DNA of 64,000 nucleotides. It comes from Octopus bimaculoides (lineage: Eukaryota). The notes beneath the pieces were generated by a model. The model was not told the DNA's origin and made no database searches. It saw only the letters and a program-made list of their open reading frames with translations. Location: assembly GCF_001194135.2 (NCBI RefSeq), contig NC_068982.1, positions 123,220,977-123,284,976 on the forward strand, read 5' to 3'. Made by a program: the position numbers and the translations under genes. This document shows, in pieces, positions 1 to 64,000 of the stretch; position 1 is the stretch's first letter, and each line of letters begins with the position of its first letter.

Positions 1-2489
1 TCCCTTCGGTGAGAATATAGAAATAGGAAGTCACCAACTACACAAGTTTCTGATCAATTTACTGTCTCTCAAAAAATGCAGTCTCTCTCTTTTAACACCA
101 AATGTAGCCTATTTTATAGTACAAAAAAATAAAATGACAAATAGTAGAAAATAAGATAAGTTTATCATAACATTGATGAGATAATACATGTTCATGTATT
201 TTAGAGTGACTATTATGAAATACTGGGTGCACAATTGCTGACAATGATTCCAATTAGAATTGAAACCTGTACATTCCCTCTTTTTCTGCTCTTAAACATA
301 TTGTATAAATGTATTGTTTATATTTGTTGTAACACATAGGAATGGGTTGTTTCATTAGAGGAAAGTTTTTAAAGCTTTTGTCATTCTGTTAACATGTGAG
401 AATTTGGTATTATTCTTATACATCTGTACAGGTTTTTCCATATACAACTTTCATGTCCAGAAAGGTGTTAATTAGTTCTTTTTGACACTATATGTTTGGT
501 ACTAAAGAGTGATTTTTATGGCGGGAAAAAAAAGTAACCAGTCCTCCAACATTTCCAACCCAATGCAAGACTATATTTTCTGCTTTTTAATCTTGTCTGG
601 TTGTTCTGGATCTTCTGCTTAAGGAAGCCATTGATGCATATATGATCCAATATTTCAAATTATTCCTAGTCTGCCTCGGTTTGAATGAATTGGGATCTTT
701 ATCAACTCATAGAAGAATACTACTACTTATGAAAACTCATGCTGTTCTTGGTTTAACATAGAGCACAGTTTTGTAGTGAAACATATGTTGACAGATCCCC
801 AACATGCATTGGAGAAATACAATCTTCATGATGGTTTTGCAAACTTCAAAGCCAACTCTATTTTCATCTTATACTGACAAAATGGATTACTTTAAAATAT
901 GGATGTGGCTTTCTCAGTGCAACCATTGCCAATAGTTTTACTATTGATCTCTATTGATTTGTGATTTGTGAAGCAACTTGTTGCTGTTATCTATAGACAC
1001 CAGATGTTCCAATTGGCAAAAAAAGTTTTAAAAATAAATAAATAAATAAAATAAAAAATAATGATAACAAAGACTTCCATGTTGGCTTGAAGTCAAGCAG
1101 TAAATTCCTTAGACTAGTGATACAACAACCAAATCATTCTTCAAAGAAATTCCAAGGGCTGTGTAGTGCACTTTATGAATTGTCAGGGCTTCAAAATTAA
1201 ATTGGACAATGAATCAGTACCAAAAAAGAAAAAAAAATCATCTGACAGCTCTGTAGTAAAGTACTTTTTCAGACTGTATAAACTTATAATTCTGTCTGTG
1301 TAGTCTAATTATTTTAAATCAAAAAAGTAATTTGCTAACATATTGGAGCAGATGGTAAGCATCTAATTTATGTTTACAATGTTAAGTTTGTGAGTCACCA
1401 TATAAACTCTCAATTCTAAAGATATTTATACATAACACTGTCTTAATAATAGAACACAGAACAAATGATGAGCTTTTAGATTCAAGCATTGTTTTACTTC
1501 ACCCATTTGTGTATCTAAGTATATCTCTCTGTCTCACTCTCTCTCACACATGTACATGTGGTGGTATGATAAAATCCATCCTGTCCATTCTGTAAAATGA
1601 TTTGTTCTCATCCAACTGTATATGCCATAGTAAAAACAAAGGAGTAACTAGAAAGAATCAAACTGTGCCAAATTAACGACATGCACAGTAACTGAGATTG
1701 TTGGTTTTTCTTTGATGTTGGATGCCAGTTTCCAAAGAACTACTGTCAGTGGAGAGACATTATGGGACCCATCCAACTCATACCAACATGAAAAGAGACA
1801 AACTTAAACTTAAAATGGTTGATGGTGATGATGGCTATAGGTAAATAATAGTTGAATCAGATTGCAGGTTGTAATAGCTAATAACCAACACATAACATTT
1901 GAATACCTTGTAACATATTGGCAGAATTATGAACCTACTTTAGCTAACCAGCTGATAATCACCAACTAAGCCGATCAGTATGGAGGGAAATGCAGTAATT
2001 CTTCCTCTGTCCTGACCAATGAGCAAGATACCAATATGAGAAAACAAATCGGAGAGGAATGTTTGTCTGGGGAATACATTAGCTCACTTTCTTTTCCTCA
2101 GAAATTGGTATTATGAGTCAATGGATTCAAACAACAATTTATTTTAGAGATTTGCTGATCAGAAATTCCTACCAAGTGTTCTTGTTCCAGGGAGAGTATG
2201 ATTAGGTTATTATCCTGCTAAAAATAGCAGCTAAATTTCTTCAAATCTTTTTCATCCTCACTAATTAACATCCACTATTCATGTTTGTATGGGTCACATG
2301 GATTTCATATGGCCAGATGCTTTTCCTGACACCAACCCTAATTTGTTCTAAGCAAGCTAACATTTTAGCATAGCTAGATATGTTTCTCACAGAAAACTGG
2401 AAATGAACAACCTTGCTCATATGACCAGGATGCTCATATACAACCATTACATGTTTAGACAAGGGTATATACACACATGTATACATACA

Positions 2490-2585
2490 CAATGGGCTTC
2501 TTTCAGTTTCCATTTACCAAAATCCACTCACAAGGCTTTGGCAAGATACTGCACAGTGGGACTGAACCAAAGACCACATGCTTAA
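2490..2585 (-). mobile_element. tRNA-derived SINE fragment (family with GGATTTGGTAGATGGAAACTGAAAGAAGCC core)
   Basis: Reverse complement of the core seen at 5575-5607, 9270-9308 and 45930-45962. Confidence 0.7.
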
Positions 2586-4119
2586 TGTTTACTAGATTTA
2601 CATAAACACTGCATGTTTATGGCTAAAATACTTTTGACTATAGCTCTGCTTAATTAGGACTAAAATGAGACTAAACAGTAACTATTTGATATAGGAAGGT
2701 CTTTCCTCTTAAGTAAAAAAGACTTTATTTTCCTGCCACCTGTCGCATTTATGTTTGTTACATTTGAAAAGAATGTAGGTAGGGTTAAGCTTACGTTGTA
2801 ATCTCCATTCCTTCAACGAAATTCAAACTAGTAATAAAAGCTAAGAAATTGCTATGAAATGGAACACCCAAGTAAAGATAAATGAAATAAGGAATACAGA
2901 GAGAAAAGAAAGAAGCTATGAAAACAGTGGTCTATTGTTCATGTTCAGGTTATTTTGTAGTTGTATGAGGGTTTTATCTTTGTAGCATTGGTCGTCCCCC
3001 ATTTTGCATTTACTAAAGTCTGTTGCAGGCTGTCTAGTATTGTTTGGGACAATGTAGTCACTATCATAGTGAGTGGTGGGATCCACCTCTAATAATACTG
3101 TTTATTGTCACCATTTATCTTTTTTTTTTGTTTCTTATTCTTTTTCTCTCACTTCCTATTTGTTCTCTACTTTCATTTGTTTATCCCCCACATATTAAGG
3201 CTAAACTAGATGAACATCTTTTTTTTTTTTTGTTAGTTTCCCTCCTATTCTTTGTAATATTTAAATTTGAGAAAGATAATTGTACTTTTCTTTGTGGAGT
3301 CATTTTCTTTTTATGGAAATAATTATTAGTACTATTTGAGGCTTGTTAATATTATTTCTTATAAAAGAAACATGAACACTCATTTCTCTGTGTACATGCC
3401 TGCAAATATACTCACATATGTACACAACTACCCAGTTGATGAAAGAGCCTTGTTTCTGGGATAGAAATTGTTTCTGCATTGGTGAGAAATTTGTTAAATA
3501 AAACCAGAATGTAATCACGCACACATTGTTAGATACATACATGCACACATACATAGATATCTACATATACATTTGTATATATTTGTGCATACAGCTATTG
3601 ATTTCTGTGGAAAGTTCATAAGACATGACAATCATCATGTTTACATAGCAAAAGAAGTGAAGTTATTTTGGTTATTTTTGATATGAACTTATGTCTGGAC
3701 ACAAATTAAACAAATACTTAACATAGTACAGAGGATGTTTTGTTACTTGTAGCCAAATTCTGACATCAAATGATGCAATTTTTAACTAGGCATTGTGTTT
3801 CTTTATTATTTGTTGATTAAGAAGACATACTATTGATAACTTCTGTCATTTAATATCATCACAACACAAGAAGCATTGTATATTGATGCTAAGTAATAGA
3901 TCTTGCATCAGTTTAGGCATTGGAATTTATTACGAGCAGCGCAATGTTTTCATGTGAAGCATTCAATTTGTATTAAGAGACAATAACTTAACACAGTGCC
4001 TTACTACTTATTCCCTTGCAAGTTCTTGACACTATCTTTCTTTCTGAGAGTCATTGGATGATTTTTATTTCTTTTCATTTATTGAAACATTGTTATTGTA
4101 CAACTAAAGTAATCCTATT

Positions 4120-4300
4120 GCATCCTGACTGAATGGTTAAGAAGTTTGCTTTACAGCTATGAGGTCCCAGGCTTGAACCCATCGCATTGGATCTTGGACA
4201 AATGTAATTTTCTGTAGCCTAAGGCTAGGCTGACTCATACTCTGTGAATGAAAATGGTTTACTGGAAACTGTTTAGCAATCCATTAGTTGGTTTGTACCT
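4120..4300 (+). mobile_element. Old SINE copy, same head/core family
   Basis: TGGTTAAGAAGTTTGCTT...GGCTTGAACCC...TGGAAACTG; diverged. Confidence 0.5.
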
Positions 4301-4382
4301 GTAAGTCAAAGGGTTACACAGTGTCAGGTTGTCTGAGAATTACATTAAGCATAAACATGCTTGGAATACTCAGCAACTTACA

Positions 4383-4417
<35 letters not shown>

Positions 4418-4573
4418 TCTTTGTATTTTTAGTCTAAGTTACATATTGCCAATTGAATAAATAATTTGTGTGAACTACATGAAACTGTTAGGGTTCTAGA
4501 AGTTTGTAATAAAATATACACACTCTACTTTGTGTAGAATATTCCTTCCATATGTAAACACAAATATTCACCA

Positions 4574-4605
<32 letters not shown>

Positions 4606-5109
4606 TTACAATATCTCTTATTATAGTTAGCAATTTGCTGTTTGTGCATGATCTTTTTTAAAAAACAAAGTGGTTAAATCACACTGCATTGCCAGACCTC
4701 TCCCCAACTGCCCATTTTACCAATCACTTCTCTCTTTAAGCAAACCATGCCCCTTCTCATACCAACAACCTCTCTCTTTTGGTCCTTTTCCACACCTTAC
4801 ACCTCACTCCCTACAAGTCAAATAATGTTGGGAGAGTGAGAGGGAATGTGTGTGTGTGTGTGTGAAAAAGAAGTTGATTGATGGAAACAAAAGAAGAGTG
4901 AAAGACAGAGGAGAGAAAATAACATAGATTAAATGTTTTAGCTAAGGGAGTGAAATAATGAAATAAAAAGTTTGTTGTTTGTACATTATAAATGTGCATG
5001 TGTGCACAAATACATATGTTAGTACTTTATACAGTATTTGTCTTCACACCAATGCAGATAAATAGTTGAATGCTTTTACTTTATGACAATTAGAGTGCCT
5101 ATTAATGAG

Positions 5110-5270
5110 AGGTCAGCCTTGTTGATTTCTAAGCAAAAAACAGCCAATTATATTGACCCCCAAACTTGACTGGTACTTATTTGATCAACACCCCACTAAT
5201 CCAGAAGAAAGAAAAGCAATGTTGAATTTGGCAGGACTTGAATTCTAAGGGCCATAGCAACTAATCTACC
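5110..5270 (-). mobile_element. SINE copy of the second family (TTGATAAAATAAGTACCAG domain)
   Basis: Reverse complement reads GAATTCAAGTCCTGCC..TTGATCAAATAAGTACCAGTCAAG..GGGGTCAAT, like the 60320-60450 copy. Confidence 0.55.
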
Positions 5271-5305
5271 ACCATTGTGTACTTTTGTACCAAATACATA
5301 TCATG

Positions 5306-5364
<59 letters not shown>

Positions 5365-5519
5365 ACACACACCACACACACACCACACACACACACCACA
5401 CACACACACACACTCTGAAAATTGGTCATATCAATCTTGAAGTACTGACATGGATCATGGATATACTACCTTTAATTCTTTGATATAATTGGAAAAATAT
5501 GTATAGACCAATGCTTCGT

Positions 5520-5866
5520 TCTTTAGACAAATGTTTTCTGTGACCTTGGGTCACTTAATGCCCTGTGAGTAGAATGGATTTGGTAGATGGAAATGAAAAG
5601 AAGCCTGTTATGTGTACATTTTTGTGTTACTAACTTGTTGCTTTGACATTTTGTGATATTTGTAAACACATCACTGTCATTGCAAGTGGTGTCCTTCATT
5701 TCCAACCTTCCATGAAAACATGTCAGGTTATGGGGAAATATCACCTTATTTGGAAACAGGTGCAGGTCGGTGTCTACGAGGGTATTCAATCATAGAAAAT
5801 CTACCTCAAATTCCATGTGACCTATATGGGCATAGAAAAATGGACATTCAAACAATGATGATGATA
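5520..5866 (+). mobile_element. SINE core joined to a (GAT)n-ending tail
   Basis: Core at 5565-5615; ends GAAAAATGGACATTCAAACAATGATGATGAT. Confidence 0.6.
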
Positions 5867-5868
5867 CA

Positions 5869-7066
5869 CAGGGGTTGGACAAAATAATGGAAACACCTTT
5901 AAATTTCAAACAAATTTATTTTAATATTGGGTAGGACCACCTTTGGCAGTAATTACAACTTTAATTCTACAAGGTATGGACTCGTACTCCTCGAAACAAA
6001 GGAATTTTTGTCTGTTCTTCAGCTAAAACAATCTCCAGTTCTTGTAGTGATGATGGAGGATATCGACTCCTTACTTGTTTTCTTAAAATGCACCATAAAT
6101 GTTCAATGATATTGAGATCTGGGGACTGTGGTCACCAGATAAGATGTTCAACTTCACTAGAATGTGCCATTCAGTAACAACTTTAGCTGTGTGAAGTGGT
6201 GCATTATCATCCTGAAAGATTGGGGTTCCCTCTGGAAACAGTTCTGCAACCATAGGATGAATTTGATCAGATAAAATGCTTAAATAGTTTTGACTATTAA
6301 TTCTGCTATGAAGGGAAACCGTTGAGCTAACGGATTTCCANNNNNNNNNNNNNNNNNNNNNNNNNNNNNNNNNNNNNNNNNNNNNNNNNNNNNNNNNNNN
6401 NNNNNNNNNNNNNNNNNNNNNNNNNNNNNNNNNNNNNNNNNNNNNNNNNNNNNNNNNNNNNNNNNNNNNNNNNNNNNNNNNNNNNNNNNNNNNNNNNNNN
6501 NNNNNNNNNNNNNNNNNNNNNNNNNNNNNNNNNNNNNNNNNNNNNNNNNNNNNNNNNNNNNNNNNNNNNNNNNNNNNNNNNNNNNNNNNNNNNNNNNNNN
6601 NNNNNNNNNNNNNNNNNNNNNNNNNNNNNNNNNNNNNNNNTTGGAAGCTGTACTTTTGTGATCCTTTCTAACAATTCGCGTAAGAGTCCAACGGTCCCTA
6701 TCTGAAGTTTCGGTTTTCTTCTGGAGTTTTGTTTCAACGAGGAGGATTTTCTCTCATTCTCAAAGGCTGTCATTGCTTCTTGATACACCAAACATTTCAG
6801 CTATTTTCATTGTTCTCGTGCCTGCCATATGCACACCAACAATTTGGCCTCTTTGAAAGACAGATAGATCTGTCATTTTAATGAATTTTAATTGCCGTTT
6901 TCTGATGATATCTAAAAAGAAACAGCAATTTTAGCAAAACATATTAAGCAATACTAATAATAAATAAAAAAACATAAAAATAAACAAGCTTTTGATGGTT
7001 TGATAGATATTTCAAAATTATGATGCTATGATGCTAGGTGTTTCCCATTATTTTGTCCAACCTCTG
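5869..7066 (-). mobile_element. Tc1-family DNA transposon, decayed, spanning an N gap
   Basis: About 30-bp TIRs: CAGGGGTTGGACAAAATAATGGAAACACCT (5869) and AGGTGTTTCCCATTATTTTGTCCAACCTCTG (to 7066) followed by TA. Minus-strand remnant AMTAFENERKSSSLKQNSRRKPKL resembles the N-terminal Tc1 GRKPKL region; frameshifted. Confidence 0.85.
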
Positions 7067-7078
7067 TATATATTTCGC

Positions 7079-7204
<126 letters not shown>

Positions 7205-7464
7205 TGTATTTTTATTTTGCAACTTCAAAAGATTAATGTTTCAGTATTTCTTAAATAACCCGTATTATTTTGTTGTTTGTCAGAAGAATTTAAATAATTT
7301 TACATAATCATGTATATATTGATACACAATACAACTAAGTATTCAATAATATGAATAAATTCACAGATAAAAGGGCAGATATTTAGAGCAAATTGTAATT
7401 CACAAACGGTTGCATATCATCATCATTGTATGTGACTATGTGTCTCTATTTACCTAATGTAAGA

Positions 7465-8327
7465 ATTGTTGTTGGCATCCTTTTGTCTCGGCAGATAATG
7501 GAGTTGCACATAAACTAATCCAGTCTGGTTTTTACATTTCATGTCCTCCCCAGTTTTGCATAGGCCTGGGCTAGATGTAAGAAAATCCTGGGTAGCCCAA
7601 TCGTCAGGATTCTTCTCTCGACCTTGCTTACATAGTCCAAAGGAGTACAGAGCATTATGTTTGGCACCAGCTTGGTTGCAAGAGCTACCGGAAGAGTGTT
7701 GAGTTGAACACTAAACCGCCTATGTGGCTCCACTCTGGACTTCTTTGAAGGTTGTCTCCTTTCCGTAACCCTGGATAGGGGCCCATGCCAAGCACTGTCA
7801 GCTGGAGCCAGCTGAGCCTGGGACTCGTGTCAGGCAGGGTCGTCACTCTCTTAAGTAGTGAAGAAAATTGCTACCCAGTACCTCATGTAAGAATTGCACT
7901 ATATATAATATGTTGAAATATTTATTGAACATTGGGCCTCACAGAGGCAATGACAGGAAACCAAGACCTTTGGAGATGTGTTGTGATAGAGAAGACCCGG
8001 CAACTAAAGTGAGATCGCAGCTATGGCCGATACAAGTGTTGCATGTCCGGCCCATTTAAAAGTACCCTTGATGCGTCGGGCAGTATGATATGCTTAGGAA
8101 GACCTGTTGAGTCGACCAAAATCATAGCTGAGCGGGTGACACGTAAAAGCACCCACTACACTCTCTGAGTGGTTGGCGTTAGGAAGGGCATCCAGCTGTA
8201 GAAACTCTGCCAAATCAGACTGGAGCCTGGTGTTGCCATCCGGTTTCACCAGTCCTCAGTCAAATCGTCCAACCCATGCTAGCATGGAAAGCGGACGTTA
8301 AACGATGATGATGATGATGATGATGAT
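7465..8327 (+). mobile_element. RTE-derived element: GC-richer 5' block joined to RTE ORF2 end, 3' UTR and (GAT)n tail
   Basis: 7930-8327 is clearly homologous to 27210-27750 and 29640-30180 (GGGCCTCACAGAGGCAATGAC...CCAACCCATGC.AGCATGGAAA.CGGACGTTAAACGATGATG). The identity of the 7465-7885 block is inferred. Confidence 0.7.
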
Positions 8328-8675
8328 GCCAGTGCCCCCTGACTGTCCCCCATTCCAGTGGCACGTAAAATGCATCATCCAAATGTGATCGATGCCAGTG
8401 CCCTCTGACTGGCTCCTGTGCTGGTGTCATGTAAAAAGCACCATCTGAATGTGGTTAATGTCAGGTCCGCTTGACTGGCTCCTGTGCTGGTGGCTTGTAA
8501 AAAGTATCCACTACACTCTCAGAGTGGTTGGCATTAGGAAAGGCATCCAGCTGTAGGAACATTGCCAGATTAGATTGGAGCCTGGTGCAACCGCTGGCTT
8601 TCCAGACCTCAGTCAAACCATTCAACCCATGCCAGCATGGAAAACAGATGTTAAACGATGATGATGATGATGATT
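8328..8675 (+). mobile_element. RTE 3' UTR fragment with three 66-bp units and (GAT)n tail
   Basis: Units start at 8328, 8394 and 8460, followed by the same terminal sequence as the other copies. Confidence 0.8.
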
Positions 8676-8862
8676 GTGATGAATATATAATGTACAAGCA
8701 TTATCTGATAAAGAACTAAATACCTGTGTTGAGTGGAAAGATATGCTTAGTATATCAAAGAATGACAGGCTGTTGTAGTTTCTTTGGGCAGCTATTAGCA
8801 ATCTGTTTCCATGTGAAACTCAAGTAGACTTCCTTTTTCTTTTTTTTATATATATAATAAAT

Positions 8863-8904
<42 letters not shown>

Positions 8905-8980
8905 TAGGTGCATACATGTACATTTGTATAGATTTTTCATTTGTTCATTTTACATCTGTTTCTCCATGCATGTATGTATG

Positions 8981-9014
<34 letters not shown>

Positions 9015-9144
9015 CATACATATATATGTGTGTGTGTCTACATATATTTATGTACATATATATGCATGTAAATGTGTGCATATATGAATGTATATGCATG
9101 CATGTGTGTGTGTATATATATATGCATGTGTATGTACATACATA

Positions 9145-9335
9145 CACACAAGCATAGCTGTGTGGTTGAAATGTTCACTTCCCAACACAGTTTTGGGTTC
9201 AGTCTCACTGCATCACACCTCAGGCAGGTGTCTTCTGCTATAGATTTGGGCTGGCCAAAGCCTTGTGAGTGGAGTGAATTTAGTAGATGGAAACTGAAAG
9301 AAGCCTGTCCTATATGTCTATAGGTGTGTTTGTTT
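9145..9335 (+). mobile_element. SINE head plus core
   Basis: GCTGTGTGGTT..TTCCCAACACAG..GGGTTCAGTCTCAC..AGTAGATGGAAACTGAAAGAAGCC. Confidence 0.7.
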
Positions 9336-9496
9336 ACTTTTGATCCTGTCTTATGATCAGCGATATGTCATTTCTTCTGTCAACAAGTTGTTCACCTTGT
9401 GCTTTTGAAGCTGTCTGAAGTAAGAGATCATTTATTTGAAAAGCAGATAAGAGACCCTTATTTGAAAAGTAGATAACCACTATGCCATATGCTCGT

Positions 9497-9730
9497 GGGC
9501 ATATGGCATGGTGGTTAAGGGCATGGGCTACTAACCTCAAGATTCCGAGTTCAATTCCAGGCAGTGACCTGAATAATAATAATATCAAAAAATACTTTAG
9601 GAATAAGAACCCAGGTTCGCGATTTCCTCAAAACACCTGATGAAGGCTGGAGAGTATATCGGCCGAAACATTGTGTTAACAACAAACAAGATGAGGACAA
9701 ATATCCATCAATTGTAAATAATGTAAATAA
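9497..9730 (+). mobile_element. tRNA-headed short element carrying a minimal hammerhead motif
   Basis: A box TGGCATGGTGG (9504-9514), B box GAGTTCAATTCC (9547-9558), hammerhead-like core at 9632-9677, TGTAAATAA x2 tail. Confidence 0.6.
9632..9677 (+). ncRNA. Minimal type-I hammerhead ribozyme motif (degenerate stem III)
   Basis: AACAC-CTGATGA-A-GGCTG(loop)CGGCC-GAAA-CATT-GTGTT. Stems I and II pair; the core has one extra A before stem II. Confidence 0.6.
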
Positions 9731-12700
9731 GAGTTAGTGACAAAAATAGCATCCTGTTGTAAGAAAATGTCTCAATAACATATTTGTCTAACTTATGCAA
9801 ACATGGGAAAATGGATGTAAATGTAAATGTGTCAAATATTAATATTTACAATATATGCAAATTTTAATCTGATAGAAAATATTGAATAGAAATTTAGAAT
9901 ATTTACTCTTATGTATTTAGTCAATAGTTTAGTATATCTGTAATGTAGAAACTTGCAAACAAGCTGATGTAACTAAACAAATGTTCAATCTGATATAACC
10001 TTAAATAATTTTTTCTTTGAAAGAGTAGATCAAATATGTTTTTATCAGGTTGTCAATAGCTGCTGGTTTTGTAAATCTCAAAATGAAATTCACTAACAAA
10101 ATAAAAATGAGCTGTGTACCATAAGAATTTTTATAATTTTTAGAAATTTTAATGTGAGTGAATTAGTCCATTTATGTATAATTTGAAATATTTGAAGATA
10201 TAGTCGGGGGAAATATATATGTAGGAGCTATAAGTGAGTATTGAAGACTTTTGGAGAGTTGGATTATTTTATTGTTGAATGTTGGAGTTTAGAAAAGATG
10301 TGACACATTGTGGAGCAAGAAAGTGGTGATTGGAATGCTTTTTAATAGAATTGGAATCAAATCAGCATGTTCAGAATATGAACAATTGTAGAAAGGCTAC
10401 AAAAGGTATAGAGAAAACAACTTGATAAAAGGTTAGAAGTAACTGGAGAAAGGTGGTGGTACAAACTCATTCAGTTTTTGATAACATGGATTTAAACTGG
10501 AGAAGGAAAAATATACTTTTTTTTATCATATTGCTTATTTTAAAATTCTGTTCATTTGAATTCATTCTTTCATCATGTAACATGTCAAAAACCATCCATA
10601 TAACATTGGTTTTGAAGTAATATTAGCAAATTTAGATTTATTTCAATTATAGAAAGAATGTGTTCTAATGTTCTTGAAGTGGCTAGTATTCTTGCTGAAC
10701 AACCTCATTTTTCTATGAATAATATCTGTGAATGCATTGGATTTGATATTCATTGAAACTCTGTTAGGACAGTTAAGGACATATTCATTTTTTTATATGG
10801 TTAGTTCTGTCTATAACTTTCTACAAGTATAACTTACTTAAAGTTTAATATTGACATCAAGTTTTTAAATAAAATATTTCAGCAAATTTGTTGTTGATGA
10901 AGCAAAAGCTACCATCATCTGCTCTTTCTCTTAGGCAATGCATTGTCCAATGTGCACTTCTGTTTTAAGACCGGCAAAATTTGAGGTCTGTTTTGCTGGT
11001 GTCTCTAGTTGTTTGTGAAATTATGCTGAGGCATTTTTGTTGCGTCAGGAAATTGTTTATTTTCTGATGTATCAAATCAGTTACTGCTTGCAACATGAGG
11101 GAAAATAAATAACCCAGTGGTTTAATATCTAATTGTATTTGATGGAGTATCGGGTGTAGCTAGTGCAGTTTAAAATGCTGGAAGTTAGAAGTTGGTAGAC
11201 AACAATAGAAGATAAAAACCATCAGATTTAAACTGTTAGTTCTTTTCATATTAATCACACTGAATATGAAGGTATGACCCTTCTTAAATTAAAACTTACT
11301 TATTTCTAGTAATCTGATAATTATCAAGTTAAAAAAAGAGAGATTATTTTGTCTATATGAAATACTAGTCAATTTACTAAATCCTATCAAATCTTTATTT
11401 TGAAAATTTAACTGAAACCTATGAGAAATAGGGTTAAATTAAAAAGCTTCATATATTAATTAAAATTTGTAATTTTTTGGTACTTATGAGTTTTGTCTCT
11501 TCAAATTAGGTGAAAATTGAATGTGAATTTATACTTTACAGAGCTCAATGATTGTTAGGCTTGATGTGCTGTTATCCTCTTAATGATTCCTTTTAAAGGA
11601 AGGTGAAAGAATGGTGCAACAATTATATTCTTTTCATGTAAAATGCTTCCAGCTAGGAATCAACTGGATTGTAGTTGAATGGAACCTTAATTCTACTCCA
11701 TTGTATTTGCCGCATAAAAATATACATACAAAGGTAGATGCAGAAAGATTTATTGAAATGGGTTTGTTACATTTCAGGTTAACATTTTTAAAAATTAGCT
11801 TCTCTGCTTTTCTTTTGTCTTGACCTTACAATGAATGGTTTTTCATTTGTTCAAATTGTTGTAGGTTCCCATATTATATTTAAAAAGGAAAAAAAAAAAA
11901 AACCTGAGAGCTATTACTGTTCTAGTTTTTCTCTTTTTAGCTATTTACATGTTACTTGTTAAAAATTTCACCTGAGATGTTTGTTTCTCTTTAGCAAAGT
12001 AGAAATATGAACCATTTCCTTGTTTTCATACATGAAATATCCTGCAGCTAAGAGCTTCCTGTGCTTTTGAATGGAATTTTAACTCTTATATTTTAAACCT
12101 CAGCCTCTAGTAATTCAAATTGGTCTTCATTTTTATTGTATATTTTGTATTTGTCTTTTCCTATGTATCAGTTTAGCATTTATTTTACTCTTTAGGTTCC
12201 AAGGTTCTAATTTTCAGTTAAATATCTTTGCTTTGCTGAACTTTACATATTCAAATTCAAAATTATTGATTTCTTTTGTAGCCAAATAACCAATTTTTGT
12301 AGTTTGAAGATATAGTTTATTGAATTGATCTTTGTATACTTTTGATACTTGTTTTGTTGAAAAAAGTTAATTTCAGCTTCATATTAATTACTTCTGTGCA
12401 TCTAGTTTGGTGCTTTTAAGAACTTTCATGTGTTATGTAAGCTTTTCTGCCTCCCGGCTTCAGCTAATAAAGAATAGTTAAATTTGTTAAGCTTTGATAC
12501 AGTTGCAACTGAAATGTGACTAATTATCCTACAAATACTTACCTGTATGTGATTTTGTTTTTTTTAAATGTTGTCATCTGTCATCACATGACATTTGATT
12601 GAAGAAAATTTGTTTGAACCCATGAGATTCCATGATAGTTAAATATTTATTCTGCTGAAGTTCTACTATTTACAACCAGCAATAATCTAAATTACAGCAA

Positions 12701-13991
12701 GACTGAGAGGCAGCAGTTTTAACCATAAAGTTTAACATTTTATCACTGGGACATTTTTACTTTACTCTTGAAAGTAAAGAACTTAGAATGTTGTGCAATA
12801 TGTATTTGTATACATTACAGCAATTGTGTTGTAAGAAGATTGCTTATATTATACAAGTTTGTTTATATTTGGGAGGAACTTCTAGTACATTTATATCCTG
12901 AATAAACATCTGCCAAGTAATTTCTGTTGTGTATTCTATTGTAATTAACTTAAGAGATGGAATATCTATATTTATGGTTGGTACAGTGCCAACAAGATGT
13001 TCAATGTTAATTAAAATATTGGTAGTTTATGTCAGTTTATCTGTGACGTTTTTTATTCATTTCTTAGTCAATATTAATTGAAAATCTTGCATCTGTTGAA
13101 CTCACAAATGAATTTTATTCCTTTAACATTAACCCATAAAGTAACACAAAATAAATGTAAATACATAACAAAAAGAAAAACTGAACTAACAGAAATAAAA
13201 TAATTACTATAATTTTAGATATGTGTTTTTATACACGTTTTAATTGTCTTCTCTTCAAACTACTTAAACAGAATTGTGAGTTCTGCAACTTTATAAAAAT
13301 TGTCATTAACTTCTAGAAAAAGATATCAGTTACTATAATGATGTTTATGATATTCATTCACATCATTTTTCATTTTTATTTTAAATTTAAGCTTGACAAC
13401 CTTTTAAACCTTTAACATTTTAAAACTGGAGAATGAATTAGGTTATGAAGATGGTCCAAATAAAATGACTCTTAACTTCTCAAACAGAGAGTATACATGT
13501 GCATGCATTAGTATGATAGACTAGCTGGTTATAGTTAACATTAAGCTTGTCAACATAAATCTCCATCACTAATATTATATGTGGCACACTTTATATCTCA
13601 CCAGATCGAAAATCTACCCCACCTTTTTTCTTTTTTTCTTCTTCCTTCCCTCTCCTCCCCAAAAAGAAAAGCTCTACTTTGTAACTTGTCCTCTCTGTGT
13701 TCAGCCCTGTGTGGCTAATAAAGAAACATATCTACCTACCTACCTATCTATCTGTCTACCTAAATTTCAATGAGTCTCTTTTTGATACTGCTTCCTCATT
13801 CAGGTGTTTCAAGTATTTACCGTGTATTTCTTTTTGTGATTATTCCTTAATTAATTTTTTCTCCCCAATATTTTTTGTATTTGTTGATATTATTGATATT
13901 ATTTTTTTATCCATTCTTTTTTAATTTCCTTAATATCGTAACCCATATAATATAATAATAATGATGATAATAATAACAATGATAATTTCAC

Positions 13992-14054
13992 CCATGGTGA
14001 AATTTACCATGGTGGAATATACTGTGGTGGAATTTACCTATGGTAGAATTTACC
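13992..14054. repeat. 15-bp minisatellite x4
   Basis: CCATGGTGAAATTTA / CCATGGTGGAATATA / CTGTGGTGGAATTTA / CCTATGGTAGAATTTA. Confidence 0.8.
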
Positions 14055-14084
14055 AGTCTCCATATATACATATGATGTGCTCCT

Positions 14085-14130
14085 TTCAGTTTCCATCTAC
14101 CAAATCCACTCCCAAGGCTTTAGTTGGCCC
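14085..14130 (-). mobile_element. SINE core fragment
   Basis: CTTTCAGTTTCCATCTACCAAATCCACTCCCAAGGCTT is the reverse complement of the core. Confidence 0.65.
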
Positions 14131-14341
14131 ATTATACTAAATGATACTGTAAACATCTCACAAACCAAAGTGAACATTTAAATAGATCACTCTCCAAGGC
14201 TTACAGTTAACAGTGCAAACTAATTCTTTTTTTCTTTCTAAATAAAATTTTGATATTTTGGAAGATTTTAATGAAACTATTTCAATCTGTAATTCTATTT
14301 TACTTGTATGTTTCATCATCATCCACTTGAATATAATCTGA

Positions 14342-14611
<270 letters not shown>

Positions 14612-17600
14612 TAAGTATCTTTTCTTTTCATACTTCATATAAACTATTTCAAATTTTACAACAAAGGATTAATTATGCAGCAACACCCACATTTAATGGA
14701 GTATTCTCACTTTTAGAATCAAGTAGTTGTAATAATATTTTGGAAATTTTTACATTTTAAAAGTTGGCATCTGAGGGTTTTTTCATTGTATTTGCTGCTT
14801 TACATTTGTTTTTCTCTGCTAGCATGGGTGTGATGAGTTGTCTTGTTGGGGAAATTGTTTTATTTTGGGATGGTGTTTCTATTAATAATCAGCAGGGAAA
14901 TAGGAGTAAACACAGTTGCCAATAAAGCATACAGAATTGTGTCTTGCTTGGGTACAGCGTAGTGTATAGCAAAGCATAAATGCATAAACATGTGGTCAAT
15001 AGTGTGGCACTTTGCCCTTGTAACTTATGTGCTTCTCAAAAAATTAAACCTTTCTTGTTTTCTTAAATGTAATATCCTATTTATTAGGAGAGAGACTTCA
15101 TGATTTTAATACTTTTCCCAGTAATTCCAATGAAGAATCAAAATGGGAATCTTAGCTGTGACATCAGAATGCCTACCTCTAATTAGTGTTTATTGCAGTT
15201 TATGATAATTTATTAGATTTAAGACAGAAGGGATAACTAGCAACTTTGTATTGTGCTTGTGCTACTTATTAACATTCCAGGTTCACCCTCAAATGATTTC
15301 AGATCATTTCAGAGAAGAGCATTTACAACCTTGATAGTAAAGTATTCATACAGCAATGTATAGTTTGAATGATTTAATGGATGGGAAGGAATTTATGGTT
15401 GATAGTCTTACATTCTTTTAATTTCTATTGATAGCAAGGCTTGTAACTCTCATGAAAAAAAAAAAAATATCAACTCTGGAAAACCATCAAACAATTAGGT
15501 ATTATCATTAATTGCAAAGTAAATGACTTCACAAACCACCACTTACAGCTTTATGGCAGACTTACCAAAAATCTATGCAAACTGCTGACAGATACTCAAA
15601 GGTAAAATAATAGCTCAAACTATGAATAGAAAGTTTCATTTGGATTAATAAGTTTCTCCTGTCTATTGACAAATGATAATTATTATGCAATACTATAGGA
15701 GTTTTTATATAGTTGCTTGACAGGTTAGGAACAACTGTCAAATTGTGTGTATGGTGATTTGTGAGTCTGGAAGACAAAGACTAGGGGTGAACACCCCAAG
15801 AGAAAATCCTATTGTGGTTAGCTTTAAAGCAGTTTCTAATAGACTGGATTTCCCAGCCAGTTCCTGCAGCTGGGAGGCAACACCAGTTGTCTTGTGTTTT
15901 CCTTGCTCTTGGATCTATCTCTTTCACAAGTAGTGATTTGAGAAATACATATCCCCAATTACAGTATAAAGAGCTTCATTGGACTGGTGCCATTCTGACA
16001 GTATGGATCTTGGATCTCAGCAATAGTTAGAGCATCATGTGTGTCTCTGGTGATGAAACATTGCCACTTCTGTAGTTTCCTTGCTTCTGAAGATTTATGG
16101 TTGCTGTAACCCATGGAATAGCAGTTGCATTTACCAAGTTGTCTCTGAGGCTGTATCCTCTGTTATGTTTACTTTTTGAAAGATACAGTCATCAAAAGTT
16201 CCACAATTGAGGGAGAAGATGAGCATCATGAAATTCAATGGACAACCATAAGCAAATAAACAAAGAATGTAATGTGGTTATGTGTGTTTGTGCGCACACA
16301 CACACACACACATGCAAATGACATTGTGTTGTAATGGTAGTAGAAAAGGAAGACCTGTAAAAACATTGGATTATATGATCATAAATACACTATGTCTGAT
16401 TTTAACACTGAATAGTGAAGGCTGAAACAATTGCAAGTCTGATTTAGTGTTGAACAGCAACAAAACAGCCATAGTTGTGCCTCTTACATTGACTAATGCC
16501 TGCTTATAAATGTATTTCCTGTCATAGTATATAGTTGTTTGAACTATTTCAGTTAGATTGAGTATGACGTATCTCAGAAATTGCTCCTTTACATGTGTGA
16601 GTTCATCATTGATTATTTGAAAAATAGAATTTAACTGAACTGTTTCACCTATAAAAAAGCCCACTGACCATTATCGCAGTCTTCTGTCTTAGCAAAACCT
16701 AATGATATTTTATCAATCTTTTATTAGCTTTTAACAGAATATCTAAACATTAAAATTACCTCCCACTTAATCTACACTCTATTGGTGGGATGGGTGAATG
16801 AATAAACACAAAAGCATTTGTTTTCTAAGAGTTTTGGCTGTATTCAAATTTTATTTGGTGCAGAGTATTCTAAATTTATTACTCTTATCTTAGAGGACTA
16901 TTAAACATGACTTGAAAGTACTTAAATTTGATAAGCTTTGTTCTTATTCATGATGAATATTTAATTTGATGGCACAAGATTTTATAGTATGGGTTCTTTC
17001 AATTTGATTAGACAAATTCATTGCTTGAAAGAACTTCATTAACGAATGTTGTCTGTCTTGACTTGTTAATTTTCCTATGAAATTTGAAAATGCTCTTTAA
17101 AGCCTATGAAATCAGAAATTGTGTTATTTTATCATTGGGTATATTAGAAAACTCTTCATAACTGAAACTGTTAATTATGTATATATAACAAAAGATTTGT
17201 ATATTTATGAATATGACTATAAACAATAATTGTGACTTTTCAGGTTTGCAATGTAATATATTTTTGCTATATTAACATAGTAATATGCTCTTGTTGCTTT
17301 TGTAGGTATTTGTGTCACTCTTGCATTTCCACAGTTGGGAATAATTTTCATAAAAAATACGTCTAAATTTTATCTTTAGAGTAAGATAATTATATCACTG
17401 AAGTTGATAACAGCTATGTCAGCTTAGGATCTGATATTCTCTTTCAATTTAAATATTTCAAGATTAGTTTAACGGTAGTTGGTCAGTTCTTTTTCCCCCT
17501 CATTTTTTTTTCTAGTCAATTAAGTTTGGTAATCCACAAATTCAACACTATATGTACACTTTATTTAGTCAGGCCTAAAATCACATAATGAATTTGATCA

Positions 17601-17639
17601 GGTAAAAGTTTGTTGTGTGATATGCAGTTAATAAAGACT

Positions 17640-17905
17640 TAAAGCTTGTGATTGGATTTGGTAGACAGAAACTGAAAAGCCCATTGTGTGTGTGTATGTA
17701 TATGCCAATGCTGTGTAAACACACCCATGCTGGTGGCATGTAAAAAATACCCAGCACATTCTATTAAGTGGTTCACTTATCCCTTCCTAATGAAGGGCAT
17801 CCAACCATAGAAACCATACCACAACAGACAATTGGAGTCTGGACAGCTCCCTGTCAAACCATCCAAACCATGCCAGCATGGAAGGGGGGTGCTAAATGAT
17901 GAGAG
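17640..17905 (+). mobile_element. SINE core plus (TG)n plus RTE-type 3' tail
   Basis: GGATTTGGTAGACAGAAACTGAAAAGCCC, TG run, then GGTGGCATGTAAAAAATACCC...CCATGCCAGCATGGA...AAATGATGA. Confidence 0.65.
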
Positions 17906-17918
17906 GTGTGCGTGTGTG

Positions 17919-17953
<35 letters not shown>

Positions 17954-18650
17954 ATCTAAAATGTGTGTGTGTTTATATAAGCATATGCACATACCACAAC
18001 CAAAACTGAAAACTTATTCAGATACAGGAGTGAGGAAGTCGATGACCGCCCTCTGCTCCTACTCACATAGTATTAGCATTTACGTTTCACCACCCACAAA
18101 TACTAGAAATATTAGTAACACCCAAACTATTTGCTAAAACATCATAATAAAATAGCTATTTTCCCCCCATATGATACAGATGTAAATAACTTTTATAAAT
18201 CAAAATAACTGCAACGTCAACTGCTTCACTTAGTCTAAACTTTTGGGCTGAATGTTGTCAGCTGCTTCTAACAATATTAAGAGAAATGAGACTCCCACAC
18301 ACTTATCCCTGTTCATTATAATAACCACAAGGCATTTGGATAAAATATGAATGATAAAATATACACAACTGTTACCCTATACTCCAAATAATTAATCTCT
18401 GAATGGACTGTATATGGTCCTGAATCAGACACTTTGCATGAGTACAGAAACTTTAGGTTAATCAGTAACCCTTGTTACTGAACTGTTTTTAGAACTATGA
18501 AACAAACTCTATGTATATATTATTGTAATTCTCCTTTCAAAGTACAAACCATAATGACCGTGCTTGCGTTGGTGTTGCTGATGGTTTATAAAGAAAGGAC
18601 AGTAAATAAATTATTATATTGTATTTAATAGCCTTAGATTTGCTCTGTGT

Positions 18651-18695
<45 letters not shown>

Positions 18696-21600
18696 AAGTG
18701 CACACACATTAAATGGCATGTGTTTACTTGCAGGTGTATTTTAGTCTTTATTGTCTAAATCTATTATTAAAAGCATCTGTGTCTATTTTCCTTGGCATTT
18801 AAAGTAATGTTTCAGAAGCATTCTGTAGGTGTGAGAAAATATTAGATGTTTCCTCTTTAATATCTCTAGCAACAAAACAAGCCCATTTACACAATCTTTC
18901 CAAGAGTACCAGTTAAGTAGGTGTTGCTGTTGTATACTTGATGATGCTTGTTTTAGAAGGAATTATAAAATTTAGTATCTTGGCAAATTGGAACTATTAT
19001 TATTATAATAGTGCTTTACAATGAAGAAAATCACCACTTTGAAGAAATTATTATAGAAGTCAATGTTATCTTTAAATCTAATTTAACCTAAGGTTTTATA
19101 TATATGACATCCTTGTCAGAATTATTTTTCTAGTATCTTACAGAAATGATAGCATCTGTAGATAAGAATTAGAATAGTTGTTACCAACATGAATAATACT
19201 TAAAAATAAGTTGTAGGATTTTTCAGTCAAATACCAGGTTTTATTTAGCGATCTAAAGCAACTGCTATTTACACGAAAAACTGGTGCAGCTAAGAAAGAT
19301 GATTGGAAGATTAAACTGTGCAAGTTGTTCATTTGTAAGGTGGTGGGAATTGTTTCTTAGTGAAAATAATCTCTTGAATGACCATGCAATTGGTTTTAAG
19401 CCATTAGATTTTAGTCTCTAACAAACATTGTGCTCCAAAACTACCACTGTTCTTTGTAAATTGTATTTGAATAGTCTACTGTCTGTTGTATTTGTCCATT
19501 ACCTGCTGCATTTGAATTGCCCATTATCTGTTTGATTAATATGATGTTTTATAATAACTTTGTCCTTTCTTTTTCATAATGTATTTTGCATATAAAATTG
19601 TAAATTTGCACATTTGCATAGAGTATTAGAGTGATATGTTTCATGTATTTTCTAAATGTAGTTTAAAAGTACATGAAAAAAGCAAAGTTAAGTTCAAGAA
19701 TGATAGAAAGTGAGGTGAATGCAACATGTAATAGCTATTAGACTATAGTGGTTGCAGAATTTGCAGTTATAAGCAGAGATGAATGGGGAATATTAGATGG
19801 AATGGGGGAATATTGCTGAATAGTAACAATATTACCAGCTATTGTGTGAAATTCAGGTAATGCCTAGAAGATCGCTCATCAGTTATTCATTAATGTTAAT
19901 GAGAAATCAAAGAATAATTGGAGGAGGATCATTGTATTTTTTACTTAACTGTAAAAGTTTGCATATGTCACAGATAATTATGGTAGAAAATTGTGTTGGT
20001 TGTTGTTATGCTACAATTGTGTAGATTAATGGAGGTGTTTTATTCATAGTGTTTTATAATCTAAGATTGTTAAATAAATGATAGCCTTATAGTGAAAATA
20101 ACACAAACAATTCTTGTGAAGACTCAATTATTTCTTATGGAAAATAAATATGAAGCACTCAGTATGTAGAAGTGTGCTTCTGTCCAAACCAGGTTTATGA
20201 TGTGGATTTGATTTCTATTTGATATCCATTCATTTATGTGTCAATACTTTTGAGAAAGATATAACTAAAGCACATAATCAGTAATTTTTTTAATGAACTT
20301 TTTGGTCTTGTGCCTAAGTTTTGGATTAGTATTTCACAAGGCATCCAACTGTAGAAAAGTTGCCTCAATAAACTTGGTGTGTATGCAAGCATAGAAAAGT
20401 GAACATTAAAACAATGATTTGAATTGGTTTATCAGTGGAAAAGGCTAGCTTATAGCCTTCTCGTTGTATTATGGATTGGTTCAACCTATATCAGCATGAA
20501 AAATTGGATACAAAACCAATTATAATGCAAATTTGTTTTTATGTTTGGTGTAATTATAAGAAAAATAGTTACAGGGAGATATGAAATAAAGGGAAGGTTT
20601 TGTATGTAGTAAAATTCTCAAGTGTTAAGCAAAAGACATCTTGAAGATCAAATAACTTAAAATGGGAGTAATGAATGAATAAAGAAAAGAAACAAGTAGA
20701 AATTTCCTTGTAATATACAATGCTACAATTGAATGGATAGAAAAAGGGATTGTCTATTGTCAAAGAAATGTCTGAAAATGAAGAGACGATCAAAGTTTTA
20801 CAACAGGATCTGAAGGATGAAGAAAGAAAACCTGACTATATGCTTGCACGTGCGCACACTTACACAAACTTACGCACACTCCTACACACATAAACTGTCT
20901 GATACACAAAAAAAAAATATTTTGTTGACCTCTTTCTTAATAATGTATCTATTATACTTTGTTTTGTCTAAGAACAAAATAATGGCTGATTAGTACAAAA
21001 ATAAAGTCTTCTTATATCGAGCCTATTATGAATGCATATTGTCTGAAGGATGAAGGTGTCCCTGAAAGATGAAATATAACAGTGATTAGCATATTCACTC
21101 TGAATCCACCAGAACAAATTAAGGATGAATGTATATGTCATTATAATATATATGTCAGTTGAAAATTATATTTACCAGGAAGAGATGAAAGCTCATCCAC
21201 ACATTTGACATTGTATCTTTCAGGTTCTAAAAAAAATAATAAAACTAAGGGTTATTTGAAGGATGACGTATGGAAACCATTAAAGTGTTTTGTTAGGAGT
21301 GGGGTGGGTATTTATAGTTGAAAAACCAAAAACCCTCAGATTCAGATGTGTATAAAATTAGTATTCTAGATAATGTAAGTAGAAAGTTAAAATAATAACA
21401 ATAATAAATGAGTGAAGAAGAAATATATAGTGAAGGTGTTTATTTGGCAAAAAAAAAAAAAAAAAGACCATCCCAAAATATAACAATAAATAGAAAATGT
21501 TCTTTCATATCGTTGTAGCATGAGTGTAATTAGAACTGCTTGTGCTTTTGATTAAAGCGGTGGAACTTACCTTCTTTACCACTGATATTTCTTTAATGTT

Positions 21601-22260
21601 ATTTCAGAAAAACTGTATGTAGATGAATATAAGAGTAAAGGATCCACTGTATATTGTTTACAATAGAAAAACCTATTCAGGATGTTATTAAATACAATTT
21701 ATGCATGTGTGGGTGTTGCTGAAAAAAATTCTATTGTTTATTTAATACTACACATTTTGTTCTTGTTTTTGAGTTCTAAATCAGTTGAAAGAGAAGTAGA
21801 AAACATTGCAAACACTGTTTCTGGTCTAGTACTTCAGTTTGTGTTCAACATCAAAAAACAATGATAAAATTATTGTTGTGAGAACACTATTATCTGGAAT
21901 GTTAGTGGCTTTCCTTTTTTTTTAAATCTTTTTTGAAATATAATGGAGTTCTTTTTATTTCAACTGTGGAAGACATTTTGTTTTTATCAGATAACGTACT
22001 TGGATTCATTCTAAAACTGAAGAGGGATTTCCTTAATGTATCTTTTGGTGTATCTTAATTTTTGAAACTTTTATACCAAAGCGCTACCTAAATTATTTCC
22101 CTTCTTTGTCTGAGCAATTGTTAAATTAAATAAATTCATAATTATAAATGTATGTTTTAATTTTATATCACTTGTTTCAAGCATTTCTCATTTAATTTAT
22201 TTCCATTGTGGAAATATATAAACATATAACATGAAAGCAAGTTACTTTTAATCTCTCGTT

Positions 22261-22261
<1 letters not shown>

Positions 22262-22312
<51 letters not shown>
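22262..22312. repeat. (CT)n microsatellite
   Basis: Direct reading; another (CT)n flanks the gap at 41985-42318. Confidence 0.97.
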
Positions 22313-22316
<4 letters not shown>

Positions 22317-25027
22317 CAGATTTTAAAAAGGGGATGAAACTTGTTTGAAACTTGTTTTACATAATTCATAGTAAGACCTTGGGAAATAGATTAAATGTAG
22401 TAAGTCAAAGCATTGAAATGTAGAAATAGTTGGAATTGTTGAATTAATTTCTTGGGAATGAAACAGGGGCTGCAACTATTATTAAGAGAGAGAGAGAAAG
22501 AGAAAACTTTTATTAATGTGAGTTGAATGTAAAATCCTTAATAATTAAAAGATACTTTGTTGAAAGTGGTTTAAGATTGGATGAACACAAATATGTTTTA
22601 GTAATTCATTGCATAAAAGAATTATTTCCTTGTAACAATTAGATCTGAATTTTTCTTTCTTCCATTTGAAATGCTAGCAACAGATGCTAAAATATTTGTA
22701 TAGCAATTTCTGTGGTATTTTGGTATTAGAAAAAAACATTGTATTTTGTGAGTAATTGTTAATCTTCAGTATTTGGAAAAAGAGGCATAGCAGAGTGAAT
22801 TTAAGAATTTTTATGATGATGTCATCTCTTTTGCTAGAGTTCTAAGAAATTTAAGATTTGGAACTAGTTAAGGATTTGATGATTAATGAATATTCTATAC
22901 CAATTACATGTTGTTTGTGGACTTATAATATATCTAGAGTAAAAAGTAGGTGATGTTAAATTGTGTCGAGCGAAAGATTCTATTTTTAAAAACCAACCAC
23001 TGTATTTGGTTATTATTTAATGGATAAAGTCTAATCTAAAGGAAATGTAAATTTAGTTCAAGTTGACAACCAAAATTTCTGTTTATTAGTCTGCTGAGTA
23101 TTTTCAAGGATGTTAGTGAAATAGTTAAATTTCATAAAAACATTAAGTTTTCTAATCTCATAGCCTCAATTTGAAATTGCTGTCTTGGGTTAACTATTCA
23201 TAGCTTATAGAGTCAACATCTTTTCATTCATTCCCTTTTTGGCATGAATTTTATCTTGATGCTTTATTACCAGTCACTTTACAGTGTATCCTAGATGCAT
23301 TTTATCACACCACTGGCGGTTGTCTGTGACAGTTCATGCTTTTTCTGTTCATTCCTTCCCTCTGATATCTATGTCAGCCACATTACATAAGGTCATGTGG
23401 ATTAAATGAACATCAGAGGTGTTTTGCTCCTTGAACAGAAACTGCAGGAGCTAATTAAAGATGACTCGAGCTATCGCAATGTTGGAAATCCTTCTCTTTC
23501 TTTAGCAGGTATCCAAGTTTTGCTCCTTGGCCAGCATGCTTTGCCTAAGTTGAAAGATTGAAATTAGCCTTTTCCCAACCACAATCGCCTTAAGCTTCTC
23601 AAAGCATTTTATTTCTTGGTTCTCATAAACTTATTTAAATTTACTCTTGGAACACACTCCTCCACTTCCACTATCATCTATTTTTACTCTCTATTCTCTA
23701 TTACTCCTATTTCTCTAGTAGTCCCTTCTCTGTTGCTTTTCACACTGCTCAAAACCACTAATATACAAATTAAGTGGCATTGTAAAGTTACGATGTCCTT
23801 ATTTTTCTTTGAGAACATTGGCAACATTAGTGAATTTAAAAATGAATCCACAATCACTTTAACCATAACTCAGTACCATGTCATCTGAAATACTCTCTGT
23901 GTGCTAACAAGTAGCCATACAACATAGTTTACACAATACAGATAGACTACAAAGTTAGCTGCCAGACGGTGTATTATTTGTACATTGTAATGACCTGACT
24001 GTATTGTATTTTTTTTTTTTACATAGCTTAGAACTAAGATCTGATGAAAGTAACGAAAAATAAAAAAATTTCGCAGAGCAAAACACACAAAAAAATGGTT
24101 ATTTTATGAGAATACATTTGTACTGTGTTGTTACTTATGAAAATGTTGGTTGTGAGTGAAAAGGCTAACAGCTTTCGATGAAAGTTGACACTTTTGTGAC
24201 TGTTGCTGCTGAAATATAAAGTTGTCTTTCTATTTTTCTCATTTTATTTAATTTAGCTTTGTTTATTTCAATGAACCATGAACTGAAATGAAATTCAAGC
24301 TACATTGCAGCTGTTGCCATGTGAAATAGAATCAGTGAAATGTTAAATGATTGTTCACTGTATTATTATAACAACATAATAATTAGAAGTCTGACATGCT
24401 ATATCAGAAAATAGATTGCCATTGTTACTTAAATTCTCTGAGTGAAATTGTGTTGAAGGAGTTTTTGCTACTTGTGTTGCTTATTTGAAGAGATGGAGAC
24501 TGGGTTTCAATTCATTTGTAATTTGTCATTTAAATGACCTCCTATGCTTAAGATATCTGAACTCATCAGGAAAAGAATATTGGATTTTTAGATTTTACAT
24601 TGAAACATTTTCTTGTGTAACTCTTCTTGATACAAGCAATTATGTTACATGATGAAATGAAGTACAGCTCTCTCATCATCAGATTAAAGTATCATAAGAA
24701 TTATGGCCAACTGCCCTATCAACAATTGGCAAGAGTGCATTCATTGTTGTTGTGTGCAACTGATCCAGACATTCTTTAAGGGAAATCCCAAATGCTCCAC
24801 TTCTAGGCCTTGTAGTTTGTCTAGTAGAGTGCAATGATTCTGTCATCAAAGTTTTATTGATTTAGAAAGCTAATGTTGTCACTGGAAGTGTTTAGCCTCT
24901 TTTGGTGTTTATTACCCTGTTGATGTTATATTAAAAAAAAACAAAAAACAAAAAAAAAACACTGATTGCCTTGTAGCTTTCTAAAACACTAGATCTACTT
25001 TACAAAGCTTCAAATAAAGCATTCTAG

Positions 25028-25069
<42 letters not shown>

Positions 25070-25168
25070 NNNNNNNNNNTTATGAAGGGTAATGGAGTCA
25101 ACCAGACCCAAATGATACAGGTAATACCGAGTAAGTGTTGCATACCAACTAGTTCTTCTACTATTACC

Positions 25169-25217
25169 GTCTCAGATGAAGGGATACATCAAATTTCCCC
25201 TGAAACAGCTGTAAGAC
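25169..25217 (+). ncRNA. Minimal type-I hammerhead ribozyme motif (core U4>A)
   Basis: GTCT-CAGATGA-AGGG..CCCT-GAAAC-AGCT-GTA-AGAC. Stem I GTCT/AGAC and palindromic stem III ACAGCTGT. Confidence 0.55.
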
Positions 25218-25864
25218 ATTCTACATAAAATATAAACTTACATATGCCATTGGTCTCTTTATCTCATCCTATACGCACGCACGCACACACACACACACAC
25301 ACACACTTACTTGTGAAAGCTGCAAAAATTATCGCAGAACTGTTACTCAGTTTCACATCCCTATTCATTGGACAGTTGTGATGAAAACCAAATTCAGTTT
25401 TCATCACAACTGTCTGGCAAATGGGAACATGAAACTCTGAGTAATAGTTCTGTGATAATTTTTGCAGCTTTAGTAAAAAGAACATTACTCTACCTTTGAT
25501 ATTCAAGTACTATTTTTTCCACCTTGTTTGCACTTATGCGCTCACCTGTATGTGTGTGTTTAGTTAAGAAAAATGGCTGATGCATACTGTAAAGTAGCTA
25601 AAAGGAAGTTAAACCTGATCTAAAGGAATTAGGACAAATATATCAAATTAAGCAAATATGACTGGATAGAAATTAAGGAACTACAAGTAGTGTGTGTAGA
25701 AACATCAATGTGATACTGATTAACATGGATGAACTTCAAAGAAAAAGTTATCTCAGAAATGCAGTATTTCAAGTTAGCTGTTTGTGGTTTTTAAATTTTT
25801 TTTTCATTATACCTGTTTCATGAGTATTGATAATATTCATTTATTAGTATTTCTTCATGTATTT

Positions 25865-25870
25865 CTGTAT

Positions 25871-25909
<39 letters not shown>
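25865..25909. repeat. (TTTA)n microsatellite abutting the RTE 5' truncation point
   Basis: Direct reading. Confidence 0.95.
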
Positions 25910-25910
25910 T

Positions 25911-27751
25911 GTTTCAAATTGTTGGATCAGATGATGAAAGTCATGGAGAGAGTCGTAGCCCAACTAATTAGGGAAAGAGTTAGTTTAGATGCAGTTTGGG
26001 TTTGTGCCAGGGAGAAACACCGCTGATGTTATATTTCTGGTAAGACAGCTGCAGGAAAAATTCCTAGCCAAAGATCTATGCTTGGCTGTTGTTGACATGG
26101 AGAAAGCTTTGACAGGGTCCTCTGTTCCCTTATTTGGTGGACAATGCGGATAGATGAGTGGTTGGTGATAGCTGTACATGCCATGTACAGGGATGCTGTC
26201 AGTGAGGTGAGGGTTAGCAACAAGTGTAGCATAGAATTCCAGATAGAAGTAGGGGTTAGGATCAGTCCTCAGCCCCCTCTTATTCATCATAGTCCTCCAG
26301 GCAATAACAAAGGAATTCAAGACAGGCTGCCTCTGGGATCTCCTTTATGGTGATAACCTTGCTCTAATAACTGAGTCACTACCAGAACTAGAGAAGAAAT
26401 TTCAGGTGTGGAAGCAAGCTCTAGAATCGAAGGGCCTTAGAGTTAACCTAACAAAAACCAAAGTCTTAATAAGTAGGAAGGCGGACAAATCACAAATCCC
26501 TTTAGATAGATGGCCCTGCTCAATCTGTTGAAAAGGCATAGGTAGAAACTCCATAGGATGTACCCGATGTAAGCTATGGACACATAAGAGGTACAGCAAT
26601 ATCAAAGAATGGTTAACTGGGAAGATAGTTTTTGTGCATGGCAGATGTACAGGTGCAATAAACACCAAAGATGTACAGAAAAGATTCCATCACATGCCAA
26701 AGGGAAAAACTAGAAGTGGTTGATAGCTTCCGTTACCTAGGTGACCAAGTCAGCAGCAAGGGTGGATGTTCTGAGAGCGTAGCTGCTAGAATAAGAATAG
26801 CTTGGGCAAGGTTCAGAGAGCTATCTCTGCTGATAATAAAGGGCCTCTCACTCAGAGTGAAAGGTCAATTGTATGATGCGTGTGTGTGAACAGCCATGCT
26901 ACATGGCAGTGAAATAGGGGCTGTGACTGCTGAGGACATGCGAAGGCTTGAAATAAATGAAGCAAGTATGCTCTGCTGGATGTATAATGTCAGTATGCAT
27001 ACACAACAGCATGTAAGTGCCCCGAGAGAAAAGTTGGACATAAGAATCATCAGATATGGTAAGAGAGATGACTGCGCAGGTATGGTCATGGGTAGGGTAT
27101 GGACGAGGACAGCTGTGTGAAGAAGTGTCACACCCTAATAGTGGAGGGAACCTGTGGAAGAGGTAGACCCAAGAAGACATGGGATGAGGTGGTGAGGCAT
27201 GACCTTTGAATGTTGGGCCTCACACAGGCAATGACAAGTGACTGAGACTTTTGGAGATATGCTGTGCTTGAGAAAACCTGGCAAGCCGAGTGAGATCGTA
27301 GTTGTGGTCAATGTTAGTGTCACATAACTGGCCTGTTTAAGAGCACCTGTTTTCGTTGGGCAATATGCTGTGCTTCTAAAGACCTGTAAAACCGAGTGAA
27401 ATCATAGTTGTGGCTGGTGCCAGTGGCACGTAAAAGGCACCATTCAAGCATGGTCAGTGCCATTGCTGCCTAACTGGCACCCATGTTGGTGGCAAGTAAA
27501 AAGCACCATTCAAGCGTGGCTGATACCAGTGCTGCCTGACTGGCTTCCATGCCGCTGGCACATAAAATGCACCTACTACACTCTCGGAGTGGTTGGCATT
27601 AAGAAGAACATCCAGTTGTAGAAACCTTGCCAAATCAGATTGGAACCTGGTGCAACCTCCTGAATTGCCAGTGCTCAGTCAAACCGTCCAACCCTTGCCA
27701 GCATGGAAAACGGACATTAAACAGATGTTAAACGATGATGATGATGATGAT
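25911..27751 (+). mobile_element. 5'-truncated RTE-clade LINE, degenerate reverse transcriptase plus 3' UTR
   Basis: Frameshifted RT pieces: MKVMERVVAQLIRERV, VDMEKA, WLVIAVHAMYRDAVSEVRV, LLYGDNL (YADD-equivalent), KLEVVDSFRYLGD, ARIRIAWARFREL, GRGRPKKTWDEVV. Ends in a (GAT)n tail. Confidence 0.92.
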
Positions 27752-28249
27752 GCATGCATATACACACATAGGTATGTCTGGGTGTACAAATGGGTTAGTG
27801 AAAAGCACTCAACCAGGTAGAGGAGTTTATTTGAATTTGATGATTCACTTCCTAGTTTCTTGCTTTTGTGCATTTGTTCAGGTCGGTCGGTCGGTCTGTC
27901 TGTCTGTCTGTCTCTCTCACACATACACAATTATATATATGTATATATATATATGTATATAGAAAAGACAACACAAGTGGGACAGGTTTAAATAGAAGTG
28001 TTATTAGTGTAACACTTGAGAGGAAGGGAAAGAATCTTGTTTTGAACATTGATCCTTCATCAAGAAATAAGAGTAGGGGGAGAAGAAAGGTGGGGAAGAA
28101 AAAAGTTTAGAGGCCACCATTTTTATCTTTCCAGCTCCTCCCACCCATCCTTTTATAATGTATAAAGCAGGGTAGTCATGTATTTCCTCTATAACAAGAC
28201 ACTTGCTCCTGTCACTTTATCATACATTAGCCTTTTACACTGGCATAAA

Positions 28250-28490
28250 GTTGCCGGTCTTCTCTATTGCACTCATGCAATGGAAGGCAGCTTTTTGCAT
28301 GTTACTTAGCAACCTCCAGTGTTGGTGGTCTGAAAATTGCACACAGTACACTTTGGCATTAGGAAAGACATCCAGCCATAGAAATCATACTAAAGCTGAT
28401 ATTGGAGCTTGGTGCACTTCTCTGGCTTGTTGGATTCTGTTAAACTGTCACTCCCATGGAAGACAGACATGAAAGGATGGTGATGATTAC
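28250..28490 (+). mobile_element. Old RTE-type 3' tail fragment
   Basis: TTGGCATTAGGAAAGACATCCAGCCATAGAAA...CCCATGGAAGACAGACATGAAAGGATGGTGATG. Confidence 0.6.
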
Positions 28491-29231
28491 AATGGTTAAA
28501 CTGCTTATTGCAAAATGTAATTGAATCAACCTTCAATGAGTCATTACTTGTACATTTTCCAAGTCTGTTTTATGTTGAAAAGAATTAAATAGTTACAGTA
28601 ATATGGCTCCATTCATTACCTAAAAGTACAGCTGATTCTAAGTAGTATTAAAGTGAAGGACAACATTGTTTTATCAGTTATGGAGTTACATTTAACATAG
28701 CATTGTTTTTGTAAACTTAAACAAAATAGGATTTTCTTTCTTTGAGAAACAATTTTTTTTCTGGTTTCTTTCTTTTAGATGTCATTTAATAAATAGAATC
28801 ACTTCAAAATGGTTAAAATGGTTTGCTTTAGAGGGTAACAAAGGAATGCATAACAATCAATTTATTGTGTGTGTGTGTGTGTGTGTGTGTGCAAGATATG
28901 AATAAAATTATTTTTGTTCATGTTTATTTATGATATAATAGGTATTTGTATAAAATTAAAGATACACTACATTAGTGTATTCCAAACAACATGGCTAAGT
29001 TGTGAGTATGGTACCTTTGCAGTTTCAATGGTTTATCATTCCAGCTAAATGTGTATCTCTGTCACCTCATCTGTCAATATGGTTAGACATCAAAACCTAA
29101 ATCCACAACAAAACTCATTGTCTCTGTTATACTTGTCCAATATATTTTTATCAGCTTCTCACTCTGGTCTAAGCCATATTTAACTGCACAAATGGCATAA
29201 TTATAATTAAATAGGTTTTCATAAAAATTGC

Positions 29232-30180
29232 CTGGGCAAAGTTCAGGAACTCCTACCTCTGCTGGCAACTAAGGGCCTCTTGCTCAGGATAAAAGGTAGA
29301 CTGTATGATGCATGCATCCAAACTGTCATGCTACACATGGGCCATGACTGCTGAGGACATGTGTAGGCTTGATAGAAATGAAGCTAGTATGATCCGCTGG
29401 ATGTGTAATGTCAGTGTGCACACACAACAGAGTGTAAGCACCCTGAGAGAAAAGTTGGGCATAAGAAGCATCAAATGTGGTGTGCAAGAGAGATAACTGC
29501 GCTAGTATGGTCATGTGTTACAAATGGATGAGGACAGCTATGTGAGGAAGTGCCACTCCCTAACTGTGGAGAGAATCTGTGGAAGAGGTAAGACCCAGGA
29601 AAACATGGGATGAGGTGGTGAATCATGACCTTCGAATGTTGGGCCTCACAGAGGCAATGACAAGAGACCGAGACCTTTGGAGATGTGGTGTGATTGAGAA
29701 GACCCAGCAACTGAGATCGCAGCCATGGCCGATGCCAGTGTTGCATGCCTGGCCCATTTAAGTGTACCCTTGATGCATTGGGTGATATGATATGCTTGCT
29801 TGAGAAAACTTGTTGAGTCAAGTAAAACCAAAATCATAGCTGTGGCCAGTGCCCCCTGATTGGCTCCTGTTCCAGTGGCATGTAAAAAGCATCATCCAAA
29901 TGTGGTTGATGCCAGTGTCCCCTGACTGGCTCCCATGGCAGTGGCATGTAAAAAGCACCATCTGAACGTGGCCAATGCCAGGGCTACCTAACTGGCTCCT
30001 GTGGCAGTGGCACGTAAAAAGTACCCACTATTCTCTCGGAGTGGTTGGCGTTAGGAAGAGTATCCAGCAGTAGAAGCATTGGAACATGGTGCAGCCGCTG
30101 GCTTTCCAGACTGCAGTCAAACCGTCCAACCCATGCCAGCATGGAAAACCGACATTAAAAGATGATGATGATGACGATGA
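29232..30180 (+). mobile_element. 5'-truncated RTE LINE copy (ORF2 C-terminus plus 3' UTR)
   Basis: Homologous to 26805-27750 (AMTAEDMCRLDRNEASMIRWMCNV...RPRKTWDEVVNHDLRMLGLTEAMTRDRDLWR). Three 66-bp units at 29845, 29911 and 29977, then a GAT tail. Confidence 0.9.
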
Positions 30181-30542
30181 TTGGCATCTACTGTATGTCT
30201 GATGCCTTGGACAAGTGCTTTGTACATTGGCTTCAGGCCATACCAGTGCCTTGTGAGTGGAAAGGGTAGATGAAAACTGCATGAAATCTTTGTATGTGTC
30301 TGTTGATTTTCTTTAAAAAATGCATTCTGTAGCTCTGCACATTTGAAAAATGGAAAAAAAAACATTCCTTATTTGGAAAGTAGATAAGGATTAGTGACCA
30401 TGGAAGTCAGGAAACTGGCTCTTATGAATCAGTATGACTCCAGAAGGAAACTTTACTTTTTTTCTGTCAAACTTTGAAAGTAATGATCAATAGTCTGTTT
30501 TTGATTTGTTAAATCTTATATAAACTATTTTGTGTTTTTCAG

Positions 30543-30697
30543 GGAAAAACTTCCTCAGTCAGTTACATTTTCAGCAGACTTGAGAGCTGACCATGGCATT
30601 GAAAATAAAGTGGACAGTAGTGAAGGAAGCCTTGCTTCGAACAGTAGTGGTTTTGGTAGTTTACCCAGAAAAGACAAACCGAACATTGCTCCACTTG
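30543..30697 (+). CDS. FAM102A: EEIG1/FAM102A-family protein, internal exon
   Basis: Acceptor tgtgtttttcag|G and donor CTTG|gtaaga. The phase-2 start completes GT+G=Val. Encodes EKLPQSVTF...SSEGSLASNSSGFGSLPRKDKPNIAPL. 155 nt, ends in phase 1. Confidence 0.85.
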
Positions 30698-30753
30698 GTA
30701 AGATTTACTTAAGAATTTATTTGTAAATATTGAGAAAGTATAACCAATATGTA

Positions 30754-30787
<34 letters not shown>

Positions 30788-31363
30788 CAATTGTGCATGG
30801 GCTAATGCCTTCTGTGTAGGCATTTTCATGTGCATGTGTGTGCACATTTTTACATGTGTATGTTTATGTGGTGACTACATCCTGGCATCTAAGTAAGCTA
30901 AACCATATGGACTGAATTGTACTACCTTGAATACGTATCCAAAATTAAAATAGGTTTGAGATTACAATGTATGTCATAGTACTCCCACAACTTGGCTGTG
31001 TAGATAAAATATATGTGGGACTTTTCTAACACTTAACCTCATCTTTTCTGTTTTGCAAAATGCTACTTTTTGCAGTTTGTTAGGAGTTATCAAATTTATA
31101 ATGTTTAAGTACATTTGCCTTTATGATCATGCTTGAAGTGCTGAATATTTATTTCATGCCGGGTTCTTGTTCATGGCCGCTTGGCTATGAGACTATTGAA
31201 TTTTTACAACAGAGAAAAGATAATTTTAATAGTCCAGAAAGACATTCCATCAGTATTTATAATACTGTGTTTGAAATATGTAGGTATATTTGATATTTAT
31301 TTGTTGATCTCTATGGAATTTACAATTCTGACCTCTTTTTTTTTTTTTTGTGTGTACTTTCAG

Positions 31364-31532
31364 AGGTTCCTCCTATTTTAACTGATCCAGAAGGAGCCCG
31401 TGATGTCGATTTTGAGAAGAGCCATTCCCGAAATTCTAGCTATGCTAGTCAACATTCGCGAGGTTCCGGATATGGATCTCTTGGTCATAGTCGGCAGTCA
31501 AGTTTAAGTAATGATATTCACGGACATACTAG
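31364..31532 (+). CDS. FAM102A: EEIG1/FAM102A-family protein, internal exon (Ser-rich HSRNSS region)
   Basis: Poly-T/gtactttcag|AG acceptor and ACTAG|gtaagc donor. G+AG=Glu. Contains SHSRNSSYASQHSRGSGY, matching the family motif GHSRNSSYASQQS..SGY. 169 nt, ends in phase 2. Confidence 0.92.
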
Positions 31533-33767
31533 GTAAGCTGAAGATAGTTTTCATTTTTATTTCTTAAGTAAGCTTTCCAACCAACTGTAACAAATGTATA
31601 GATAACTTCCAGTATTAAAACTAAAGGAAAAAATTGTAATAATTACCTTAATTTTATAGAAAAATATTATTCTGGGAATAGTTAAATTTGGAAAAGAGAC
31701 ATTTTAATTTTTTTATAAAATATTTTTTTATTTTGTGTTGATTAAGAAAATGATTAATTCATAATTAGACATCACTTCTATTTATGCATTTCTTCTGTAC
31801 TGAGCTGTATCATGATATCATGATATCTCAAAGACTATGCTCATTATTATCCTGGTTATTAATCACAGTCTTACATTCATCTGCATTTGAAGAATGTGCA
31901 GGATACCTAAATTTTCATCCCACAGGTAAACCCAGTAATGATTATTGTATTGTGTTTTTAGATAGAACACAATCTTAATTGGTTCAATACATCTTGTAAA
32001 ATATAAGAAGCTTTCATGGTTGAATGATTAAAAAAGACATTCTGCTATAAAAAAAATAAGATAAAAATTAAAGGAAAATTTGATTCATCAGCTCCAGATT
32101 TTCAGAATCCTCTTATCTATGCTAACCTGAGTCAGCTCCATCTGAGCAGATGAGTAATAATCATAGAGATGACTGGTGTTTCTAACTGTAGATATTCCAG
32201 TGTAATCATACTGATATAACATTTAGGAGTAACTCCTAAGCATAACTTAACTTTAAATATGACTAACAGCTGTCTGTCATATTGAACAAGTTGGGCTGTT
32301 AAATTGTAGTACTTTTGTTAGCCTCAGTCAAAGGAAAATGTAGATTGACATGAAATTTTACTGCCGGCCATTTTAACTCAAACCAGAATGTAATGACATC
32401 AATAATGGAGTGTTTAATTTTCTGTCGTTTCTTCTTTTGACATTTGTACATTATGTCTTTAGATTGATCTTGAAACTTTATACTTTTGTTACAACAATAA
32501 TCGGTCAGAAACATTTGTTTTTTTTTAAATTTTGAGATAATTGTGCTCCATAATTGTTTTCTATTAATCAACTTCATTTACTTAATATAAACCTTTGTTT
32601 ACTATTAATTAACTATCATAGAGACATCTCTATAGCTTTTAAAGTCAATGTGTACAATAAACTATATATACTTAATGTTTATTTTTAATGTAGGATATGG
32701 TCATGTCATTGAACTCTTATTCAGTTAAAGCTTCTTAATTGTCACGTAATAACATTTTAGTGATACAACCAAACATAAAAAGAAAAATATTACTTGCTTA
32801 AATACTTAATTTATATTCAGGTGATTTTCACAAACACCTCCACAAAATTTTCCTCTGTATTTGATGTTATTTATGATTATTGGACAAGAATAGGTTTTAT
32901 CATTTTCCATAATTTTTAGAGATTAATTTTATGAGTTTTGTTTGAAGTGGGAATTTAGGGTGGTTTTTTTATATTATTTTTTTTCTGTTTTCAAATTTAC
33001 CTTTATCTATTAAAAGTTTGACTTTTTATGAAATAAAAATTATATTTTAAACAAAGCCAATCTTACTACATTACTGACATAAATCATTTTCTACAGATAT
33101 TTTTAATGATTTCTCAAATTGAGTTGTATACCAAACAGTGTCATATTCTGTTCTCATCATATCTACTTGTATTTATGTTAAGCCTTAACCTTTAGCACAC
33201 TGCCTTTTCTTTAGAATCATTTCCCCTGCCACTGCCTTGTTACTACAGGGAAGAAAACTCACCCGGTAACATGATACACCTACAGCGTGCTAAAGGTTAA
33301 ACTTCTTCATATTTGTTTGGTATACATTGAAAACATTTGGTATATAGATGTAGAAACCTAGTTAAAGATTAATGAGTTGATATAAAGATAAATGTTTAAC
33401 TTTATCTATTACCTTCTGAACTTGGATAATCAATCATTCCAACCTTAGACTGTCAGTATATATCTCAGTAGAATATCTTCTGTCAAGTATCCTGGTGAGC
33501 TCTTCATGCATTGCTGATCAATTTACTTAATAGATATTTTCACAAGTAAATATAATATAAACAGCTTGTATTTATCTCACATTATCTTTTTTGTTCTTCA
33601 TCTTAAATTGTTTGTATTATGATTTAAAAAAAAAATTTTATTAATCATTTAAAAATATTTCCCTTCTATGTAATTATATTTCCTTCCATATGAGAGCATT
33701 TTCATAATTTTAATTCCTTCAGCTTTCACAAAATCATGTTTTCTCTTTTTCCATTTTTATCTGTCAG

Positions 33768-33779
33768 ATTGTATGTCAG
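33768..33779 (+). CDS. Candidate 12-nt microexon of the FAM102-family gene (inserts LYVR)
   Basis: About 30-nt pyrimidine tract gttttctctttttccatttttatctgtcag|ATTGTATGTCAG|gtatgt. Symmetric phase 2, no stop codon. Splice-signal evidence only. Confidence 0.5.
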
Positions 33780-34138
33780 GTATGTAATGCTCATTTTCAT
33801 TTGGTGTTCTGCAAAAATGTTCATGAAAGTGTATATTTAATTTCACCCTGCCCCCATCTGAATGGTACTTGTCTCCAATATGCATTTGAATTAAACATGT
33901 TTAGTGAGATTTTGTTAACAAATGATATTACTTTGCAAAGTGATAAATAACCATTAAATTATCAGGATTGACTTTCATACTTGATGTGCATACTTGATAT
34001 CTTCACTCTAGCAGAATATATAGTGATAACTTCATATTGCACAGCTAGATCATAGCTACTAACCAATATTTCAGCAGAACATACCTATGTGTACTTTAAA
34101 GTACACTAAAATAAATTTTGTTTTTTTTAACTCTGTAG

Positions 34139-34162
34139 AACATTGCACCAACTACTAACCAG
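34139..34162 (+). CDS. Candidate 24-nt microexon (inserts TLHQLLTR); alternative 38-nt stop-containing form ends at 34176
   Basis: ttttgttttttttaactctgtag|AACATTGCACCAACTACTAACCAG|gtagta, with a second donor TAG|gtaagt at 34177. Splice-signal evidence only. Confidence 0.33.
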
Positions 34163-37100
34163 GTAGTAATTACTAGGTAAGTTAAACAGTTAGTTAAACA
34201 AATGGAAGCCAATGACAAGTTCTCTTATATTCTTGAAGTCAGTTTTATGTTAGCTAAGGTTTTAATGTAGTACTATTTGAGTACTGTAATATTTAAAAGG
34301 CAAATAAATAAACACATCTTTAATAATTAAAATATTATGAGAAAAGTGACAGCTCAAAGTGAGTGTATGTGAAAGGTATAAGTATTTAAATAATGCTAAA
34401 AGTATTTTTACATGTGTATTGTATGGTAAGTTTGCCTTAGAACAATGTAGACACCAGTCTACAGCTGAATATATCATATTTATGTATACTGTATCATATA
34501 CCTGTGAAAACAAATTTTGACAGCAAAGATATAATCAGTAGAAAACACAATAGGAAGCTCACTTTTTTTCAAGGCATTAGTTTGTTACTAAATGGCTATA
34601 AAGTAATTTCAGAAAGTGTTACAGCAAGTTTGAATAAGAAATGCTCTTCATATGATGAGAATGATGATGCTGTTCATCAGATCCTAAATACTGACAAACC
34701 TCTTTTCCTTCTGTTTACTTGTGAGTACTTATGTAATAATCAGATTAATCCTGATGAAACATATTTGAACCTTGTGATTAATAAGGACAACAGTGGTGAG
34801 GTAGTGGTTCAAATAAGTGAGAAAGCTAGAGAAAGATATCTGTCTGTCACACATTGAAGACTGTTAGTGTATTATTTCATGACGAAAGATTTTTTTCATC
34901 ATTGTGTTTATATATTTAAACATAAAAAGAAAATATCTACCTACTGGTGCCAAGTATATGAAAAGGATTGTATCATTCCCCTTGCTTTGAACTTTGTATT
35001 ACTCTATTATCACACTTTGATTATAAACTCGTCAAAGACAATGATGAAATTTATAAGACGGTGCATTTTAGTAAATTTTATTGACATCACTAAGATTTTA
35101 AAATAGAAATTTCATAATCACAACATGGTACTTAAAATTAAGTTGTTTGATGTATGAAAAGACAGTAAATAAGTTACTAACAGCTGTACGATTCAGTGGA
35201 AATAAATAAATGTGATAACATTAAAGGAATGTTAAGAGGCATATCTTAGACTAAACAAATATTATCAAGGACAAAATAGTCATTAAATAATGTCTATATA
35301 CTAGAGGAAATTAGAGTGGGAGAGAAAGGGAGAGAGATGAATAACGCAGTTAATTTCCCTCTCTTTTATGGTGACATGGTAAAAAAATGAAACAGAAATG
35401 CTTTATTCTAAAATAGCTTGCAATAGATTTGTATTGGATATGTCACCATAAAACTGTAAGCTTTGTGTGAAGCTGTCTGCAGTGTTTCCCTTGTTGCAGT
35501 TGGTTGCATCAGATAAAGTCTGCTGAATTTTGTCTTGTGTTTAGCTTGTTACATCTGCAATGTGAGAACTGTCATTTTCATAATCACCTATTTTAAAAGA
35601 GGCAATCTGTTTGGTGTATACAGTAGGAAAAGAAATCAATCTAGTTTTCATATAAATGTCTGAGATAGCTATGTGTTTGATTCAGTACATCTTTACTAGG
35701 AGTATGGAAATAAAATCACCCAAAGTTATATTGTTAAAATTGTTTATCCACTGAAGTTTAGCTGTTGTTTCTTATGAATTACATTTTAATTTCTTAATAT
35801 TGAATCATTAGTGAAGTATCCAACTTGGAAAAACCTTTTGTTGTTTTGTTAGTCAATAAGAAACTTTTACATAAATGGCTCAAGAGCTTTAAAAAAAAAA
35901 GGTGCTTCTCCTTTTAGAAAGTTAACAATAAAAGAATATTTGAATTATCTTCACATGAGGTTTCATTCTATTTGAAATTTAATAAATCAATCTTTCCCCT
36001 TAACCCATTGATTGTTAAATCAGTGTCTTTTCGGGAAATATTGTTAAGCAATTAATTAGCAATACTTAGTAAAAAAAAAAGTAAATAAAATCAGCACTAA
36101 CAATTTTAGAAAGGCATGCCAATTTCTTTATCAACAACTTATTAGGTACACGTTTCTCCAATAACCTATTTAACTTTTGAGCATTAGGCAACTATCTTCC
36201 TTAGTTTCCCTGCTAGGTACATTTGTTTTGTCCTCTTTTTTGTCTGTGCAAACTATTTCTACCTATTTTACTGTATAAACAGCTTCGCACTGTCATTGTT
36301 TTTCAGTCTCATAATCCATTAACATAGATTTTTCATGGTTATAATTGTGAATTTTTATTAGTATATAACTACGCAATACTTTTGCTCTATATTTTTATTC
36401 TGGACAATGTTTTCCCCTGTGATTACTCTCTGATGATATGAGTTATAGGTTATATATTATCATTAGTTTAAACTCTTGCAACGATGTCACTTACTGTGCA
36501 TTTGCCTTGTGAATGAATCCTAGAGTTCTATTGTATAATTGTTTACCTATTCTCACCTTAATTTTAGTTAAAATTTGTGCTTTATATGTATTTGTTGTTT
36601 TTTCATTGTTAGAATAAACAAAAAACAAACATTAGTTTTTGTTTCATATCTTTGAGTTGTTTGAAAATATTGAAGTCCCCTATGAAAATATTGATTAAAA
36701 ATTGTCAATTACCTTTCATGATCAGAGACATCCATTAATGGGTAATTAGACCCTTTAATTTTAGTGGAATAATTGAAACTGCAACGCTCATTATCTTTAT
36801 CAAAGCAAAATCAGAGAACTTGTAAGAATCAGAAACAGAACTTAGCTTGCAGACTTTTATGATCTCACCACCTGTTCTATTGTATCTATGTCAGAATTTG
36901 ACCACTTATGATGCAGTACTTTGTTTGTCATGAATATACCACCAATGATATTGTATTTGCTTTGACAGGATTTTATAAAATATGATTTCAGTACTTGGTT
37001 TGTCAAGATCTTATCACTTATATGGTACCTATGTCTGAACTATGTCATACATATATAGTACCTATGCTATGGTACTTGAGCCAGGATCCCACTTATGATA

Positions 37101-39389
37101 TGGTATTTTCCACTTCCATTTAAAAAGAAACATTATAGATGATTATTTTAAGCTGCTTTGTCATTTGGAGTTCATTAAAATTTGGTGTGTAGTAGAGTTA
37201 AATAGATTTACTAAATTTTCTAATGATGTCTTCTAACATTTCTATAAATGACTTGAACTCATCTTGAAACCGACTCCATACTCTAGTATGCTGCCTACAA
37301 TCTGTAATATTTTACAACATTTACGTTTATAAAGTGACTTTATTTGTTTTTAAGTTTGGAAGTAAAGTTGATGATAGTGTAGGAACTGAATTTGAATTTA
37401 GGAAATATGCATATATTTATTTTAGAATTTTGTGAAGCAGAATTGTACATACATTAATTACCTTGTTTTAAGGCTTTAGAAACTCTGAAACTATAAATGA
37501 TTTCTATAGTTGGTGTAAGGCTCTTTTTGTAGGATGGGATGCTAATTTTGAGTTCATTAGTTCTTCTATATATTAATGGTATTCCTTTAAGTATCTCTGA
37601 ATGTATGAAGAGTAAAACTATTATGACAAGATTAGAGCTCAAATAGACATGGTTTCATAACATATCTAGCACAATTTTTACCTGCTCCATCTTTCTCATT
37701 AAAAGATAAGGTATAATAGCAATGATTTAGATTTCTTATTGTCAATTTAATAAATATAACTTTATATTATGATTTTTAATACTTATATTCACCAAAGAGT
37801 TAAATATTCATATTTTGTATGTTTGCACAATAGCATGATATTTATTTTTCACATATGAATAAAAAATAGATAAGTATATTAGTATGGTAAGTCTTTCTTT
37901 TGGCCTATTGTGTTAAGCATTACACCTAAGTTTGCTTGTGGGTTTTGTAGTTTAGATCTTTACTGACATATGCAGAATTTCAAAAGAAGTAATTGCTCTC
38001 ACTGCACTATACATATCTGTCAATATATGCTGTAAGTGTTAAGGCCATCAGTCAATTTCATGATAAAATTCAGTGTTAATATTGTAAACCACCAAATGAA
38101 TTACTTATCAACTTTCAAGTCAACATAGGGCTGTCCATTACTCATATATCTTTCTTTTTCTTGTAATGTGATTTAGACTCAGTAGCATAGCTTCGGCNNN
38201 NNNNNNNTCCACACTGTATATAACATCAGGGACTCAAAAGAATATCACAACTTTTCACTGAGAAAGTTACTCAATAGTTATGGCCCTTTCTAAAGTAAGA
38301 GGTAAAATTTAAAATATGTTGAAGTCAGTTGCATGCAAACAGAAATAATCCCAGTGTACTTGTAATGGTTGATATACGAGCAGAGTTCCTGGTAATTAAG
38401 TTATCAATTAGATCAAACTGAAAAACTTGAAATTTTGTGGCATCTTTGCAGCCAAAGATTTTATTTTTCCTTTTTGCTTTGCTGCACAAGCTGAAGCTGT
38501 GAAAATTTTGAATGGTTAATGAATTCAGCATTAGGTTCTCAACAAAAGAAGAGAGTAGAGAAAGAGGTAGAAGGGAAATGCCTTAAAATTTTAAAAAGGA
38601 AAAATTTGCAATAACCCATGTATTTCCTAATTTACAATAGCCAAATTATGTTAATTTTTTTCTTGTATTTGCTTTATTTATAGACATCTGAAAGCTATTG
38701 ATAACTTATGCTGTACATGAAACATTAGTCTTTTTATTTAAAGGGTTACTTCATTCACATGCAGTTTATTAGGAGTGCATTTTTGCAAGGATGATTATTG
38801 AAACAAAGTTTCATGTTATTACAAAAGCAGTGTTAGATATATGATTATCTAAGATTCTAGAACCCTCTCTCCTTTCACCTCATGCAGATAAAGCCTTTGC
38901 TTTTTTTTACTAAAGATATTTATGATTATATAGCAATCACAATGTTATTATGCAAGATGCATGAATTTTTAGGTGCAGAGCCTTTCACATGAAAAGAATA
39001 AATAAAGCAGTGCAAACCTAAAAGGATTGTATTAGTAGATGAGTGCATGTGTTAGAATTGCACTGACCTACTATATGGTCAACTGCATGAAAATCACTTA
39101 AGGCAGTGGAATAGTGTTTGCCTAAAGTCCTATTGTATAAATAGTCAAAAGTTCTTTGAGATTTACTGAATATTTTATTCTTAAAGTTTTGAGATGCATT
39201 GTTTATTTTTATTATATTTGAGATCAATTATATTTCTATTTATCTTTCATTTATACATGCATAAATTCACACACACACACACACACACGTGTGTGTGCAC
39301 GCGTGCGTATGTGCGTGTGCATCAGTTTTTTAAGGACACCCCTCCCATGAGCTCTAGCTGTTGACAGGGGTCCAGTGTCAGAAGCTAAA

Positions 39390-40275
39390 TGCAAAATATA
39401 TGCACACGCTCCTAATACTATCAGAACACATAGTATTGTACAAAAAGTCTAAGAAATAATCAATAAAATCCCTGGAAAGTCAATCAAGGACATTGGAGAG
39501 GACCTTGAGGTTTCAGAATGCACCACCTGAAGAGTTGTGCATGAGAACATCCAGTACAAGTCATATATGATGTGGAGGAGTCAGTTTGTGTTAGGTGTAA
39601 TGAGAGAGAATTGTTCAATCTGTGTGAAGTGCTTGCTAAACAAGTTAAAACCCAAAGAAGTTAGAATGCTTTGGTTTTTACTCCTATGAAAAAAAAAAAA
39701 AAAAAAAAATTTGATAAAAAGCAGAAGATAAACTGAAGGAACTTCAGATGGTTATGCAGAGACCCAAATGAGGTTCCAACGGTCATGTGCATTAAGTTCC
39801 CAGCAACTGTGATGGTTATGGGAGTCATCAGTAATGAGGGAGATGACATGCCTCCTCACTCTTTCCCACAGGGCTGAAGAGTCAATGCTGCTGCCTATAC
39901 ATAGGTATTGAAACTTGTGAAGCCCTGGATAGACAGAGTATACACCGGAACACTGTATGTCTTCCAACAAGACTCTGCGCTATCTCATAAGGCTGGGACA
40001 ATCCACGTGTGGATGCATGCTAATCTCCATGATCATGTTCTCTCAGACACATGGCCTCCTAGCTCGTCAGATCTCAATTCACTGGACTATTACATATGGA
40101 GCATAGACAAGAGAAATGTCAATCAACAACCCCGTGACACCATAGACTCTCTCAAGTCTGCCATAACCAGCATTATGTCCAAAATTGATATAAATCATTT
40201 GATTCGAGCATGTCAGCTCTTCTATACCCATATTGAAGCAGCCGTTGATGCTAACAGTGGATTCATTGAATAGAT
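39390..40275 (+). mobile_element. Decayed maT-like (DD37D) Tc1/mariner transposase
   Basis: ORF 39908-40273 contains YVFQQDSALSHKA...WPPSSSDLNSLDYYIWS, with 37 residues between the QQD aspartate and the LDY aspartate. Upstream frames are broken. TIRs not identified. Confidence 0.8.
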
Positions 40276-40898
40276 AGGATAAAAAGCTTCTCAAGATATT
40301 GTACCAACTTGTTTTCAAATACGGCTTTCCTTTGATGAGCTATGCATCTTTTTTTTTTTTAATTCATAGACATAAGATCAAAAAAACTGATGCACCCTCT
40401 GTGTGCGTGTATGTGTTGTATGAGTGTATGTATGAGTATGTGTGTGTGTGTGTGTGTGTGTATGCATGTGTATATGTGCATGTGTGTGCGTGTGTATGTA
40501 TAATTATGATTGTGTGAGTTTGTAATAACACACACAATCATATATGCAAATGTATGTATATATGTTTATATGACCTGCTAAGCTATCATTGAACTGTTTG
40601 ATGAGGGCTTAGTAGGCTAAAACTTTGTTTTTACTATAACAGCATAAAAACAAAATATATGTATGTATATAAATATATATATATANNNNNNNNNNNNNNN
40701 NNNNNNNNNNNNNNNNNNNNNNNNNNNNNNNNNNNNNNNNNNNNNNNNNNNNNNNNNNNNNNNNNNNNNNNNNNNNNNNNNNNNNNNNNNNNNNNNNNNN
40801 NNNNNNNNNNNNNNNNNNNNNNNNNNNNNNNNNNNNNNNNNNNNNNNNNNNNNNNNNNNNNNNNNNNNNNNNNNNNNNNNNNNNNNNNNNNNNNNNNN

Positions 40899-40937
<39 letters not shown>

Positions 40938-41925
40938 GCATACACACACAGTGTGCATATATGCACACACACTTCAATCGACAGTCCATTTTATATAATA
41001 TTTTATATATAACATTTTATATATAATACACATCCTTCAAAATTTCCATGCTATTTGAAATTTGCCAACAGTACACTCAATGCCCCCAACACCTGTTTTT
41101 TTTTTTTTTTTTTTNNNNNNNNNNTTTTTTTTTTTTTTTTTGTTAGATTTATTCACTGTTCACTTCCTGTGCATATTCTATGTACTGTTCATGAAGTTTT
41201 TGTTATTTTTTCTGACTAGTTGTAGTTCACCTGAGCACTGTATACAATAAGTTCATTATTATTATTTCATCATCCTTAATATTATATGATAATTGTACCT
41301 AACAAGATACCATGAATAAATACATTCAGGTATGTTACTTCCTTAAGAAATTTCAGCAATCACATCACAAGTAGTAACATGTTTTCGAACATAATTTGAA
41401 GTGTTTCACATATGGAAATAAATTGAATAATGTTTAGAGGTGAAAAAGAAATTGTTTTGATCGTCAAATACCAACATATTTTGTTATTTGAAATAAATCT
41501 TCCATGCTAAGCAAGTCTTTTATTTTAATGTCACTGAAATAATTTGTCCTGGTTTTTGCTGAAGCTTATTTATGTATATACCATAGAAAATGTGTGGAAA
41601 TTAATTTTATTAATAGTCTCTGTTTAATTCTGTATCTAAAATGTATTGAGTAATATTAACGATATGTTTGTTTCTTGCCACTTTCTATTAATATTATATG
41701 TAAGATTACCTTTATGGTGATCTCAAGTTTTGTCAACATAATTCTGACATGAAGATTAAAAATATATTTAAGGATCCATTTTGAGACCTATAAACCTCTT
41801 GGGGAAACATATACCAATTATAACATCCAAATTCCAAACCTCAAGTCCTTTTGGCTGCATCACTTATTAGAAAATTAATATCACTGATAGTGTTGAAATA
41901 TTCAAATTGCACCCCACCATGAAAG

Positions 41926-41984
<59 letters not shown>

Positions 41985-42519
41985 NNNNNNNNNNNNNNNN
42001 NNNNNNNNNNNNNNNNNNNNNNNNNNNNNNNNNNNNNNNNNNNNNNNNNNNNNNNNNNNNNNNNNNNNNNNNNNNNNNNNNNNNNNNNNNNNNNNNNNNN
42101 NNNNNNNNNNNNNNNNNNNNNNNNNNNNNNNNNNNNNNNNNNNNNNNNNNNNNNNNNNNNNNNNNNNNNNNNNNNNNNNNNNNNNNNNNNNNNNNNNNNN
42201 NNNNNNNNNNNNNNNNNNNNNNNNNNNNNNNNNNNNNNNNNNNNNNNNNNNNNNNNNNNNNNNNNNNNNNNNNNNNNNNNNNNNNNNNNNNNNNNNNNNN
42301 NNNNNNNNNNNNNNNNNNTCTCTCTCTCTCTCTCTCTCTCTTATATCTATACATATAAATTTGACATGGGTGGTTCTTTCTTGTCTTGGGATTCATGGTC
42401 AAACGGCTGGGTGAAATTGCGTGAAAAATTACACAGATGTGTAGAATGATCTGGTGGTGATGCTGGGCTTTGTATTTTTTCATATTTTTTCATAGCTACC
42501 ATGGTTACCAAAATAATCA

Positions 42520-42960
42520 ACTATAATAATATTCTTGTGTTTATGAATGAGAAAGGAAGGGGTAATAAGTGAATAAGGAAGGAAGGGGTGATGTCATACT
42601 TGGTAGTGGGATGATGAAAATTGTACGCTGAAAAAATAAATCAGTGTTTCAACTTTGTGTGAATATATGTGTGTATGTAAAAGTGTGTATGTGTTTGTGT
42701 GTGCGTGTGTGAGTGCAATGGAAGTGGGATGGTTCATTTTTGTTCGCTTAGTATTTAGGCTTATTTTCTGATTTGGTTGAATCTTGGCTGTTTTTTTTTT
42801 TTTTTTGTTAGTCAGTTATTTTTAGCGTTTTGACAGAAAAAGTCATTTTAGGATTGTTTTTTAACGTAAGTGTGCCCAAACAAGTCGAATGCTTACACAG
42901 AGCAGGTTTTACAGCCACTTCATCCAAACCGACCAGGTGAAACCAGGCTTAGCTGCTAGT
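42520..42960 (+). mobile_element. Possible non-autonomous Helitron (3' end)
   Basis: Ends ...GACCAGGTGAAACCAGGCTTAGCTGCTAG|T, resembling a CpG-decayed hairpin plus CTAG Helitron terminus. The 5' boundary is a guess. Confidence 0.3.
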
Positions 42961-42963
42961 ATA

Positions 42964-44022
42964 CCATAAAAACCCATGTAATTTGTGTACCGGTGTAATT
43001 TATACAGGTGATTTTCTGGATAAAATTTGTTTAAAAAAGCTTCTGCTCATGTAAAATTCACACCTAAAAGTTCTCAGAATTGCCAGGGGCAAAAGGTTTT
43101 CAGTTTAGTTGTATTTAGCTTAATTTCACTTACTTATGATTAGATTTTATTAATTTTCATTAAATAAAAATAATTTCTTTTTAACAGGTATCACATTGAA
43201 AACTGTTAAATTGCAGTGTTTGTGTTGTTTATCATAAACTTAATTTTACATTTCTTGCCCACAAGAGATTATGTCTGATCTTTAGCATACTGCTGTATGT
43301 TTTCTCAAATCACAATCACAGGAAAAGTTAAGAATTACCAACAAAAACAAAGCTGATAAATACGCACAGGTATTGCAAATTAAGTTGAATTACCAATAAA
43401 CATCAGCTTGGATGACACTTTACTCAACTGGCAGAGGAAGTTGACCAATCAAACTGATTATGTAAACAGAGTTCTTTTCTGCCTATTCTTGTTGGAACAT
43501 TTCATATGGAGTATTGAAGTTTTAATCCCTTTCAAACTTATGAAATGTCAAGCAAACATAAAAATTTGTCATTACCATTATTGTCAGTATGAGCAGGAAT
43601 TATGAATCGTTTACTGCAAAGGAGAAATTAAATGTGTGCTCCATTGCGATAGGTACAAACGCCAAGCAATGTAAAATATGGCCCGGACTGTGTTTACCAG
43701 CATGAATGTCAGACTTCAAAAACTAGTTAACTATTTAATAGTTTTAGTAAATTTATACAGAAAAAGTAAACATTATTCTGTCCAGCATAAATAAAAGTCA
43801 AATTCATTATGCGTATTTAAACCATTATTTTTACTGTAAAAACCTATTCTGACATTAAATGACTCAGCTTCCAGTACAAATTTTTACATTTTGTACATCT
43901 TTTTTCAAAAACAAAAATTTCCAAACAAATTCTGGAAACAATTTACTCATGTAATTTACACACCTCCTAAAGTTTATTTTTTATTTTTGCAAAAAATATG
44001 CATAAATTACATGGGGTTTTAT

Positions 44023-44024
<2 letters not shown>
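42964..44024 (+). mobile_element. Internally deleted pogo-like DNA transposon (non-autonomous)
   Basis: TA-CCATAAAAACCCATGTAATT ... AATTACATGGGGTTTTATGG-TA terminal inverted repeats. Remnant MSRNYESFTAKEKLNV near 43597 resembles a pogo N-terminal HTH start. Confidence 0.65.
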
Positions 44025-44063
<39 letters not shown>

Positions 44064-44146
44064 CATAACTAGTATATGTGCATGTTTAAACGATGGAAAG
44101 TTGCAGTATTTTGTCCAGAGTAGACCCCTCTAAGACAGATTGTGTT

Positions 44147-44184
<38 letters not shown>

Positions 44185-44270
44185 TAGTGTTTTGAAGGTG
44201 TCAAAAGTTTATCTGCTCGTTACTGTGTAAATGCAAATGTGTGGATGATCTCATTTGTTTTTAGCAACTA

Positions 44271-45770
44271 CCGTGTTTCCTAGAAAATAAGACCTAGCAT
44301 AATTTTTCAGGATGGTTTTAATGTAAGCCCTTCCCTTAAAATAAGCTTTAGTTGAGAGCAGCAGACAGATGAAAGAAATAAGCAACCTCTTCATATTGAT
44401 TCAAACTATGGTGTATACACTGTTCAAAATATCTTTTTGGTGGCTAAGAAAACGTCACAAAATCTATCCTGGTGTCTCTTTTGTAGCTCAAATATTAAGA
44501 AGTTCTACTTCAATTGACAGCCCATGTTTGGAGCTTTCAAATGTACACATTTTCTTTCAAGGCAAAAATCTCCTAGAAAACAACATGATGAAATTGAATG
44601 AGAAATCATTTGTCAGGTCATTTTCTCCCCAAGACAAGATGAGTGCCAAAAGAAAGAGTTATTCCATCGAGTACAAGAAAGGAATCGTGGAGGAATCACT
44701 GGGCAAGAACCTTGCTGTTTTCTGTAAAGAAAAGAATTTAGATCTCCGAATGGTTCGAAAATGGCGAGTAGACTACAATAAATTCAGTCAACAATGCAGA
44801 GAACAATGCAGAGAAACACAAGTGTGGATCAGGTCAGCAACCACTATTTTCTGATCTGGAAGACGTCATCTTTGAATGGGTTGCTGACAGGAGAGCAAAG
44901 GCTTTGGTTGTTTGCAGGACTGATATTCCAGCATTTGCCCTTGCAAATTTACCACAGTTTGGTATATTTCCAGAAGAATTCAAAGCATCACAACACTGGC
45001 TGGATGGTTTCCTTCAGCAATATGAACTTTCTGAGAAGGCCGGCAACACTGTTCAAACTGGAAGATACGGAGATTATTAAATGTGCACTTGCATTTAAGT
45101 CCTTTGTTGATGGAATAGATTTTTCTAAACACCATCTCTCAAACATGATTGCTATAGATGAAACTGCAGTTTCCATGGGCCAAGGATCTCAACTGACAAT
45201 TGATCAAAGGGGTGTGTCATCAATCTATATTCCCTCCATTGGTTACAAAAGTGCATGAGTTACATGTATTTTGGCAATTCATCTTGATGAAAGTAAAACC
45301 CCACTTCTAATCATCACTAAAAGTAGGCAGGATAAAATTGAACACATTTCAGGTATCTGTGTTCTGGAAACTGAAAAGGCAACATTGTTGAGTCAAGTCT
45401 TTGAGAGAACTATTCAAATTTGTTTGAAAGGAAGATGAATTTTCTCAAAGAAACAGAAAAATTCTTGTTAACAATGAATTGGAGTTCATCACAAATGAAA
45501 TTCTTGTCAGAACTGAAGATGATATACAAAAATAAGAGCTTGGAAACTGGTTGGCTATTGAGAATAAAGTTGAAGTGGAGCCTACAATGATAGTGTTAGA
45601 AATAAGCTGGGCTGTTATGTATCTACATTCTAAATTAGAAGAGAGTGAGCCAAATCCAGAAGTTTTAGAAGTTCGTCATGAGTGGGATTTTTAAAGCAAT
45701 ATGAGTATGAACAATTTATAAATGAACTACTAAATGTGTACATTAGGATGGATAAGTTGTTTTCTTTTTT
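44271..45770 (+). mobile_element. pogo/Tigger-type transposon, 3'-truncated, frameshifted transposase
   Basis: Left end TA-CCGTGTTTCCTAGAAAATAAGACC. ATG at 44639 gives MSAKRKSYSIEYKKGIV..LDLRMVRKWR (psq-like HTH). Then LEDVIFEWV..FKASQHWLDGFL (CENP-B-type HTH) and NMIAIDETAV (first catalytic D of DDE_1). No right TIR seen. Confidence 0.85.
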
Positions 45771-45772
45771 TA

Positions 45773-45824
45773 AATAAATAGGTAAAGGCATGACTGTACA
45801 CAGTCATGCCTTTACCTATTTATT
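45773..45824. repeat. Perfect palindrome, 25-bp arms, 2-nt spacer
   Basis: AATAAATAGGTAAAGGCATGACTGT-AC-ACAGTCATGCCTTTACCTATTTATT. Confidence 0.95.
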
Positions 45825-46170
45825 AAGAAGTTTACTTTCCAACCACATGGTTCTGAGTTCAGTTCCACCACATGGCACCTTGGGCAGGTGTCTTTTACTA
45901 TAGCTTTGGGCCAACCAAAGCATTGTGAGCGGATTTGGTAGATGGAAACTGAAAGTAGCCCATTGTGTGTGCATCCGTCCTCCCGCCACTGCCTGACAAC
46001 TGGTGTTGGTGTGTTTACATCCTTGTAGCTTAGCAGTTTGGCAAAAAAGACCACTGGAATAAATACCAGGCTTTAAAAAAAATAAGTACTGGGGTCGATT
46101 AATTCAACTAAAAATTCTTCAAGGTGGTGCCCCAGCATGGTTACAGTCTAATGACTGAAACAAGTAAAAA
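45781..46170 (+). mobile_element. Near full-length composite SINE
   Basis: Head and core, then a tail AAGTACTGGGGTCGAT...CCCCAGCATGG...ATGACTGAAACAAGTAAAA. Confidence 0.75.
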
Positions 46171-46971
46171 AGAAAAGAAAAAATCAAATAATAACTTCAA
46201 GCTATTTTCATAGTATTTTTTTTACAATACGATGCATAATGTATTCATCTTCACTATAAAATATACATAAATCCAACATTGAAGCCACATCATAATTGCC
46301 ATTTTTAACATCCATATTTCTATGGGTCAGTTTCTTGAAGCAGATTGGATGCTCTTTCTGTCACCAACTCTCACATGTCTGCAAGCAGTGTAATATTTCC
46401 CCATGACACAACATGGCTACACATGGTTAGGAATACACATATACAATTTTATGTTAACATATTGTGGGTCATATTTTTCAATTAAAATATCTGTTAATTT
46501 GGCACTTATGCTTTCAAGTGTGGGTTTTTATATTTTGAATATCAGAGCTTTAGAATCTGGAGGGGTGGAGTGGGGGACATATTAAATTGAAATGGGTTAG
46601 TGGATTTGGCCTGCAGCACTGCTTTCCATTTTTTTTAATGTATACATTTATGAAAATCGTAATGTAAGTTTTTGTCCATGAGTATATTTTGTTTGTATTT
46701 GAAATTACATTGAGACAATATACTATTAATGATTTCAGAAAATATATGAAATGATTTTATTTTAATAACTAGAAGAACCATTACAAAATTTCCATGTTCC
46801 TTAATCATGAGAAAATAACTTTAAAAACTTTCGTTGAAAAATAGTTTTTTTTACAGTTCTGATGTCTCTGATATTCAAAATAATAAACATTTGAGGGTTA
46901 ATGGAAAATAATCCATGCTTAATTGAACAAGTGGTAATAAAATTCCAAGGTTTTGGTATTTGACAGGGAAT

Positions 46972-47030
46972 TATCACCATTATCATCATCATTTGGCATC
47001 CACTTTCCATACTGGCATGAACTGGACTGT
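46972..47030 (-). mobile_element. RTE-type 3' tail fragment, antisense
   Basis: TCATCATCATTTGGCATCCACTTTCCATACTGGCATG is the reverse complement of the tail. Confidence 0.55.
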
Positions 47031-48225
47031 ACAGGTTGTCAGGGTTTGAATTCGTCGTTATTCAGTTACTTCCCTTTCAGATAGGTCAAAGAAATATGTC
47101 TTACTTATACATTTCTCTATGGTTCGGTTCCTGCAGCTGGATTCCTTTATCTCTTACCACTTTGCAGAGTGTATTAGGTGCAGGTTATTGTGATACCAGC
47201 CCTTCAACAAGATTAAATAAAGGGTTCTCTTGATCCAATGCTGTCTCCACATGGTCACCAACCAAATACATACCAAAAAAAAAAAAAAAAAAAAAAATCA
47301 AGAACAGTTTTTATCAAATTGATTTTTAAAAATTATTGACCAATAAAGAAAAATAAAAACAAAATCTGAGGCAATAGTAAATTTGCTGAAAATGTAATGT
47401 AAATGAAATTGTGTTATATATACATTGTTATATTTTTTTATAATGTCTACAGCTGAGTGGAGACAGGTAGTGTACTTCATTCACAATCCTGTCCTGAGGG
47501 TTCAAATATCACCATATGCACTTTTGTCTTTACTGCTATCACAACTACTATCACCATTACTATAGTCCCCACTATCACAGCAACACTGTTAAATGCAAAT
47601 TTCTAGAATAACTCCTTGCATTTACAAAGGATAATGTTATCAAACAAAACCTGAACAACGAAACTGGCAACTGTTAAAAAAGACATAAAGAAATTGAAAA
47701 CAAAGAGGAAACATCTAACTGGGTGCATGAATAAAGATAAATATTACTAGGTATACTTTCAGATGGAATATAAAACAGGCCTATAATTGTCACAGATATC
47801 CTGTGGTATATTACTATTTTTGAGATATAGAAAGAAATTCAGTTAAAGTTTACAAAACGTCTTGTAGTTTATTCCAATTAACAGAAAATATGTCACCTAA
47901 TAGTAATACTGTAACTGAGTGAAGGCATAATTTCAAGAACCTGTGTAACTACTCATGTAATGGAAACCGGCTTTCTATTTCCTTAATATATTTTGTATAA
48001 AGGTGGAATTGGTTAAAAAAGAAAATATGTGGCTTACATCAGAAAATGAATTTAAGATGAGATTTTATTTGCACAAGATTTTGTTGTTGACCAAAACAGG
48101 ATATTCATTTCCAAAATTTTGTAATATATTTGGAGATTATGTCATTGTCTCAGTACCTTTAAGATAAAATGATATATCCTTGCTTTTGCATTTGCTTTCA
48201 AGCACAACAGTACAAAGAAATTGAG

Positions 48226-48384
48226 TTGTGTATCAGAGATTACATTATCTAATATGACTAAATATTTTTAAGAAAGTAGAGTGTAATGTGAGGAATATTT
48301 GGCTGCTATTTCTTGTATGTTAAGCAGCTATGGTTTTTATAAAGTATGGTGGATATGAATCAGAACTCTTAAACTGTGTTACAT
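48226..48384 (+). repeat. 159-bp direct repeat, copy 1
   Basis: By eye, identical to 51838-51996. Confidence 0.92.
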
Positions 48385-49324
48385 TTAAACAAAACGATTT
48401 CAATATTAGTTGAGAGTGCGAACTCAAGAACTGACATCCTGAGCACTTGTTTGCATAACTTGGAAAACTTTCTATATAACATGTCTGATCCACAACCAAG
48501 AAATTCAGAATTAGAAATTTTTGACAGTTTTCAATTTCAACTTTGTTTTCTCTTTAACTATTTCTTTGTCATCTATTAGGCTGTATTTTATCATTTTACT
48601 TGACATTCTAAGTATCAATATTTTCTCTCTATATCTCCTTCAGCTGCTTTCTCTTTTTTTGTTATAGGTTTTTGTTGCATTCTTTTTCCTTCCTTCTTAC
48701 TTTACCCTAAACTATGTTTTTTTCTATTACAGTATACCATGAATGGCCTTAGATTTATTTGTTTATTATAATTAGTTTTATATTCACTCATTCAAATATT
48801 CTCTTTTTGCTTTATATATATAACACACAGAGTCAAATAATGTTTTTGAATTCAAGTTTATCATCACACAGGGATCCAATCAAATCTTTTTCTTTGTTTT
48901 TGTCTGAAAATTCTTTGAAATAGTTTCTTGTTCAGATTTTGTTTGACAATAAGAGATGAAAAGAAATTTGAACTTTCAGTTTAATATGTCATATATTTTG
49001 TCATCTACCTCCAGTATTGAGTACTCTGTTTTTATCTTCTTTCCACTGAAGTCTTTGCATTCAAAGTGTTTACATTCATATATGTACCATTATCATCATC
49101 ATTGCTTTGTCCACTTCTCTTTGTTCACATTAGTCAGGCAGAGTTTATTGAGGCAGATGTCTTCTATGACTAGAAGCCTTCCCTATTGCCTTTATCCAAG
49201 TAAGCTAATACTTGCCCACAACCAGGCATGTTTTCACAGAACATTGGAAGTGAATGACACTGGTACTTATTTACAGCTATCATACAATCACACACACACA
49301 CACACACACATACACACACACACA

Positions 49325-49385
<61 letters not shown>

Positions 49386-49388
<3 letters not shown>

Positions 49389-49434
49389 ACCCATGTCAGC
49401 ATGGAAAATGGATATTAAATGATGATGATGATGA
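49386..49434 (+). mobile_element. Extreme RTE 3' tail
   Basis: AACCCATGTCAGCATGGAAAATGGATATTAAATGATGATGATG. Confidence 0.65.
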
Positions 49435-49436
49435 GA

Positions 49437-49646
49437 CAGTAATCCCTCGACTATCATGGGTGTTACGTTCCAAAACTCCCTGCAATAGGTGAAAATCCAT
49501 GAAGTAGAAACAATACTGTATATTTTTTACATTATTTTTACAATTTGTATATATTTTATTATAAATGCAAAACAACACCACAGCGGAATTATCATATGCT
49601 TAAATAAATCGTGATAGGTGAACCATGGTATGGCAAGGGATTACTG
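49437..49646. mobile_element. Tigger/pogo-like MITE
   Basis: TIRs CAGTAATCCCTCG / CAAGGGATTACTG, TA on the right flank, 210 bp, non-coding. Confidence 0.7.
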
Positions 49647-50010
49647 TACATATACACACACACTGCATTTGAAATATACATGTTCTATGTTATATATAAT
49701 ATACACACAATACATATGTACTATGTGTATTATATATACAAATATATACAAAATAATTGCTGAGTATTGCTAATATCTATTGCATTGATTTTGATATAAG
49801 CAAATATACACACTTATAAAGTACACACTTATAAAAGTACACATTTATATACACACTTATGAAGTATATTCAAGTTTTCTCTGAGGAGTTTATCATTGAG
49901 CTGTGTTATATAGAATGGTGTGTGTATACATGCATATATGTTTGTATGTATAAATGCACTCTCACACATATATACACATGCATTCATTCTTCATTTCTTT
50001 TATTATTCAG

Positions 50011-50065
50011 AAGTCCGAGTGCAGGATCTGCTTTGAACGATTCAGGAAAAATAGAAAGAAGACGT
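50011..50065 (+). CDS. FAM102A: EEIG1/FAM102A-family protein, short internal exon
   Basis: Acceptor ttcttttattattcag|A and donor CGT|gtaagt. AG+A=Arg, then SPSAGSALNDSGKIERRR. 55 nt, phase 2 to phase 0, matching both neighbours. Confidence 0.8.
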
Positions 50066-51516
50066 GTAAGTATCTGGAAATATTTATGTGAGCATATTTT
50101 ATGAATATATTCTTTTGATTTTGACATGTGTAAAATCCTTTATAGAAACAAGCCTGTAAATGAAACATCTATTTGAGAGTTGGGTTGAAATAATTATAAA
50201 TATTTACCAAAGCAATGTAATTGAATGGAATAACAATTATTTCTTTCATCAACATGTAGCTTAGATGGAGACAACTGTTTTGGTCTTTGTAATATTTAGG
50301 TGTCTGTAAAGAAGTCACCCTGACGTCAGACATTTTTATGTAGAGAAGAGGAAATGGATAAACAAACTGCTCCAAATTCAAATTCAATTTGAGAGAATGT
50401 CAAATTCAGGAATAAGTTCTATGATGATTAGATCGATGTGTTGTATGAATAGAAATGCAAAAGATGAGACATAATGAAATAATCTAATTATTGTGATAAT
50501 TCATTTCAGAAGATCAGATACATAACTGTTGCATTGCATTTATCAGTCAAATGGTGATGTTAATGGTATTTGACTAACCTCCTCCTTTCAAAATTGCTTG
50601 TCTTTGGTGACAATCAGAAACAATTCTTTTGTTGCACATTAAATCTTTGTAAATACATTACTCTTTGATCAATATGTATATTATTATTTGGAGCGTATAT
50701 TTGTATATGTTTTAGCATTTTATTTTAACAATTTTGTAATTTTAAAACGTTATTTTAGACCGCTTTATAGTTAGACTATTTATAGCACGCAAATTTTTTA
50801 AATGTATTGTTAAAGGGGGATAACTCTAAAGCTACTAAATATAGGGGAGATAATTTATGCAGTTTTGAAAATATTGACATTTCGTTTCGATCATCTTTTT
50901 CCTTTCCTTTCTCTTAATCTTTTTAACTTTCTGGATCAGAGAGAGAAAGAGAAGAAAACGTTTTTTTTTTTATGACTACAAGAAATGTTGATACTGTTGA
51001 ATTCTATTTTAATCATCGTGTAATTTTGTCGAGTCTTTCTAAACTGTGATAAAGAGGCTGCTCTTTTTATGAATGCATGTTGTAATTGTTTTATTATCGA
51101 TACTGGTCTGTGAAAAAAACAAAAACAAAAACAAAATCCTGTTTTATCTGATTGCATACTAAACGGTATGCTACTTTGTACGTCCAATATGTTCTAAATT
51201 AAGCTTTTAGCTATACAGACGATGCTTGCTCTATGTGATTTAGAAAGTATGGAAGCATCTCTTTAACCTAAGTCAGCATAAAATAAATCTTAAACCATGA
51301 TAAATCATTGCTTTTCAAATACTTTTTGTGTTAGAAACCGGGTAGTTTATTAGCAGTAATTGTTTAGTACATATTTTGAGGGGAATTTGGTAAGTTTAAT
51401 TATTATTGAGTAAAAAAAAAAAAAAGCAGGTTGATATAATAGTAATTGTTGTCATTGAAATATATTGTATGAGAATTTATTAAATTCATAAAAAAGTTTT
51501 TTTTTTTTTTGTTTAG

Positions 51517-51628
51517 AAACTTGAAGACCCAATTGAACGTCGAGTAGATTCAACAAGAGTTGATGCTGAAGACCTTGTAGAAGAACTTATAAAAGGAACA
51601 GATCTACGCCTTGATGACAGTGAAGAAC
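51517..51628 (+). CDS. FAM102A: EEIG1/FAM102A-family protein, internal exon
   Basis: Poly-T gtttag|AAA acceptor and GAAC|gtaaga donor. Encodes KLEDPIERRVDSTRVDAEDLVEELIKGTDLRLDDSEE, matching the family C-terminal motif (W/R)VD.TR.DA...V..I. Not in the supplied ORF track. 112 nt, ends in phase 1. Confidence 0.9.
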
Positions 51629-51837
51629 GTAAGATATAGTTTTTCTAACTATTAAAACAATTTATATACCATGTGTTTTTTACATATATTTGATGAGTGG
51701 GATTTACATTTCTTTATTTTTACATATGTTCTTTTTGCTTTTTCTTGGAATTGAGAACAAAGTTGTTGATAAGCCTCTGTCAGTTCTGATGGAGTGGACC
51801 TGATCAAAGGTGTTTCAGCCTGGATCATTCTTTCATT

Positions 51838-51996
51838 TTGTGTATCAGAGATTACATTATCTAATATGACTAAATATTTTTAAGAAAGTAGAGTGTAATG
51901 TGAGGAATATTTGGCTGCTATTTCTTGTATGTTAAGCAGCTATGGTTTTTATAAAGTATGGTGGATATGAATCAGAACTCTTAAACTGTGTTACAT
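51838..51996 (+). repeat. 159-bp direct repeat, copy 2
   Basis: By eye, identical to 48226-48384; offset 3612 bp. Confidence 0.92.
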
Positions 51997-53177
51997 CAGT
52001 TGGTGGTCAATACAAACAAATCTTGTACTTTGCTGTCGACTGTGTTCCTAATTTCACAGAGAGGATTAAGATGATGAAAGTGTTACTGTAGAAGAATATT
52101 TTGCAGAAATATTTGAAAATTTTACTCATGATAAATAAGTTGAAGTATTTTTATAAATAACAAGGAAGCTTAAAGATTTTGTATTTCTTAAGTTTGAAAA
52201 CTTGGATGACTGTGTTAGATCCTCTTTCAATTAAATGGATGGAAATTAAAACAAACTAAAGCAAATTCAGTAATAAGCCTTAAGTTTACATTAAATTTGA
52301 AACTATCCCACAGAAAATAATTAAATTTTCTTGAAGTCTTCTAGAATTTTGGTGAAGCATGCATAAAATTTTTTTTTTTCTCCTTTTGGTCTCCTAAGCA
52401 ATCTGAAATTGTGAAAATGGGTTTTTTTATGCTGAATACACTCAAGAGAAAAGGAAAAGAAAATTATATTTAATTTGTAATATCTATCCAAATATTAGAG
52501 CAATTTGAGAGTTGTCTCCCCTAGTATACTAAAATTCCTTCACCGAAAACGTTTTTAAAAAGGAATAATCGAGTACGACCTTTCCTGGTGTAGAAAGCAG
52601 TTGTTAAAAAGTGATGATCTTTGTGACAGTATTTCACCTGATCCTTGAGAATGTAATGAGATAGTTTCATAATATATTAAACCTTCAGTATGTTACGCTA
52701 TTCTTAAAAGTGGCTACAGTTTTTGTTTCTACACTTGAAAACTACCTCATATTTAATGATCCTTGATACTCATGTCATTCTAGCATATGGGGTCCTCTGC
52801 GGTCAAGATTGAACATATGCAAGCATGTACAGGCCTGTGTGAGATTTTGTTGGGGGAAAAACTGGCAGTTGACCATGCATGCCAGTCTCCCCTCTACACA
52901 TTTCTGACACTCACCCAAAGGAAAGGCCACCAACTTGGGTTGTTGCTGCTTGGCATTACCATTGGCATCACAGGTGTTGCTGTCAGATTTTCCTCCATCC
53001 TATAACAGTTCTGCCAATCCACTGCCCTGTGCTGATACCTTATTATTATCTACTTTGAAAGGATGAAATTCATCTTGATAGTATTTAAGCATGGAGAGCT
53101 GGAACTAATACTATGAGGACTTCTGACCAATGCTCTGACAACTCTATCAATTCACCATCTTACTTACACACAGTGTA

Positions 53178-53221
<44 letters not shown>

Positions 53222-53850
53222 ATCATCAGAGCTCTTAACTCCAAACACTACCCTGAAATTCTACATACAGGGGAACCTCTATGTGTTTACTCAACATACT
53301 AGAAATATTAACTAAATGTTTTCAAATCGCACCATATTAAAAGAAGGAAGGCCATATTAGATATCAAAGCTATAGACTCTTCTAAAGAAGACATAATAAT
53401 GACAGCTGAAATTCTTTTCATCATAAGTGACCTGCATCAAAGTTGACCTGTGGCTAAATAGCAGCAGAGATGTACAGAATTAGACTGGACAGTGGGACAA
53501 TAACCTCCTTTTCTAGACTGCAACATTGCACTGCCACTGCATGTTAGCATGTGCAGTGTAGTCCTTAACCAGGAGAAAGAATGATACACCTGGTGCTCTG
53601 AATGTGTGATATGATTAACTTCATGATTTGGTTTGATTAACTTCATGCTGCAGGTCTTCTTGTTGACACAACCTTGGACTATATAGCAACAAGCTTATTA
53701 TATTTGGTAAAGTTTTCATGGAGAAATATGAAGCTTAATTCACACAGTATGTATTCATAGTTTAAAACACTGGTTAAATTTTTATATCAATATCTTTTCC
53801 ATCAACTGCTATTGAACCTGTACTAATATGTAATATTTCTCTCTTTTCAG

Positions 53851-53903
53851 GATCTGGGCTTCAATTGTTTATCGATACAGATGGAAAGACTGCCTTGCGT
53901 TGA
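53851..53903 (+). CDS. FAM102A: EEIG1/FAM102A-family protein, last coding exon
   Basis: Acceptor atttctctcttttcag|GA. C+GA=Arg, then SGLQLFIDTDGKTALR and TGA at 53901-53903. Matches the family motif S.L.LF(V/I)..DG..(T/A)L. Confidence 0.88.
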
Positions 53904-54646
53904 AAATGATGATGGTGATTTTGCATCGATACGATCCAATTGCCTTCTTGGGGATTTGTAAATGGGTCTCTTTTGGTGGGAATATTGGGATTTCTGCAGC
54001 AGTTGCTTCCTGGTTGTCTTTTGATATTTAAACCTACCACCACAATGCTGGTCATGTGGAGAAAACCTTTCTGTTCTTCAAAACTTCTGAACTATTGTCC
54101 TACCTTTAGGCTTTGCCTGTCAGTCTATCTATCAATTTGTTTCCAATGCAAATTTTTTTTTTGTCTGTAAAATTTCAAACACAGATAAATGTGGTAGAAA
54201 GTTTAAAATAATCCCTTTGTAGAGACAACTAGATTTCCCATGGCTACTCTGGAAAGTAAAAATAGACTATGAAAATTTAAATTTGGTCTACTTTATCTTC
54301 TCTATCTATTCCCTCCTCTTTCTGTCTCCTGTATATCTGTTTCTTACTGTCTTTTTCTATCCATACTCTCTTTGTCTCTCTAGCCTGATCAATCTTTTCC
54401 TTTCATTCCCTTTCCATATATCTCCCTATCACCCTCAGTATCTATATATTCTGCTCTGTAGTTATATTTCTCTCTCATTATATATCCCCCTTCACTCTCT
54501 ATCTTTCTGCCTGTTCATCTACTTATCTATTCAGCCATCTATCTGTTCATCTATCAGTTAATCTATCCCTATTAATTTTGTCTAAATCTCTTCATTTATA
54601 TATTCACCTGTAGCCATCTCTCAATCCATCTACATGAGTGTGCGCA

Positions 54647-54677
<31 letters not shown>

Positions 54678-55694
54678 CTTACAGTACTTTAAAGCTGTAT
54701 GTCTTATTAGATTGCTGAAATATCACTCCACCTTTTATTTTTTGACATAGAATAACTCTCAACTTTAGATGTTATAGTGCCTATACTTCTTTTTCTTCAC
54801 ATCACCTACCATCACATTCGGAATGGTTAGCTGCTCAATCCCATGTAATTTCAGTGAAAACTTACATGCAAACCATTCTCATGGGAAGTCTGTTATCTGC
54901 TTTTCTCTCTTTCATATAATCTTTGTCATAACTCTACCTCCAATCTTATGAAATGCATTGGTACTTTTATTATAAAATTTCCTTTCAATAGAATACTTGA
55001 TAAAGAAGAAAAAAACCCAATATGCAAGAAAAACAAAAGAGAGTATACTGATTTATTTACAATTGTGTATATATGTTTTTTTAAAAATCTTTTTTAACAT
55101 TTTTCTTTATAAACCCCATTACTTATTTGATATTATTTAAGGGATACTGTGGAAACAGACAAATGTTTTGAGGCATATCTATGCCTATAATGAAGGTCTT
55201 GTCATAAGATCTGTTTTTCCATTTATTTTTTTCCTTTTTATTTTTTAAACTTGAAAAAAAAATTTTTTATTTTGGTACAGTAGCTGTAGATATTAGAAGT
55301 ACTAGACTGAGGTATTTAAAGACCTTTACTCCATACCAGTTTTCTTACATGCTGTGTATCATCACTGATGTTGGATTAATCTTGTGGTAGTAATTGAACT
55401 TATCAATTCTGAGTTTTAAAAAAAAAATAATAATTTTATCTTTTTATTTTCTCAAATTTAAATATCTCGGCTCGAAATCATATGTTAGAACAACAATAGC
55501 CTCCTAACCTGTGATTTACAGAAAAAAAAAAAAAGAAATGTTTTATTTTAATAAAAAGCAATCAGTTACTACATTGTGCAGAATCGGTTTGCATTCCAAG
55601 GAAGCTTTTTATCAAAATGAATGAAAATTTGGAAATATATTTTTTCTAATCTTAAATTTGCATATCATTTGCTTTATTCTTTTTAGTTTTCTTT

Positions 55695-55755
<61 letters not shown>

Positions 55756-56043
55756 TTGTCTGCGTATATATATGTACACATCTATCTGTCAATAATGGCA
55801 CAGACACACACATACTCGTATGTATTGATGTGTGTATATATGTACATCTGTCTATATATGTATGCATCTATGTGTATATATTTATATAATGTACATATAT
55901 GCATCTATTTGTGTATATATATATATATAATGTACATATATGAATCTGTGTATATATATATATATATATATATAATGTATATATATATATAATGTATATA
56001 TGTGCATCTGTGTGTATATATATAATGTATATATATATATATT

Positions 56044-56074
<31 letters not shown>

Positions 56075-56467
56075 ATGTGTATGCATATATATGTGTGTAT
56101 ATACACACATACATAAACATTAAATTGTATTATAGTTAAGATTTTTTGTAAATTGGAACTGATTTTGAAGGTGAATTTGTGAAAATCGTGTGGAATCAAA
56201 TATAAGTGTGTGCATATGGATGTTGAGTGTGTGTGTGTGTGTACAACTTTTATTCAGTCAACAAAATAATAATTGAACTAAGAGACATAACTTTTGTTGT
56301 TATGCTGAAATTTTGAAAAGTTTTCAATATTTTAATTGTGCCACAAATCGATTGAACTTAGGTTTGGGTGTCATCCATTTCTGCTTCCAGCTTCTTAAGA
56401 CATCTATTTATATTTATCTCTGTGTGGATATGTGTGTAAATGTGTTTCTCATGTTAATGAGTATATG

Positions 56468-56512
56468 CCTGATCCATGCCAGCATGGAAAACGGACGTTA
56501 AATGATGATGAT
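56468..56512 (+). mobile_element. Extreme RTE 3' tail
   Basis: CCATGCCAGCATGGAAAACGGACGTTAAATGATGATGATG. Confidence 0.7.
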
Positions 56513-56536
56513 GTATATCTTTATTTATGTTTATTA

Positions 56537-56577
<41 letters not shown>

Positions 56578-57236
56578 NNNNNNNNNNNNNNNNNNNNNNN
56601 NNNNNNNNNNNNNNNNNNNNNNNNNNNNNNNNNNNNNNNNNNNNNNNNNNNNNNNNNNNNNNNNNNNNNNNNNNNNNNNNNNNNNNNNNNNNNNNNNNNN
56701 NNNNNNNNNNNNNNNNNNNNNNNNNNNNNNNNNNNNNNNNNNNNNNNNNNNNNNNNNNNNNNNNNNNNNNNNNNNNNNNNNNNNNNNNNNNNNNNNNNNN
56801 NNNNNNNNNNNNNNNNNNNNNNNNNNNNNNNNNNNNNNNNNNNNNNNNNNNNNNNNNNNNNNNNNNNNNNNNNNNNNNNNNNNNNNNNNNNNNNNNNNNN
56901 NNNNNNNNNNNNNNNNNNNNNNNNNNNNNNNNNNNNNNNNNNNNNNNNNNNNNNNNNNNNNNNNNNNNNNNNNNNNNNNNNNNNNNNNNNNNNNNNNNNN
57001 NNNNNNNNNNNNNNNNNNNNNNNNNNNNNNNNNNNNNNNNNNNNNNNNNNNNNNNNNNNNNNNNNNNNNNNNNNNNNNNNNNNNNNNNNNNNNNNNNNNN
57101 NNNNNNNNNNNNNNNNNNNNNNNNNNNNNNNNNNNNNNNNNNNNNNNNNNNNNNNNNNNNNNNNNNNNNNNNNNNNNNNNNNNNNNNNNNNNNNNNNNNN
57201 NNNNNNNNNNNNNNNNNNNNNNNNNNNNNNNNNNNN
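56578..57236. other. Assembly gap (largest of eight)
   Basis: N runs also at about 6341-6640, 25070-25079, 38198-38207, 40687-40898, 41115-41124, 41985-42318 and 62948-63123, mostly inside microsatellites. Confidence 0.99.
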
Positions 57237-58790
57237 ATATATATATATATATAAGGCAAATAAGAAAATGGAAAGGATATAAAAATCAACAAACATCAGC
57301 CAGTAAACATTCCATTATATCTATTTATTAAATGATAACAAACATGTGTTTAAGTGGTACAAGTACTACGCATGGGAGTATTGGGATTAGTTTTTGGCCA
57401 ATAAGTTACAAATATTAACACCGCACTAAAGTTTTACCCAGTTTTTCTTTCATTAATGTACTTGTGTATTAATTTTCCCCAAACAGGTTCGATTTAAGTT
57501 ATTTCAGCCAACTCCTTTAATATTGCTGTATCCATTAAATAGCGTTTAGCCTCTAACCTCTGACCCCTGTAGCATGGACCATACCATTAAACTTACCACA
57601 AAGCATACTACCTTCACTATTTCTCTCAGTATAATAGAAATACAATGTAAACCGTAGTCTGCAGATATATCTCCTGAGAGTGTCTTTTTTTTACTTACCA
57701 CACAATGGAATACTATGGATTATAATAACACCTTAAAATGAAGTTCTTACTTTTCCTTACTATGTCTATTACATTACATTATTTTTTATTTTGACCTATT
57801 TTAGTCTATCTTATTTACCCTACTCTATTATTCTAACTGAATTACCCACCTGTTAGTTTCCTAACATTTGTACTCTCTGAAGAAGCCTTGAGGCTCAACT
57901 ACTACCCAATCTCTGTCCAATGTTTATTCATCCCTGTATATCACTGATGCGATGAGGATGACTTGGAAGATTCTGAGGCCTCATGGTAGAAACGGCCATA
58001 AATGATTTGTATCTGTATACTCATCTATTATTATTCATTCATCTCTCTCTATATATATCCGTTTACGTATTTATTGGCTGATCTCATTCGTTTACTTGTA
58101 CCACTTAACCACTTGTTTGTTATCATTTAATAAGTAGATATAATGGAGTGTTTACAGGCTGATGTTTGTCAATTTTATATCCTCTCCATTTTCTTATTTG
58201 CCTCATAAATCCTGGGAAAATTTCCAATTTACCCCCACCCATACCTAGTATTCAATTGCGATATTGCCAAGCAATAGTAAGCACTTGGTTAAAAATACGT
58301 AGCTACACATCCAGTAGCACACTGGATATTTAATATCCCTTAGATGGTTTATTAACCTCTAACTCATACAGACACATATATATATATGTATGTGTGTGTG
58401 TGTGTGTGTATGTTTTGAAGTTTTATGGACAGAAGTGCACATAAAGTGCATGTACTGGTCTAAGAATGTGTGCACAAGGGCTACAAATCTGTTACGCTAT
58501 TTTAAGTATTCAAGCCAGTTTTTGTCATACTGACTGAATAAACCTCACAACTAAATACCTTCAGTAACTATATAAAAAGGAAACGAAATATGAAAATAAT
58601 CTTTGAAAGTTGATTTCTGGTTTAGTTTAATTTGTTCTGTTCTTGTTAATTCAATTCGATTTTTTTTTTTTTTTTAATGAAGAACCTATATTTTTTAGAC
58701 ATAAGGATATGTAACTGACACTTAAAGTGAGAGAAAAGGAGAATTAAATGACATTGTTTTGGTTATATAAGCTTGTCCTTATAGAAATTG

Positions 58791-58866
58791 TTGTAATATT
58801 TATCATATTGGAAAATATTGATGGGGAAAATTGTAATATTTCTGATATTGGAAAATATCGATGGGG
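58791..58866. repeat. 40-bp tandem duplication
   Basis: TTGTAATATTTATCATATTGGAAAATATTGATGGGG versus TTGTAATATTTCTGATATTGGAAAATATCGATGGGG. Confidence 0.85.
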
Positions 58867-59358
58867 AGCCTGGTACCATTAATTTAGTTATTCAGAAAAT
58901 AAAATATAAAAAGTGAATCAAATTTTTATTCATTAAAAAAAAATTACGTTGATATGATTGCAACTGCACTAAATTAAAGGTGGTATTTGGTTCTGAAATC
59001 TGATTGTTGTAAGCTCTATGGATGAAGGATGATATTTGTCAGTTGCTAACTTATGATGATAGAACATTTCTGGGGGTTTTTTTCCTCTCTAATGGGAAAT
59101 TAATAATGTTAATAGAGAAATGATAATATTAAAAATAATGCAAAATCTTGCGTGAATCTTAGAATTCTCCCACTAAATACATAGCTAAGAGATATGTGTA
59201 TACATATACATATAGATACAAATACATGTATGTATTTGTTATATATGTTTTATATATGTGTGTGTATGTACACACATGCACGTTTTTGTGTGTGTGTGTC
59301 GGTGTACACACACACACACGCACACATATAAATATATGTATACATAGACACAAGTGCA

Positions 59359-59411
<53 letters not shown>

Positions 59412-60169
59412 TTATATATGCTTAATATATTGTATATGTATGTATCTGTACATACACACACACACACACACACACTCAGTGTCAGCTGAGATAGTGTACA
59501 AAGTTTTAAGCTATGTTTTATTATGAAATTCATTTTAATATAACGAAGTATATGGAAGATTAAAATGTTTCTAAAACTGGTCGGGTGAGGAAATTGCATA
59601 TTTTTCTATTTTATAAGTTTTGATTCAGTGGTTAGTGACTTCTGTTATTGCTGATCTTCTTTTTCCTCTTCCTTTGTTATATATACATACACCCACCGCA
59701 CATACACCTATGTTGTTTTTGAACTGCTGCATGGTAAAAGTTGTTCTTTTTTTTTTTAATCTTGATGAGTTACTGTAATGATTGAATTATCAACAAATTT
59801 TCCTTCAAATCCCCCCATGTTCAAAGAATATAAATTATGAGATGTATATATTATATCGTAAGAATGTTAATTTTAACCCTGTAGTTGCAGTGTATGAAGT
59901 GTGTATGTATATTTATGTATATTATTTGTACATGTGTAAAATACATACTCATGTATGTGTATTATTTTCATATAGGTAGCTTTGAGAGTGTGTGTGTGTG
60001 TGTAAATGAAATGAATGTGGCATAAAGAGAAATCTAGTTACAGTGAAAAGATAAAATACCTGAAGCAAGTGTTGACTGAACCTTCTAATCCCTACAACAG
60101 GCTAGAAATTGGTTCTCTCTTTCACGTCATACGTGGTTAATGTAGAACATTAAGTTTCTATTATGTGTA

Positions 60170-60630
60170 TACAAGGCAGCAAGATGGCAGAATCATTAGC
60201 CGACCAAACGAAATACTTAGCAATATTTCTTCCAGCTTTCTTCAGGGCAGCAAGCTGGCAGAACCATTAACATGCTGGGCAAAATGCTTAGTGGCATTTC
60301 GTCCATTTTTACATTCTGAGTTGAAATTCTGCCAAGGTCGACTTTACCTTTCATCCCTTTGAGATTGATAAAACAAGTACCAGTTGAGCACTGGGGTCGA
60401 TGTATTTGACTTATCCCCTACCTTGAAATTGTTGGCCTTGTGCCGAAATTTAAAACTAAAACTTCTTCCAGCTTTACATTCTGTGTTCAAATACGAATGG
60501 GGTTGACTTGGTCTTTCATCCTTACAGAGTTGATAAAAGTTAGTATCAGTTGAACACTGGGTTCAATGCAACAGGCTTATCTCTTCCCCCTAAAACTGCT
60601 GGCCTTGTGACAAATATTTGAAACAATAAG
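60170..60630 (+). mobile_element. Tandem SINE copies with CCTTTCATCC..GATAAAA.AAGTACCAG central domain (MetaSINE/Nin-like)
   Basis: Repeated heads (AGCTGGCAGAACCATTA) and two central domains at about 60345 and 60510. The superfamily name is recalled, not searched. Confidence 0.65.
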
Positions 60631-62139
60631 TAAGTAATCTTTATGTATAACAAATCACCACTTTTACTCTAAGTTTTATTTTCTCTAAGGTTATTAAGGG
60701 CACTATGTGAAACTTCATATATCATGTAGTGTATATAGAGTATATCCCATTTGAGATGCCATTCATGGGAAAATTTCAAAGTGGTACTACAAACTCACAC
60801 ATGTCACTTATATTGTGGTGAACAATACTCTCCATTAACACTTGTTTTCAGTGATGTGAACTGGACTAATACAAGCTGTTTTATCACTAACTATGATTGT
60901 TAAACTTGTTTGCATGTGAGTATAATATGTGAATGTAGTATATTAGACGAGTGAGTATGAAAGAGAGAGAGACATAGTGTATGAGAGATTTTGTAATAGT
61001 TCGACATTCTTCAGTTTAGTCCAAAGCCTATATATTTTAAATTGTTTATAAGAAATAACTGACTAGTAAGTCTAATATTACAAGAAATGTTAACTAGCAA
61101 TGAACTAATGTAATTTTATAAGCAATATGAATATATTAATTAATTTACCTATAATAATTAAAATAATAGGGGCAGTATTTAAGTAGAATAGCCATTTATG
61201 TATCCTTCATAATGTACAAACACTAACCATAAGTATTATCTTAGAACAAATACTGCAGTAACTGGCCTATTGACAGTGTATTCCTTAAGTATGATATATA
61301 GATAGTTATTTTAATGTTAATAATAATGTTTTAACAAATGGATACCAAGTAAATATTTTCAGCTGATACTAATTTCTAATCACCTACCGCAAACAATCTG
61401 TTGGCTCTAAGTTTCAGTTTGTGCGACATTGGGACCACATTTGTCTTTTCTCATTGTTAGATCAATGGGTTATTTTAGAGATAGAATCTTTTTACTGAGA
61501 AATATACAAAGTATCCATTTGCTCGCTCAGTTACTCATATGCACTTATGTGCATGTGTGTGTAAGCATATACTTATGCACATGTGTATAAGCATATGTGC
61601 ATACAAATGCATGTTAATTATTACCATTAATCAGGACAATTAGATTGTTTTAGCCATGGCTGCTATAAAGGCTATGTCGGAGCAAACACCTCTTATAGTT
61701 TGTTTTTATATATATTGTTTGTTTGTGTGTGTATCTGTATTCACTTTTAAAATGGTGATGGTTATTTGTTTTCCACTGTTTGTTGTTGTTTTAATATCTT
61801 ACACCCTCATATCTTTTAAACTCCAAACTCTATAAAAGAAAACTAATAAATAATGTTATAATTTGCAAATTGTTGTTGATTTCTGTTTAATCATTCATAT
61901 CACAAGTCTTACAGCTAAGCCAAAATAGATGAAAATTAAAGTTACATTTGCCAATGAAAGAAAAGTAAAATTAATAATTGTTATTTAAATCATGAAACCT
62001 AGCCAAAACTGTTAACCATTACTATTAATCAGAACAATTAATCTCCCTTGTTAATTGTTGCAGTTTTAACCCAGCATTGCTTTTGTGTATTCCACATTTC
62101 ATTTCTTATAATGAGCATATTATTATTATTATTATTATT

Positions 62140-62830
62140 ACTAGGGTAGTAGATTGGCAGAGTCATTAGAGTATCTGACAAAATGTCTTGCTGTATTTAT
62201 TTGTTCCTACTCTTTAGATTCTGAGCTCAAATTCTCCCAAGATCAACTTTGCCTTTCATCCTTCTGGAGTTGATAAACTACAATACCAGTCAAGTCCTAG
62301 GACATAATTGACTGTGCTCTCCTCCCCCACAAATTTTTGGCCTTATGTCTATGTTAGAAACAATTATTTTTACTGGGGCAGTAGATGGGCAGAACCATTA
62401 AAATGTGGAACAAAATGTTTTGCAGTATTTAAGCTCTTTACATCCTGAGTTCAAATCCTGTTGAGGCCAGCTTTCATTCTTCTGTGTTCCACAAAATAAA
62501 GTCTAGTATGGTGTGCTGTTATAACAGACTGACCCCCTTCTCACAAATTTCTGACCTCCTGCCCATATCAAAATAATGTTATTACTATTATCACCAGGAA
62601 AGTGGTGTAGCAGAAATAGTACAGCAGTAGATTAAAGCCTTTACAGTATTTAATCTTGGTTTTTCAATGATCAGAATATGAATTTTACTGGTGTCAACAT
62701 TGCATTTCATGCTGATTGCCAAAGTTAGTAAAATATGTACTGATCAGATAAAATATTAATTGAATTCATCTAATTACATCTCCCCTCTGCCTCTCTATAA
62801 AACTGAGGCCTTGTGCCAATGTAATAACTC
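62140..62830 (+). mobile_element. Three head-to-tail degenerate copies of the same SINE
   Basis: Units begin near 62145, 62378 and 62600. Each has a TTC(T/A)AAT..GCCTTTCAT-like block and ends near GGCCTTGTG. Confidence 0.6.
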
Positions 62831-63649
62831 ATTTATTATTTTTTTCTTTTACTTGCTTGCTTTTATCATTTTGCTAATTGCTAAACAATATATTGCTAAC
62901 AAAAGAAGAAAAAAGCTGTATTAAATATATACATATATATATATATANNNNNNNNNNNNNNNNNNNNNNNNNNNNNNNNNNNNNNNNNNNNNNNNNNNNN
63001 NNNNNNNNNNNNNNNNNNNNNNNNNNNNNNNNNNNNNNNNNNNNNNNNNNNNNNNNNNNNNNNNNNNNNNNNNNNNNNNNNNNNNNNNNNNNNNNNNNNN
63101 NNNNNNNNNNNNNNNNNNNNNNNTTTTTTTTTTTTTTTTTTTTGGTTTCTTGAAAAAATTTATTAAAGAAAAATTTAATTGAAAATTGGTGGATATTTAA
63201 AAATTAATACGAAAATAAATGAGTAAGTAGGAGAAGCAAGTGATAGTTGGGTATCATTTACTCTACTTATTAGCATGCTAACCATCCTCATCTCCAATGA
63301 ATACTTGTAATGAAGATGTTAATTATCTCTAATTACCAATCTAATTTTGCCCACATATGCTGACATTATATACTTATTGGATAATAATTATAATTTATTT
63401 GCTAAAAATAATTTGCAAATTATTCCTTCATTTTTGCCAAAAGCAAAGAAAAAAAGTGAAAAAAAAAAAATTGAAGAGAGGATCAGAATATTTTTTAATA
63501 AAAGTCATGTATTTATTTTGTGACATTTTTTTTTTTTTTAATGTAATTTTCTACCATGGAAGTACGTAAGCAATGATTTCGGACATGGAGCTCTGGTTCA
63601 TATCAGTGAGATCCATGAATGATGGTTTCTGTCTACCATGGAAATGTGT

Positions 63650-64000
63650 TCTCTTGTATTACTACATATATATTTAATTATAATGCATACACATATATAC
63701 GTACATAAATATGTATATGTGTGTGTATGTATGGATGTATGTGTGAATATTTGTATGTGTGTATATTTGTGTTTGTGTGCATGTATGTATGTATATATAT
63801 ATATATATATATATAATTATAATATGTATATAATATATATATGTATGTATATAATATATATGTATGTATATATTATATATATATATTTATGTATGAATAT
63901 ATATATATATATATTTATGTATGTATATATATATATATATATATTTATGTATGTATATATATATATATATATTTATGTATGTATATATATATATATATAT
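63650..64000. repeat. Compound (TA)n/(TATG)n repeat with about 30-bp higher-order period at the end
   Basis: (TA)n-TTTATGTATG blocks repeated about four times from 63880. Confidence 0.9.

Follow-up and report, generated by a model that had tools for sequence, protein, structure and literature searches.

In targets of the eMIC splicing programme, strong branch points and an extended AG exclusion zone go with a long pyrimidine tract rich in UCUC and a UGC motif that lies near the 3′ splice site (PMC8797185). Their enhancer is bipartite (UCUCUC...UGC), with the UGC lying between branch point and AG in 74–79% of human SRRM3/4-dependent microexons and absent from that interval in 21–26% of them; the motif is important, yet not strictly required (10.1101/2024.09.17.613571). 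In human FAM102A and FAM102B, a C2 domain at the N terminus recognises PI(4,5)P2 in the plasma membrane, and the C-terminal region is disordered and includes a conserved sequence to which a helical hairpin of the lipid-transfer protein BLTP2 binds (PMC12406788).

We investigated a candidate microexon in a FAM102 gene of Octopus bimaculoides, located within a 64,000-nucleotide stretch of contig NC_068982.1 (the window; all coordinates below refer to it unless another locus is named). We are highly confident that positions 33768–33779 form a true microexon of octopus FAM102A/EEIG1, a 12-nt cassette that is alternatively spliced. The microexon is already known; starting from raw sequence, we arrived again at an isoform that had been annotated.

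The FAM102A locus and its annotated isoforms

The window encodes, on the + strand, six constitutive coding exons and the microexon, with the first 90 residues of the protein encoded elsewhere. Translated together, the window exons including the microexon are 100% identical to residues 91–338 (248 residues) of XP_029655417.1. The first (14420–14610, +), located by tblastn, encodes the C-terminal part of the NT-C2 domain (...DPVFK) and scores 27.7 bits against Pfam PF10358 (cut-off 25.2) on the window-encoded part of the domain; all full-length relatives carry PF10358. The second (30543–30697, +; EKLPQSVTF...NIAPL) begins the disordered region, and was delimited, like the exons at 50011–50065 and 51517–51628, by splice sites and the match to XP_029655417.1. 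The upstream flanking exon (31364–31532, +) holds three of four HSR-type repeats plus GHT(R), and ends in phase 2 (..CAT ACT AG|) at a donor scoring 10.0 (TAG|gtaagc). The downstream flanking exon (50011–50065, +) starts A|AGT CCG and encodes (R)SPSAGSALNDSGKIERRR; it is followed by an exon for the conserved C-terminal segment, KLEDPIERRVDSTRVDAEDLVEELIKGTDL... (51517–51628, +), and by the last coding exon (53851–53903, +), which matches XP_029655417.1 and reads ..SGLQLFIDTDGKTALR before a TGA stop. Of the six constitutive exons, the five that end in a donor all use GTAAG. By sequence homology, the gene is a member of the FAM102/EEIG family and an orthologue of the named FAM102A proteins.

The FAM102A gene spans 113–209 kb in O. 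bimaculoides, O. vulgaris and Argonauta hians. Several ORFs within its introns, judged by eye from the ORF list, resemble decayed transposable elements (about 6083–6253(−), 25784–27131, 29305–29821, 39908–40273(+) and 44369–45258(+)); some look like transposase or reverse-transcriptase fragments, and one pair of ORFs is HTH/DDE-like. The window also contains assembly gaps and abundant (TG)n/(TA)n-type microsatellites, for example at about 6400–6700, 40690–40930, 41960–42300, 56580–57240 and 62950–63130.

The microexon, ATTGTATGTCAG (33768–33779, +), lies in a phase-2 intron of 18.5 kb, 2.2 kb downstream of one flanking exon and 16.2 kb upstream of the other. Its polypyrimidine tract (33739–33765, +; ttttctctttttcc a ttttt a tct g tc) has a UCUCU and an uninterrupted run of 14 pyrimidines, with no UGC, and runs into a CAG whose AG at 33766–33767 (+) is the acceptor; the donor GTATGT follows at 33780–33785 (+; CAG|GTATGT). 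Read between its neighbours, AG|ATTGTATGTCAG|A translates as R-L-Y-V-R: the 12 nt, a multiple of three and stop-free in frame, add L-Y-V-R and restore the split Arg codon. Exons 31364–31532 and 50011–50065 joined directly give GHTR-SPS, and with the microexon GHTR-LYVR-SPS; the corresponding mRNA junctions are CATACTAG|AAGTCCG for skipping and CATACTAG|ATTGTATGTCAG|AAGTCCG for inclusion. A first-pass annotation of this DNA had proposed exactly these coordinates, with the CAG acceptor and the CAG|GTATGT donor, and had predicted retention of the AG|A split codon and the GHTR-LYVR-SPS peptide without frameshift or stop; inspection of the window sequence and its translation bore this out. The repeats it named (SHSRNSS, QHSRGSG, GHSRQSS and GHTRSPS) are all present in the translated exons. 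The microexon donor falls within a near-duplicated motif, GTATGTCAG-GTATGTAAT (33771–33785). A 3-nt exon, ATT, formed through the inner GT (in frame, R-L-S) was rejected on a donor score of just 2.0 and the lack of any recorded isoform.

A protein search with the 231-aa window protein including LYVR, followed by examination of the 90% cluster of the octopus entry that it returned, revealed that RefSeq models contain both forms. Isoform X1 with GHTRLYVRSPS is recorded for O. sinensis (XP_029655417.1, 338 aa; P0267) and O. bimaculoides (XP_014772840.1; P0270), and isoform X2 without LYVR for the same two species (XP_029655423.1 and XP_014772851.1, respectively; the latter P0271); the returned entry (P0153), 334 aa with GHTRSPS, is named protein FAM102A in O. 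bimaculoides and isoform X2 in O. sinensis. Between an AG and a GT, R-LYV-R can be encoded solely at 33768–33779 (whole intron scanned, apart from a small part falling in one of the several assembly gaps that account for the window's 1712 N). With LYVR present in RefSeq X1 and a single encoding site in the intron, the microexon is therefore real and already annotated. Accordingly, the proposal of a real, frame-preserving 12-nt microexon in the FAM102/EEIG1 gene holds, the exact peptide occurring in X1 of two Octopus species; its accompanying suggestion, that standard annotation misses the exon, is wrong, as NCBI RefSeq includes it (XP_029655417.1, XP_014772840.1). Its cassette nature is supported by its position, as it adjoins neither flanking exon and is the sole encoding site.

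The Octopus evidence for inclusion and skipping consists of these RefSeq model pairs; the collection we searched contained no de novo Octopus transcript with LYVR. A shorter 78-aa query (upstream exon, microexon and downstream exon) returned two distant genomic ORFs and no cephalopods, and the longer query with the NT-C2 exon retrieved cephalopods. Exact look-ups of the window ORFs near the microexon gave no matches, and a metagenome scan for YAGATTGTATGTCAGGTRNGT gave two, both unrelated chance matches. The case indicates that a reader of raw sequence alone can correctly call a real 12-nt exon, and that microexon calls need an isoform-annotation look-up before they are flagged as missed.

Chance expectation, conservation and rival explanations

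We scored splice sites with a generic metazoan matrix; it is neither MaxEntScan nor octopus-trained, and its scores serve solely for ranking. The microexon acceptor (5.1) and donor (9.96) compare with 3.5/10.0 and 3.9/7.4 for the flanking exons. Window-wide, the acceptor falls within the best 1.2% of AGs and the donor within the best 0.4% of GTs, being 14th-best or better of 3721. Among 318 frame-preserving, stop-free AG..GT pairs of 3–27 nt in the 18.5 kb intron, the microexon alone reached the flanking-exon minimum scores. When the frame condition was dropped and any length allowed, no second pair in the 64 kb, on either strand, matched its scores. The region has no repeat or tandem-array character and is single-copy within the window. 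In order-3 Markov simulations of intron-sized sequences (n = 400), one or more such pairs appeared in 1% at the microexon's scores, and in 8% at the minimum scores of exons 31364–31532 and 50011–50065. By our own estimate, these splice statistics taken alone would leave a real exon an unlikely, though hardly negligible, prospect, since hundreds of such pairs should occur by chance across a genome of gigabase scale.

We compared the exon at the transcript level, using Logan de novo contigs from public sequencing runs. Two further protein clusters were 84% and 79% identical to Octopus; their source lineages are probably other cephalopods, since the nearest non-cephalopod mollusc reaches 63%, and probably decapodiforms. 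The first lineage has isoforms GHVR-VYVR-SPS (P0274, P0275) and GHVRSPS (P0154, P0272), and the second GHVR-VHVR-SPS (P0277) and GHVRSPS (P0155). At the nucleotide level, one contig (L005, SRR29271461) reads ..GTCAG|AGTTTATGTCAG|GAGTCC, encoding VYVR, and three others (L006–L008) read ..GTCAG|AGTTCATGTCAG|GAGTCC, encoding VHVR; the skipping form is seen in L009 and L010, from the run series SRR276660xx that also yielded L006 and L007. Across lineages the insert is constantly 12 nt and splits the same Arg codon; it closes with an invariant ATGTCAG (7 nt), which includes a synonymous C at donor position −3. Its identity to the window (10/12 and 9/12 nt) is not below that of the flanking exons (0.68–0.84). 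A neutral 12-mer within an intron should not persist over such divergence; a 12-nt insert with invariant ATGTCAG in two divergent lineages therefore appears to have been kept by selection. Assembled contigs of both forms were recovered in each lineage, 9 with inclusion versus 5–6 with skipping in one, and 3 versus 22 in the other.

These data bear on two other readings of the site. If the annotated X1 were an artefact of automatic gene prediction, the splice-site pair would be a chance pseudo-exon, and such pairs do arise by chance in about 1–8% of equal-size introns, so many are to be expected per large genome. However, the exact peptide appears in RefSeq models of two Octopus species, and transcripts assembled independently de novo in two other lineages have 12 extra nt at this junction, 9–10 of them identical to the octopus exon, which makes this reading highly improbable. 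We give still less credence to CAG|GTATGT at 33777–33785 being a recursive splice site, that is, a zero-length ratchet point through which the 18.5 kb intron would be removed in two steps. There, an AG does abut a strong GT in a long intron, and the regenerated ACTAG|GTATGT would score 7.2 as a donor; but the AG at 33778–33779 scores about 0 as an acceptor, because the tract just upstream contains another AG and purines, and the 12 nt are retained in mature mRNAs.

The same junction in other lophotrochozoans

Inserts at the equivalent junction were found among RefSeq isoforms of other lophotrochozoans. The chiton Liolophura sinensis (XP_064616458.1) has GHT-SHHTNV-SPS versus GHTRSPS (P0278/P0003), and the nemertean Lineus longissimus (XP_064649162.1) GHTR-LQPPP-SPS versus GHTRSPS (P0303/P0173), each a difference of +5 residues and neither insert related in peptide to that of cephalopods. 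The FAM102A-like isoforms X1, X2 and X3 of the scallop Pecten maximus comprise THT-SEYCKR-SPS and THT-RFLNVLYL-SPS forms as well as THTRSPS; Mizuhopecten yessoensis has the same series as Pecten when compared by length alone (342, 340 and 335 aa; P0283/P0282/P0286). At the Pecten locus (L011, LR736839.1), the homologous intron is 4423 nt long and of the same phase as in octopus, and holds two annotated microexons: one of 15 nt, TGAATATTGCAAAAG (36230–36244 of that locus), and one of 21 nt, ATTTTTGAATGTGTTATATTT (37935–37955). Both have TGC 13–16 nt upstream after a CU-rich tract, an eMIC-type layout. A bivalve-like orthologue (L001; ENA ERZ25073293 ctg32653l) matches octopus in intron position and phase (10158/11240 of that contig; ..ACAAG|gtcagt ... 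tag|AAGTCC), and we found no plausible microexon in its 1081-nt homologous intron.

The next junction of the protein (ERRR|K) also shows alternative inserts, of +4 to +23 aa, in Dreissena, Mya, Haliotis, Gigantopelta, Physella and the amphioxus Branchiostoma (P0289, P0294, P0168, P0290, P0311, P0305). In the octopus intron at that junction (50066–51516), no plausible in-frame alternative exon was found.

It is conceivable, though we think it unlikely, that the H-x-R|S-P-S junction is an ancient lophotrochozoan microexon site, and that the cephalopod, scallop, chiton and nemertean inserts descend from one probably neural, eMIC-regulated ancestor, whose position, phase and alternative use persisted as its peptide diverged, with the UGC being lost in cephalopods. 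If true, FAM102/EEIG would be a compact case of microexon regulation being rewired while the exon persists. A recurrent microexon hot spot in Lophotrochozoa is the only part of this analysis that might repay further work.

Regulation, protein context and comparison with known systems

At 12 nt, the exon would be too short for ordinary exon definition, and its inclusion probably depends on the strong donor and on the long pyrimidine tract with its UCUC, together with some trans-acting factor that would make it sample-dependent. Against the tract features described for eMIC targets, the octopus exon shows UCUCU, a 14-nt pyrimidine run and a 43-nt AG-free zone. The first-pass annotation had called this AG-free tract unusually long, which applies to the pure pyrimidine run (top 1.4%) but not to the zone itself, which is just in the top 9% of window AGs and shorter than those of the flanking constitutive exons (78 and 95 nt). 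Its caveat that an upstream UGC is lacking was confirmed, with zero TGC within 120 nt 5′ of the microexon. GCATG was found neither upstream nor downstream.

Inclusion may belong to the neural programme, in which the Srrm234 eMIC domain promotes 3′ splice site recognition and inclusion is mainly neuronal. The 12-nt length, the preserved frame, the strong donor and a position within disordered protein all fit that class, and the long UCUC-containing tract and the moderately long AG-free zone are compatible with it (PMC8797185); both scallop microexons of the homologous intron have the UGC, and inclusion and skipping forms predominate in different runs of one series. The missing UGC does not exclude an eMIC target, because the motif is present in just 74–79% of human targets, and the 21–26% of human SRRM3/4-dependent microexons without it are comparable with the octopus exon in this respect (10.1101/2024.09.17.613571). 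Set against this are the TGC-free 120 nt and the lack of GCATG on either side, an acceptor that is strong rather than weak by the generic matrix, and a literature library in which we found no paper linking FAM102 to microexons. We therefore regard eMIC control as possible but somewhat doubtful, and lean modestly towards regulation outside that programme, or towards intermediate inclusion in many tissues without neural specificity. This second reading accommodates the absent UGC and two splice sites strong enough for partial constitutive recognition, and the contig counts (9 inclusion versus 5–6 skipping, with 3 versus 22 in the other lineage) suggest that inclusion is a common form in at least one lineage; it has to contend with the fact that very short exons usually require a dedicated enhancer.

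The insert lies about 25 residues before the conserved C-terminal segment (RRVDSTRVDAEDLVEELI), within the disordered Ser/Arg-rich region that separates this segment from NT-C2. It ends in V-R in all three lineages, so that a ..VR-SPS context is retained, and it supplies another Arg, plus two or three residues of hydrophobic or aromatic character, upstream of SPS; in the VHVR lineage it effectively duplicates the preceding HVR. The HxRxxS repeats may be basophilic kinase sites, as their motif suggests. Most likely, the insert would alter a kinase or docking motif, or its spacing, beside the probable SPS phosphosite, and not folded structure; any consequence for phosphorylation or BLTP2 binding is a prediction from the peptide. 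Biologically, the microexon amounts to an ordinary annotated isoform difference, mildly interesting for its placement near a probable phosphosite in the linker of a protein that tethers BLTP2 in human cells, and for a junction that hosts unlike short alternative exons in several lophotrochozoan phyla.

Comparison with described systems places the exon as follows. The RefSeq FAM102A X1/X2 pairs of O. sinensis and O. bimaculoides contain the identical exon, X2 being the skipping form, and we found no difference from them. Human FAM102A and FAM102B (EEIG1/EEIG2; plasma-membrane adaptors of BLTP2) resemble the octopus protein in their NT-C2 domain at the N terminus, in a disordered Ser-rich region that has HSRNSSYASQ-type motifs, and in having the conserved C-terminal segment, whereas no microexon at the homologous junction is reported for them in the papers searched. 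Pecten maximus FAM102A-like resembles the octopus gene in intron position and phase (..AG|A), in having short frame-preserving exons and in its skipping isoform, but has two exons of other lengths encoding unrelated peptides, each with a UGC. Finally, as with eMIC (Srrm2/3/4) neural microexons, the octopus exon is a frame-preserving cassette within the 3–27 nt range, with a strong 5′ splice site, a long UCUC tract, a location in a disordered region and conservation within its clade; unlike them, it lacks a UGC in the interval from the likely branch region to the AG, and its acceptor is not weak.
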